Source of the DNA: Kondoa subrosea
Lineage: Eukaryota
Direction of reading: 5' to 3'
DNA: 64,000 nucleotides
NCBI GenBank assembly: GCA_039545335.1
Contig: BCIN01000008.1
Location: forward strand, 124,001 to 188,000
The position numbers were made by a program, and so were the translations under genes. This document shows positions 1 to 64,000 of this stretch, in pieces. The notes under the pieces are model-generated. The model saw only the letters and a list, made by a program, of their open reading frames with translations. It was not told the DNA's origin and made no database searches. Position 1 is the first letter of the stretch. Each line of letters opens with the position of its first letter.

Positions 1-1538
1 TCGAGTGAAATCGTTTGAGAGCTAGTAAGACTGTGAGTGATAATCGACAACACACGATGAAGAACACACTTTTAGCGATGTCCACCAATAGATCCATCAG
101 ATTTTCGATGGTGCGTACATTTGACGGATCGATAGGGTTGCCCCGCGACATACGGATGATCCACAGATGCCGTTTCGTTATATCAACATCCTTCTTGCGC
201 TGTTCAGGAGCTACTTGCTCTTTGGATTCTCTCTTTTCGTGAGCCCACCCTCTCAACTTTGGAATGCGATCTTCATAACCTTTTCCCAAATGCGCGTGCA
301 GCACTTGCATGACTTCTAATTCCTTCGCCATCACATGTTTCCCCAAAGCTACATGCTCAGGCAGCCAGACTATTTTATACGCATCCCTTGCGTCGAAATA
401 CACTGCCGTTGCTCGCCCAAAGAGTCTGAAACCGCAAAAGCTGGGTAAGTCTGTAGGAAGCCCGTCCAAGCAGCCAGGAGCAGTTGCAGTTTTCCACTTT
501 CCTGTCATATCTGGACGGAGATCATCTTGCTCTGGTTGCCCGCACTCGAATTGCATGTAATCCTGGATCTTGTTGCCTCCATTTGGTCCATGCAGATCTC
601 GATCATCCGCAGAACAGAGGAAAAACAGAGCCAGCAGAACTTGATGCAGCTTGTCTGTGGAGCCAAAGCAATCTTCTACTTCGCAAAACATGAGATCTTC
701 TCTCGTCAAGCAGGCCAAAGTGAAAGTAGTTGTTTTCGCGGCGGATTTTGATTTCTGATTCTGGCTGAAGCCAAAGCCCATAATGTGAGTACTGAGTGCT
801 ATAGACTCCAGATTTAGCTATCGAGATGTAGTGGCAGGTACAACTGGTAGCACTAACGACGATGTATCATGCCTACTTTCATATTGTTGAAAAGTTGAAG
901 ATGCTTTGAATTGAGTTTGGTGCCAGAGAGACTTTGTGAGACATTAAGTATAGGTTCGACCGTCAATTCGCCAAAGGCATCGACAGTCTCCCATTTATTG
1001 CTGGTGCCGGAAACCTGATCTATGGAGCGGATGATGAAGTCGGGCTGACGGTCTGAACCGCAAAGGATGCTTTTAGGAAGAGGCGTATTTGTATGACTAG
1101 TGTCGAGACATCTTCTCAAGGGTTTCCTTGTTTCCTGTATCCTTATCAGCCAGATGCGCTTTGCGGCTCACGAGAACTACTGACAGGAGGGTATCTCTCT
1201 AGCATCCTGGTCAGCTGGCGAACAAAAGGTCCCTCTGCGTCTTCTTTTGCTGTTGCAAGCCTTTGCAGCCGGTCCAATAATGAAGTGTGATCTACGGACG
1301 GATCAAATATAGCTTGTGAAGAGCATGAAGACGCGTCATCCTTCACAGCGAGACCACGTTGTTGTTGGCCATTTAAGAGTTTTGCGAAGCTTTCATACCT
1401 GGTGAGATGAGAACGAAACTTGCTCTCCTCTTTGAAGGCCTTTTCATGCTTCCGTTTCAGATTGTAGGTGTTTTGTTGGGCACTAGTGTACGATGACGAT
1501 TTTATGGGAGTTGACTGAGAGTTTGTTTCGTTGGTCAT
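1..1538 (-). CDS. Fungal-type protein kinase (FunK1/Pkinase_fungal-like), multi-exon, runs off the window start
   Basis: Manual translation of the minus frame below ~800 gives FRLFGRATAVYF...YKIVWLP...ELEVMQVL...RIPKLRG...RHLWIIRMSRGNPI...LMDLLVDIAK, the N-lobe motif order of FunK1 kinases. N-terminal exons are ORFs 1146-1538 and 853-1119. The catalytic loop lies outside the window. Confidence 0.6.
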
Positions 1539-2913
1539 ATTTTGTTCGATTGAAGCCTGAGCGACAAGCAGCAGTTGAAAACCAGGGACAAGGAAGAATC
1601 GTTCTTGCAGTTCGAGTGGCTACTTGTCTACTGTATTGCCGTTGTAAAGAGAGCTTGGACTCTTGATTGTTGTTGTTTGATTCTCTCAGTGCTCCGTCAA
1701 GGCAAAGAGACAGGAAAGGTATAAGAATGAGAGAGGATATGTGAAGCAGTCAGTTGAGTGGTATTCGCGTTCGCCTGCAAGAGTTCGCGGCAGTCTCGAG
1801 ACAAGAAGGGCAGGACGGAAAAGAATGGAACTGCTTAGTAAGCAACCACCTCATACATCGCGGTCACATCAATCTGCAACGTTCGACCACGCGTTTGGAG
1901 GCTACGCTGCAGCCTGCACCATGTGTAAGAAGACACATGCAAAGAAGCGTCTTGGTAAGTCAGCATGAGCATTTCATCTGTAGAAGCAAGCGCTTGGACG
2001 AGCTGAGCATGAGCGTGGACATAACTTGGAAGTATGGCAAAGCATTGCTCTAGAGGTTAAAAGGTAGCTCATTCGGTTGACAAGGCAGTCTGATGTGAGA
2101 CTTCGAGGTGACTTCAGTTGCAAAAGCTTCGCTTGATGCCAGTGCTGGCCATGAGATCTAAAAGGTGGAAGTGCACTTCATCTCAATCACCCTCTCTATA
2201 TTGTTCAATCAGAATTGGACGCTTCTACTACTAAATGTGCGTGAGCATATGGTTATGTCGCGAGATTTGCTTTGGCTCTCTTCTGAAGCTCATGATCTGA
2301 CCCTCACATCCTTCTTCTCTTGTCCGTATCGCCTCCTTTCCCCACTTTTTCACGCTTCAGCCTGAACCCGATTGCTCCAGGAGCGTTACCTCTAGATCAT
2401 TTGCTTCTACTTGAAAACGGTCAGCTCTTCTTTCTCGGCATACTCTATGCAGCTGTCTCAGTAGCAAATATTGGAACTCTGGTTTACGAGATCTCGATGA
2501 AACGGGGAACATCGAAGCTGTGGGTCTTTCGCAAGGAACCGTCCGTGTAAGCGCTACTTCCCATAATGTGAGCGATGTCCTTCACTGATATACGAGAGTA
2601 ACGGACGGATCTACGCGTTATCTAGCCAATAGTGTGAGCGAGCACTTCGCTTCCGACGTATACTTGGAAGATTGACCGAGATTTCTCTGACTACCCATCG
2701 CATCTATCTGTACCATTATGAGTACGTGAGTACGTATGGATGTTATGCCTTATCACTTTCCCTTTACAACTTCCACAGAACTTTGCAACATTTTCTGGAA
2801 CTTTCTCGAACTCGGTCGCCAGATCCAGCAAAAGACAGGCTGATGAAGCGGCACCTTAAGGAAGTCCCCATTCTTTCTTCCTCTCAATCCTTTCCCTCGA
2901 CCTATACTTCAAG

Positions 2914-3936
2914 ATGTTCGCCTATCCCTCTTATGCCTCTCCTTCATCTTATGTGCCATTTCACTACGATCCCTACGAGGTCGAGTACGCTCGCCGAGTA
3001 GAGATCGCTCGTCGTCAAGAGGTAGCAAGGCGTCAGGAACTGGCGCGCCAGCAGGAGATCGCCAGACGTCAGCGCTATCAACAAGAATTGTATCGTCGCC
3101 AGCTCGAACAAGAACACTGCGAAGCCCTCTTGGCAGCTCGTCAACGAGAAGCAATTCGTCAAAGAGCTCAGCATCCTTTCTACTTTCATTCTGGAGCTGC
3201 TTCATCTCAGGCTTACTTTCATGACGTTTCCGATGAGGAGGAAGGCGAAGATTCTGTTCCCACACCTCGACAACCTGCTCTTTCAGCCTCTCCTCCCTCA
3301 AAGCCGATCAGTTCTTCCAGCTCGCTACCTTCTACCGTCAAATCTATGCCATCTCAAGAACAACTAAATGCGGCTGCCTCGACTCTTCAACGCAAATGGA
3401 GATCTCGTCAATCTGCACGAAAGCATTTATCTCAGTTGGCATCCATCTTGACCCAGTTATCAGCTCACCAAGCTGCTTTTATATTCCCAAATTTGTGAGC
3501 AAATCTTTTTCTGGTCGCAAACTACGACTGACTGTGATTTCTCAGACCCATCTTTGATGATTCTGGCAAGCTTACCTACACTTCTGTCAACTCTGCTGTC
3601 CACTCGTATATCGATTCGCTTGAAAAATTGCTGATGAAGTTGGATGGTGTAGAAAGTGAAGGAAACAAGCAGGTCAAGGAGACAAGGAAGGAGGCTGTTC
3701 GTCAGGTTGAGAATGAGTTGAGCAGAGTGGAAGAGTGGAAGGCTGAGCATTGGATATTGACCCAAGATCAACTTCAGGCGCAAGAAGCAGCCCAGCATTT
3801 GGCTTTGGCTCAATCTGTTCCTCTTCCACTAGAAGGACAAGCAGTCGAAGAAGAAGTCACGGAAGCACTTGTGGAGAAAGAGGGGGAACAGGCAGCTGTT
3901 GTTGTGGGTGATCAACGATGTTACTGTGCAAACTGA
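2914..3936 (+). CDS. BAG-domain co-chaperone with IQ-like motif
   Basis: Exon 1 has AASTLQRKWRSR (IQ-like). After a GT-AG intron at ~3495-3545 it continues HSYIDSLEKLLMKLDGVESEGNKQVKETRKEAVRQVENEL (BAG signature). The 3' end is uncertain. Confidence 0.75.
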
Positions 3937-4316
3937 GTGGGAAGTCTCAAAGTTTACAAGGGCTGCTGCAATGATTGTAATAGTGTGCAGATCTTCAATA
4001 TAATGCAAGTCTCAATTGCCTGTTGCTTTCGATTGCCTCGAGTACTCACGTGCGGTCATTTATTGACTTCCTCCAAAACACGCAAGCGTCCAGTTCCCGT
4101 TTGGCCGAGAAAACCTCAGCAATCAGCTGCGATATTTTCATGTGTGTCGGAGAAGAAAAGGACAGAGACGTGATGAGTAGCGTACGATCGAATTAAAATA
4201 CGAAGGGAAGAAGGGGAAGAGAGTCAAGTGAAAGAGAATGATACAACGAGACTCAAGCTCAAAATCCAAATGCAAATATACACAAGTGAAAGAAATGACA
4301 ACAACCCGCTTCAGAA

Positions 4317-4737
<421 letters not shown>

Positions 4738-5132
4738 TGTGTGAGTATTAAGTTAAAGTTGGGTTGAGTGTGGGCGAAAGCTTGTGATGGTTTGGATTTG
4801 TTAGAGAGAGAGAAACTGGAGATGCAGATTCGAAGATGAGATCCGCGGAGGAGTGGCGCAAGGGTTTTGTGGTCACGTGATCAAACTATTTTGTCATGTC
4901 ACCGGTCCGATCTCAACCTTTCGCGTTATATAGCAGCTGATCTGTTTGTGCAATCACCATCATAGCCCATTCCGACCCAAAGAAACGTGTAAAAGCAAGA
5001 ATTCGAGGATTGTTGATTTTTCTGACGAGCTTTGTTGTTTTCTTTTGAAGCTTGCTTGCCTTTCCTTTCCTTCTGATTTCTTCCCTCAACCACTTTGCAC
5101 TTTTCCAAACTCTCACTTAACCACTCACTAAC
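4738..5132. promoter_or_regulatory. Bidirectional H4/H3 promoter region
   Basis: 395 bp between divergent histone start codons; contains TCACGTGA (4873-4880) and TTCGCGTTATATA (4920-4932). Confidence 0.7.
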
Positions 5133-5755
<623 letters not shown>

Positions 5756-6169
5756 GCAGTCTAGCGGTTTCGGGGGTCTTTTATTCGTTGTAAATACTTG
5801 AATGCATTCTGTGTTGCTTTTGTCCCATCAAACTCTTGCTTGAACAGTTGTCCTTGACCTTCTTTTCCCATCCTCCATTTCCATCAATTCTTCTGGACGC
5901 ATAAAGTCTAGCGTGCATCAGAGTTCGTGCACAGGTCGCGTTGGACGAAACGGCGACAAAACTGGTTATATCTGCGGCCATCTATACCTGGCCCTTGATA
6001 CCACCTTCTATGCAAAAAAGCGAGAGCAAGAGAGGCTGAAGTATTGCGAGAATAATTAATTGATGCAAGCTTCAAGACAGTGAGGGTTTCAAGCAGATTA
6101 GCCAGATTGATTGCTGAAGAGTAGGCTGTTGTCTGCTGTCTCAGTCAACAGATTGCTCTTGGTGTCGCA

Positions 6170-7965
6170 ATGCAACGAATGCGTCGGATTCGACCATTGT
6201 CTTTCACTCGCTTTGGCCAGCTTCCAGTGGAATTGCGGCTCGAGATTGTATTGGCGGCTGCATACGCGGATGCTGATATTGAAGGATGTAGGTGCAATGT
6301 CAACCACACCGATACTTGCTGACTCTATGTATGGGTAGTGCAAGACTTGTCGGCATATCCGCACACTCTCATCTCTTACGAACACCTCAGAGTTATGGCT
6401 CGCTTGGTTCTCGTCAATAGCGAATTCTATACCTTCATGTCTCCCCTTCTCTACCGATGTCTTGACCTGTCTGCAGAAGCCCCATCATCGTGGTCCAAAG
6501 TTTGCAGTCTCTTGACGCCATCGCTTGCCGATCGACACCTTCTGCATGTCCATGAATTACTCAGTCTCGACTTCGTATATGAAGCCGGCGCAATCACAAC
6601 ACTTCACGATACCCTTAGGCGTCTAATGCCAATATATCCTTCTCTTCGACGTTTCAGCATCGTCTTAGAGAGAGCCAGCGAGAGCACTTTGACGATACAC
6701 AACATTATCACACAAACCGCTGTTTATCGCGGTATACAGTGCTGTATTTCCACGCTAGAAGATGCCAGCGATGTTCACACTCACTGCAAAACAAAGTCGT
6801 TTGCCCACCTTTCGTCTCATTATGTACATCTCTTTGGAGCAAATTATTATGGATCCATCTTTTGCAATGGCAAATTCTACAGATGCATGCGCCCAGACTA
6901 TGTCCCCATTCTTAGCAACACTACCCATTTGGATATCCGTTTCGAAACCGTTTTTGATCCGCTCGTCAATTCTCTTGTCCCACTTGTAAATTCTGTTTCC
7001 AGCACATTGGAATACCTGCGGCTTGATGTCCCAAGAAATACAAAATTATCTCTTTCCAGTGGCTTCCCAAGACTAATCAAGCTGGTTTTGAAGCCCTTGT
7101 TTGGCGTGGACAAGACAGAAATGAGATTGGCAACCCTATTGCCAGACTTGGAGCATCTGCACATGGTATTTACCGATAGATCAATGTTCGAACTTGACAA
7201 CGTTCAGGCTCTCATGCCGCTGAAACAGTCGCAGTGGATCCGATGGCAACGGGTGCAGTTCAGCATAGAAGATTGGACAGCGTCTATAGAGCAGGATCTA
7301 CATTATCTCCTTCGAATGTTCCCGCAATGTATGGAGTCGTTAGATGCCTTTGAGAAGGACGTGATGATTCAGAATCTATCGGAAGAGGATTGGCATCAGC
7401 GCGAGAGCACAATCGATATGATTATGTTACTCAAGCGTAGATTCTGGAAACGTTTTCAAACGGATGCTACTAGAGCTGGACTTCTACAGCAGGTCACTTC
7501 CAAAACAGATCCTTACGAAGAGGAAAAGTGTAACGTAAGGCGCATATCGTGTCCCACTACGATGCGCTGAACCTTGAAATCAACGACTCAGCATCGAATC
7601 ACAGATTTCTTTGCCAGGCAGCTCAAGCCATCTCGACCTTTCTTGTTCGCAAATGCACAGCCGACGAATATCAAATCCTCTGTGCAATCACCCATCCAGC
7701 GACAACTCAACCTCACTTCCTTCTCAAATTTTGCGGGCTACAGAGCACGCATTTTTGGGTCTACACGCCGAAAGCGAGCGCATTCATCGGTGAGCTGTGA
7801 TGCATGTTGTCTCCCTCGATCGAGCTCAATAACGTCTTCTAGCGCTTTCTGGAGCAACAATACCTTGACGAATATTTCTTAGCTACAAGAGCGCAAGATT
7901 GCGTCGTCGACCCAGACGGGAAGGGTATTCTTGCTGAAAACACAGACGACCTTGAGGATTATTGA
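6170..7965 (+). CDS. F-box/2EXR-like N-terminal domain protein with LRR-like region
   Basis: Exon 1 MQRMRRIRPLSFTRFGQLPVELRLEIV (F-box-like) splices in frame via intron 6288-6338 into the 410-aa ORF, which has LxxLxL repeats (TLEYLRLD, RLIKLVLK, DLEHLHM). Exons beyond 7530 are tentative. Confidence 0.55.
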
Positions 7966-8518
7966 AGTCATGACAGCAGTAAAGCAGGACCTCTACCAGC
8001 CTCTCAGAATGGCCGAGCAGTGGAAATCAGGCAAAATCGCAGAGAAGGCAATTGTCATTCAGAACGTGTTTGCTATTCGATCTGAACGAGACGAGAGGGG
8101 TGTCTTCAAGTCTCCCTAAGATATCATGGCACGATTGCTGGAGCGGAAATCGTTGTTTCGGGTCATCAGCAAAGTCTACGAGCTTCTCGGTCTTGCCTTC
8201 AGTATGCGCGATGTTCTCAATTGGGAGATTGCCAGAGATAGCCTTACTCTGAAGCAGTGATCCACTAGTGAATTGGAAACGTCTTCTAGCAGTCAGACTT
8301 TTCCCACCCCATCTTTCATTCAGTCTGCCTTGGTCGTAGAATGCTTGCTATTTTGTGCCTAGCATCCTCGTCATTTCTCTTTTATAACATCTACTAAGTA
8401 TCGTGCTCCCGTGTCCGTGCTTCCTTCTGTGTCAGCGCTGTATGTTGTCGTCAATTTGCTTCTGTTCCCTTTGTTTCGTCATATCGAGCAAGAATAATCT
8501 CGCTTTAGGATTACGGTC

Positions 8519-10445
8519 ATGGCTCGCGCTATTTGCCCTGACGTGAACAAGGAAGCGATAGATCAGGTAATTCCCAATCCTCCGGGATCCACGCTGCGCT
8601 GATAATGCAACAGAGCCAGTTTTGGACTCAAGGTTCTATCAATTGGTCTAAGCAGCAAGCTTTGTCATCTGGTCTGTTGAGCTTCTCTCATTCTTGGACA
8701 GTCGAATAGGGTGGGCTATAGCGGGATCTTTCGCTTTGGCAGCCTGCCTTATATCTTTCTATAACATTTGGCGGCACTGCCGATGCATTACCAATCTTAA
8801 GCAGCAGAAGCAGGTCATCAGGATCCTCTTCATGCCAGTCATCTATGCGGTAAGTAATAAGCCTTGCATGCTGTATTACGGAGAATTGAATTCGTTCTTG
8901 TAGGTGATCAGCTTTTTATCTTACAGATATTTCCGAGATTACGAGTACTTCGAAATGTACGTCCCAAGGTCAAGCTTATTCAACAGTGTATCTAATGTTC
9001 TATAGAATGGTCCGAGTATGGGAAGCCGTTGTTTTGTCTAGTTTCCTAGTTTTGGTCTGTAAGTCTTGCTTGGCCGCAACACCAGATGTTCCACTTACAA
9101 TCTGTTACCACAAGTATGCTATACCGGTCGCGATTTGGCAGAACAAGCTGCATATCTCGGTCAGCAGGTCTGTTTGTCTCAAATGATCCGCTCACCTTAA
9201 AACAGAGGAAAATCATGGCGGCAAGTACCGACTGTAAGTCCTGCCTTCTTTCGGAACAAATAAATCTGATGTCCTGGGAAGACCTGTACCATTCTCTTGC
9301 ATTCGCTTTCGACCTACAAAACCGAAGTTCTTGCTGGCTTTACGTCTAAGTTGCGCTCAATTCGTCGTGCTGAAGCCGCTCGAAAGTGTAGCAGCAATAA
9401 CAGCAGAATATAACCGTGCGTCCTCCTCAATATGCTTACATATAACTGAATCCGTATGCAGATGTATATTGTGCTTCAAGGTAAAGTCAAGCCAATACTA
9501 CACAAATCGATCTCATTCTATGCAGTATGAGCTATCAATTTGCAAGCATATGGATCACATGTGTCAGTCGTTTGCGAATACAAATACATGTGTTCTGATT
9601 CCGTAAACAGATTGATTTTGCTAGTTGCTCGTCAGTCGCTCGAGCCGTTAGGGCAATGAAGGAGCTAAAATCTTGTGCAGTATAGCACTTTATGGCTTGC
9701 TAGTCTACTATTCGCTGTGCAAAGAGGATTTGAAGGGAAGAGGTCTTTTGAGTAAATTGTAAGTTTGATCTGCTGTGATCTGCTTTCACCTGTCTGACTA
9801 CATGGATAGCTTGTCAATCAAGGTTGTGGTATTTCTTACGTATGTCACTAGTGAGAGCTGTTATAAACGCTCATGCGCTTCGCGTAGCTTCTTTCAATCG
9901 TTCGCCTTTGACAAGCTAGCGACAAAAGGCTACATCAAAGAGACTGAGTATTGGACCACATCGAACATATCTAATGGAATCAATGCGATGACCATCTGTG
10001 TCGAGATGTTTCTGGTCGCAATTTGGTGAGTTCTACTATAGAGGCGATAAGAACGTCAGCTGATTCTACCTAGGCATCTATTCTGCTTCTCTGCGAAGGC
10101 GTACCGCATAGAAGTAGAAGATACCGAACTACTCTCGGCAGCGGGAGAGCAGCGAATTGGAAGAAAAGAAGTCCAGTGCAATGGGTTCAGAGCTCTCCTT
10201 GCTGCACTCAACTTGGGCGATGTGTGAGTAGCAGCGTTATATAGTGGTCTATGCTGACCTACTGACATATAGGATCTACGATTTTGTACGTAATGTCATG
10301 CGAGTTGTGACTGAACTGTTTAAGATTGCTGTAGTGGAGATCGATGGCCTTCTTCACGGCGAAGAAGCTTCCCAAGAAGATGTCAAGAAGTGTCTCGGAT
10401 TCGTCGGATCAAAGAGAAACATCCGAAAGGGAGGTATCCCAGTGA
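8519..10445 (+). CDS. Organic solute transporter Ost-alpha / TMEM184 family membrane protein (many small exons)
   Basis: Motifs ISFYNIWRH...QQKQVIRILFMPVIYAVISFLSY, CAQFVVLKPL, SIKVVVFLT, YWTTSNISNGINAMTICVEMFL. Confidence 0.85.
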
Positions 10446-10594
10446 GAGATGGAAAAGGTATTATGACTATGAAAATGATAAGCGCGGTATGATTTCGACT
10501 ACCTGGAGAAAGAAAGAGTCCCTCTATTGTACTCAGACCTGTCAAACTCTTGAATGCATGCATAGGAAACCCATTTCTATTAAGCCGAACGAGA

Positions 10595-13505
<2,911 letters not shown>

Positions 13506-13808
13506 AGCTGCTGTGTAGAGATGAAAGTGTAAGGAGTGAGAGAAAGCAGAGAGGAGACTTGGCTGCTCGAGGTCAAAGTCTAAGTTTATCATTCTTGAGC
13601 AGAGCAGTAGGAACACACGTACTTTGTAGGCTGCAAGTGATAGGAGAGGACTCTAGCAGCTACAAGGAACTTATGAGGTCGCGTAATGAGAGCAAGCGAT
13701 GAAATAGTAGAAGGTTGGTTGACGAGATTGGAGGCGAAGAACGATGCTGTGCAGGAGGTCAAACTTCTATGTTTCGATAATTTTGTCACAGGATAACACA
13801 TGTACATT

Positions 13809-15037
13809 TCATTGTCTCTGACCAGCAGAGATCTTGCTTTTCCTCGATGTATAGAAAGGTGCTCGAATAGGATCAAGTTCCGAAACTTGATCATACAGCT
13901 GTCATATCACGACGACGTTCAGCTACACGAAGAGCGAAGGTCTACGAGTACTGACCTTTGACGCTTCTTGAGCTTTGCCTTGTTCCGCTAATGCATCCGC
14001 TTGGAACTCGACAGCCAGAAAACAAGGTGTTCCGCTTTGCAGCGTTTGAGCGAAATCCAAACAATTTGACAGAGGTTTCGCGCTTCGTCTTAGTACTCTA
14101 TGCTACTCGTCAGTATATCTCGTGAAAGGAAGAAGAAAGCTGACCCTCTGAGGTAATTCCATGCGGAAGCGTTATTCGGTGCCAGTTTCAGTTTATCCCG
14201 CGCAAACTCGAGTTCCCTCTTAACTACTTCCTCCATCTCATTCTGTTCATATAACCCATTCTCAAAGGCAACAAAGAATCTATGAGCCCAAGCTGAGTTG
14301 TTTCTCAGATCTTCATTGAGCAGAGTTTCAGAATAGGTTAATTCCGCTTCCCAAACTGATTTCTTTGTTTTCAAATCGTAGAAAGAAGTGTTGGAAAGGT
14401 TATAGAAATGACATAATGCCCAATGTCTGTAAGCCCAAGTATGGTAGTTCTTGCTATCGATTTGTAAAGCTCGTGAACAGAATCCAAGTTCTCTTGATGG
14501 ATCATTTAACGCCAATACAATCAGTTTCCTATGTTGCCTGTTCTTGCTTTTAGCCCTAACCTGTAATCACGTGGAAGCAAAGAGGACGAACCAAACTTGA
14601 TAACCCTTGAGATGTACTTTGATCATAGCTTCCATCAAATCCAACTCGTGATCCAAATCCACTTGCAATCCACTGGAGGTGAGTAACATGGATCGATAGT
14701 TCCAAACAGTGAACATGCCAGGATTGATTTTCAGTATAGTTTCAGTCAGTTTGATCGCTCGAAGGGATTTCTCTTGTTTGCTTAAGATGTATCGAAAAGC
14801 GTCCATTGCATGACGATCTAATATTGTTATTTGCATGAGCGAAATACGAGCTGATAGGCTGGAAGGACAGACAATCTGGGTTGTACTGAATTAAAGCCAT
14901 AGCGTTAGGCGCTTCTTCTTGAGCGATGGGAGTAATATCTTCCCATCCTGGCTAACCATAGCAGACTAAACAAGAGAATAGAGACAGATAGACGAAAGAC
15001 AAACACGCTCATTATAGGGCAGCACAGCGGCCGTCAT
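13809..15037 (-). CDS. RAM2: Protein farnesyl/geranylgeranyltransferase type-I alpha subunit
   Basis: WEDITPIAQ...MDAFRYIL; PPTA repeats NPGMFTVWNYR, DSKNYHTWAYR, DLRNNSAWAHR, APNNASAWNYLRG; C-terminal LDPIR. Confidence 0.92.
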
Positions 15038-15406
15038 CGCGACACTTCAACAGAAAGGGAAAAGAAATCAAAGCACAGCCTAGAGAATGAGTACGGAACG
15101 GAAGAAGGAAGCCCTCAATCAGAAATGAATGAGAAAAGAGACAAAAGAGCTCCCTCGAAAGAATCATGGGGTTGTGTGAAATGTCAAGCACACAAGTGAA
15201 AGGCGAAATTCTAAGGCAGCCTTTCTCTCCTCTCTCTTCCAAATCCCTCAATCTCTTTCAAGGCTCTTTAATTTCCTGTGCTTGATTCGACAGGAAAAGA
15301 TCCTTTGTGATTGTTAATCTGGGCTTATCGTTGTGAGCAGCGGCACTTAGATGAGGGAAAAGTTGAATGCATTAGGCTGATTCGGGCTGTTCTTGTCTGG
15401 TTCAGC

Positions 15407-17700
15407 ATGGTTGACGACGATAACTACGTAAGTCTGTCTTCTATCAATGCTCTCATATCGTCTCTATCACTAAACTGGGCTTGGAATTACCTTTTCTTGA
15501 TCACGTGGAGCTGCTGTGAAAGCTCTGGCAACCTGCAGAGCTCTGCTGGCTGTCTCCTTACATATCTCTGACCGTATAGTCGAACAATTGAAGAAATGAT
15601 GCTCATATAACCATATTTGACAGAGATCTTCCCGTTCAGACCGCAGAAGATCAAGAAGTCGTACCCGTGAGTAACCTGTGACTTCTAAGCAAACTGAAGT
15701 GCTGACATTGTATGGTTCACTCGCAGGTAGCCGCAGTCCTCCTCGCAGACGTCGAGACCGATCTTACTCACCACCAACTCGTCGCCGTTCTCCTTCAGTC
15801 GGAGGTAAAAAGGAAGACTCTTCCGATAACTACAGAGCTAGATCTCGATCACCTAGAAGAGACAGAGATATAGACATGGATTCCTCTTCTCGTCGCTCAG
15901 GACCTGGAAGCAGAGATATTGCTGCCGCTGAAGCTGCCAAAAGATCCATCAGAGAAAACAGGGTCTACGTTGGCAATTTGAGCTTCCAAGTTCGTTGGAA
16001 TGATTTGAAAGATTTCATGAGGGAGGGTGCGCAACAGTTTGACCTTTATTTTGGGAGGCGATTGTGAGAATGTAAAAGGCTGAAGTGTGGTGTTATTGTT
16101 GCTGGCAGCCGGAAACGTCGTCTTTGCGGAAGTCATGACTTTACCAAACGGAATGTCAAAAGGTTGCGGGTGAGTGCATTCCTGTGATGTGGTTTGTCAA
16201 CCTCATCCTCAAGGTTCGTCTCACAGTGTCGTCGAATACTCAACTCGTGAAGAAGCCGAAAAAGCTATCTCAACACTGAACGAACAAACACTTCTTGGTC
16301 GTCAGCTATTCATTCGCGAAGTGGGTGTCCTTTTCTCAGCTTTCTACTCTCAAGTCCTCTGTTCTGCCTTTTGCTGTCCCAAGCGATGCTGTTGATGTAA
16401 GGATTGGATTGTGAGATGCTGCGGTTGACTTGATGAGGATCTTTATCTGGCGTTTTTCTCTCACGCCGATTGTTTTCTTCCCTATTTTCTTTCACATCAG
16501 GCAGAACAGAGGCTTTTTGAGTTTGTGGATATGGGTGCAAGGCGACAGGTGTTGATGCTTGTTGTTGTGTCGGATAGGATCGTGAGGAAGAAGCTCGGTA
16601 CGGTGCTGCGGCAGTTAGCGGTCGACCAGGCGGTGAAGAAACTGGTGGTCGTGGTGGATACCGTGGTCGTGGTGGTCGAGGTGGTGCTTTCGGTGCTTTC
16701 GGAAGCGGCAGACCAGAACCTTCTTTCTCGAGCAAGCAGCTTATTGTCGGTGGTGTGAGTTCTAGCGTCTGTCCCTCATTCGAGTGGTAATCTAATGATG
16801 ACATTCTCAGCTCAACTGGGAAGTTGGTTGGCAAGATTTGAAAGACTTGTTCCGTCAAGCTGGAGATATCATTCGTGCCGATATCCACTACGGTTCCGAT
16901 GGCAACCCAAAAGGAACCGGCATGGTCGTCTTTGCCAACGCTAGCGATGCTCAGCAAGCTATCTGTCAGTCGGATGAATGTTGCTTTCAGACTAAATCTG
17001 ATGTGCAACGGTCCAAATTGACAGCCATGTTCGATGGAGCTGAACTCAACGGTATGAAACTCGAAGTCAAAGAAGAACGCTTCTCTGCACCTCAATCCGG
17101 TCCATTCGGTGGAGGAAGAGGTGGTTACGCTCCTCGAGGTGGATTTGCTCCTCGCGGAAGAGGCGGTTACCAAGGTTCGACTATTGGTCAAACTGCTACA
17201 CCAAGCAATCAGATCTTTGTCAAGAACGTGAGTATGCGGGGTGATGGCGTTCAGCATGTCTGAATACATATTCCGTATTTCACAGTTACCTTGGTCTACC
17301 TCAAACGAAGATTTAGTTGAACTGTTCCAAACTACTGGAACTGTCGAATATGCTGAAGCTCTACAAGAAGGAGGTCGCTCCAAGGGCTGCGGTATTGTTC
17401 AATTTGCCAGCAACGAAGAGGCAGAAACTGCTATTGCCAAATTCCGTAAGTTTGATGGATTTGGATTGAGTGTCTAGCTCATTCCGATTTAAATGATACT
17501 ACAGAGGGCTACTCATACGGTGGACGTCCTCTAGCGCTCGAGGTATGCTCTGATATTGAGCCCAATGTGAATTCAGTTTAATCTGCCTTTTATAGTACAA
17601 CGCTCGCTACAGAGACTTCATCGCTCAGCCAATCGGTGTCGAAGCTCCTCATCACAGCAGCCGAGACCATCAATCAGGTGAAGTTAAAATGGAAAGCTAA
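15407..17700 (+). CDS. SR-like RNA-binding protein with three RRMs (Gbp2/Hrb1 family)
   Basis: RS-rich N-terminus; RRM1 RVYVGNLSFQVRWNDLKDFMRE, RRM2 WQDLKDLFRQAG, RGG linker, RRM3 IFVKNLPWSTSNEDLVELF. Confidence 0.9.
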
Positions 17701-17926
17701 TGTTTTTGTTCAAAAAGCTCAAGAGTGTTTTCTTTTTCGCCAGGTGGTTGGGCCTAGTAGTGAAGGGAATGAACGTTTACCAAACTCTGTGTATATCAAA
17801 TCAAATGCCACAACTTCTTGCCCATGTTGAAGGAGCATCCATCAATTTGCCACATTTGATCTCAGCATGAGCGCTATGAGCGTCACTTCCACCCTTCTTG
17901 TTCCAAACCATCCCAATCTATCCATC

Positions 17927-18650
17927 ATGGCTCCAGCAAAGACCACAAAGACCTCTATCAAGCGAATCACCTCTGAGAAGGACAAGAAAGCTAAAAGCAA
18001 GAGCAATTCCCTCGGCTCATCAACCAGCAAATCTCTAAGTGTCGGTTCTTCCAAAGACAAAGGCAAAAGACCTTCTCTCTCACCTGCTGTCTCTGCAAAC
18101 AATGTCAAAGTCCAAGGTCCTCCTTTAGATGTAGATGGAACGGAATGGGATGCTATTTCCAAGAAGACTAAGAAAGCTATGGGCAAAGTCCAGAGTGAGT
18201 ACATACTCGCGTCTTTATCGAGGTAACGCAAGCTGATGCGGTCTATGACCCAGTTCACACGTCTGATCGTAATCGAATCGAACACATCTTGTCCGTTTTC
18301 GATCTCAACCCAGATTTCGGTCCTTCTATTGGCTTGTGAGTACTTTCTCAGCGACTTCTGGTCAAGATGTGACTTATACGCATTCGTCATAGGACTCGAT
18401 TGGAGAGATGGCAAAGAGCTGATGATCTAGAATTGGATCCACCAAAAGAGGTTCATCGAACAGTAGTCTTCTGCTGTCATACAGCTAACGGGCGACTGTT
18501 TCCTGAACAGATCCGCGAGATCCTTCTCACTCAAGAAGGGCAAACTCAAACCCGTTACTCGAGAGATGTCTTCCATGTAAGTTTCTCTTCACAAATGGCT
18601 TGCTTTCCAAGCTCACCTGTATTTAGGGACTCGTTGGTGGTCTAGAATGA
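17927..18650 (+). CDS. POLD4: DNA polymerase delta subunit 4 (p12/Cdm1)
   Basis: Spliced ILSVFDLNPDFGPSIGLTRLERWQRADDLELDPPKEIREILL matches the POLD4 signature. Confidence 0.88.
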
Positions 18651-19342
18651 ATTCAATAGTCGTCCTATTCTCGGGCTGGATGTGAGTGCTCATTCCTATT
18701 CGGCTCGAGGAAAAGATTGATTTCTTTTTTCAATCAGCATTTCAAGACTTGTACTACTAATAGCATGGTTTCTGCATTGTAATATAGTTTAAGTGGATGG
18801 TGATACCTTGTCCTGTTATCACATTTTTCCTTCTTTCTGTCTCTGTCTCATTTGCGTGCGTATATCTCTCTCATGTCGTTCTTTCTATGACGTTCGCATC
18901 ATTGCGCGTTGCGAGCGTGTGGCTATACAATGAGGTCGTCTATATCCTCATGTGGTCTATCTTCTTTATTACTTTGCTTCTAGCTCACCTTGTCGAATGT
19001 TGAAAGCGTGCGCTGAATACATTGTGAATCGAAACAATGAGACTGTCATTGGAAAGTCTCACTATACCCAAAGGAAGCCAGAGGTCTCTATATCTCACTC
19101 CCCTCGGGCTTAGCAGTCAAATGGACGAATTGTAGGCGAGGCCGATGAAACCTCAGATGATGTCAAGGTGTTGAAAGAGCGCATTGCACATGTTGCGCTT
19201 TATTTGAGCTGCTCCGTGATCGACGACGTCTAGTAATCAATGCTATGATGCAATTCGAGGCATAATGAAAATTTACAGACAGAGAGCATGTAATCATAAA
19301 TTGTCCTTGATGCGATCTAATAAGCCAGTCTGTTTGCTTTCC

Positions 19343-20587
19343 TTAGACTCTGGGTCGTCCAGTCTTTGCATCAACCAAATCAACCACGTACATTCGGACT
19401 TCAATTGAAAAGCGAGTTGGGTCGTTGTAAGAGTGTACTGGTAAAGCCGCATGCATCCGACCACAGCTGAATTTACCGGCTTTAGGTTGAAGACCATCAA
19501 TGAAGCTGTCGTATTGTACGAAGACGATAGCTTCATGTGCTGTCATACCTAGGCAAGTCAGAAAACCATTGTCACGATTTCCTCTTAAGTTGGTTTCATC
19601 GTAAATTGGATGTCTTCTAGTAGGTAATGCGGGATTGCCATCTACGGCGTGAGTGAGAAAATCCTCTTTTTGGTATACATCCGTCTACGTTTTAGTAGAA
19701 TTAGTTAGAGACCGTAAGAGCTGGCGAGAAGGGGTCTTACAGCGAAAGCTATGGGATGGGATCCCCCCGAGACCGTCTTATGCCAATTTAAGTACCTTAA
19801 GCGATAAATTGAACCAGGAGGAGCAGGATGACGCTGTTGAGCTTCCTTGACGAGAGATACATGATAGAGAGTTTCTATCCAGCCACTGTCAAGTACGTTG
19901 ACATCCGAATGCAATCTAAAAGCGGGTAGAAGCAGAGCAGATGTCTCTTCAATCTGGTAGCAGAATTGTCAGGGTGAAGTCCCAATATGCAATAATCAAG
20001 GATTTACGCCGAAAGATCGGGCCATGCTGTTGTCGAAAGTAATGCTGGATTCATGGACGCGGCAGATCTTCATGATATCTCTAAAGTAGAAAAGTCTTTC
20101 ACTTGAAGTACAGAAAGGGGAAAGGCAGACGAACTCTTTGACAACTTTAGGATAGATCTCGGTCACAAACTTATAATTGACATTGGGCTTGTGCCATCTT
20201 GCATCTCTGGCTTCTGCATCGAGCCGATTGAACTGGTCAAGTGTCTTTGGATACTCTTCAGACTTGCGGGGCCAGGTCATAGTATCAATATCTGGAGGTA
20301 AAGGGCGTGGAAACCAGCCAAAGCCGTGATGATCCAAATTAGTATGCTGATACTGTTCAGGTATATGACCTTCTACGTAGCGAATGTTTGTAACATTCGC
20401 AGTTCCGAGCTTGAACTTTCGGTCGTATTCAGTGTGCTCAGTCGATTTAGGATCATAATACTGAACGGTAGTCTGCAATTTGCCACTTTGTAGGTGGTTG
20501 TGGAAGGGCAGATTCGTAATAGGCTTAGCTGTATCTGCAACAAGATATCAGCGTATCAAGCTTTCTAGCGTGGCTGAACTTACTCAT
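19343..20587 (-). CDS. AsaB/CmcJ-like hydroxylase/desaturase family protein (divergent)
   Basis: VTNIR...NLDHHGF, PAFRLHSD (HxD), AIVFVQYDS...HAAL...RFSIEVR in the order typical of the family; start codon tentative. Confidence 0.55.
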
Positions 20588-20789
20588 GTTGACGTTTTGC
20601 TCTAACGAAAAGCGCTTGCTCAATAGGAATAGAGTAGGAATGAAGAGAACAGGCGAAGGTGATTGAAAGAGGAAGAGAGAGGTCAGAGAGATGAGAGATC
20701 GATGATAGTCAAACAGAAGGTACACTCTGAAAGACAAAGGCATGGACACGCGAGCGACTTGTCTCACCATTTACAAGAGCTGGATAGGA

Positions 20790-21692
20790 TCAGATCAAGT
20801 CGTCCAGGTCATCCATTTCAGTGTACTGATCTCCATATTGCAACTTCTCTGGTCTAAGGACTGTCGTAATATTAGCCCATCGGTACAAAGGGACCAGAAT
20901 ATCGCTTACATCTTCCTCTGCTCTTTGCGCAATCAAAGATCTTCTTACCCTCTACTACTCCGTCGCTGGTTCCAGCAGGTATAGGCTCATCGAATTCCAC
21001 TCCAACCCAAATCCCTCCGTTTGGCAATTCTTTAACTATTCCAATGAATCGAACAATACCTCTTCGAGAAGTAGCTGATTCTTCGCATCGAACACCTAGA
21101 ACCAGACCCTGAGGTAAAGCTGTCTCTACTTCTTCTCCTGTTTGCAGTTGTGTGTTCGAACCAAATCGACCAATCTTGTTCCGTTGCTTGTAAGCCATAA
21201 CCGTATCTAAACTTTCTCTTAAGATTCACAAACGGGAAGAAGATCAATTTGAAGACTAGGCATACCTCGCCGCGAAGCATAATCTTTGTCTGTCATTTCA
21301 TATTTTTCAGCAGCACTCAGATCGGAGTATTGCTCCAATGAATGTTTCAGCGCCAGATCATTTGTCGATACCTTTACATATATGTATTAGCTTGTATTTG
21401 AGAGCCCGAACCAATGCAGAAAAGCACAAGAATTATAGAGCCTTCAGATTGCAGACCGAGTTCTCGAACAGAAGAAACAGAAGGAAAAGGTTGATTATCC
21501 AGTCGAAGGATTTGTGCAGCTACAGGAACACCAGTGAGAGCAGCCAACCTGCTCTGATGATGTTCATTGAGCTAGTTCCCCATGAATCTCAATTTATCTA
21601 CACACTTGAAGTGCTTCTATTGACTGTTCCAAGGAGATGACCAGTTCAGTGTAGGTCGAAGGCCCTTGTATGATTACGTTGATACTGTTCAT
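20790..21692 (-). CDS. TBCB: Tubulin-folding cofactor B (Ubl + CAP-Gly)
   Basis: RLAALTGVP (Ubl), KYEMTDKDYASRRDTVMAYKQRNKIGRF, CAP-Gly RGIVRFIG...WVGVEFDEP. Confidence 0.9.
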
Positions 21693-21710
21693 GATGGCTG
21701 CTCTAAGCAA

Positions 21711-21760
21711 GAGTCAACGTCCCTTTGTTGCAGTCGAACGTTGACTCGATAGTTATATAT
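21711..21760. promoter_or_regulatory. Inverted repeat with two TGACTC (Gcn4/Cpc1-type) sites, plus TATA element
   Basis: GAGTCAACGT (21711-21720) and ACGTTGACTC (21738-21747) are perfect reverse complements; TATATAT follows at 21754-21760, upstream of HIS1. Confidence 0.55.
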
Positions 21761-21899
21761 CCCTGCGCTGGCTTTGGAGCATTACCTATCTGCCCTATAT
21801 CAAAGTGTAATTTCTCAAACACAACTGGCATCAGGCATAAATCTCTGGCTCAAAGTCTCCAACTCGCCAAGTCTGCGCTATACACAATATTTCTAGATC

Positions 21900-23037
21900 A
21901 TGTCCTTTTTAGCTGAAAGCCTCGAAGGTCGTCTCGTTCGTCCTGTAATCCTATTCTCAATCTTCTCCGTTTGATCCGCTTGCTTTATCATAGCTCTTTG
22001 CAATTCCAAAGAAAGGTTAGCTTCAGCCCACATTATGCGTTTGGATCAAAGATTTGAAGCATATATATGACCAGGTCGACTATATGAGAAAGCTTTAGAA
22101 CTCTTAGCTGGAGCAGATATTCAGTTCACTCGGTCCAATCGTTTGGATGTAGCTCTGGTTCGAAATCACAACATCGCTCTAGTTTTCCTTCCTGCAGCAG
22201 ATATTCCTCGATTTGTTGGTGAAGGTAATATTGATTTAGGAATAACTGGTCAAGATATGGTAGCTGAAGCAGAAGGACAATCTGAATTGATTGAAGAAGC
22301 TTTGCAATTAGGTTTTGGGAAATGTAAACTTCAAGTGCAAGTACCTGAATCTAAAAAAGAATTGAACAAAGTACAAGATTTGTTAGGGAAAAAAGTGGTG
22401 ACCAGTTTTGAACATGTTGCTGGTCAATATTTTGGTGAACTGGATAAAAAGCATGGAACGAAAACAATCATTGAATATATTGGTGGAAGTGTGGAAGCTG
22501 CTTGTGCTTTAGGCGTAGCAGATGGGATAGTGGATTTAGTTGGTAAGACATTGTCACTCAATATTTTTGCTGAGCTTAACAAAAATATTGACACCAGAAT
22601 CCGGTGAAACGATGCGAGCTGCAGGTTTACACGCAATAGAAACCATTCTCTCATCTCAAGCCGTCCTCATCAAATCAGTCAAACCAAAGGATCCAGCCAA
22701 TTCTCCTCTGATAGCAATGATTACTTCTCGAATCGCTGGTGTATTAGCAGCAGCAAAATATATCCTCTGTACTTACAACATCGAACGATCTTCATTGAGC
22801 AAAGCAACGGAAGTCACTCCTGGGCGAAGAGCGCCGACAATTACTACTTTGGAAGAAGATGGTTGGGTTGCTGTTAGTGCTATGATAGAAAGAAAGGAGA
22901 GTGCAGATATCATGGATCGCTTGGCATCGATTGGAGCGAAAGATATCTTCACCATTCAGCTGCAGTAAGTCATTTCGATCTTCACTTATGAGAAAAGATG
23001 CTGATACATGCGCACGAGCAGGAACTGCAGAGTATAG
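21900..23037 (+). CDS. HIS1: ATP phosphoribosyltransferase
   Basis: LFAIPKKGRLYE, FLPAADIPRFVGEGNIDLGITGQD, GSVEAACALGVADGIVDLVESGETMRAAGL, ends NCRV*. Confidence 0.97.
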
Positions 23038-23199
23038 ATTCGTAGTAGAGTACAGCTAGACCTTTCAGTACAATAGACTAGAAGTTTAGAGAATGGTACA
23101 GCGAGATGCATTACGTAATCGAAAGCCCTTTCCAAGAACTCGTTCCACTAGGTATTTATTTTTGGTCTCAGACGACCTTCAAGCCAACGAATTGCTCCA

Positions 23200-24060
23200 A
23201 TGGTCAGACATCGATTCTACTATGATAGCTCGTAGCTTAATATCTTAACAGCTCTGCTCCAATCGCTCGAATCCAGCAAACAGCTCAGCTACTCCCAATG
23301 GAAACATTGGAAATCCAACTTGTCTACTCGACGTAGTCTTCTTACCTCTGCCTACTATCTTTCTAGCACTCGCCTTGACTCTTCTGTACTCTCGTCGCAA
23401 TAGATCATCGACTTCAACGGTCATTGCTAGCGAGAAGAATGGAGTACAGACAATCGTGAAACAGCGAAGTAGATGGTTACATTGGCTCGATATAGCTATG
23501 TCATTCTGCACAATAGCGGTAAGCTTCTATACGCTGCTCTTGACTCCGGCTCAGAGTGTGCTCAGATGCAAGTACTGGAGATCGTCCGATTAGCTATATC
23601 CAACGAAGGGGTTGGTCTATTGCCAAGTACGCACAATCCTTATGTTGATAACTATACTTAATGGTGTGTAGTCACATTGGCTGGACTTGTCCTCGCATTC
23701 CTGGTCATTCTCCTTACACAAAGACGCAAAGTGAATCCACATCGTTTCGCTGCACCTTTGGCTATCTTCTGGCTCTTCCAATTCCTTATTGAACTCACTA
23801 AGCTCGGATTATGGGCTTCAGTAGTAGGTGGTATCACTTCCTTGCTTGAATTAGGGCTGACCTGCTTGAAATAGCTTTCATTCGATGCCGGACCAAGCAC
23901 ATATCGCACGAGCGACAAAGTAAGCCTGTGAAGTCAGATAGAGAGTCTCTCTAATCTTGCTTAGGTTACTGATACGGCTGTCATCGTGGCGCTGTATTTG
24001 TTATCTTTCATTAGCCAAACGCAAAACTGGTTGTCTGAAAGAAGAGCTGCTTTGGCTTGA
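23200..24060 (+). CDS. Uncharacterised multi-pass membrane protein
   Basis: ATG followed by an intron, then NPTCLLDVVFLPLPTIFL and about 5 hydrophobic helices across GT-AG spliced exons. Confidence 0.6.
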
Positions 24061-24400
24061 TATGTTTGAAGTCACCTTTTCTTAGATTCTTGTATTGGTA
24101 AGCATATTGCAGGCTCGTGTTATTGCCTAGTTGATCTAATTCTTGGTTTGCTCCAGTTCATAGTGTACATGTAACTAATGTTATTCAGACCCTTGCGCCT
24201 AGATTCGTTGACGTTCAAATAAGGAGAAGACCTGCACTAGCTGGAATCTCCTTTGTCAATGCGAATCCGATTTCCAGAATACGAACGCTGACTAACAGCT
24301 TAAGCCGGTCTCTGATTTGCTTGATGAATATTTTATTCTGCTCTTTTCCCTCTCACTGCTTCTTAGATATCTCTTTATCGCTTCTATCCACATACTAAAC

Positions 24401-24929
24401 ATGAAAGCATTTACACTGTGCTCATTTGTGGCTTTCTTCAGCTTAACTGCTGCTGACATCCGAGTATGGCCTTTCCTTGGCTCTGATTGTCGCGGTGTAG
24501 CTCTCTTTGGAAGTGTTATCACATCGTAAGCGCCCAAACATCGCTTCTTATGATTTTTTTGCTGATATCAGATGACTTGGCATAGTTTGACTCCTGGAGA
24601 AGCGAACGAGCAGAGAATTGATGTACCAGGCAAAGGTCGTTCCTTCTTGATTGAAGCTGACGAATGTATGTTCCTACCTCTTGAGCGAACATGGTTTCGG
24701 ACTGATTCTATATCTTCTTAAGATATCAATCTTTATGCTGATACGAACGACAATCAACCTACGTGTGGTAGAACAGTTGGTCATAATATGATTGTTAATG
24801 GGATTTGTATTAGACAGACGAAAGAGGATGGGTAGGTTTCTCGACGTACTTTTCCGTCTGTTTGACAAAGTTGATATGGAGCTAATTAGATGCGGTATCG
24901 ATACCATCATTGTTGGGAGAACTGCTTGA
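24401..24929 (+). CDS. Small secreted cysteine-containing protein
   Basis: Signal-peptide-like MKAFTLCSFVAFFSLTAA followed by short exons with GT-AG introns; ends ...GCGIDTIIVGRTA*. Confidence 0.55.
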
Positions 24930-25103
24930 GCATGTGACTTTGTATCTCAAGGAGTAATCCGCCTAGCTATATTTCTTCTTTTTAGAACGATGCGTCTGGT
25001 GCCACAGCATATGATTGAGATTATCATCTTGTATTGACTGCATGGAATCCTGTGCCTGATAATTACTGGCATCGTCTTCACTTTAACATTAACAACTTCT
25101 GCT

Positions 25104-26904
25104 TCATTCAAACGAGATGACCATTTTCCCTTTATGCTCGGGCTGTACAGCTGAATGAGGCGTGTCTGAATTCATCGGAGACTTCTCACCTTGTGTACCA
25201 ATTCAGTCACCTCATTCACTTGATCCAGCTTAAAAGACTGGGTCGAGACTTTGATCCCTTTGTCAGCTACTAGATTGACCAGCTCTTGCAGAGTAGCTTG
25301 GTCAGCCAGAAGTGATCCTTTGACCTGAAAGACTGGTCTGAGCACGCTGGGTTATCAATGAGTAACCATAAAATATACTTTGATGTCTCGAAAGATGAGA
25401 TCGAAGAATTGGAAAGTTACACCTTTTGCTGGTTGACCAAGCAAGACAAAAAGACCGTGCTGGTAAGAGTCTTCATTACTACTGTAACAAGAAATGTAGA
25501 TTGAGAGCTTACCTTGCGCAATAATTTGGTGGCGAAAGCAAATGAATCGGGATGATCAGTAGCGACAACGACGCTGTTATTACTGTCAGATCTGCCCCAT
25601 ATCATAGTTCACCCACTGACGCATCGAGTCCAGGATAATCTTCATCTTTGGTAAATTCCTCAATCTGTTTCCAACCTTCATCTGCTCCTTTGGTTGTATC
25701 GATGCACAAATCAGGTGCGTATTTCAATGATTTGGATAATTTGATTGGTTCTTCTCTTGCATCTACGCCAACAACTTTGTAACCCTGTCAGAAATCAAAC
25801 ACTTAAGAAGATGTTCCAGGGAAGGGGAGAAGAAGCGGACCATAGTCTTCGCCAATTGAACGCCAATATGGCCTATTATTTATACTTCAGCACTACAAGG
25901 CATGAGCGCGAACTATGCCACGTACCCAGGGCGCCTAAGCCGATAATTCCAACTGATTGACCAGGCTTGAGTTCGCATGCTTTCAATCCATTATAGACCG
26001 TAGCCCCTTTTCAGAAGATAAGAAGCGCAGATATGAGCGAGCACACAAGATTTCTGGAAGGAGAGGTTCTTGACATACCTGCGCAAGTCAGTGGGGCCGC
26101 TTGATCGAAAGAAAGGTTGTCCGGAAGATGGACTGCCATTTTCGAGTCAACTACGACATATTCTGCAAAAGCGCCGTCGGTGTTGATACCGCCCATCTAT
26201 ATACACAGTAAGCCTTGACTTTATGTCCCAGAGACCAGATATTACAGATGCATTGTCCTGTCTCGATCATAAGTTGAGCAGTCAAGATAGCATACAAGAA
26301 GATGACAAACACAATATAATGGTCGAGAAGCCTTGCAATCAGGGCAGCGTCCACATTCTGCTACGAAAGCAGTCGCTGCTACTCGGTCGCCCTTCTTGAA
26401 ACCTTTCGCATCCGGTCCAACTTCGGTCACGATACCAGTAGGTTCATGAGATCCAGTCAAGGGCAGCTTAGAAGTCGTCAGTACAGTTCGAGCCAAATTG
26501 TAAAGAAGTGATCACTTTGCTACCGAAGTCTCCGTTCTGTACCATCCCTGAAGAGATAGTCAGCTATATCGACGGAATAGAGCAATATGTTTGTCGGCGT
26601 ACCATCTGTATGACAATAGCCTGCGACTGCAGTCTGCCATATAGCAAATTACATCATGATATTCGGCCAAACATAAGGAGATCAAGCGGACCTTGATGAG
26701 GAGTCTACAAGAGACATTGAGCTACTAGGAGACAGCCAAATCTGGGTTTCGCGTGAACGTACTGAGTGCCTTCAGGCTTCGGAATTGGAACATCTTTAAT
26801 TTGGTCTGACGTCGCAAGTAGACAGATATAAGACTTGCATAGGGCATAGCAGCCTTTGAAGACGCACATGGCTTGCTAAACTCGACAATCTGAGCAGCTC
26901 TCAT
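25104..26904 (-). CDS. Zinc-dependent alcohol dehydrogenase (MDR family)
   Basis: MRAAQIVEFSKP, LPLTGSHEPTG, FKKGDRV, CGRCPDC, DGAFAEY, AAPLTCAG, VGIIGLGALG. Confidence 0.92.
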
Positions 26905-27132
26905 GCTTACGTAATGACGGTTGACTCTGGGCAAAGTTGTTTACAATTTCCTGCTTGACCTCAACCGCCTTGTCACGCCAAAAGTAGTGCTCCGCGCATA
27001 CCTGGACTACTGTCACTCTGGAATATACCCTTTGCGAGCCTCAGAAGAGCGCATTGATCGCACAATCCGTCTTCGCGTGGCCTTGTTTTGCTCGCAATTG
27101 TCTAGCGCTGTGTGCTTAAAGAGCCTCACAAG

Positions 27133-30100
27133 ATGGAGGAAGTAACAACAAGACAAGAGAAGAGCTATGGATGCCTAGTCCTGCTTCGGCCTGACGGATC
27201 AACTCGTACCAAGTTTCCATTGACCAAACAAAAGATAACTTTTGGCAGAGCTACGTTTGCTGATGTCCGTATCTATGGTGAGCAATACATTCCGACTAGC
27301 CGTGTATGTGGCTCAAGCAGTTGAGACCACTCACAGATCTTTCTGTCTCCAAATTGCACGCGGAGCTGATAATCAACACTAATCACTACTTACCCGCTCG
27401 ATTGATTGCCCATTCGCCTAATGGAGTACTACTTCAAGACAAGAAGCGAATCAGTAGAGGAGAAGGAACGGATCTGGTTCATGGTGCTTTGTTCAAGATT
27501 GCGAACAGACCTTTCCGTTACGAATCTGCACAATCAGCAGAAGAACTAGTACTGGTAGAGGTAGGCCGACGATCTCTATAGCTGTTCGGTCGCCGATACC
27601 ATACGTGATTTCACAGTCACCTAAGATCGCTTCACCTCGCAAACAACCTCGATTTTCGCTAGTCAACAAAGATGCTGCTCCTACTACTCCAGCCAAATCA
27701 GCGCCTCGTCGATCTCTACTGTCCAACTTCTCACCCTTTTCACTCTTTTCTGCGCCTCCAGCTGAAAAACAACAGACACCTCAAGGTGATCTGATGACTT
27801 GGTCTGACAATGAACAATCGCCCGCGCCGGTCGGTATTGAAGACGGAGGAGATCAGGTCGATTTTGATGAAGTACAGCAGCAGAAGGATGACTCTTCAGA
27901 TTCGGAAGATGATGAAGCGAATAACATTGGTTTGATGGTCAGTCGTCGCTTGACTTGTAGCTCTGCTAGTGCTAAGGACATTCTCCGCTGGCAGTCTACT
28001 CCGTCATCTAAGAGACGAACTTCTTTACGCATGACTATTCGACCTTCACCTCAACAAGCTGCACCTACTCCTCCTCCAACAAAACCTCAGGTAGTGCAAT
28101 CTCCGGAATCAGCAGATGAAAAGACTTCAGATGAAGAAATCGAACATCTGCTCGTTTCACCTCGATCTGTTCCTTTGCCACCTTCGCCTGACGAATCCAC
28201 TTTTCCTCTACAACCACCCTCTCCCTCTCGACCCTCTCTAGTCCAAATAGCGAATTTGCAACTCACTCCAGTAGCGCCAGTCAAATTACCTACATCTTTG
28301 TCTAGAAGACATTCTTTACGCGAGAAAGTATTGATCAGATCTGCTGTGAAAGCACATCATGATCGAGGAAAACTGGTTCGATCACTCAGTATGGGTAGCT
28401 TAACTCCTACTAGAGTCGCTAGTGGGGTGGGTATGTCAAGAAGTTTCAGTTCGGACTCGATTGGAGGAGGAGGAGGAAGGGAAGATAGTAGTGATTCTTC
28501 CGACGAAGAGGAAGAGGAGGAAGATGTTCCTTTGGTCAGTTCTTTCTTCCTCGTGTATTCTAAACAGTTCCAGTGCTGATTTTTGTTCGGATCGTAGTCG
28601 AGGATATCACCGATTATCCCACCTCGAATTTCGTCTTCTTTCCCTGCTCAAACTCAACAAGTCGAATTACCAGCGCATCAGTTCGACGATGCGGAAGAAG
28701 ACTCTCATCCGGAACTCGATCCAGCTGTAGCCAATGAGGTACAAATTGCTGAAACTACTCAAGAAGAGGAAGAGCAAGTGATTGAAGTAGCGTGCGACAG
28801 AGAAGTTGAAGTTCCTGTAGTATTTGAGAAGACTCCTTCACCTGCTGCTAGCAAAACTTTGAGAAGACAAAGCGTTACTGAGGGTTTGAATGAAGCCTTC
28901 AAATCTGCTGAGATCACAGAGATACCTCAGGGATCAGTAAGCCATCTTCTTCGTCATATCTAAGGATCGAGCTGATAGGTTCTGTAAAGAAGGAAAAGAC
29001 ACCCTCACCTCGTGCTAGAAGAGCTGCGAGACGTTCCAGTGCCAAATTTGGCCAAGCTCCTTTGTTCCAGCCTGAAGAATTGGAGGCGAAGGAAGCAGCA
29101 TACCAAGCGGAAGCAATTAGTCAAACACCTGCTGTTGAGGAGCAAGTTGAACAAGAAGTGGTAGAAGCAATTCAAGTCCAACATCAACTCATTACACCTT
29201 CTAAAGCTATCAACCCTTTCCTAGCTACTGCTCGTCCACCAACACCCGAACAGGTTGCTTTACCTCACTATGATACGCCTCAACAAGCGACAGGCGTCAC
29301 CGATCGTATAATCGCTATACAAACCACTACTCCAGAACAAGACAATCAATTCGATCCCATTTCTACTCCTCTCTACACAGGCAGCAAACGCTCACCTCGA
29401 AAATCAGCTCTCAAACTTCCCCCCGCTCTATCACCAGAAGAGGAAGAACCTCCAGCAGAATTTAATACACCTCTCATTGTCAGAAAAAGGAAATCAGTTG
29501 TCTTCAACGAAGACGAAATGTGTAGCGTTAAGAAGATTCCAGGTCGATCTGATCCGGAGTTCTTGGCTGAGCAAGCGTCTTTGCGCAAGAGGAGAAGGAA
29601 GACGGCTGAAGAGCAGACTATAGCTGCAGCTGCTGAAGTGAGTGCAGATTTAATCTTGAAGCAGCATTACTTATATCTAGCTTGCCAGTTTGCAACACCC
29701 GAAGCGGCTTCTTCCATTTCGTCGAATAACGACTCGCAAGATCAGGGAACGCCTACCAGAGCATCATCACGTCTAGCAAATACGCCTAGTCGTGCTAGAA
29801 GAGTACCAACCAATACACCTGCCAAAGCAGTAGCTCAAGCTTTTGAAGCTATGCAACTGGGTTCAGCAGCAGTTCAAAGAAGTACACCGCTACCGAAACC
29901 TAGAAGAGCTGTGTCACCTAGCAAATCTGCTGCTGCCAAATTGAAGACTGATGCCGAAAAGGAAGAAGTAAGTTTGTTTATCCTGGTTGCGGTACCTGGC
30001 TCATTTGTTATACAGAATCGCTTACAGCTGCAAGCTCTGCTCGCTTCACCGGCAAAACGACTAGGAGAAGGTCGTAGTCTCCCAGTTCCAGCAACAGCAC

Positions 30101-31080
30101 CTCGACAGATCAGTACAATCACTTTACCTCAGCCTATTTCTACCGATAGTTTGACTGTCCAACTACAAGCTGCTCGCCGCAAGTCTTTGCCACATCTCGA
30201 GCTCTTGCCTTCTCATTTTGGTCTACCAAATCAACAATCCTTGCCTGCAACGATACCTTTTGTACGAACTCCAGCTAAAGAAGTCAATATTGTCCAACCA
30301 CCGAGTTCCCCGACTTTCTCACCTTCCCTTACTGGCGTACGAGAAATGCTTCGAGTACCGAAATCTCCACCTCGCACGCCAGCTTTCGGCGTTCTACCCA
30401 CATTGTTTAAACTTCCACAAGAACAGTCGAAAGAAGATTGGTCTGGTCATTTGGACGATGGACAAGCTCTCCTTCCTTTGAAGACACCTGTTCCTGCTCG
30501 AACTACTTCACTCTTCTCCGAGAAAGTACAAGAAGCTGAAGCTCAAGTTCCCGCTCTTCCTGCCCCTCGGAGAGCGAAAGTTGGCAGCAGCATTCCTGGT
30601 TTCAAGCCTACCAAACCCAAAGCAGTCATAGTACAAGAAGGAGAACCGCTTGTTGCTCCGAGTCGACCTGTTCGAGCAACCAGATCTTCGCCTTCTGTAC
30701 CTGAACCACTGAAAGAAACGCAAACTCAGATCCAGACCTCTTCTCGACCTATAACTTTGCCTAAACGTGCTACACGTGCTGCAGTAGCTCAAACACCTGC
30801 AGTTGAAGAAAAGAAGAAAGTGGCTGCAAGTACTGGTAGAAGGAAGATCGCTGAACCAGTTATCGAAATTCCTCGACCCGCCACTGCGCCAGCTAAGAGA
30901 GCACCAAGAGCTGTAAATAGTGCTACTAGATCAACTAGGAGAACAGCTGGAGCAGCTTCTTCGGGTGATGAAGCGGTAGCTACCAAAAGATTGGCATCGA
31001 AACCCAAAGTTCCAACGCGAGCAGCAGCGGATAAGGAGAATCAACCTTCATCTGGACGGACGCTAAGGAGCAGAGCTTGA
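27133..31080 (+). CDS. FHA-domain protein with long Pro/Ser/Thr-rich disordered tail (Ki-67-like architecture)
   Basis: N-terminal FHA (YGCLVLLRPDG...ITFGR...DVRIY...VSKLHA...NG); RKRKSVVF motif; many S/T-P sites; C-terminal DKEN. Confidence 0.8.
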
Positions 31081-31199
31081 AGGGAAGAGTTGAGAGAGGG
31101 TTTGTTGATTTCGCCTTATGCAGCTCGCGTGTTGTAACTTATGTCATCGAATTTCGAAATGTGATTTTCTGTCTTGTTTGCAAACAAATGCAGTGCTAA

Positions 31200-33562
31200 A
31201 TGATACCTCTGGCTTTGATACTGTCTGTGCTCTTGATACCCTTTGCTCTGGCGCAAGACTTGCCGTGTAGAAAATGGGGCTTCAATACAGCCTTTGGCAT
31301 CTCGCCTATAAACAGCGGTAGCAATTCGACCCTATGGTTGAGCGGAGGTAGACAGAGGACGAGCGCAGGCCAGACATCTGGGAGTAAGTTAACCATCCAA
31401 AAAAACAGAGGTGTGACAATGAAGCTCAATGTGCATGATAGCGTGGACATCAGATCTGCTGTATCTAGATCTCTCGTCTAGTTGGAACATTGGCTCCCCT
31501 GCTCTGTATAAGGCATCCTCATCTGCACCAGCCTTAGCTCTAGGAGGCCTCTACTCATCCAACAATGGCAGCTACATCTATTCTTTCGGAGGAGCGGCGA
31601 GCGATAGCCCAAGAGCTGAACCGCCGGATCCACAGCTAAATGTGTACAATATCGAAGACAAGTCTTGGTCAACTTCTTCGTCAGACAACCTTATGCGTCC
31701 TGCAGAAGGAGCAGCTTGTGCTATCTCCCGAGACGCATCTGGTCAAGAGCCTCTTGCAATTTTTGGTTTTGGGCATTTAGACTATCTCACGGATCCGACA
31801 TGGTCTATGCAAACCGCTCGAATTCTGCTTAATTCCATGGTTGCCATAGATCTCTCGGATCTTTCCTTCTCCAATATCACCTCGGGACCTGGAAGAAGAG
31901 CTGACAATACCCTTTCGTTCATCCCTTATGCCGGCACAAATAGGCAAGGCATACTAGTTCGTCGCCAGTTTTTTGCCAGCGAATGTATCTTAGTAGTGTA
32001 GGTCTCGGTAGGTGGATATGATGGGTCAAGCTTACTTAGCAACAACAACTTGGATGTCTATGATATAGGGAGTAATTCCTGGTCCAAGTATGTACCTTCC
32101 ACACATACTTGCTAGATTTCGAATGCTGAACCTTGGTTTAGGCAGGCTACAAGCGGTGATTCGCCTAGTGGCCGTATCAATCATTGTGCTGCAGAAGGTA
32201 GAGTCTTCGTCGGCGGGATATGGCAGGTAGGCGAGCTAGTCACAGGTGATCGGGGCTGGTTCATCTGTTATAAAAGCACCAGATTTTCTTCTTTGGCGGT
32301 CAGAATCTAGATCAATCGACTCAATACAATGTGAGCTGACTTCGTGCTCAAATATGAATGATCTCATAGCGCTGATCAGGATGTCTACGTTCTTCTTCTA
32401 CCTGCTTTCGAATGGCATCGCATTTCCACGAGCGGAAATAATGCTTCGCCACGGGCTGGTCATACTTGTGATTTCGTTGGCTCGCAATTGATTATTCTCG
32501 GCGGATATGTACAAGATGTAAACAGCTGCGATCAAGACCCTCTTACTATCCTTGATGTGGAAACTATGCAATGGACAGGCTCGTATGATTCATGTGGGTC
32601 TGCACAGTCCTTGTTGCTCGTCTGAGCTGACGGTTCTGTCTCAAAATATAGCTGCTACTATCTACAAATCGCCGAAAACTCTCTCCTCTTCAATCATTGG
32701 TAATTCAGGTACAACCATTGGCGACGGCAATGCAAACAGCAATTCAGATACTGATACTGTAGAAGGCAGCTCAGGGCGGAATCGCTATGAGCCTGCCGAC
32801 GGATCTTCAGGCAATTCTTCACCTGGTTCAAATGAGACGATCTCTTCAAGCGGTTCAGAAGCTACTCAGAAGCTCAACGGTGGTCATACAAAATCAAAAG
32901 TCAGTACGCGTCAGAACGAATCTAATCCTACGGCAACATCAACTTCCCCTTCTTCCCCCTTTTCTTCCAAACCTTCATTAATCGGTATCATCTTTTCGAT
33001 TCTCGCTCTGATCTTCATCAGTACTGCTGTGATCCTGTTCCTCTTAAGGCGAAGGAGAAGAAGGAAACAGTCTAGATATGGACAACTGAATGATGAAACG
33101 AGCGAAATCGATTCCATCTTTGATGCGTCGGAAGATCAATATTCAGATCCATTCTTACCGCATGGAGACAGACAATCTTCGTTCCCAAGGAGAACAAACG
33201 TCCCTTTGAATCGATTCGCTTTAGACAGTCGAAGTCAATTCTCCATGGACGTGCAAGAGGATTATGAGGATGATGGAGATCAAGATCCATTCGGGGATCA
33301 TAATGTGGTTGTTGTTCCCGCTACTCCTTCAAGTGATAAATACGTCAGCAGTACAGAAGAAGGAAGCAATAGTCGACCTAGTTTGAGGATGAGGAGATCT
33401 CATGAGAGTAGGGATCAAGAAGGGTTGAGCCCGAACAATTCAATCAGCGATAGGAAGACGGTCAGCTCTTTTGGTGGGAAAGTGGAGGATATGTCTTATC
33501 AGGAGGATGCTGCTGGTGGTCGATTAGCAAAACGTGATAGACTGTCGATAGCGAATCCTTAA
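31200..33562 (+). CDS. Kelch-repeat type I membrane protein
   Basis: Signal peptide, Kelch-like GG repeats (LWLSGG, IYSFGG, FLFGG, GHTC...LIILGG), Ser-rich stalk, TM helix followed by RRRRRRK. Confidence 0.8.
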
Positions 33563-33614
33563 TGTGTATGTAAATTATATTATGGGCAGAGGGTAATACA
33601 CGAGTCTGTCTAAG

Positions 33615-34475
33615 CTAGTCCGCTAACCATGCTGCTCGTTTCTTCATCTTCTTTTCCTGCGCTTTCGCTTTGTATCGTTCCTGAGGCTCCAAATCAGCTT
33701 CAAATCAGTGTACGCAGTGGCAATTGACTAACTAATTCCGCCTTGGTTGGTTTCCGCTTCTTCTCAACTTGGCCAGCAGCTTCGGCAGCCATTCTTTTCG
33801 CATTCTCTTCAGCTTTGGATTTCTCCCAACCATCCACATCAAAGAAGAATGCATTTTGCCTTTTTGCTCTATTGAAATCCGACACTCTATCCGGATTCTT
33901 TTCAGCATCAGCTTCGAATTTGCCTGTCCTGGCATTGAATCGAGCTGTAGCCGTGAATTTAGATGCTGGACCCATTGGATTTGAGAGAGATGGATCTAGG
34001 TAAGCTAGATCTGGATCGATACCGTCTAGTGCATCTACTGGACGCTTGAGAGGGTTCACTGCTTGTGTAGGTGCTGGTTTGGCTGTTGAAGTGATTGGGT
34101 TCTCCCAAGTTGTTGTATTTGTCTTGGAGTTATGAAAGTAGTAGGCATTGTATCTAAACATTTGATGAGGGTTTGCGCAAGATATGAGAGCGTGAGAAGG
34201 GAGACTAACTGTGCAGACCAGATAGCTTCCCAATCACCATTCCTCGGCGGTCCTTTTGAAGTAGCAGCAGCTGTGGACGTAGTACTTGTAGTTTGCTCGT
34301 CAGTATGCCAGACTGGTTCCTCCTCTCCCTCTTGTTGGCCTGATTCCGATTCGGCTTCACTTTCGCTATCGTTCTCCTGCTCAACTTCCTTCCCTTTGCC
34401 TTTATCCGCACTTGGTCCTGGTACAACCTCCTCTACAGATGTCTCCTCGCGTTCTTTCGCAGCTGAATCACTCAT
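33615..34475 (-). CDS. WW-domain protein
   Basis: GDWEAIWSAQ-YNAYYFHNSKTNTTTWENP (WW domain); conserved fungal GIDPDL...ARFNARTGKF...RQNAFFFDVDGW...KRKPTKAEL. Confidence 0.85.
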
Positions 34476-34511
34476 ATTATTCGGTCGTCGTGCAAGGTTG
34501 AGAAATTGTGC

Positions 34512-36086
34512 ATGTTGCGAAGAACGACGAGCAAGATGGCAGAACACTTACAAAAGAAAGCAAGAACCACACCTTTGATTGGAACACATTCGTAGTTCGT
34601 CAACTCCTCCCTCTTCTTTCCATGGTCAAATGGTCATTACTCCTGCGGTTTTAGCGTTCTTTTGAATCTTATGTGGTATGAGATACCTGATGGTGAAAGG
34701 ATAGAGGCACATTCCATGCTGATGAAGCTCTGGCTGTACATTTCCTCAAGACTTTGGATGCGTACAAGAACGCAGGTCCGCATTGACTTGGAAGCTAGCA
34801 TTATTTATGCTAAGTTTTGAGCCTTCCGGACAGATCTAGTTAGAACAAGAGATCCTGCCCAATTAAATGAATGCGATATCGTAGTCGACGTAAGGCTTTC
34901 TTCCGCATAAAATGATAGAATTATGGAAAGAGTGCTGTTACAGGTCGGAGGAGTATACGATGACGCGAAGAAACGTTACGATCATCATCAGAGAGGGTTT
35001 TTCGAGACGTTCAGCCCTGAACACAAGACGAAGCTTTCTTCCGCAGGCTTGGTCTACAAGTGCGGCAGGTGAACTCGACTGCAAACATTGCTAAAAGATC
35101 AATGCTGTGCACAGACACTATGGACCTGAGATTATTGCTACTAGACTAGGGCTGTCGAAAGATGATCCAAAGATTGGAATCCTTTGGCCAAAGCTATATG
35201 AAGATTTTGTAGAAGGTGCCTTTATCCGATGTTACAAGTAAAGAAAGCTCATTCTATTTGATATAAGCCCTCGACGGTATCGATAATGGCATCACTCAAT
35301 TCGAATCCTCAGACCCGAATGTACCTATCAACCGCTTGTACAAATCTCGAACGGATCTTTCTGCTCGAGTGGGCAAACTCAACCCAAACTGGAATGAGGA
35401 GTCCAACGATTCCACCTTAGATGTGAGTCCGATTGATTTGTCGCTGAAATTAAACGCTTACATGTTCTTTAGTCAAAATTCCAAATAGCATCAAAATTAG
35501 CAGGCGACGAATTCTTTGCTTCACTTGACTTTGCTGCCAACTCTTGGTTACCTGCCAAAGATCTAGTTCTCGCTGCTTTTGACAAACAGGATCTAGATCC
35601 TCGAGTTCTGATTCTGGATGGTAGCACTCCTTGGAAGGTCAGTCACAACCTTTTGTATAAATATGTCAGCTGACTGTGTTGCAGGAACACTTATACAACA
35701 TCGAAAAGGAGCGCTCAATACCAGAAGATCAAAAAATCCTCTATGTGCTCTATCCTGAATCATCGTCAGAAACATCGAAATGGAGAATTCAAGCTGTACC
35801 TGTTTCATCGGAATCGTTTGCAAGCAGGAAAGCTTTACCTGAGCCGTTCGTTCCTTCATTTGTGCATTGAGTATCGCTGATCGAATTTGATAGATGGAGA
35901 GGAGTGAGAGATCAAGCTTTGAGTGATCTGACTGGAATCGAAGGGTGTATCTTTGTCCATGCGAGCGGGTTCATTGGAGGTCAGTCAAAGTCTGATTTTG
36001 AGCGAGTGCGAGCTAAATCGGTTTTGGTAGGTGCGAATTCGAAACAGGGCGCGGTGGAAATGACGAGGAAGGCTTTGGCTTTCTGA
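34512..36086 (+). CDS. MYG1: MYG1 exonuclease (UPF0160)
   Basis: [61 protein letters not shown]. Confidence 0.96.
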
Positions 36087-36553
36087 ACACTTTTGACTGA
36101 GAAGTACCGTATTCAGGTGCAAGTAGCGTTGCATAACGCAATGAAATGGGATGGTCCCGTTGCTTTTCAACAATGTGGCAGCTATGCAGCTTAAGGATTT
36201 GTACAAGTCACAATGAAGGATGTTTTGGATCGGTGATATGCTAAACTTCGGATTGCTAATAGTAAAAGTCACTCGAGCACAAAATGATATTGCATTGCAG
36301 CTGTGAGCAATTTTGCGTCGCTGATCAAACTAAGAGTACACGAAGAAGAGCTGTCTGAAGAGAAGAAGAGCAAGCTTTACCAGACTAATAAGCGAAGGAA
36401 TGAGCATGCTACATAAAAGCTCACGACGTTTCACTTTGAAGCAACAAAAGCTAAGCCGAAGGCATCATCATCATGTGGAGAATAACGGAACAATAGAAAC
36501 AAGCAACAACTAGTAGGCGATTCAGTCATATACAATGATAGCGCGGATTCTGC

Positions 36554-37343
36554 TTACTGAGTTGCGTCAGACCCATGAGCGAATCCAAATGCTTTCGCTT
36601 TCTGTAACTTATCGTTATCTTTCCGCCAATCGTGAAAGTGATGATTCAGCCATAGTTCAGCTTGTTCTCGAGCAAGTAGTTTAGGCTGAAAAGCATCTGA
36701 TTTGCTGGCCGAGAAGTATTGTCCGTCGAGAAAAGCTGTAGCAGTATGCACGAGGTCCAGAGTATCGGTCATAAAATGCACCAAGTTGTACACTTGGATG
36801 CGCGTATTTAAGTGACAAGAGTGAGTTTGACCAAAAGCAAGCGAGTTTGAGCACCATAAGCTGGATTTGAGAGACAGCTTGATCTTCTTCGAGGAAGCTG
36901 CTGCCGTTGTATTCTGTACAATGAGCTTGCGCTTTTCGGCTGTCTTGCGTTTGGGTGCAACAGCAGAGACTAGAGATCCTGTCGTGTCTGTGAACATTGC
37001 TATACGAAATCAATTGTAACACGGAACCAACCTTGCGTTGTTCGCTGCTTTCCGCGAGCACTCTGTAAAGAGAACCAGAGAACGTCAGGACGCGTTCAAA
37101 ACAATGGCAAATGGGATTAGCCTTCTCGGCTAGCTTGGCCTGTAGCAATGCAGCTGCAGCTTGTTTGAAGCGTTGATAGCCTGGTACATCACACTGGACA
37201 AAGAAGAAATCATCAATGAGAAGCGAGCCGCTTGATCATCTAGAAACACTTGCAGTGCGAGTCCCTTGCTCGGCAACACTTAGAGCAGCGATGAATTGAA
37301 CATGAGCTTGATCTGCAGCTTTGGTGAGCGCGTTGAGGTCCAT
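36554..37343 (-). CDS. Hypothetical protein (multi-exon, includes a probable GC-AG intron)
   Basis: MDLNALTKAADQAH... splices in frame into ORFs 36681-37148 and 36554-36997; no recognisable domain. Confidence 0.35.
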
Positions 37344-37760
37344 TAGCTCGACTTGATTTGTCGCTTCAAGGCAACTGTTTGGGAAGAAGGTCTTTCTTTG
37401 GTTTCTGATCTTCTTGCGCGAGCACGTATCCAGCTCTGGTCAACAACACACTCTCTCTGTATGGCCTCCTAAGCAGGTCGATCTGCTACGTAGAGATGTA
37501 ATCCGTCTGTCATGTCCCAACTTCAATAATTTCATGCTGTTCTTCTGTCTGGAGTGCTATTGCGAAGACTGTCAGATCTGAAATGCGTTGAGGCCTGCGT
37601 GTATTTGTGCGATCTTCGACGTCTGTTGAATACAACAGAGCCATGAGATTACACGAGTATGTCTTCTGAGCGCTTCTTGTCGGCTTGCTCGATTCGTTTC
37701 CACTTCTCAATCTTGCTCTCTCAAACGTCCTTCTGCTCAGAATAGACCAATAGTGCGAGC

Positions 37761-40700
37761 ATGTCAGAATCTGCAGCAGCATCAGGCCCTGTGCCTTTTA
37801 GGCCTCTTGGGGAATGGTCCATAGAGGCTCTGCAGGAACTTCTGAGCGCAGACTCGATACCTGAAAGTGAGCTGTTTTCCCTCCAACGATCAGCATGTAT
37901 TGAATCTGGCATGCAGATGCGGAGGACTGCGCTGCCTGGCTCACTCAACTGGGCATTAGAGGTACATCAAAATCCTACTTCATATCTTTCGACACTGAAT
38001 ATTCATAGATGCTCCGCCTCGACGATCAGTAGTGCGGGTGAGAGCAGCTGTTAGCACTGCTGTCAGTGCTCCTGTGGCCAATACGTTTGCTTCCGGTCAG
38101 TGCATCATGCTTGAAAGAGCATTGTTGACAATGACACAAACAGATCTGTCTGCCTCAACTGTAGAGAACAAGCGGGAATCAGGCTACTCCTCTTCACAAG
38201 AATCTGATGCATATGATTCTGATGATCTGTGTAAGGGTATGCTAATTTGTTGATGTATAGGCTCTTAAGTGCTGAACAGATGAAATAAACGAATCCGATA
38301 TCTCATCAGAAAGCGATAATGAATCAGCAATGAGCGATGAAGATGGCGAACTGGATCAAGAGCTGAAGGCGCTGGTAGAAGGAGACGATGCTTGGTTCGA
38401 AGACATCGAGAGGTCCAGAAGGAATGCTAAAGCAAAAGGCTGGTCGTCAAGCAAGAAGAAAGAATTGTATACAGAAGAGCAACTGGCCGAAATGACCTCA
38501 CGACTACTCAAGTTCTCTGAATCTTCTATAGCAGCAAGACTTGAACAACAACAGCTACTATCCTCTCACACCATTTCTGGCATACCTTCCCTAGCACCAC
38601 AGATAATCAAGCAAACGCTCTTGGACCTCATCAACATCAGTAGGAGGCAGGATGGTCTGGTTGAATTTGATTCATCTTTACCTCTTCTTGCAAACGATGG
38701 TCTCAACGCAATGCTGCTTCAGATGCGTCTTTCTGGACTCACCTTTCATCCTTCTCAGCTACCAGAAGCCCAAAGATGTCGCTACTTTCGCAGAATGACG
38801 GCGGACAATGTTCTACCTTCACCCAACACATGTCAGTACTACGTTCGTCTCAAGCCATACAATTGCAAAACCGAAGCTTTGAGGGATATCGAAGAGTACG
38901 AACGACAAAACAAACATGACCCAATTCTCGTCTATCTTCTTCGCCAAATGTTGTCTGAAATTCAAGAAGGTGTTCCAATCTGGATTCCGTATTTTGGTCA
39001 GACCATCTGCGAAACTCCTTTTGGAAGGGAGAAAGCAGATAAGAAACACCAAGATCGAGCAAGATTGAGTAATTTCTTGAGTATTGCTGGAAGGGATGAT
39101 GTGGAAGTATGGGAATTTGTTTCGCTGGCAACAAATGTATCAGATGCATCAGAATGGGCCAGTAATCCTTGTCTCGGCAATGTGGAAGAAGGCTTGGTAG
39201 ATCTCACTGGGATTAATTGCTCCTTCATCGCGGCTCGTGGCGGTCATTGTCCGGATCGAGCTGTAACAGGCAAAGTTGAAGAGCTTCGCACAAAGACGTT
39301 GGCTTTCTGCGATGCGCCGCTTGAGTTGGATGATCTAGTACCTGATAAATCAAGTAACCTATATCAACAAGCTTCTCGGACTTTTCCTTCTTCTCTTTCC
39401 GATGCAAATGCAGTTCAAGATCGAGCAGAAATTCTTGGTAAATGTGCCGTATCGAATCGATCGAGTTGGGAAGACAGGCATGGACAAGAAGCGATGCGCA
39501 AAGTTCAAGAGAAATTTCCACAGCACCCTCAAGCTTGGTCTTTTCTTGCTACTACACGCAAATTGGTCAAGTTGGGGAAAGGTGTCATGGATCGAACGAA
39601 GCTGCTAGTCTCGGCAATATCAGAATTGCTACCTGACGGTTCGCTACTATCTCTGCAAGTGATGAAGGACAACACTCGGCAGGATCTTACTGGCAAAGGC
39701 TCTGTCTGGGCAAAAGTGGCTGGGCAAGGGCCTGAATATATGAGGCGCTACTTCCTCAGAGCTCAAGACAAAGCGAAAAACCTTTTTGGATTCGATCTAC
39801 CTTCTATCTCAGCTCATTTTCTTGTGTTTGTCGACTTCTGGGATACAACGCTATGTCATGTCTTGATATTCGTCGCGATCTACCAGCTCCTGCGATATAT
39901 TCATCATGCAAAGCCTCGAATTTTGTTGGTGCAATCATCTAAAGTGAGCAGCACAGTCATTTCGAATTGTCATCTACTCAAATTGAATCTAGGTTTTCAA
40001 CTTGCTCCGATCTGGAATTCTTTACCGGCTTGAATACTACTCCGATCCTGCTCGTCTTGCAAGCTTTTACCTGTTCGATAACGAAAGTCTCAACTTTCTC
40101 ATCATCTTTATCGTGGTCATCATGGTGAATGGCATCCGCATGATATGCATAATATGGGTCGACTGTCCAGTAGAGGATTGGTTGCTTCATATCGGCGAAC
40201 CGATGGTCATTCCCACTGGTCGCGGTACATTCAGTATTATGATCCCGGTCAATGATTCGGGTGCATTAAAACGTTCACCTGAAGCAGCTCAATTGCACGA
40301 CAAGGTCGTCTTAATGGCGCATTTTCGATTTCAGATTGCGTGCAAGATTGCAAGTGTTCTACTATGGGATTTAGGAGACGAAGAGACTGCGATCGAAGTC
40401 AAGAACATCATCATCAAGATTCTACGCGAGATAGATTCGAATGGAGAATTTGCGAAGGCGAAACAACAACTATCCGAACAATATTTTCTCTTTGGTTCGC
40501 TCAGCAATACTTCGCAATATGTAAGAACGAGGGAACAGCAATCAGCCGAGAAAAGGGCTCATAGAGCATCAAAGCGCTCTGCGAAAAGCTCTACTAATCA
40601 TCACAAGTGAGTGTCCAATTCATCTGCGGAACGATTTTTCCAAGCTCATACAGAATCTTAGCCTTACCAAACAGAGCGAAAAGGTACAGGGATCTATTGG

Positions 40701-42021
40701 ATCACCTAGACGGAAGAAACAGCTCGTAGAAAAGCTGACCTACTGGCGAAGACAAGCTCGATGCTCCAACATTGCCGAGTGTCCCTCAGATCCGTCTTTC
40801 TTTACGCCCGAATTCGCTGAATTCTTTGTCTTTCGAGCTTGCCGTCACACTGCAATGATTTGGCTACTGAATTCCTTCCTGAAGCAACGCAGCACAAGCA
40901 CTCATCGTAAACTTTATCAGAAATTACAACGCGTCAAATCCACTACTTCAGTTATCGGACGAATGGACCTGATCCCTCATTTGCTATCTATTAAAGCCGA
41001 ACCTCAGCCGCTTTACTTAGTGCTCTGCCCGAAGTGCTCAAGCTGCGGAGTTTGGCTCAGCTCAAATGATACAGCCAAGCATGCATGCAGCATTAGTTCA
41101 GTCGATCAAGACGTCTCACGGCATTTTCGAACCCTTTCAGCAGCGACAGCTTTCTCTTCTGATGTACCAACGGAGTCCTTTCAACAGCGAATCATAAAAG
41201 AGGCATTCGCCGAATTGGACGTCGATCCGAAAAGTCTTGAAGAGCAATCCAAGGGCTCTACAACGCTTATTAGACGTTCGCGTAAAGCAGACCTGCTTAA
41301 ATACATTTCTAGCCATTCGTTCGAAGGCAAGGTTGAAGACGAGCCAGAATACCAAGCTATCTTTGATAGGATTTCAGAGAATACAGAAACGTGCGATTCG
41401 GATTCGGGTGACGAAATGAACAGGAAGAGACAGTGGTCGGAAGAGAAAAAGAAAGTCGAAGCTACTCGTATGAAAAGGCGCCCGCCTCGAGCGAAACGTC
41501 AGGAAACCTATGGCAGACTTACTCTGCAGGCCTCTCATCGCATCAGAGAGTTGTCCAGCATTGTTGATTTCTCGCACGGCATCGGTAATTACGATCAAGC
41601 AGGAATTCCTGATCCATTATTGGCTGGTCTCCGCAACTATCTATTCGAGTGTATAAAGCATTCCCCTATGCAGCTCTGTTATGGTCCCGCCAGTATGGCA
41701 ATTGGAGTTAATGCGCACATAGTGAGTTCGATTTACTTACAATTGCTCTCAGCCTTCCTGAACACATATCAGGTTGCGGCTATGCAGACTAGAGCGGAAG
41801 AGGTCGATCTAGGTGATGTAATATGGCCGTACCACGCAGAACGACAAGCCGCAAAAGATGAAGTCGTGAAGAAGCAATTGCAGGATTTGATCTCTTTCCA
41901 GCGAGAACGATTGGAGATTGAGTGGGTCTGGGCTGTGCACATGCGAAAAGAAGAGTGGGTGCCTGTGCATTATGACGGGTTAATATCCGATAGAAGAGAG
42001 AAAAGTGTAGCCTATGAATGA
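37761..42021 (+). CDS. Large orphan protein with degenerate GIY-YIG-like nuclease motif and Cys/His cluster
   Basis: Exons splice in frame from MSESAAASG through ORFs 38330-40033, 40002-40610 and 40855-42021; motifs YYVR...IPYFGQT...PFGREKAD...EEGLVDL...ARGG and CPKC...HAC. Confidence 0.6.
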
Positions 42022-42498
42022 AATACATGGAGATGGCTTTAAATACGAAAGTTGCCCTTTTGCGGTCCGAAGCCCATCTCACAAACGCGTGGAAGGGACA
42101 GGTAGCATCATCATCTTCTCTACAGAACTTCATTCCTTCTTCCGGTCGATCTTTGCACAACAGGGCAACCAATTCAAACAAAGAAACTACATCTTGTCTT
42201 GGTACTGCAGCTCTCCATTACTTGCTCCAGTACTTCGTCTCATCGATCCTTGATGGTAATCCTGTACAGTTCTACCTCTTCTTTATTCTTTAGCTTCTTG
42301 GGGCCTAGTGTTTCTTTGCATGCTATGTGTGATAAACGTTTCGATTCTTCAAAATAGAATGCATAGTAGATAAGAAACCAGTGATGAGACTAGCCATTTG
42401 CTTGACTGAAGGACGTAATACATTCTCATCCAGCAAAGTGACTCTATTGTGTCGCATCTCCAGTACGTGTGCACGCTCTACATAATTTAGAAAAATGC

Positions 42499-42505
42499 TA
42501 TATAA
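42499..42505 (+). promoter_or_regulatory. TATA element upstream of the split tRNA gene
   Basis: TATATAA about 40 nt upstream of the predicted mature tRNA 5' end. Confidence 0.5.
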
Positions 42506-42541
42506 TAGCAACACAGCCGGTCAATATCCAATAAATCTGAA

Positions 42542-42718
42542 GGGGTTTTGGCGGAGCAAGTTCCCTTCCTTAATCATCCTACTCAAAGCTAACTTTCTCT
42601 GCAGGTGGTTATCGCGGCAGGTACATTCGATCTCTACAGTACAAGAACCCATCTCATTCCCCTCAAGCCTAGAAAGCTGTTTCCATTTGGAGCGCATGTT
42701 CGAATCATGCAGACCTCG
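42542..42718 (+). tRNA. tRNA-Ser(AGA) split by two spliceosomal-type introns (exons 42542-42555, 42605-42620, 42668-42718)
   Basis: Joined exons give GGGGTTT TG GCGG AGTGGTTA TCGC G GCAGC CTAGAAA GCTGT TTCCATTTGGAGC GCATG TTCGAAT CATGC AGACCTC G: 81 nt, all four stems pair, long Ser-type variable arm, G73 discriminator. Confidence 0.9.
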
Positions 42719-42729
42719 GGATTACAATC

Positions 42730-42750
42730 TTTTTGTCTCGTTTTTGTTTT
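42730..42750 (+). terminator. RNA polymerase III terminator (oligo-dT tracts)
   Basis: Three T5 runs starting 12 nt after the tRNA 3' end. Confidence 0.7.
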
Positions 42751-42830
42751 TGGCCTTCAATTCAAAAAGGAAAGTTAAACTCGTCTGCGTAGCTAATCTA
42801 ACCTCTTTGCCAAATAGAATCTATAGCTGT

Positions 42831-42880
42831 GATAGATGAGAGAGATAGAGAGCGAGAGAGCGAGAGAGATAAAGCAGAGC
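42831..42880. repeat. GA-rich simple repeat
   Basis: gatagatgagagagatagagagcgagagagcgagagagataaagcagagc. Confidence 0.6.
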
Positions 42881-43181
42881 ATCGAAGATTGAAATCCAAA
42901 GAGAGGGTGTCAATTGGGACAAAAGAGTTATCCAAACGATATTCTTGAAATAAGATAGAGCCCAAGAGCTCGCCACGGAAGCCACTGACGACGTAGAAGC
43001 AATTCAAGTCGATTCCGTCTGGAACACGAAATAGAAAGCAGAAAACGAAACAGATCATGAGCCAGCTAAAGAGCGGTCATTGCCGACTGAGCAGTGAACA
43101 GTAGGGAGCTCAAGGCTAAAGCAGGAACGCTCTATACTGTTAGAGTTCATGCGCATGACCGTGTCAAGAGAAAACACGTCA

Positions 43182-44907
43182 ATGAACTTCTCATTACAAA
43201 TCCACGATGCGGCAAGGCGTACGAGCTGATCCTGTGGTCTTCACACCAGCCGATTCAATACAGGAGATTCCTTTGGCGTTCGTTCTATTCCCGCTCATTG
43301 GTCATTAATCGAGCCAAATGACAGATTCGGTTGGATGCTAGTTTTGCTGCTTCAAGGCACTCTCTTACAATACAAGAACACTCAGAAATGGAGACTAGCT
43401 TTAGCACCACTCATCATAGCTTGGGCGACACGTTATTCGATGCGATACAGCTTTGGTGCTTCACTGCTAGATGTAGTTTTCATGGGCTTGATTGGTGCTT
43501 ACGGCATCATGAAAGCGCTAGAATGGGCTTTCAGACCGGAAGAAGAGTATGTATGGAAAGGACAGACCAAGGAGACTGGTCTAGCTTACGGGTGGAATCT
43601 CATAATCTCGCTGAGGTAAGCGCCTTTGTATACGCCAAGAAGTGTCGTAATCGTCTGCAGAGGTATTGATTGGTCTTGGGGCGTACCGAAAGAAAGATTG
43701 CCAGCTGCTGAATCAAATGAAAGGATACCGTTTGTAATTGGCATTTTCAAGAGATTGGCTTTATGGCACACCCTCATGCTCATCTTCATGATACCTCTTT
43801 GCAACATGACTCAGTACGGGAAGGGAACGATACAAGATTATTTACGCAGTTTTGGGTTACCTGAATTTGAAGGGTTTGACTTTTTTGGTCAAGTCGTGCA
43901 AGCAATTTGCCTGGGTCAATCAGCGTGAGTTCATCTTAGCCGCTTATAATCTCTCCAACACATCTCATAGCTTCGCTGGAATTGAATTTGGTTGCGCCTT
44001 ATGGACTTTCCTCGTCTTTCTTGGACAAAGCGTCTTGCATCAATTCGGTATGGTTTCAGCTTTCGATGCCTCGAGGTGGCCTACTCTGTTCAAGGATCCT
44101 TGGGATCTGACTTCTCTGAATGATCTTTGGTCCAGGCGCTGGTAAGCTGTCTTTTCACTTTACCTAATCTTGTCGATCTAACATGTTCATCAGGCATGCC
44201 ATATTCTTTGTTAGTCAGCTTCTACACGCTACATCTGACTGCTTATCTTTGGACTGTAGCGAATCTTCATCGCTTCTGGTTTGAAACCTGGTAGAGCTCT
44301 TTTCCGATGGACGGGAAGGAAAGTCAGTCTAGCCATAGGATTGATATGTGCTTTGTGAGCCTTTCATATCATCTATGAGCTGACCTCTTGCTGAATTGAT
44401 CTCACAGTGCCATCTCTGGACTTATGCATGAATTTGTAACTGATCTTTTAGCATGACTAATCGATCTACAAGCTGAATTCAAGCAACACAGGCTCTATGG
44501 ACAGCTCAGCGGCATTTGGGCATCGATTTCGATTGGCGATTTACCACAACGCGTTTCTTCTTGCTTCAAGGTAATTGATCCTTTCTAATCGATTGTCTGC
44601 GCTAATCTCAAACATCTCAAGTTGCTGGAATCTTCCTTGAGCAGTTCTACACAGCTATCACTGGATACAAAGTCAACGGATTGCTAGGGAAATTATGGGG
44701 AATCGCTTGGTTGTTCACGACGACTACTTACCAAGTCAGTGAATGGTAAGCTTCGTCCTGCTATTGTATTGAAGTAGTGCTAACGCCTTGAGAAGGATTG
44801 ACAAGGGTTTAGCAAGTGGGTTACCTCCAACTTCAAATTGGCAGATGATAAGGTATTTCACGCCGTTTGCGACCATGCTCCCAAAGCACATCTTGACAAA
44901 GTCGTGA
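43182..44907 (+). CDS. Membrane-bound O-acyltransferase (MBOAT_2 / wax synthase-like)
   Basis: LISLRGIDWSWG, WPTLFKDPWDLTSLNDLWSRRWH, ISGLMHE; start exon tentative. Confidence 0.85.
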
Positions 44908-44994
44908 AAATGTATAATACACTGAAAATGTTCTCCCTTGACATTTTGACACTTTGTTTGTTTTTCACGTAAATTGGCTTGATCTCATGTGATC

Positions 44995-47900
44995 ATGTCC
45001 TCAATTTCGAGCAAACCGATTCGCAAGAAAGCTAGACTGTCTTCTGAAGTACCTGATGAGCGAGAGCAACGCGTTCGTTTCAATCCTTTCGACGATGAGA
45101 AGTCATCCAGTGAAGCTGCAGTGGAGCAAGAATTTCTTGAGCCTGCTCGAGTGGTCTTAGCAATCACCAATTACAAACGATCTACAGCTGCTGCTGCTTA
45201 TGACAGCTCTGTCAACAAGATCTATGTGTTTGAGGACAGCAGGGATGAATCGCTCGACCTTGTTATGACTAGTTAGTCCTTTTGCATTCCCTACACTCCT
45301 AGAGAGCTGATCGATATGTTCAGTCATCGAGCAAGTCACACCCCATGTTCTATTGGTCTCATCAAAGAGCGAGGAAACATTCATAGAGAAAGTCAAATCT
45401 AGTTGTGCGTAATGTCTCTCTCTGTGGTCAGTCACGCTGACGAGAGGGCAGTGCAAACTATCTCTGATGAAGAACATAGAGTGCAAGTCCGTCCGAGCAA
45501 AGAATGGCAAGCTGCTTCTGGTCGAGCTGGATTATGTGATTTACGTATCCTAAGTTTGGAACATGCCATTCACGAGAACAGCGGAGACCAAGAAAGGAAT
45601 TATACTCTGGCCTCGTTCGTAAATCTGGCTGCTAATGTCATGGTGAATTCTGCTGCGCCGTAATCCAAACAACAATTGCTGAATGAATCACAGATGTCGG
45701 CTGTTTCTTGCTTATTGGCTCATCTCGCTCGTAGCTCCATCGGAAGAGAAGACGAGATTGAAGGCTTCCACGAGGTGGATTCGATCGAGATGATCTCACT
45801 GTCCGCTTTGTCAAATTTGACTGAAGTTTGCGTCACTCAAATATGATCACAGGGACAAGATTCTGCAAATCAATATGGATGCCTTGATGTAGGCTGCAAA
45901 GTGTAAAGTATCGCTATAGCTGACTGTCTATCTAGATCGCTACAAGTCTTTAGCTCTTCTATTCAAACCGCTTCCGATCAGAAAAGTCTTTCTCTATTCG
46001 GTCTGTCGAAATTTTCCTTGATACACTCTTCAACTGATGGACTTGTAGCTCTTTTGAACTGTACCTGCACACCGCAAGGCAAATTACTTTTGCGTACCTG
46101 GATGCTGCGGCCAAGTGCTGAGACTGAAGTGATCAATAACAGACTAGATGTGGTCGAGCTATGTTTAAGAGGAGAAAATCGTCAGCTTTATGATTCCCTT
46201 GATTTAAACCTGCCTAATAATACATACAGAGCATCTTATGATCAATATTCGAAGTAGCTTGAAGAAAATCAAGAATGTTACTGCTGCTTTGAAAGCTGTT
46301 AAACTCAATCGAGCAAAATTGGGTGATTGGAATGTCATTCATCAGGTTGGAACAATTGATTTGCAACGATCAATCAACAGCTCAACAGTTGTATTTGACA
46401 GTTCATGACCAATATTCTTGCTGTTAGAGAATCGCTTTCTTCTATGTCGGGCGTCAGGAAAGTGGCTTTCTGCGACAAGGTCAGTCAAAGCGATTCGAGC
46501 ATCCGTCCAGGTCCTCTCAAACTTGAAATAGTTTCTTGAACTTTGCAGTCTTATCGATTATCATTACATGGCAAATTTGATCAACAACACAGTGAGTTAG
46601 ATGAGATATGTCTGTAATCCCGCAATCTTACAACAGCGACAGATTGACTGGAAAGAATCCAAAGTCCAGAACAAGCTCAGTATCCGACCTCAAGTAGATG
46701 AAGAACTCGATCGATTTCGAGAAGAATTCGCTCATCTACCAATCCGATTGGATCATATTGCTTCAGCTATCATCCAATCTTTACCTGAAGAATTCACTTA
46801 CCCGGTCAATGTGGTTTATTTCCCTTCACTTGGTTATTTATGTACTACGTCTGCTTTGGATTTCGAGCCTGCGGAAATGTATCATGATATGGAAGATTGG
46901 CAGCATCAGGTCAGCTCTTCAGGCATCAGCCTAGTCAAAGTTTCAGCTAAGCTTGCGATGCTCAGTTCACTACCGAAAGTTATGCGTACTGGAAGACTGA
47001 CAGGATGAGAGATCTGTAAGATGGTAGTTGTGCCGTGCATGCTGAAAACTAAGGCAGGACTGTGTAAACAGGGATGACAGTTTCGGTGATCTCGCTACTA
47101 TCATCCAAAATTTGGAGTTGGAAATCGGTCAGTACTGCAATTTGCTGCGAATTACTCTTTGTCTAAAGTTAACACAGTCATGCTACTGCGAGAGCAAGTG
47201 TTGGAACACGAGGTCGCGATTATCCTCATGTCAGAGGCAATCGGAGAACTTGATTGGTACGACCTTTTGTTGGTAACGTCGAGATAGCTCTGATCGCAAC
47301 ACAGTCTCCTCTCTTTTGCTACGGTATCGAAAGAACTCAATCTGGTGAGACCAAAAATGACCGAGGAAAACATTTGCAGGTGTGTGACCTCTATTGCTCT
47401 AACATTATTGCCTATGAGTGGTGAACAGAATTGTCGAAGGAAGACATCGTAGGTGCAGGCTATATACATTACATCATGGTTAAGCTTGCATCTAGCGATT
47501 GTGGAACTTCTAGTGGACAGCTTTGTTGGCAATGACTACTCTGGTGTAAGCACGTGATTGACTCCAAAAACTTATTGATGCGATTTTCAGGCTGGCGGTA
47601 ACGGTCTACGTGCAGAAGAAGACGAAGAGCAAGAAGATAGTCTGGACCCGAATTTGAGTATCCTTGTCGTCATGTAAGCCGTCTGTTTGGCCTTCGGCTG
47701 ATATCTGGCTCAGCTTTGTCAGGGGCGCGAAGTAAGTGCTTCTTCGGGCTTCCGTCGACTTGCAATGACAGTTTCCCTAGCGGAAGCGGCAAATCAGTCT
47801 ATCTCAAAAGTTCGTGATCGCCTTCTTCCAGGACCCCGTCTGGGCTTATAATCTATCAGCGGTGGCATTGATTGTCTACATGGCTCATGTTGGATGCTTT

Positions 47901-48915
47901 GTGCCTTGCACCAAGGTGTGACTGTCTCGAGCTGACTGTTCCGAGTCTGAGGTTGTGACAGGCTATGATCGGTATTACAGACAGTATTCAGACGCGAGTG
48001 TCGACTCGAGAATCTGTGACAAGGGTAGGAAAGTTTTATGTCACTGTTTATGCTAAAGCGACGTTCCGCGCAGGCCGCTTCGGCTTTTCTCATTGACCTT
48101 CAACAAAGTGAGTCTTCGCTCTCATTACTATCGCCTCGCTCAAGCCAAATCAGTCTCTTACCTATTACGCAACTCGACGTCCCGTTCGCTGTTGGTAGGT
48201 CTTTTGAATGGACACTCAAACAACTAACGATACGGTTCCAGCTCTGCGACGAATTTGGCAAAGCAAGTATTCTCGCCTGCATAGATGCTCTCGCTCAAAG
48301 TCTACGCAGGGAACAGAAACCTCTGACGGTAGCGCTCTGTTTCTTTCTTTGCTCGAGTATCTGGCCAATAAGGCTGAAGATTGTCCCCGAGCTCTACTGG
48401 CAACACACTTCCAAGACGTTATCGCTAACCGGAAATTATGCCCTGTTCGCTCGTCGCTCGGCCTAGCTCATATGGCTCTGTTGAGCGAGCAGAAGACTAG
48501 TCTGAGTGAGGTCACTTATACTTATCGGTGAGACTGCGGAAGATCGTTGGAAATTACTGATGTGCGCTGATGCTAGTCTGCAACCTGGAATTCTGAACTC
48601 GAGCTGTTAGTCACTTTCGATACATTCCATGCTGGCTCTGACTTTTAATGTTTAGACGCCTTGCACTGCGCTCGCCTACAAGGCGTTGCTGAAGAAGTTC
48701 TCGAACGAGCGGAGGAAGTCTCACAAGTCATGCTTTCTGACGGAGGTTGGACCGATCGCCTTGCTCTCGAAGATATGAATGCAGACGAGATTCTCGATGC
48801 TGAACTCGTAGCAAAGTCTTTTCTTGTTCTAGACCTCGACGAGCCAGGAATCGATGCGAGGGTGCTGTTGAAGGACATTCTGAGCCGTGTACAATCTGAA
48901 GCAGCTTCTACGTGA
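44995..48915 (+). CDS. MSH5: Meiotic MutS homologue 5 (more than 25 introns)
   Basis: [30 protein letters not shown]...[46 protein letters not shown]...DG, ATHF. Confidence 0.9.
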
Positions 48916-49009
48916 AGCATTGCTAATAAATCTTCACTCTCTGCTTTCAAATTAAAGTCTTGGCTTATCTCCTCGACTCGTTGATGCTATTTACATTATG
49001 TTCTCTTGC

Positions 49010-50651
49010 TTACAGTTTCGCGTTCGACTCGAAATGTAGTGAATATGACTTGCCAACTAAGGAGCAATACTTAGCAGTTGCAGAAATTGCCAAGAGGTTG
49101 GATTTACCTTGCTGCAATACATCACTCGTCTGCATCGCGCGTCCCACCTTCTCGAAAGCTAGCTTGGAGCACGTTCGCGTGACAGTCTGCCGTGCGCCGT
49201 TAGCGGTCAAGATGTGTTAATCGTCTGAATACTCACTGATGCGCCGTAAGCGGCTAAGAGAGGCATTCTATCCACGGATATCGGATTATTATCCCTATCG
49301 GCTTGATTAGCGAGATTGGCCTGGATCATCACGCCGCTTACTTTCCAACTCCCTCTTCATAGTTCTTAGCCTGTTGGGACAATCAGATCTGAAGTATCAA
49401 CCGCTATCGACCGCATTTTGCTTACCCATCCCAGAAAGCAAGCAGTTGTACCGCTCAGTACATCGCCTGTTGCCACATCAGGTAAGCTTTGCCGTCGTCT
49501 AAGCTGAAATAGTCTTACCCTGCCCTCCACATCGTTTCAGACCACCAGTCTCTTCACATCTTAAGATTTCTTTCCCATTCGAAATGATATCGGTCGACCC
49601 TTTCTGATTTATCGTTACATGACCTAAAGCAATAGCCAACTCTTTCGCTAATCCTTCTTTGGGTCCATTCTTATCTATACCCTGTGGAAATCACTATTGA
49701 ACATTGGACTGGGCAGAAGAAGGATAAAGTATCGTACCATCTTATCGCATAACCGAGAGAATTCAACCACATTTGGTGTAAGAACTGCTCGTTCGTATCC
49801 TTGAATAAGATCAGGTTCGTTCTGTATCAAGAATAATCCATCCGCATCTCTGCACCAAGGTTCAAAACAGGCAGCAAGTCTCTCTCCTAGACGAATTGCT
49901 TACATGACGATGAACATTTTGTTTTTCTTTGCGATTTCTACAGCCATCTTGGCAGCGGTTTGCATATAAGTTTCACGACCAACTGTCAGCATATTCGATC
50001 ATCGCTTCAGCCAATTTGGCTTGAGCGATGTATCACTGACGGCCTGGTCCAATCACGATAACATGTAATCGCGCCAGAAGCCCTTCGAGTTCTTTCTTCA
50101 AGTTCTCCGGATCACTTTTATTCATCATAAGCTTACATCCTTCTTCATTAGATTGGGGATACCTTACTATTGTTCCGTTATGATTCGATGAACGATTAGA
50201 TCAGGACTGTAAGTCTTGATAACTGATCCAGCATCCGGATCGCAAATGACATGACCTAAATCTGCTCCTAGAAGCATTGCAGAGTAGCAAGAGAAGTACG
50301 GCGCTAGGCCGCGGACAGATCTTAGCATTACTTCGAATGAGAAGTCTTTGAACTCGACACACCTCCAGTATAGCTGTGCGTCAATATCATTGAACCATGC
50401 CCAAGGACATAAAGTTACGAGATAGACGCACTCTTTACTGCCTCCTATCACTCCTACTCGACCTATTGAAAGCCCTCAGCAAGGCTCAATGAGATAAGCA
50501 ATAATACGTACCAGCTTGTCTTAACGATATGCAAGTCAACACGGGATCGCAAGTGGATCAAAGTAGAACCTTACCCCTTGTGCATCTCTGATGAGAGGGG
50601 CGGAATGAGTCTAGCGACTTCCTTGAGTACACTCGAAGCAGAGGAAGACAT
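49010..50651 (-). CDS. NNR2: ATP-dependent (S)-NAD(P)H-hydrate dehydratase
   Basis: [71 protein letters not shown]. Confidence 0.93.
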
Positions 50652-51095
50652 TCTGTTGTAATGGAGAAGGGGAGTTCGGAGAGGTATAGAACGCGCTAGA
50701 TATCTTTGCAGCTTGGATATTCAGGTACGGTTAAGATACTAGCAGCTAGGAGAAGATGGTTCGTGGTTCGTATCAAGAAAACGCAATTCTCAGATTTCGA
50801 TAATGTGGTCATCGAGTTGTGTTGGAAGCATTGTCTACTGTCAGTTGTACGCGACATCACGGTGAGGGATCCAATGGAGATCCAATAGGATCATTTGGTA
50901 AGGCCTACAGGGGCGCGAAATGCAATGCAGCATGTACAACAGGTCCGCATATACAACTCAAGCTGACCCGTTCGTATCCTTTGGGAACAAATGAGCCACG
51001 GATATGTAGAAGATAATTTGGCATACCGACGAACACAATGGAGTGCTTGCCTGAGCGAGAACTTCCAGTTTGCAATGAATGAAGTGGATCGAACA

Positions 51096-52362
51096 TTACA
51101 ACTGTGACGGCTGATTGAGCTGATACTATACACGGCAATCGGAGTGTTTCCAAATCTCACCTTTGATACATCCAAATCATGCTTTCCATGACTCAACTCA
51201 TTCCCATCTTCATCCACGCTAGGCAATTTCGCATACTTTTCAACAGGTGGAACAGCTCCTTTAGCCCATTCTGGATCTTTCTCCGAATCGTACACTATCT
51301 CTTCTAATTTATCGTTTGAAGAATTATCGACCATTTTCACTCGATGCACATGTTTGCTAATTGCTAGCTTTTTGACGTTTTCCGCGCTTTGTAATATAGA
51401 TTTCCGTATCTGTAAGCAAGTACGCTTCAGCGAAAGAGATCGCCATAAGAGGAGAGGAATTCAATTCACTTGCGAATCTGAAACATGTCGACCTGTAGCT
51501 TGTTCCCTCTTTTTCGCTCGTTCAAAGATAGTGTCTTCCCCAGCAAAGACAAAGACGATCTCCAAGAAATACCCAGCATCTCTATAAATCTTCATATGTT
51601 CTTCGAACCACTATCGGTATCACCAAAATATTCAGCTTGTGGTAACCTCTCTGATTGACTTGAACTGACACCACAATCCGATAACGATCCGTCAATGACC
51701 ATACTCCTCTTCTTTTCGAATGCAGCACCAGAGACTAATTCTTGCAGTAAACCTGCTTCTTGATGTAAAAGGGTTGAAGCTTTAGTGTGATTGTTATCAA
51801 GGTATTGCTGTCTTTCAGGAATCTTTCTTGCTAATCGATCTGGATCCACCCTATTATTTCTTGTTCGCTCAAATGTGATATCCAAAGTATTGTTAGGCTC
51901 ACCATACGAAATCTTGAGGCAATCTTATTTGATGCCTTTCTAACAAACTAGCCAAAACATGACTCTTGCCCTAGTGAAAACTGTATTAGACCACTGCTTC
52001 CGACTGAATGATGGGACAGAAAGAGAACGAACAGCACCCATTCCTCCAGCTGTGAAAATAACAACAGGTGTATCCAAACAACCTTTACTAGAAGTAGCTA
52101 ATTTCGGGCTAACGTTCAAAGCCACATGTACAATAGAATCTTGCATGAGCTGTCTTTCTTTCGTAGGCAGTTTATGATAAGTCCAATCCAACTCGCTTCT
52201 TACTTTCTTGTGTGATCCAAAATGGTTTCTCTCATCTGATAAATTGGATGGTACAACAGGTGAAGATTCTTGGTACAAATCCATTGTGCTGTATTCCATT
52301 TGAGAAGGAGTAAGTTTAGGTGCTGCATCTCGGAAATTCGTCGGGCTTGTAGGTTGAATCAT
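51096..52362 (-). CDS. Zeta-toxin-family P-loop kinase-like protein
   Basis: Spliced VVIFTAGGMGAGKSH (Walker A), VDPD, TLLHQEAG, MVIDGSL, RAKKREQATGRHV, VKMVDNS; last exon tentative. Confidence 0.8.
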
Positions 52363-53422
52363 AGTGTATGAAGACAAGGAACGACTACTATAAGCACTTA
52401 GAGATCGGCGGAGGGCCAGAATGATGGTATACAGGCGAGAGCAATTAAGTTGGATGATCGATGACAAACAAGCGGTGATGCATGAGTTACACGAGTGTTT
52501 ATTGAACATAACTTGTGTCTTAGCTTCAGGGCCAGCTATGATTCTACTTGAGGCAAAGACCACGGCCTAATGCCTTGAAATGCGTCATGTGCAATCATCC
52601 TGTAGTACCGCTAGTCAGTCGCGACGGGGTGATTAGTTTCCTTGATGATTGCAAGTAGTCACAGCTTGCAATTCGAACACTAGTAGCGACTCGCGAGCTG
52701 AAGATTTGCACCGCAGTGATCTACCAAAATGCTTGCATCAGATATGCGCGAGACCCAAAAAATGGAGATCAACTGACCCTCCCGAAGCCATTGTGAAAGT
52801 GTCATCGGTTGAACTACCAAACTATCACTCTGCAAGACATTGATAAGGATACATTTAATGATCGCCGGACAAGGAAGCAGTGAGAAAGGGGAAGAAATGA
52901 ATTTGAAGGAGAAGAAAGAGAACGAGTAACTTGTTCAGGAGACTTCTTTCGTTGTGATTGTTCATCAATGTAAGCTATTATTGGCCAACATACAGTATGG
53001 CACCGCCTGGCCAGAAGAAAAAACTGAAGGGATTGAGCCAAATTTGGCCAGCACAATGCCGAAACTAAAATGTGCTGTGCAAGGTAGAAACCTTCGAGCA
53101 GCAGCGAGCAGTCCTAAGCTGAAGCTTGCGGAGAAATATACAGAAAAGACAAATCGTAGTAGTATAGGTCGGACATTTAGGAAGATCGTGATACAAGAGA
53201 ACCTGAGCGCCTGAAAAGACCCTGGCTTGAAAAGACGAGACAGCGAGGAGCCAGACGACGACTAGCATCATACTGATCATCGTACCTTTCATTGCTTGCA
53301 ATTGAGTGCACATCACGTCATCACATCCAGTCGCTTATGCGGCCGCGGTCTCGAATGACCTGGAGTAGTACATAGCAAGGCAGCTGATTCGCCTTATTTC
53401 CTGACTAATTCGGGCGAGCAGG

Positions 53423-53430
53423 TATAAATA
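53423..53430 (+). promoter_or_regulatory. TATA box of the aldo-keto reductase gene
   Basis: TATAAATA about 50 nt upstream of ATG 53475. Confidence 0.55.
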
Positions 53431-53474
53431 AACCTCGAATTGTGGTCGTTGTCTTGTGCCAAACTACGACAAAG

Positions 53475-55216
53475 ATGACTGTGAGTTCTTCTTCCTGCCC
53501 TTAGACAGATACTCATCTATCTGTTAGTATCCTACACGAAAGATTGGTTCTGATGAGGTTGCTGCTATCGGATTGTGAGTTCGCAATGACGAGTCCATTC
53601 AACAACTGAAACTCTCGTGACAGTGGCGCTATGGGTCTATCAGTATGTGACCAGCTATCATTGCAATACTAAGTGACCGACAGCTCGGTGTGCGTAGGCA
53701 TTCTACGGCAACATCCTGTCTGACGAAGATAGCTTGAAAGTCATTAGTAAGCTTCTTAAGCCTCTTTATGAGCCAAGAATCATGCAGTGCACTTAGACAA
53801 AGCTATCGAGTTGGCAGAAGGCGGAAAGCTCATGATTGATACCGCTGACATGTAGTATGTTATGAGTAAGCATCATCGCTTTTGCTCAGATCTTTCCCAG
53901 CGGACAAGAAATGGGTCAGAATGAAAAGCTACTGGCTAAAGCTCTCAAAGATCCCAAGACGAGGGAGAAGGTTTACATTGCTACCAAATTCGCCAATTAC
54001 GTGAGTCAAAGGCTTTCCAAGTCACTACCTGCGTATTTACGCTGCTCTACCATGATTAGAAAGAACCAGGACCAGAAGGTGGACGTTCCATTCGCGGATC
54101 AAAGGAATACGTTCGATCAGCTATCGAGAAATCACTGACCGCTTTGGAACTCGACTACGTTGACCTGTACTATCAACATAGAGTGGATCGTACCATTCAG
54201 ATCGAAGAGACTTGGGGTGAGCTGAAAAAGCTAAAAGAAGAAGGCAAAGTCCGCAATCTTGGTATTTCAGAGGTCAGCATCTTGCTCGACACCGAGAGCT
54301 ATAGTCTCATTTCCGATCAGGCTACTCCGGATGAAATCAGACGCGCTCATGCTGTTACACCAATCACTGCTTGCCAAATTGAGTTCTCACCTTGTCAGTA
54401 TTCATTGTCCTCTGCACATTTGTTTAAGCTGAACCTTTTTTGTTGTTGTAAGGGACTCCAAACATTCGCGAGAATGGAATCTTGTCTACTTGCAGGGAAC
54501 TTGGAATCACTATCGTACCTTACTCGCCTTTGGGTCGTGGTTTCTTGACTGGTCAATACAAGTCAATCGATGATTTCGAGGATGGCGATTTCCGTAAATG
54601 TAAGCTGAAAACCCGTACTACGTCGTGCCTGTTGCTGAATTATATGACCAGACAACCCTCGCTTCACTGGTGAGAACTTCCAGAAGGTACATGGCACAAA
54701 TCATATATGAGCAGCGGTTATATGCTGACTGTATGGAATCGGCAGAACTACGCTATTGTTGAAGAGATGCAATCTTTGGCCACCAAAAAGAATTGCACAC
54801 CTGGACAGCTTGCTCTCGCTTGGATCTTGGCTCAAGGCGAAGACGTGAGTCTCTTTCTGAGATTCAATTGACTTGCGTTAATTATTTGATTCCAGTTCAT
54901 TCCTGTTCGTCACTTTGTCTGCCATGATCGAGCATAACTTGACATGAAACACAGATTCCTGGTACCAAGAAGGAGAAATACTTGGTAGAGAACATGAAAG
55001 CTGTTGATGTTAAACTCTCGAAAGACGAATTGAATGCCATCGATTCCTTGATTGCAAAGATTCCAGCTGTGAGTTGACATTTACGTCAGGTCTTCTTTTA
55101 CCTAATTCCCACATCCCAGGTCGGAGACCGCTACCCTGGGTGAGCTGCTCTATCTCAGATTCAGACCAAGGTCTAATGAGTTTGACAGTGCTTTTGCTGG
55201 TGCAAGTGCTTTCTGA
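53475..55216 (+). CDS. Aldo-keto reductase (AKR13/YakC-like)
   Basis: [60 protein letters not shown]. Confidence 0.93.
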
Positions 55217-55285
55217 GCAAAGACCTGAACGTATATATCATATGCAATACAATCTCATTTACTTGTGTTATCTTTGGCACCTGGA

Positions 55286-56701
55286 CTAAAATCTAAACAA
55301 GACTTTCCTGTTTCTATACCCTCGCAGTTGCGCAGCTATAGCATCTTTGACCCCTTGCAGAACTTCATCATCGCTCTTTCCCGAAAAGTCTAGTACTTGA
55401 CTTTGAGGAGGTACAAGTTTCTCTTGCAGCATCAATTCAGTCAATTTGTCAAACATTTTCGTTCTCTGCCTCGGATCGCGTGGTTGCCATTTAGATAGAT
55501 TGAAACCATGTGCTGATGATGTATTGTAGACGAAGTAAGTGGCTGGGAAAGGTAGTGGCTGTTTGCTTAGCGATCCATACGTTACTGTATTCGAGCCATC
55601 ATTGGAGCAGTCAACTAGTAAAGCCGAAAGACCAACCAAAATGTCCTCGATTGTTCAAAGCTTTGACCATAGGCAACGAATCTGGTCCACCAACGCAATT
55701 TAATGCGAGGTGTAGTTGTCCATTAGTCCATCCCCTGACTTTCTGCCTGAATTCTGGATCTTGTGATTCCTCATATGTGAGAACATGGTTCGCTCCTAGT
55801 GACCACAACATCTCTTTCGTTTCTTGTAAGTCTTTCCTGGATAGGATAAGCGAGATATCAGGATAGAGTTGTAGGTCTAGGTGCGAAATGACAAACGCAC
55901 CGATTTCGAATCAAATTGATAGTACCAGCACCGAAAGCTTTACAAATCTGAATCACAGCTTGTCCTACAGCGCTGTTTGCTCCATTCTGAATCACCCAAT
56001 CACCTGCTCTGAGGCCTACGAAATCTTTGAGCATTCGATAAGCTGTTGGCGGATTGACTTGCATAGTTGCAGCTTGAAGATCTGTCAGTTGAGATGATAC
56101 AGGATAGACTTGATTTGATGAGAACACTTGTCTAGTTTGCCATGTACCCATTTGCGGTCGATTCACTAGCGACATTAGCAAACATCAGATGATGATAAAT
56201 AGTAAAAGGAGAATGTGGGAAAAGACGAACTGATGACTTTGTCGCCTACTTTCATGTTTTCAACATTGGCCCCAATAGCTTCAATTTCCGCTACTCCTTC
56301 GTTACCGGAGATGAATGATGCTTCTCCCTTCACTAATGCCCGATCATGTGGTTTGAATGGATAACGACCTTCGAGGACATTGATATCGGCAGGATCTTGA
56401 CAAGGTCATAAGAACAAGGGTCAGGTAGAACAGAGAGACGAGAGAACAGACTAAGAGTAGACAATAGATGTTTTACCCGTACTTGATCTGGTTCTAGCAC
56501 ATCCGGAAGATCATAGTTGAAGAGTCGCAATACCTTTACAACGAATGTAATGAGAACGAAGCAGAAGAAACAGCGTATCAACGAAAGCACCTCAGTCGGT
56601 GAACCATTCTCCGAGAAACCAAGGGCACGAGAAGAGATTGCGCGCGCTCCAACAGTAGAGAAGATCACAGATGACTTTCTTGTCACCAGTGGCAGGTTCA
56701 T
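55286..56701 (-). CDS. ETR1: Mitochondrial trans-2-enoyl-[ACP] reductase
   Basis: PADINVLEGRY, GNEGV, GTWQT, AATMQVNPPTAYRML, GDWVIQNGANSAVGQAVIQ, LALNCVGG, VTYG. Confidence 0.93.
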
Positions 56702-56800
56702 AGTCAACCAAATGCCCGTTTGTTGTCTACTTTGGCCAGAAAATATATGACGAAAGGTCTTTCAGCAACGCTCATGCAAGCCTGATCTGCAAGTGCAAAC

Positions 56801-59800
56801 ATGGAGCAGCTCATCTGGCATGGCGAACTCCAAGGGCAACCGCAAGAGATCCACACCTTGCGTCTGACCGAAGCAATTCGTTTGACGAGATTACATGTTA
56901 TACCCAGTCAAGAGCCCGAGACTATGCTTGATAATTCTCCGTCGCTGCAAGTCTTTGTGCATCAAATGCCTATCCAGAAAGGGATGAGCGCTACCATGAA
57001 ACCATTCAATTTGCATTACAAGCCTACGGATTCTGTTCAAGCGTTTGATTTACCTACTCCGTCAGCTGCATTTGGCAGGCTTGTCATCATCAAAGGATCT
57101 TTTACAAAGCTTTCATTGTCCCTATATGGCGAAACGAAGCCTAAGCCAATACCTAAAATCGAAGTGAAGCTGGAAGATACTCAACCCTCATCCGTGGAAG
57201 ATCCTGTAAATCTACCTGTAAAGAGAAAAGCTAGCATAGAACCTGAAGGAGCGGGAATGAGAAGAAAGCTATCACCTTCTCCGGCGCAAGTAACGATACA
57301 ACTTGCTCGACCAAATTTTGAATACTTGCGTGGACTTGTAGCTGAATCTCAGAAGAGTCAGCTGATTGTACCGAACATGTCTCTTGCGGACTTTACGCCA
57401 AATGTCCTGCAAGAGATTCTACCAGCAGGACAGACTGTAGAAAGTATAATTCTACAAACTCTACAGCCCGTCAAACCTACAGTCAATGGCCACTTGCCTG
57501 CTTCTTCAATGGCGGATATTTCTGCAATGAGTGTCGAGCATATCCAATTCGCCGAGAGAGAAGAGATCTATAGCATCATGAGGACCGTGGAAGCCACTTG
57601 GGCGTATTTGAGCAATCAGGTCCATCTCAACTCACTTTGTCCTGTCCCTGATCTAACATTCTTTGTCAGCTATGGGATCGCAATTCGCTTCAAATCTTCT
57701 TGGCTTGTTGTCGGAACCTAGCTCAAAATGGCCATGCGGCTGATCATCTTTCAGTAAGCTACAGTACCTCTTGAGAGTTGTGATTTCTCAACGGAACTTT
57801 CAGGCTATTCTCATCGTCATGTCCGAAAGACTAGAGGACACCTCAATTCCTACCTCAATTCGCCGATCTCTTTTTGAGACTATTGTCACTTGCGGTCTAT
57901 CACCAACCCTCTCAGCTGAAACACAACTTTTAGCTCTGCTTACACAGCTCTCCAATTATCCACCGACCCATCTTCGACTTCCTTCATCTTCAGATATACT
58001 ATCGCACATCAAAGAGCGAGTAGGGTTATGCTCTATGTTGGAAGGGATCAAGTCATCTCTCACAGAATTAGAGTCAACAGTCTCGGACGAAGACATTGCC
58101 AATTTGTGCAATGAATCACTGTCACTTCTTCCACCAGTACTCGAATACGCTCGAAACCTATCAAGTTCTTCATATCAAGATATTTATGGATATTGGGAAA
58201 CATTGAGAGCTTTCGAATATGTTCATATTGTTCAGAAGATTGGTGAATTCAGTGAAGAGCAAAACAAATTTACCAAACATTTGCTCGAATTGGCTGTGGT
58301 CGCTTTCAAACAGAAGGAAGGTATCAAATGGATTGTCGAACTATGCTCAATCATCAATGTGGAAATTCAGCTAGATGAGAAAAGCGAGGAGAGGCTTTAT
58401 GAATTCTTGCTGTATCTTGATTTGGGTTTGGATGTAGATACAGAACTGGCTCATCTGGGAAAAATGTTGGTGCATGCTGTCAAAGCTGTTGGAATAGTCA
58501 TGCTGTATGAAGAAAATGAGAAGTGCAATGAATGGCTTCGTTCACTATCTCCTGCTTTACGAATGGTCAGTTTTTATCCGCAGGCAGCAACGTATGTCTT
58601 ACATCAGAGTAGATCCGTGAGAAACTCGTTCTATTACCGCACTTCATAGCAGAGCCGTCACATACACCATCAAAGCCCGACTTTCGAACTGTACCATTCT
58701 CGCCTGCGTCTGCGCTTGATCTCTGTATTCTTACTTCTCAGACACTTCTCCTGGAACAGCAGACAAATTTAAACCACGATCTCGAAGAATGTCTTTCTTC
58801 TTTGCAAGCAGCGCTTCCAAATCGGAGCTCAGAAGTGTATGCCAACTGGGATAAACTCGATTCAACACAAGGTCCATTACCTTGGCGATTGCTGCAGCTA
58901 CTTCAAGAAGCCGTACTGTTGCTAGATGAACATTTTCAAATACGTTCATATACTCGAACGGCAATTTTACCCTGGGCGACTTCGACAGCGCATCCGCAAG
59001 CTCAGCAAATACGGACTTTGCTCAAAATCTGTACACGCTTGTTGCATATCCTGGGTCACATCTTGAAGGATCTATTTCAACCTTGCCATCACGAAGTCAA
59101 CGCAAAGAAGCTTGCTCTGGCTCAAACATCACTGCTTTTATCTCCTGCATTCTCAATCTATCGGTTGTCTCACGTTCTTTCAAGCACCTCCTCTGATTTA
59201 TCGATTCTGGCCAGTATAGCACAGCGACAAAGCTTCCTTCTCATCTCTCAATTCCCAACGTCCTTCCAATCAACTATACTAGGCAAAGTAATAAGTCAAA
59301 TTATCTTTACTCAATCATTATTCCTGGATGCCGCTGCAATCTGTAAGCTACTTGTCGATCTTCTCAAAGGCAAAGAAGGCAATATATGGCGAAGAGTCTT
59401 CTTAGTTGCCTCAACTGAAATGACCAAATTCTTGGCTATTCAGTGCGATCTGGAAGAGCCTTCTGTCTTAGCTTTCGTACAACTTCTGCTCAAACTCGAT
59501 GAGCACAATCCCATTGGTCTTCTACATTCACTAATCACCGAGATTCGCAAACATGTAATTGACAATGATCGAATAGCAGGAGAAGATTCGCCATTAGCTG
59601 GATGGAGAGCCTACAACTGCTTGCTGTTACTCACGATCATTGCAAAACATCCCTTTGGCAAAACGAAAGTTGACGAGCTGTTCAGTACAGCGCTATGGCA
59701 AGAATTGGTTGGAAGAGACGCTCCACAAGCTATACAAACAATTCTTTCAGATCTTATGCCAAAAGATGTCCAAGCTGATCTCAAACCTCAAGTAGATGCC

Positions 59801-60028
59801 GAAGCTAAGCTGGAGATTGATCTTACATCACTTCTATCGCTTGCTCAGAAAATGTTCCAAGCCGATGTCAAGACTCCTGTAGAAAGAGAATACGCAGTGA
59901 AGCGATACACTGATCAAGAGTTCAGGTCAAGTCGCTCAAACTTGACCGCAAATGCTCGACTGCCCAGTATGCACGTAGACGCGTTTATAGATGGAGCAGA
60001 TGCGCAAAGGGCTTCATCGACTCATTGA
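56801..60028 (+). CDS. Virilizer (VIRMA/Vir1) homologue, m6A writer scaffold
   Basis: VIR_N-like N-terminus (IRLTRLHVIP...LVIIKGSFTKLSLSLYG), helical body, C-terminal FRSSRSNLTANARLPSMHVDAF resembling the Virilizer RPPSMHVDDF motif. Confidence 0.75.
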
Positions 60029-60124
60029 CAGCACAAGAATCTCACGTGTAGAATATTCATACAATGCCCAAAAATCCAAATACCAAACATACAGATGCTA
60101 TGCTACATGCCATTACTATCTCTA

Positions 60125-62279
60125 CTATCTCGCAACATACTCGGAATGTGTTTGTCTAAAGCCAGGTCTAGCTTGTTTTTGCAGGTACGGCGGTATCGCT
60201 CCTTGTCGTGGGAAATAAGATGACATTGTCGACCTCGCATCATCGTCATCGTCATCCATTCTTGGTGAATCCATAGGTGTTCCACCAACCGATCTAGCCT
60301 TTTCCCTTTCGGCCGCTTCTCCAATTCTATGGACTCGCTTTTGTTTCCCCTTCAATGGGATTTTATCAATTTCTTTCCCTTGTGATCGCTTGCTCTTCAG
60401 TATATTTGAATGAGGGAAAGCTCGTGTAGTAACGTGATCGAAAGTCCTTGTAAAGGGAGAGAAAGTTTGATTTGTGGCTGCCAAGTTTGCTATATGGGCT
60501 GACATTTCGCTCTTTTTCGGGTTAAGCACAATTGCTGGTTGTTCCTCTTCTTCCTCTCCATCGTTGTACAGATTAGGCAGAGAAGAAGATGCTTGTGTGT
60601 TCAAAAATGGTGGAGGTGATGGTGGGTTTCGTTTTTGATGTAGAGAAACGCCTTCTTCTACCGGTGAAAGCGAGCGAGAGGAAGCCAAAGAAGATAGAGA
60701 AGAAGTTTGAGTGGGTTGGAAGAAGAGAGAAGAAGATCTGGAATAAGGTGATGCAGAACTTGACGAAGGCGAACCAGTACTTCTGCTTCGGTTCAAAGGA
60801 GAAGATACTAAAGGCGGCGAAGGTTGAGGAGAAGATTGACCGCCGAAGACTTGACGATGCTGTCGCCTCGCAGAAGGTGTTTCTTGATCATGCCATAATC
60901 GTTCAATATCAGTCGTATTGACTCGACTATACAGTGGACGATCTGAGGGCCCAACACTTGATCTACCGTCAAGTGAATAGCGACGGAAATCGCCTTGATC
61001 TGATTGCGCCTGCGAGGTTTGGTAAGAACTGTAAGGTGACCAATGTTGTTCTGAAGACGGCGAAGGGGAAGGAGAACGTTGAGCCCAAGTATCATCTTCA
61101 TCAGCGTCCGGAATATCTTCATCCCCATAAGCGTCTTGATTCTCTGGTATCCAACGCTTGCCCTGTGCTTTCATCCCGGAATGAGCTGGTGGGTCTTCAG
61201 CATGCCTCAAACCATATGTAGGATCGTAATTCTCTATCTCATCAGCCACAGACATGGCATTCAATTCAGATGGAGTCTTCATGAACATAGGTCGGCGAGG
61301 AGAGACGCGCTGCTGTTGCCTTGAGGCTTTTGGTGTGTCTGACGGGAGCAAGAGGTTCGACATTGCAGATGACAGATCAGGATGAGAAGAAGCAGATGAA
61401 GCGGAAGAAGAGGGACCGAAAGTTTGTCTTTGTCTTGAACCAGAGGAGTAATCGAAACCGGATCGCAGTGGCATTGGTACAGGAACAGTCTGTTGAGGTT
61501 TTGGTTTGGTAATTTGATCATTGAGGAACTTCTGACTGAGTTTATGAATGATGCTCGGCAGATCGTTGCGAAACAATTCTCGTAGTTGACCTTCAATTTC
61601 TCGTTGAATATAGCCTTGAATCACGCCAACAGAATCGAAGGACGAAGAGACATTGACTGATTCCAAAGGATCGTTCTTGAAGACCAGCGTTACTCCTTTT
61701 TGCCGCGATACGACAAGGACTACTATAGCCCGAAGATGCAAAGCGGAAAGTCGAAGTCTCATCGGCACGATAAGTGGTGCAGAAGCAAAGAGAACTGAGG
61801 ATGAGGGCAAGATATCCAATCCAGGTTTAGGATGCGATAGAGGATTGATCTATGACACGAAAATTAGCATGAGTCGCAAAATGACGAGATTTGGGCTCAC
61901 TTGAACATTTGTTTGCAATTCGATATACGCATCGCCGCAATACGATAGCCGGAAGATGCCTCTGAATCGATCTTTCGTGAGATCACCAATTTCCAGTACT
62001 TCCAAGTCAGGCGGCTGTTGTATTTCATTAATAAGTTTGCGAAACACTTTGACCAGTTTAATGAATGAATTCCGCACCAATGTGCCCATGTTCAGCTCTT
62101 TCACTAATATCCTGTCCGCTATCACAGCAGGTTTATCTCCCTTGTTGAGGGCCTACAGTACAGCCTTGAACGGAAGTCACGGCGCGCCAAATAGAATAGC
62201 AACGAACCGTTTCCAGCATTTCTGTAGCTCCATGATAAAAGTCTTTATCAAACTCTGGCCATGTGAAGACGAAGGACAT
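60125..62279 (-). CDS. MDM34: ERMES subunit Mdm34
   Basis: [10 protein letters not shown]...ALNKG...[18 protein letters not shown]...[41 protein letters not shown]. Confidence 0.95.
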
Positions 62280-62563
62280 TGAGTAGTAGAGCGCCGGCCA
62301 AACCAGGAAGGTCCGAGCGAATTGAGCGAGAAATCGAGAAAATCAACAGCCGAATACAAATGTCACAGCATCGGCTTCAGCGAGACAGATGTAGGGCGGC
62401 TAAGTATTGTGTGTCGTTAATGTACAGTGCGTAAGCGTTAGGTATAGAGAGCAAGGGTATATGTCACGGTTGAAGAATCAGAAAATTGTGATGACAATGA
62501 AACTCAAGATACAACACTAGTATTACCTAAGATACAGTACAGGTACTATTACTACTACCATTC

Positions 62564-64000
62564 TCAAACCCAATCATCTCTCGCTCCAGCCGGTGTTGGC
62601 AAAGCAGGCGAAACCACTGCTGCAGACCGATTGACTTGCTTAGGCCTAGCTCTGAACATCTTCTTCTGATTAGGCGGTCGTGCAGTACCTATTTGACTTT
62701 CAGAGTCCAGAGGAGTATAGCAAGAAGTTATTGCAGAAGGAGAAGAATTGACCATAGTATTGAGTTCAGACAATCGAGTTAGACATTCTTGTTCCAACAA
62801 TTTCAAGCCCAACCAAGCAGCTTCTTCTCTTAAGTCTTGCAATTGAGAAACGATTGGATGTAAGAGAAGAGCAGATAAGTTTGTGGGTAGATCAGAGAGT
62901 TCAAGTTGAACTGAATAGCTTGAGTTGCTACTATCTCTATTTGCATTGCAGTTGCTTGCGAAAGAGAGAGTAGAGGAAACCAACAGGGATCGAGGGAGAG
63001 AACCGGTACGCAAGTAGTGGATGATTGCCTCATATCGGGAAGGGTCGCGCTCAAGAAAGATCTCAACGTATTCATCTAGTTTCTGCGTCGATGAAGAAGA
63101 ATGAGCCATCATCCGAGCTGGAGTTTCGACCAAGTAAGGAGCAGCAATGAGTTGAGGAACTTCTTCGTGAGAGCTGGTCGAAGAAGAGCATGAGAGAGAA
63201 GGAGCCGTTTCTGGTCCCACAGAGGGAAGAGCTCGAGTAGTGATGATACAGCTGAGATCCTTCTTCTGCGGCAGGGAAGCGAGTTGAAAGTCGGATGTCC
63301 AGTCTTCTACACCAGCTTCAGTAGGCAGTTCATCAAAGCCGAGTATGGTAGCTCGAGCACTCTTTGGAGCAATATCCATCGAATCGACTAGTTGAGGCTG
63401 TTGAGCGACTTTGATGCAGAGTGACGGTGACGACATTGCAGTTGAGGGGAAAAGACCAGTCATTTCACCAAAGACCATTTCGTCGTCTATTGAGGTTCGT
63501 CTGGAAGTAGATGCCGTAGCCTGAGCTAAAATCTTTTCTCGAGGTGAATGTTGACCAGGTAAGATGAGAGACGAGTCCAATGTGTCAGACCATTCGTTTG
63601 ACTGTAAACATAGAACCTCTTGAGCTCGATTAAAGAGCGCGAGATGTCCAGCACTAACGATCATATCTGCCTCCGATTGATTCATTCCAAAGTCCGCTCC
63701 CATTTCAGCCTCAGCAATAACCTCCTTCACAAACTGTCCCAGCTTCGACTTCTGGCTCAATAGAGTCTTGACCGGTAGACAAAACCGTTGAAGTCCACCA
63801 CCGCCAACATTGAGAGTGATCAACTTTGATTCTTCCTCGCAATCTTTAGGAAAAGGTAGAGCAGGTCTTAGCAATAAAGCTCTGAATGGAGAGGCTGATG
63901 CGGAAGAGGGTGAAGAAGTAGAGACTTGTTTGCTGACTTTCTGTTTGACTAGAATAGGCGCAGGTTGATTAGCTTTAGGTCTCCTGGAGTTGAGAGGAAA
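62564..64000 (-). CDS. BTB/POZ (KCTD-type) domain protein, 5' end outside the window
   Basis: ITLNVGG...F...TL, then IFLERDPSRYEAIIHYLRTG and LREEAAWLGL. Confidence 0.75.
   Translation of the reverse strand, partial: FPLNSRRPKANQPAPILVKQKVSKQVSTSSPSSASASPFRALLLRPALPFPKDCEEESKLITLNVGGGGLQRFCLPVKTLLSQKSKLGQFVKEVIAEAEMGADFGMNQSEADMIVSAGHLALFNRAQEVLCLQSNEWSDTLDSSLILPGQHSPREKILAQATASTSRRTSIDDEMVFGEMTGLFPSTAMSSPSLCIKVAQQPQLVDSMDIAPKSARATILGFDELPTEAGVEDWTSDFQLASLPQKKDLSCIITTRALPSVGPETAPSLSCSSSTSSHEEVPQLIAAPYLVETPARMMAHSSSSTQKLDEYVEIFLERDPSRYEAIIHYLRTGSLPRSLLVSSTLSFASNCNANRDSSNSSYSVQLELSDLPTNLSALLLHPIVSQLQDLREEAAWLGLKLLEQECLTRLSELNTMVNSSPSAITSCYTPLDSESQIGTARPPNQKKMFRARPKQVNRSAAVVSPALPTPAGARDDWV

What the first reader, a model, noticed from the sequence alone, without database searches (positions are those of the whole stretch)
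42542..42718. tRNA-Ser(AGA) gene interrupted by two spliceosomal-type introns
Seen: removing 42556-42604 (49 nt, GCAAGT...GCTAAC...TTTCTCTGCAG) and 42621-42667 (47 nt, GTACAT...CTCAT...CTCAAG) yields a fully paired 81-nt serine tRNA. It has a 7-bp acceptor stem, D-loop GG, anticodon AGA at 42671-42673, a long variable arm, TTCGAAT T-loop and G73. The introns sit at 14/15 (D-loop) and 30/31 (anticodon stem). Their length, donor, branch-point and acceptor signals match the mRNA introns of this window. Established: eukaryotic tRNA introns normally lie at 37/38 and are cut by the tRNA splicing endonuclease; spliceosomal introns in a Pol III gene are known for U6 snRNA in Schizosaccharomyces and Rhodotorula. 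Inference: this tRNA is matured by the spliceosome, a route I do not know to be described, and standard tRNA finders would probably miss such genes.
Basis: partly seen in the sequence, partly recalled or inferred. Interest (0 to 1): 0.97.

Follow-up and report, generated by a model that had tools for sequence, protein, structure and literature searches.

The report
Serine tRNA gene with mRNA-type introns
A complete serine tRNA gene is split into three pieces by two short inserts that look like ordinary messenger-RNA introns rather than tRNA introns, which would be a new way of making a tRNA if RNA data confirm that it is spliced.

Summary
Removing 42556-42604 (49 nt) and 42621-42667 (47 nt) gives an 81-nt tRNA-Ser(AGA). 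It has 20 of 20 invariant positions and 30 of 30 secondary and tertiary pairs, 15 of them bridging exons. ARAGORN and Rfam find nothing in the unspliced DNA.

- **Chance is excluded.** The window holds one canonical T-arm against 0.12 expected. None of 200,000 shuffles of the upstream 126 nt rebuilds exons 1 and 2.
- **Not endonuclease-type.** No splice register forms a bulge-helix-bulge motif.
- **Intron 1 is a textbook spliceosomal intron.** Its full signal (GCAAGT, GCTAAC, CAG) occurs once in 128 kb, at this site.
- **Intron 2 is weaker.** It has GT..AG, the right length and a CTCAT branch site, but lacks G at +5 and ends in AAG.
- **Lengths fit.** Both lie within the 46-58 nt of ten reference mRNA introns.
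- **Flanks look Pol III.** TATATAA sits at -43, and three T5 runs start 12 nt downstream (P = 0.00018).

No RNA data, whole genome or relatives could be obtained, so splicing and function are inferred. Ten literature searches found spliceosomal introns in snRNA and rRNA genes, never in tRNA genes.

The parts
42499..42505 (+). TATATAA box, 43 nt upstream of the mature tRNA 5' end
   Evidence: Read. Only 8 TATAWAW sites lie on the + strand in 64 kb, and this is the only one within 42401-42541. An upstream TATA is used by tRNA genes of some fungi and plants (passage of PMC3978253).
42542..42555 (+). Exon 1: tRNA positions 1-14 (acceptor 5' strand, T8, D-stem 5' strand, A14)
   Evidence: It is the only site in 42142-42667 that pairs fully with the 3' acceptor strand and is followed by T.
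42549..42559 (+). A-box region in the unspliced DNA
   Evidence: It matches 10 of 11 positions of TRGYNNARNNG because the intron begins with G. The match is 11 of 11 after splicing. This is my reading against the consensus quoted in PMC7954030.
42556..42604 (+). Intron 1, 49 nt, between tRNA positions 14 and 15. Donor GCAAGT at 42556-42561, branch site GCTAAC at 42588-42593 (branch A at 42592, 12 nt from the 3' end), pyrimidine stretch, acceptor CAG at 42602-42604.
   Evidence: It is the only match in both strands of the window to G[TC]AAGT..CTAAC..YAG in 40-70 nt, with 0.6 expected per window. No BHB motif. No T run of 4 or more. No similar copy in the window.
42605..42620 (+). Exon 2: tRNA positions 15-30 (D-loop G15, G18, G19, A21; D-stem 3' strand; G26; anticodon-stem 5' strand 27-30)
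42621..42667 (+). Intron 2, 47 nt, between tRNA positions 30 and 31. Donor GTACAT, candidate branch site CTCAT at 42653-42657 (branch A at 42656, 11 nt from the 3' end), acceptor AAG.
   Evidence: The boundaries are fixed by the anticodon stem to 3 registers of 289 tested, one of which is GT..AG. No BHB motif. The donor and acceptor are weak compared with the 10 reference introns.
42668..42718 (+). Exon 3: tRNA positions 31-73. Anticodon AGA at 42671-42673, 13-nt variable region, T arm at 42694-42710, B-box region at 42697-42707, acceptor 3' strand, G73.
   Evidence: The B box matches 9 of 11 positions of RGTTCRANTCC; the two mismatches are the paired positions 52 and 62 (my reading against the consensus).
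42730..42751 (+). Three T5 runs (42730-42734, 42741-42745, 42747-42751), starting 12 nt after the tRNA 3' end: a Pol III terminator-like cluster
   Evidence: Three or more T5+ runs within 40 nt occur at a fraction 0.00018 of window positions. One or more within 20 nt occurs at 0.011.

Best explanation
This is a nuclear tRNA-Ser(AGA) gene of a eukaryote with short fungal-style introns. Two mRNA-type (U2-type GC-AG and GT-AG) introns interrupt it, in the D-loop (14/15) and in the anticodon stem (30/31).

The most likely route is as follows.
1. RNA polymerase III starts downstream of the TATATAA box. It uses the largely preserved A box and the B box, and stops at the T5 cluster.
2. The spliceosome removes both introns from this roughly 200-nt precursor.
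3. Only then can the cloverleaf form, so RNase P, RNase Z and CCA addition act after splicing.

Shown: the gene anatomy, the absence of an endonuclease motif, the splice signals, and the Pol III-like flanks. Inferred: transcription, the polymerase, actual splicing, and use in translation.
For: - The spliced product is a canonical class II tRNA, with 20 of 20 invariant positions and 30 of 30 pairs. Of these, 15 stem pairs and 3 tertiary pairs bridge different exons. ARAGORN calls it Ser(aga), and it stays in the top-scoring class at a 117% threshold.
- It is not chance: one T-arm in the window against 0.12 expected, and 0 of 200,000 shuffles pass.
- Intron 2's structure-defined boundaries allow 3 registers, one of which is GT..AG.
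- Intron 1 allows 20-23 boundary choices. Exactly one is GY..AG, and it carries the full GCAAGT/CTAAC/CAG signal. That signal has a per-position chance of 4.7e-6 and occurs only here in the window.
- The lengths, 49 and 47 nt, lie within the 46-58 nt of 10 reference mRNA introns.
- Branch adenosines sit 12 and 11 nt from the 3' splice sites. In the reference introns I counted by hand, this distance is about 11-15 nt.
- No BHB motif forms in any register. No Rfam family, self-splicing introns included, matches the locus at E <= 10.
- The flanks look Pol III: the T5 cluster has P = 0.00018, and a TATA box lies at -43.
- Precedent that the spliceosome can act on non-Pol II transcripts: fungal U6 genes carry up to four spliceosomal introns (PMC5855946), and yeast removed a lichen spliceosomal intron from Pol I rRNA (PMC8527467).
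- Recalled and not seen here: Kohrer, Vogel and Domdey 1990, in which a yeast tRNA gene carrying the actin intron was spliced by the pre-mRNA pathway.
Against: - There is no RNA evidence of any kind.
- There is no genome, so I cannot say whether intact Ser(AGA) copies exist. If they do, this copy could be dispensable.
- There are no orthologous loci, so neither conservation nor compensatory change can be shown.
- Intron 2 is a weak intron. It has A at +5, whereas 10 of 10 references have G. It ends in AAG, seen in 0 of 10 references. Its branch site is non-consensus.
- Intron 1 uses the rare GC donor, seen in 0 of 10 references.
- The reference set is small. Apart from 47810-47859, which was the only frame-compatible candidate, I chose each intron among frame-compatible candidates partly by recognisable signals. 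The set is therefore biased towards the consensus.
- Exon 1 contains TTTT (tRNA positions 5-8). That would be a weak Pol III stop in some organisms.
- The A box is interrupted, and the A-to-B box distance is about 148 nt rather than the usual few tens.
- The mature tRNA has five G.T pairs.
- A review notes that insertions in the D or T arms of eukaryotic tRNA genes are usually presumed to mark pseudogenes (PMC4090602).
Confidence: 0.58

Rival explanations
1. It is a disabled or redundant tRNA-Ser gene copy. Two intron-derived sequences were inserted, for example by reverse splicing into a tRNA transcript followed by reverse transcription and recombination. The Pol III transcript is not spliced productively, so no functional tRNA results.
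For: - Insertions in the D or T arms of eukaryotic tRNA genes are usually regarded as marks of pseudogenes (PMC4090602).
- Intron 2's signals are weak.
- The A box is interrupted.
- There is no expression evidence.
- Reverse splicing is the origin proposed for introns in snRNA genes (PMC5855946).
Against: - Nothing in the exons has decayed: 20 of 20 invariant positions and 30 of 30 pairs are intact across three exons.
- The terminator cluster and the TATA box are intact.
- Two independent insertions, both in splice-competent orientation and both with branch sites at working distances, are easier to explain if splicing is selected.
- The introns resemble no other sequence in the window.
Confidence: 0.2
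2. The same gene and the same spliceosomal splicing, but the precursor is made by RNA polymerase II, as an independent non-coding transcript or as read-through from the upstream gene. The tRNA is released from the spliced RNA by RNase P and RNase Z.
For: - Spliceosome recruitment is normally coupled to Pol II.
- A TATA box at -43 serves Pol II equally well.
- The locus lies in a 1.2-kb gap between two + strand genes.
- A Pol II-transcribed tRNA exists: tRNA-Sec in Trypanosoma brucei (abstract of PMC2943599, listed).
Against: - Three T5 runs starting 12 nt after the tRNA end are rare in this window (P = 0.00018). They are the classical Pol III stop.
- The B box and 10 of 11 A-box positions are kept in the DNA.
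- Splicing of Pol III (U6) and Pol I (rRNA) transcripts is documented.
Confidence: 0.12
3. The two inserts are removed by a protein-based or otherwise unknown non-spliceosomal pathway that does not need a BHB motif. The ectopic introns of the Guillardia theta nucleomorph are an example.
For: Ectopic tRNA introns without a defined BHB motif exist and are excised by an unknown route (PMC3978253; PMC4090602).
Against: - Those nucleomorph introns are 3-24 nt long. These are 47 and 49 nt.
- Such a pathway gives no reason for GY..AG ends.
- It gives no reason for a perfect GCAAGT/CTAAC/CAG set.
- It gives no reason for lengths inside the mRNA-intron band.
- No BHB motif or near-BHB motif forms.
Confidence: 0.07
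4. It is a chance resemblance: no tRNA gene is here, and the fit comes from choosing the deletions freely.
For: ARAGORN accepts many boundary variants (1701 of 6561), so acceptance alone is weak evidence.
Against: - One canonical T-arm against 0.12 expected.
- A unique acceptor partner upstream.
- 0 of 200,000 shuffles pass.
- All invariant and tertiary positions fit.
- Pol III-like flanks.
Confidence: 0.01

Closest known systems
mRNA-type (spliceosomal) introns in U6 snRNA genes of Schizosaccharomyces pombe, Rhodotorula and other fungi
   Same: A small, structured, Pol III-transcribed non-coding RNA gene is interrupted by short introns with canonical 5' splice site, branch site and 3' splice site. 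Up to four occur per gene, they are not otherwise conserved in sequence, and they are presumed to be removed by the spliceosome (PMC5855946).
   Different: U6 sits in the catalytic centre of the spliceosome, which gives a ready origin by reverse splicing. A tRNA has no such contact. The host RNA here is a tRNA, whose own dedicated splicing system (endonuclease plus ligase) is bypassed. The review itself says experimental validation is still needed for most fungal U6 introns.
Ectopic spliceosomal introns in rRNA genes of ascomycetes, especially lichen-forming fungi (Bhattacharya et al. 2000, cited)
   Same: Spliceosomal introns sit in a gene not transcribed by Pol II. The host removes them, and yeast removes a transplanted one from Pol I transcripts (PMC8527467).
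   Different: The polymerase is Pol I and the product is rRNA rather than tRNA. I could not determine whether this window comes from such a fungus.
Ectopic and multiple tRNA introns cut by the tRNA splicing endonuclease (Archaea, Cyanidioschyzon merolae, algal nucleomorphs)
   Same: There is more than one intron per tRNA gene, at non-37/38 positions including the D arm and the anticodon stem. Standard eukaryotic tRNA finders miss such genes (PMC3728597 abstract; PMC3978253; PMC8450103).
   Different: Those introns (archaeal and C. merolae) form a bulge-helix-bulge motif. Here none forms in any register, and the ends are GC..AG and GT..AG with branch sites.
Engineered yeast tRNA gene carrying the actin pre-mRNA intron (Kohrer, Vogel and Domdey 1990; recalled, not found in the library)
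   Same: A Pol III tRNA precursor with an mRNA-type intron was reported to be spliced by the pre-mRNA machinery.
   Different: It was artificial, with one intron placed at the natural tRNA intron site. The present case would be natural, with two introns at positions 14/15 and 30/31.

Membership tests
Class II cytoplasmic-type tRNA (tRNA-Ser) | Cloverleaf with a 7-bp acceptor stem, D stem, 5-bp anticodon stem with 7-nt loop, and 5-bp T stem with 7-nt loop | tested here: met
   All 25 stem pairs are standard, five of them G.T. ARAGORN calls Ser(aga), still at a 117% threshold.
Class II cytoplasmic-type tRNA (tRNA-Ser) | Invariant and semi-invariant nucleotides and tertiary pairs (T8-A14, R15-Y48, G18, G19-C56, A21, T33, R37, G53-C61, T54-A58, T55, C56) | tested here: met
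   20 of 20 positions and 5 of 5 tertiary pairs fit. The checklist itself comes from general knowledge.
Class II cytoplasmic-type tRNA (tRNA-Ser) | Long variable arm and G73 discriminator with a serine anticodon | tested here: met
   The variable region is 13 nt with a 4-bp stem. G73 is at 42718 and AGA is at 42671-42673.
Class II cytoplasmic-type tRNA (tRNA-Ser) | Score above threshold with a tRNA covariance model (Rfam RF00005 or tRNAscan-SE) on the mature sequence | not testable with these tools
   The covariance tools take only unjoined window sequence. On the unspliced locus Rfam gives no match, even at E <= 10.
U2-type spliceosomal intron | GT or GC at the 5' end and AG at the 3' end, at boundaries fixed independently of the splice signals | tested here: met
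   Intron 2: 3 admissible registers, one being GT..AG. Intron 1: 20-23 admissible choices, one being GC..AG.
U2-type spliceosomal intron | Extended donor consensus (G at +5) and a YAG acceptor | tested here: inconclusive
   Intron 1 (GCAAGT, CAG) fits apart from the GC donor. Intron 2 (GTACAT, AAG) departs at +5 and at -3; 0 of 10 reference introns share either departure.
U2-type spliceosomal intron | Branch-site motif with an adenosine a short distance upstream of the 3' splice site | tested here: met
   CTAAC with its A 12 nt from the end (intron 1). CTCAT with its A 11 nt from the end (intron 2). CTCAT also serves the mRNA intron 40607-40661.
U2-type spliceosomal intron | Length within the organism's mRNA-intron range | tested here: met
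   49 and 47 nt against 46-58 nt in 10 reference introns.
U2-type spliceosomal intron | Excision as a lariat by the spliceosome | not testable with these tools
   No RNA run could be listed.
tRNA-endonuclease (BHB) intron | Bulge-helix-bulge motif: a 4-bp helix flanked by two 3-nt bulges that hold the cleavage sites | tested here: not met
   The central helix has 1 to 3 of 4 pairs in all 5 product-preserving registers. The geometry used is recalled from the archaeal and yeast literature.
tRNA-endonuclease (BHB) intron | Canonical eukaryotic position 37/38 | tested here: not met
   The introns lie at 14/15 and 30/31.
Self-splicing group I or group II intron | Conserved catalytic RNA structure of about 100 nt or more | tested here: not met
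   The inserts are 47 and 49 nt. No Rfam family matches at E <= 10.
Pol III type 2 (tRNA-type) transcription unit | Internal A and B boxes | tested here: inconclusive
   The A box matches 10 of 11 positions in the DNA, where the intron interrupts it. The B box matches 9 of 11. The spacing is about 148 nt. These are my readings against the consensus in PMC7954030.
Pol III type 2 (tRNA-type) transcription unit | Oligo-T terminator just downstream | tested here: met
   Three T5 runs at +12, +23 and +29. P = 0.00018 for three in 40 nt.

The most novel reading that the evidence does not exclude
This lineage matures at least one essential tRNA through the spliceosome. The interrupted gene would be a working, perhaps the main, source of tRNA-Ser(AGA). 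Other tRNA genes of the genome would be hidden in the same way from every standard tRNA finder. Translation capacity would then depend on spliceosome activity, much as has been proposed for the spliceosomal rDNA introns of lichen fungi. This would add a new class of tRNA intron beside the group I and endonuclease types.
Probability: 0.3. Interest if true: 0.92.

Novelty: new variant of a known kind. Interest (0 to 1): 0.8.

Why it matters
Reviews and gene finders treat eukaryotic tRNA introns as single, at 37/38, and cut by the tRNA endonuclease. tRNAscan-SE 2.0 states that eukaryotic tRNA genes 'are limited to one intron', and it looks for other introns only in archaeal mode with BHB models.

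A natural tRNA gene that needs the spliceosome would matter in four ways.
- It would show that the spliceosome can serve all three nuclear polymerases' products.
- It would give a clean natural substrate for asking how splicing works without Pol II coupling.
- It would bear on how introns colonise non-coding genes that never touch the spliceosome's active site.
- It would mean that tRNA gene counts in some eukaryotes are underestimates.

The claim is directly testable with one RT-PCR or one tRNA-seq library.

Tried and rejected
- **Whole genome:** none is held for this window. The search for intact Ser(AGA) copies or further split tRNAs could not go beyond the 64 kb.
- **RNA runs:** no RNA holder was listed, so read laying could not be used.
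- **Relatives:** One used a 27-nt exact 3'-exon pattern. The other used a degenerate layout pattern with a GT..AG gap.
- **Rfam on the unspliced locus:** nothing at gathering thresholds, and nothing at E <= 10.
- **ORF-junction intron finders:** the first two versions were too loose and noisy to use.
- **Strict textbook consensus at long-ORF junctions:** this gave only 2 introns. Consensus-type segments are only modestly enriched in the window, 29 against 16.7 +- 4.2 in shuffles. I therefore used homology-anchored gaps of the MutS-family gene instead.
- **Absence of T4 runs in the introns:** not informative. 75% of 96-nt stretches lack TTTT.
- **Introner-type origin:** no similar copy of either intron in the window. 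The best match is 14 nt, with E >= 0.46.
- one search returned 0 because of a wrong end coordinate and was corrected. One search crashed on an index error after its first two results and was rerun.
- I first mis-indexed the TATA box by 10 nt. One search corrected it.
- **Literature:** 10 searches found no report of natural spliceosomal introns in tRNA genes. The Kohrer 1990 paper was not found, and the Canzler 2016 DOI is not held.
- **Organism:** I did not identify it. The best full-length homologue of the MutS-family exon is 37% identical.

Full report
**What is there.**
- Exon 1 is 42542-42555 (14 nt).
- Intron 1 is 42556-42604 (49 nt).
- Exon 2 is 42605-42620 (16 nt).
- Intron 2 is 42621-42667 (47 nt).
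- Exon 3 is 42668-42718 (51 nt).

ARAGORN finds no tRNA in the 64-kb window. Rfam finds nothing at gathering thresholds. On 42440-42820 it finds nothing even at E <= 10. When a script joins the three exons, ARAGORN calls an 81-nt tRNA-Ser(aga). It finds no Ser tRNA in the unspliced or either half-spliced form.

**Quality of the product.** I numbered the product position by position.
- All 20 invariant or semi-invariant positions fit: T8, A14, R15, G18, G19, A21, R26, Y32, T33, R37, Y48, G53, T54, T55, C56, R57, A58, Y60, C61 and G73.
- All 25 stem pairs are standard. Five of them are G.T.
- All 5 tertiary pairs are standard.
- Fifteen stem pairs bridge different exons: 7 acceptor pairs (exons 1 and 3), 4 D-stem pairs (exons 1 and 2), and 4 anticodon-stem pairs (exons 2 and 3).
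- The tertiary pairs G15-C48, G19-C56 and G18-T55 also bridge exons.
- The variable region is 13 nt with a 4-bp stem, as expected for serine.

**Is it chance?** No.
- The window holds exactly one canonical T-arm on both strands, the one here, against 0.12 expected from shuffles.
- Exon 1 is the only site in the 526 nt up to the end of intron 2 that pairs fully with the 3' acceptor strand and is followed by T8.
- In 200,000 shuffles of the 126 nt from exon 1 to the end of intron 2, 877 contained such an acceptor site. None rebuilt the exon 1 plus exon 2 architecture.

**How well are the boundaries fixed?** ARAGORN alone is permissive. Of 6561 boundary variants within +-4 nt, 1701 are still called Ser(aga).
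- As its threshold rises, the survivors fall to 886, 212, 69 and then 60 at 117%. None survive at 118%.
- The proposed product is among the last 60.
- In those 60, intron 2 has only three registers (AG..CA, GG..AA, GT..AG), all giving the same product.
- In those 60, intron 1 has 20 choices, because the D-loop tolerates length changes. Only one of them is GY..AG.
- My own strict cloverleaf test over +-8 nt (83,521 combinations) gave 69 passes: the same three registers for intron 2, and 23 choices for intron 1, one of them GC..AG.

**Type of intron.**
- I tested all five product-preserving registers for a bulge-helix-bulge motif. None has a 4-of-4 central helix. The positions 14/15 and 30/31 are also not the eukaryotic endonuclease's site.
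- Intron 1 carries GCAAGT, then GCTAAC with its branch A 12 nt from the end, then a pyrimidine stretch and CAG.
- A pattern for that full signal (G[TC]AAGT..CTAAC..YAG within 40-70 nt) matches once in both strands of the window, at 42556. Shuffles give 0.6 per window, a per-position chance of 4.7e-6.
- Intron 2 has GT..AG at structure-fixed boundaries. By my arithmetic the chance of that is about 3 in 256.
- Intron 2 also has a CTCAT motif with its A 11 nt from the end.
- Intron 2's donor GTACAT lacks G at +5, and its acceptor is AAG.

**Reference mRNA introns of the window.** A phmmer search with one exon of the downstream gene gave only distant homologues. The best full-length one is 37% identical. 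They carry MutS domains III and V.

tblastn with those homologues located the gene's exons at about 45.1-48.9 kb. Frame logic in the gaps then gave seven introns:
- 45272-45323 (52 nt)
- 45405-45451 (47 nt)
- 46181-46229 (49 nt)
- 46910-46965 (56 nt)
- 47810-47859 (50 nt; the only frame-compatible candidate)
- 47916-47961 (46 nt)
- 48184-48241 (58 nt)

Long-ORF junctions added three more: 40607-40661 (55 nt), 16755-16810 (56 nt) and 32594-32651 (58 nt).

Across these ten:
- Lengths are 46-58 nt.
- All have GT donors and G at +5.
- Acceptors are CAG in 8 and TAG in 2.
- Branch motifs run from CTAAC to CTTAT and CTCAT.

Where several candidates fitted the frames, I chose the one with recognisable signals. 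The set therefore leans towards the consensus. Against it, both tRNA introns match in length and branch distance. Intron 1 departs by its GC donor. Intron 2 departs at +5 and at -3.

**Transcription signals.**
- TATATAA lies at 42499-42505, 43 nt before the mature 5' end. It is one of 8 TATAWAW sites on the + strand.
- Three T5 runs lie at 42730-42734, 42741-42745 and 42747-42751. Three such runs within 40 nt occur at a fraction 0.00018 of window positions.
- In the DNA the A box keeps 10 of 11 consensus positions, because the intron starts with G. The B box keeps 9 of 11. The consensus is quoted from PMC7954030.
- These features point to Pol III, but they do not prove it.
- Exon 1 contains TTTT. 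The absence of T4 runs in the introns is not informative (P = 0.75).

**What is known.** I saw passages, not whole texts.
- A U6 review reports spliceosomal introns in fungal U6 genes, up to four per gene. It also reports them in U1, U2 and U5 snRNA genes and in ascomycete rRNA genes, and it notes that the determinants of insertion are unclear (PMC5855946).
- A G3 paper reports that yeast removes a lichen spliceosomal intron from Pol I rRNA transcripts (PMC8527467).
- Two tRNA reviews mention the spliceosome only in contrast or in passing (PMC10275265; PMC7954030).
- Two surveys of tRNA gene types do not contain the word at all (PMC4090602; PMC4033280).
- The tRNAscan-SE 2.0 paper says eukaryotic tRNA genes are limited to one intron (PMC8450103).
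- PMC4090602 warns that D- and T-arm insertions in eukaryotic tRNA genes are usually presumed to mark pseudogenes.
- Ten full-text searches found no natural tRNA gene with spliceosomal introns.
- Subscription journals are mostly not covered, so this is not proof of absence.
- An engineered precedent (Kohrer et al. 1990) is recalled only.

**Verdict.** The split tRNA gene is real. Its introns are of the mRNA type by sequence: strongly so for intron 1, moderately so for intron 2. They are not of the endonuclease type.

That the spliceosome matures a functional tRNA from this locus is the best explanation (about 0.58), but it is not shown. The rivals are:
- an unspliced, redundant gene copy (0.2);
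- a Pol II-made precursor (0.12);
- an unknown non-spliceosomal pathway (0.07);
- chance (0.01).

I could not obtain RNA reads, the rest of the genome, or any orthologue. Those three data sets would settle the matter.

Noticed in passing
window 45091-48897 (+): A MutS-family gene with domains III and V and no domain I detected, which is MSH4/MSH5-like. It is split by about ten introns of 46-58 nt. Its best full-length homologue in a 1.8-billion-protein library is only 37% identical, so the lineage seems poorly sampled.
   Followed up: partly
window 42551-42602 (+): In the minimum-energy fold of the unspliced precursor, tRNA positions 10-14 plus the first intron base pair with CTCTGC just before the acceptor AG of intron 1. 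This 6-bp helix brings the two splice sites of intron 1 to within 2 nt of each other. It is my reading of the dot-bracket. It may simply mimic the D stem.
   Followed up: no
window 39993-40033 (+): Two long open frames, 585 aa and 205 aa, overlap by about 38 nt in different frames. No frame-compatible GY..AG candidate of 110 nt or less joins them (0 of 3). This could be a longer intron, a frameshift, or two separate genes.
   Followed up: no
window 57703-57764 (+): At the junction of two long open frames (311 aa and 301 aa), the only candidate that ends at the consensus-like ...CTGATCATCTTTCAG has a GC donor (GCTTGT; 52 nt). This may be a second GC-AG intron in the window. GT alternatives end in AAG or CAG a few bases later.
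   Followed up: no
window 42838-42875 (+): An imperfect GA/GAGC microsatellite-like run lies about 120 nt downstream of the tRNA gene (read).
   Followed up: no
window 62564-64000 (-): An open frame running off the window end has a weak BTB/POZ domain match (E = 3.1e-05). The other 11 long open frames tested, and the 3 shorter frames tested with them, have no Pfam family above the curated cut-off.
   Followed up: no
window, both strands: The textbook fungal intron pattern GTRNGT..CTRAY..YAG is only modestly enriched: 29 against 16.7 +- 4.2 in shuffles. The single perfect G[TC]AAGT..CTAAC..YAG intron of the window is the one inside the tRNA gene. One could speculate that a transcript lacking Pol II coupling needs stronger signals.
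   Followed up: partly
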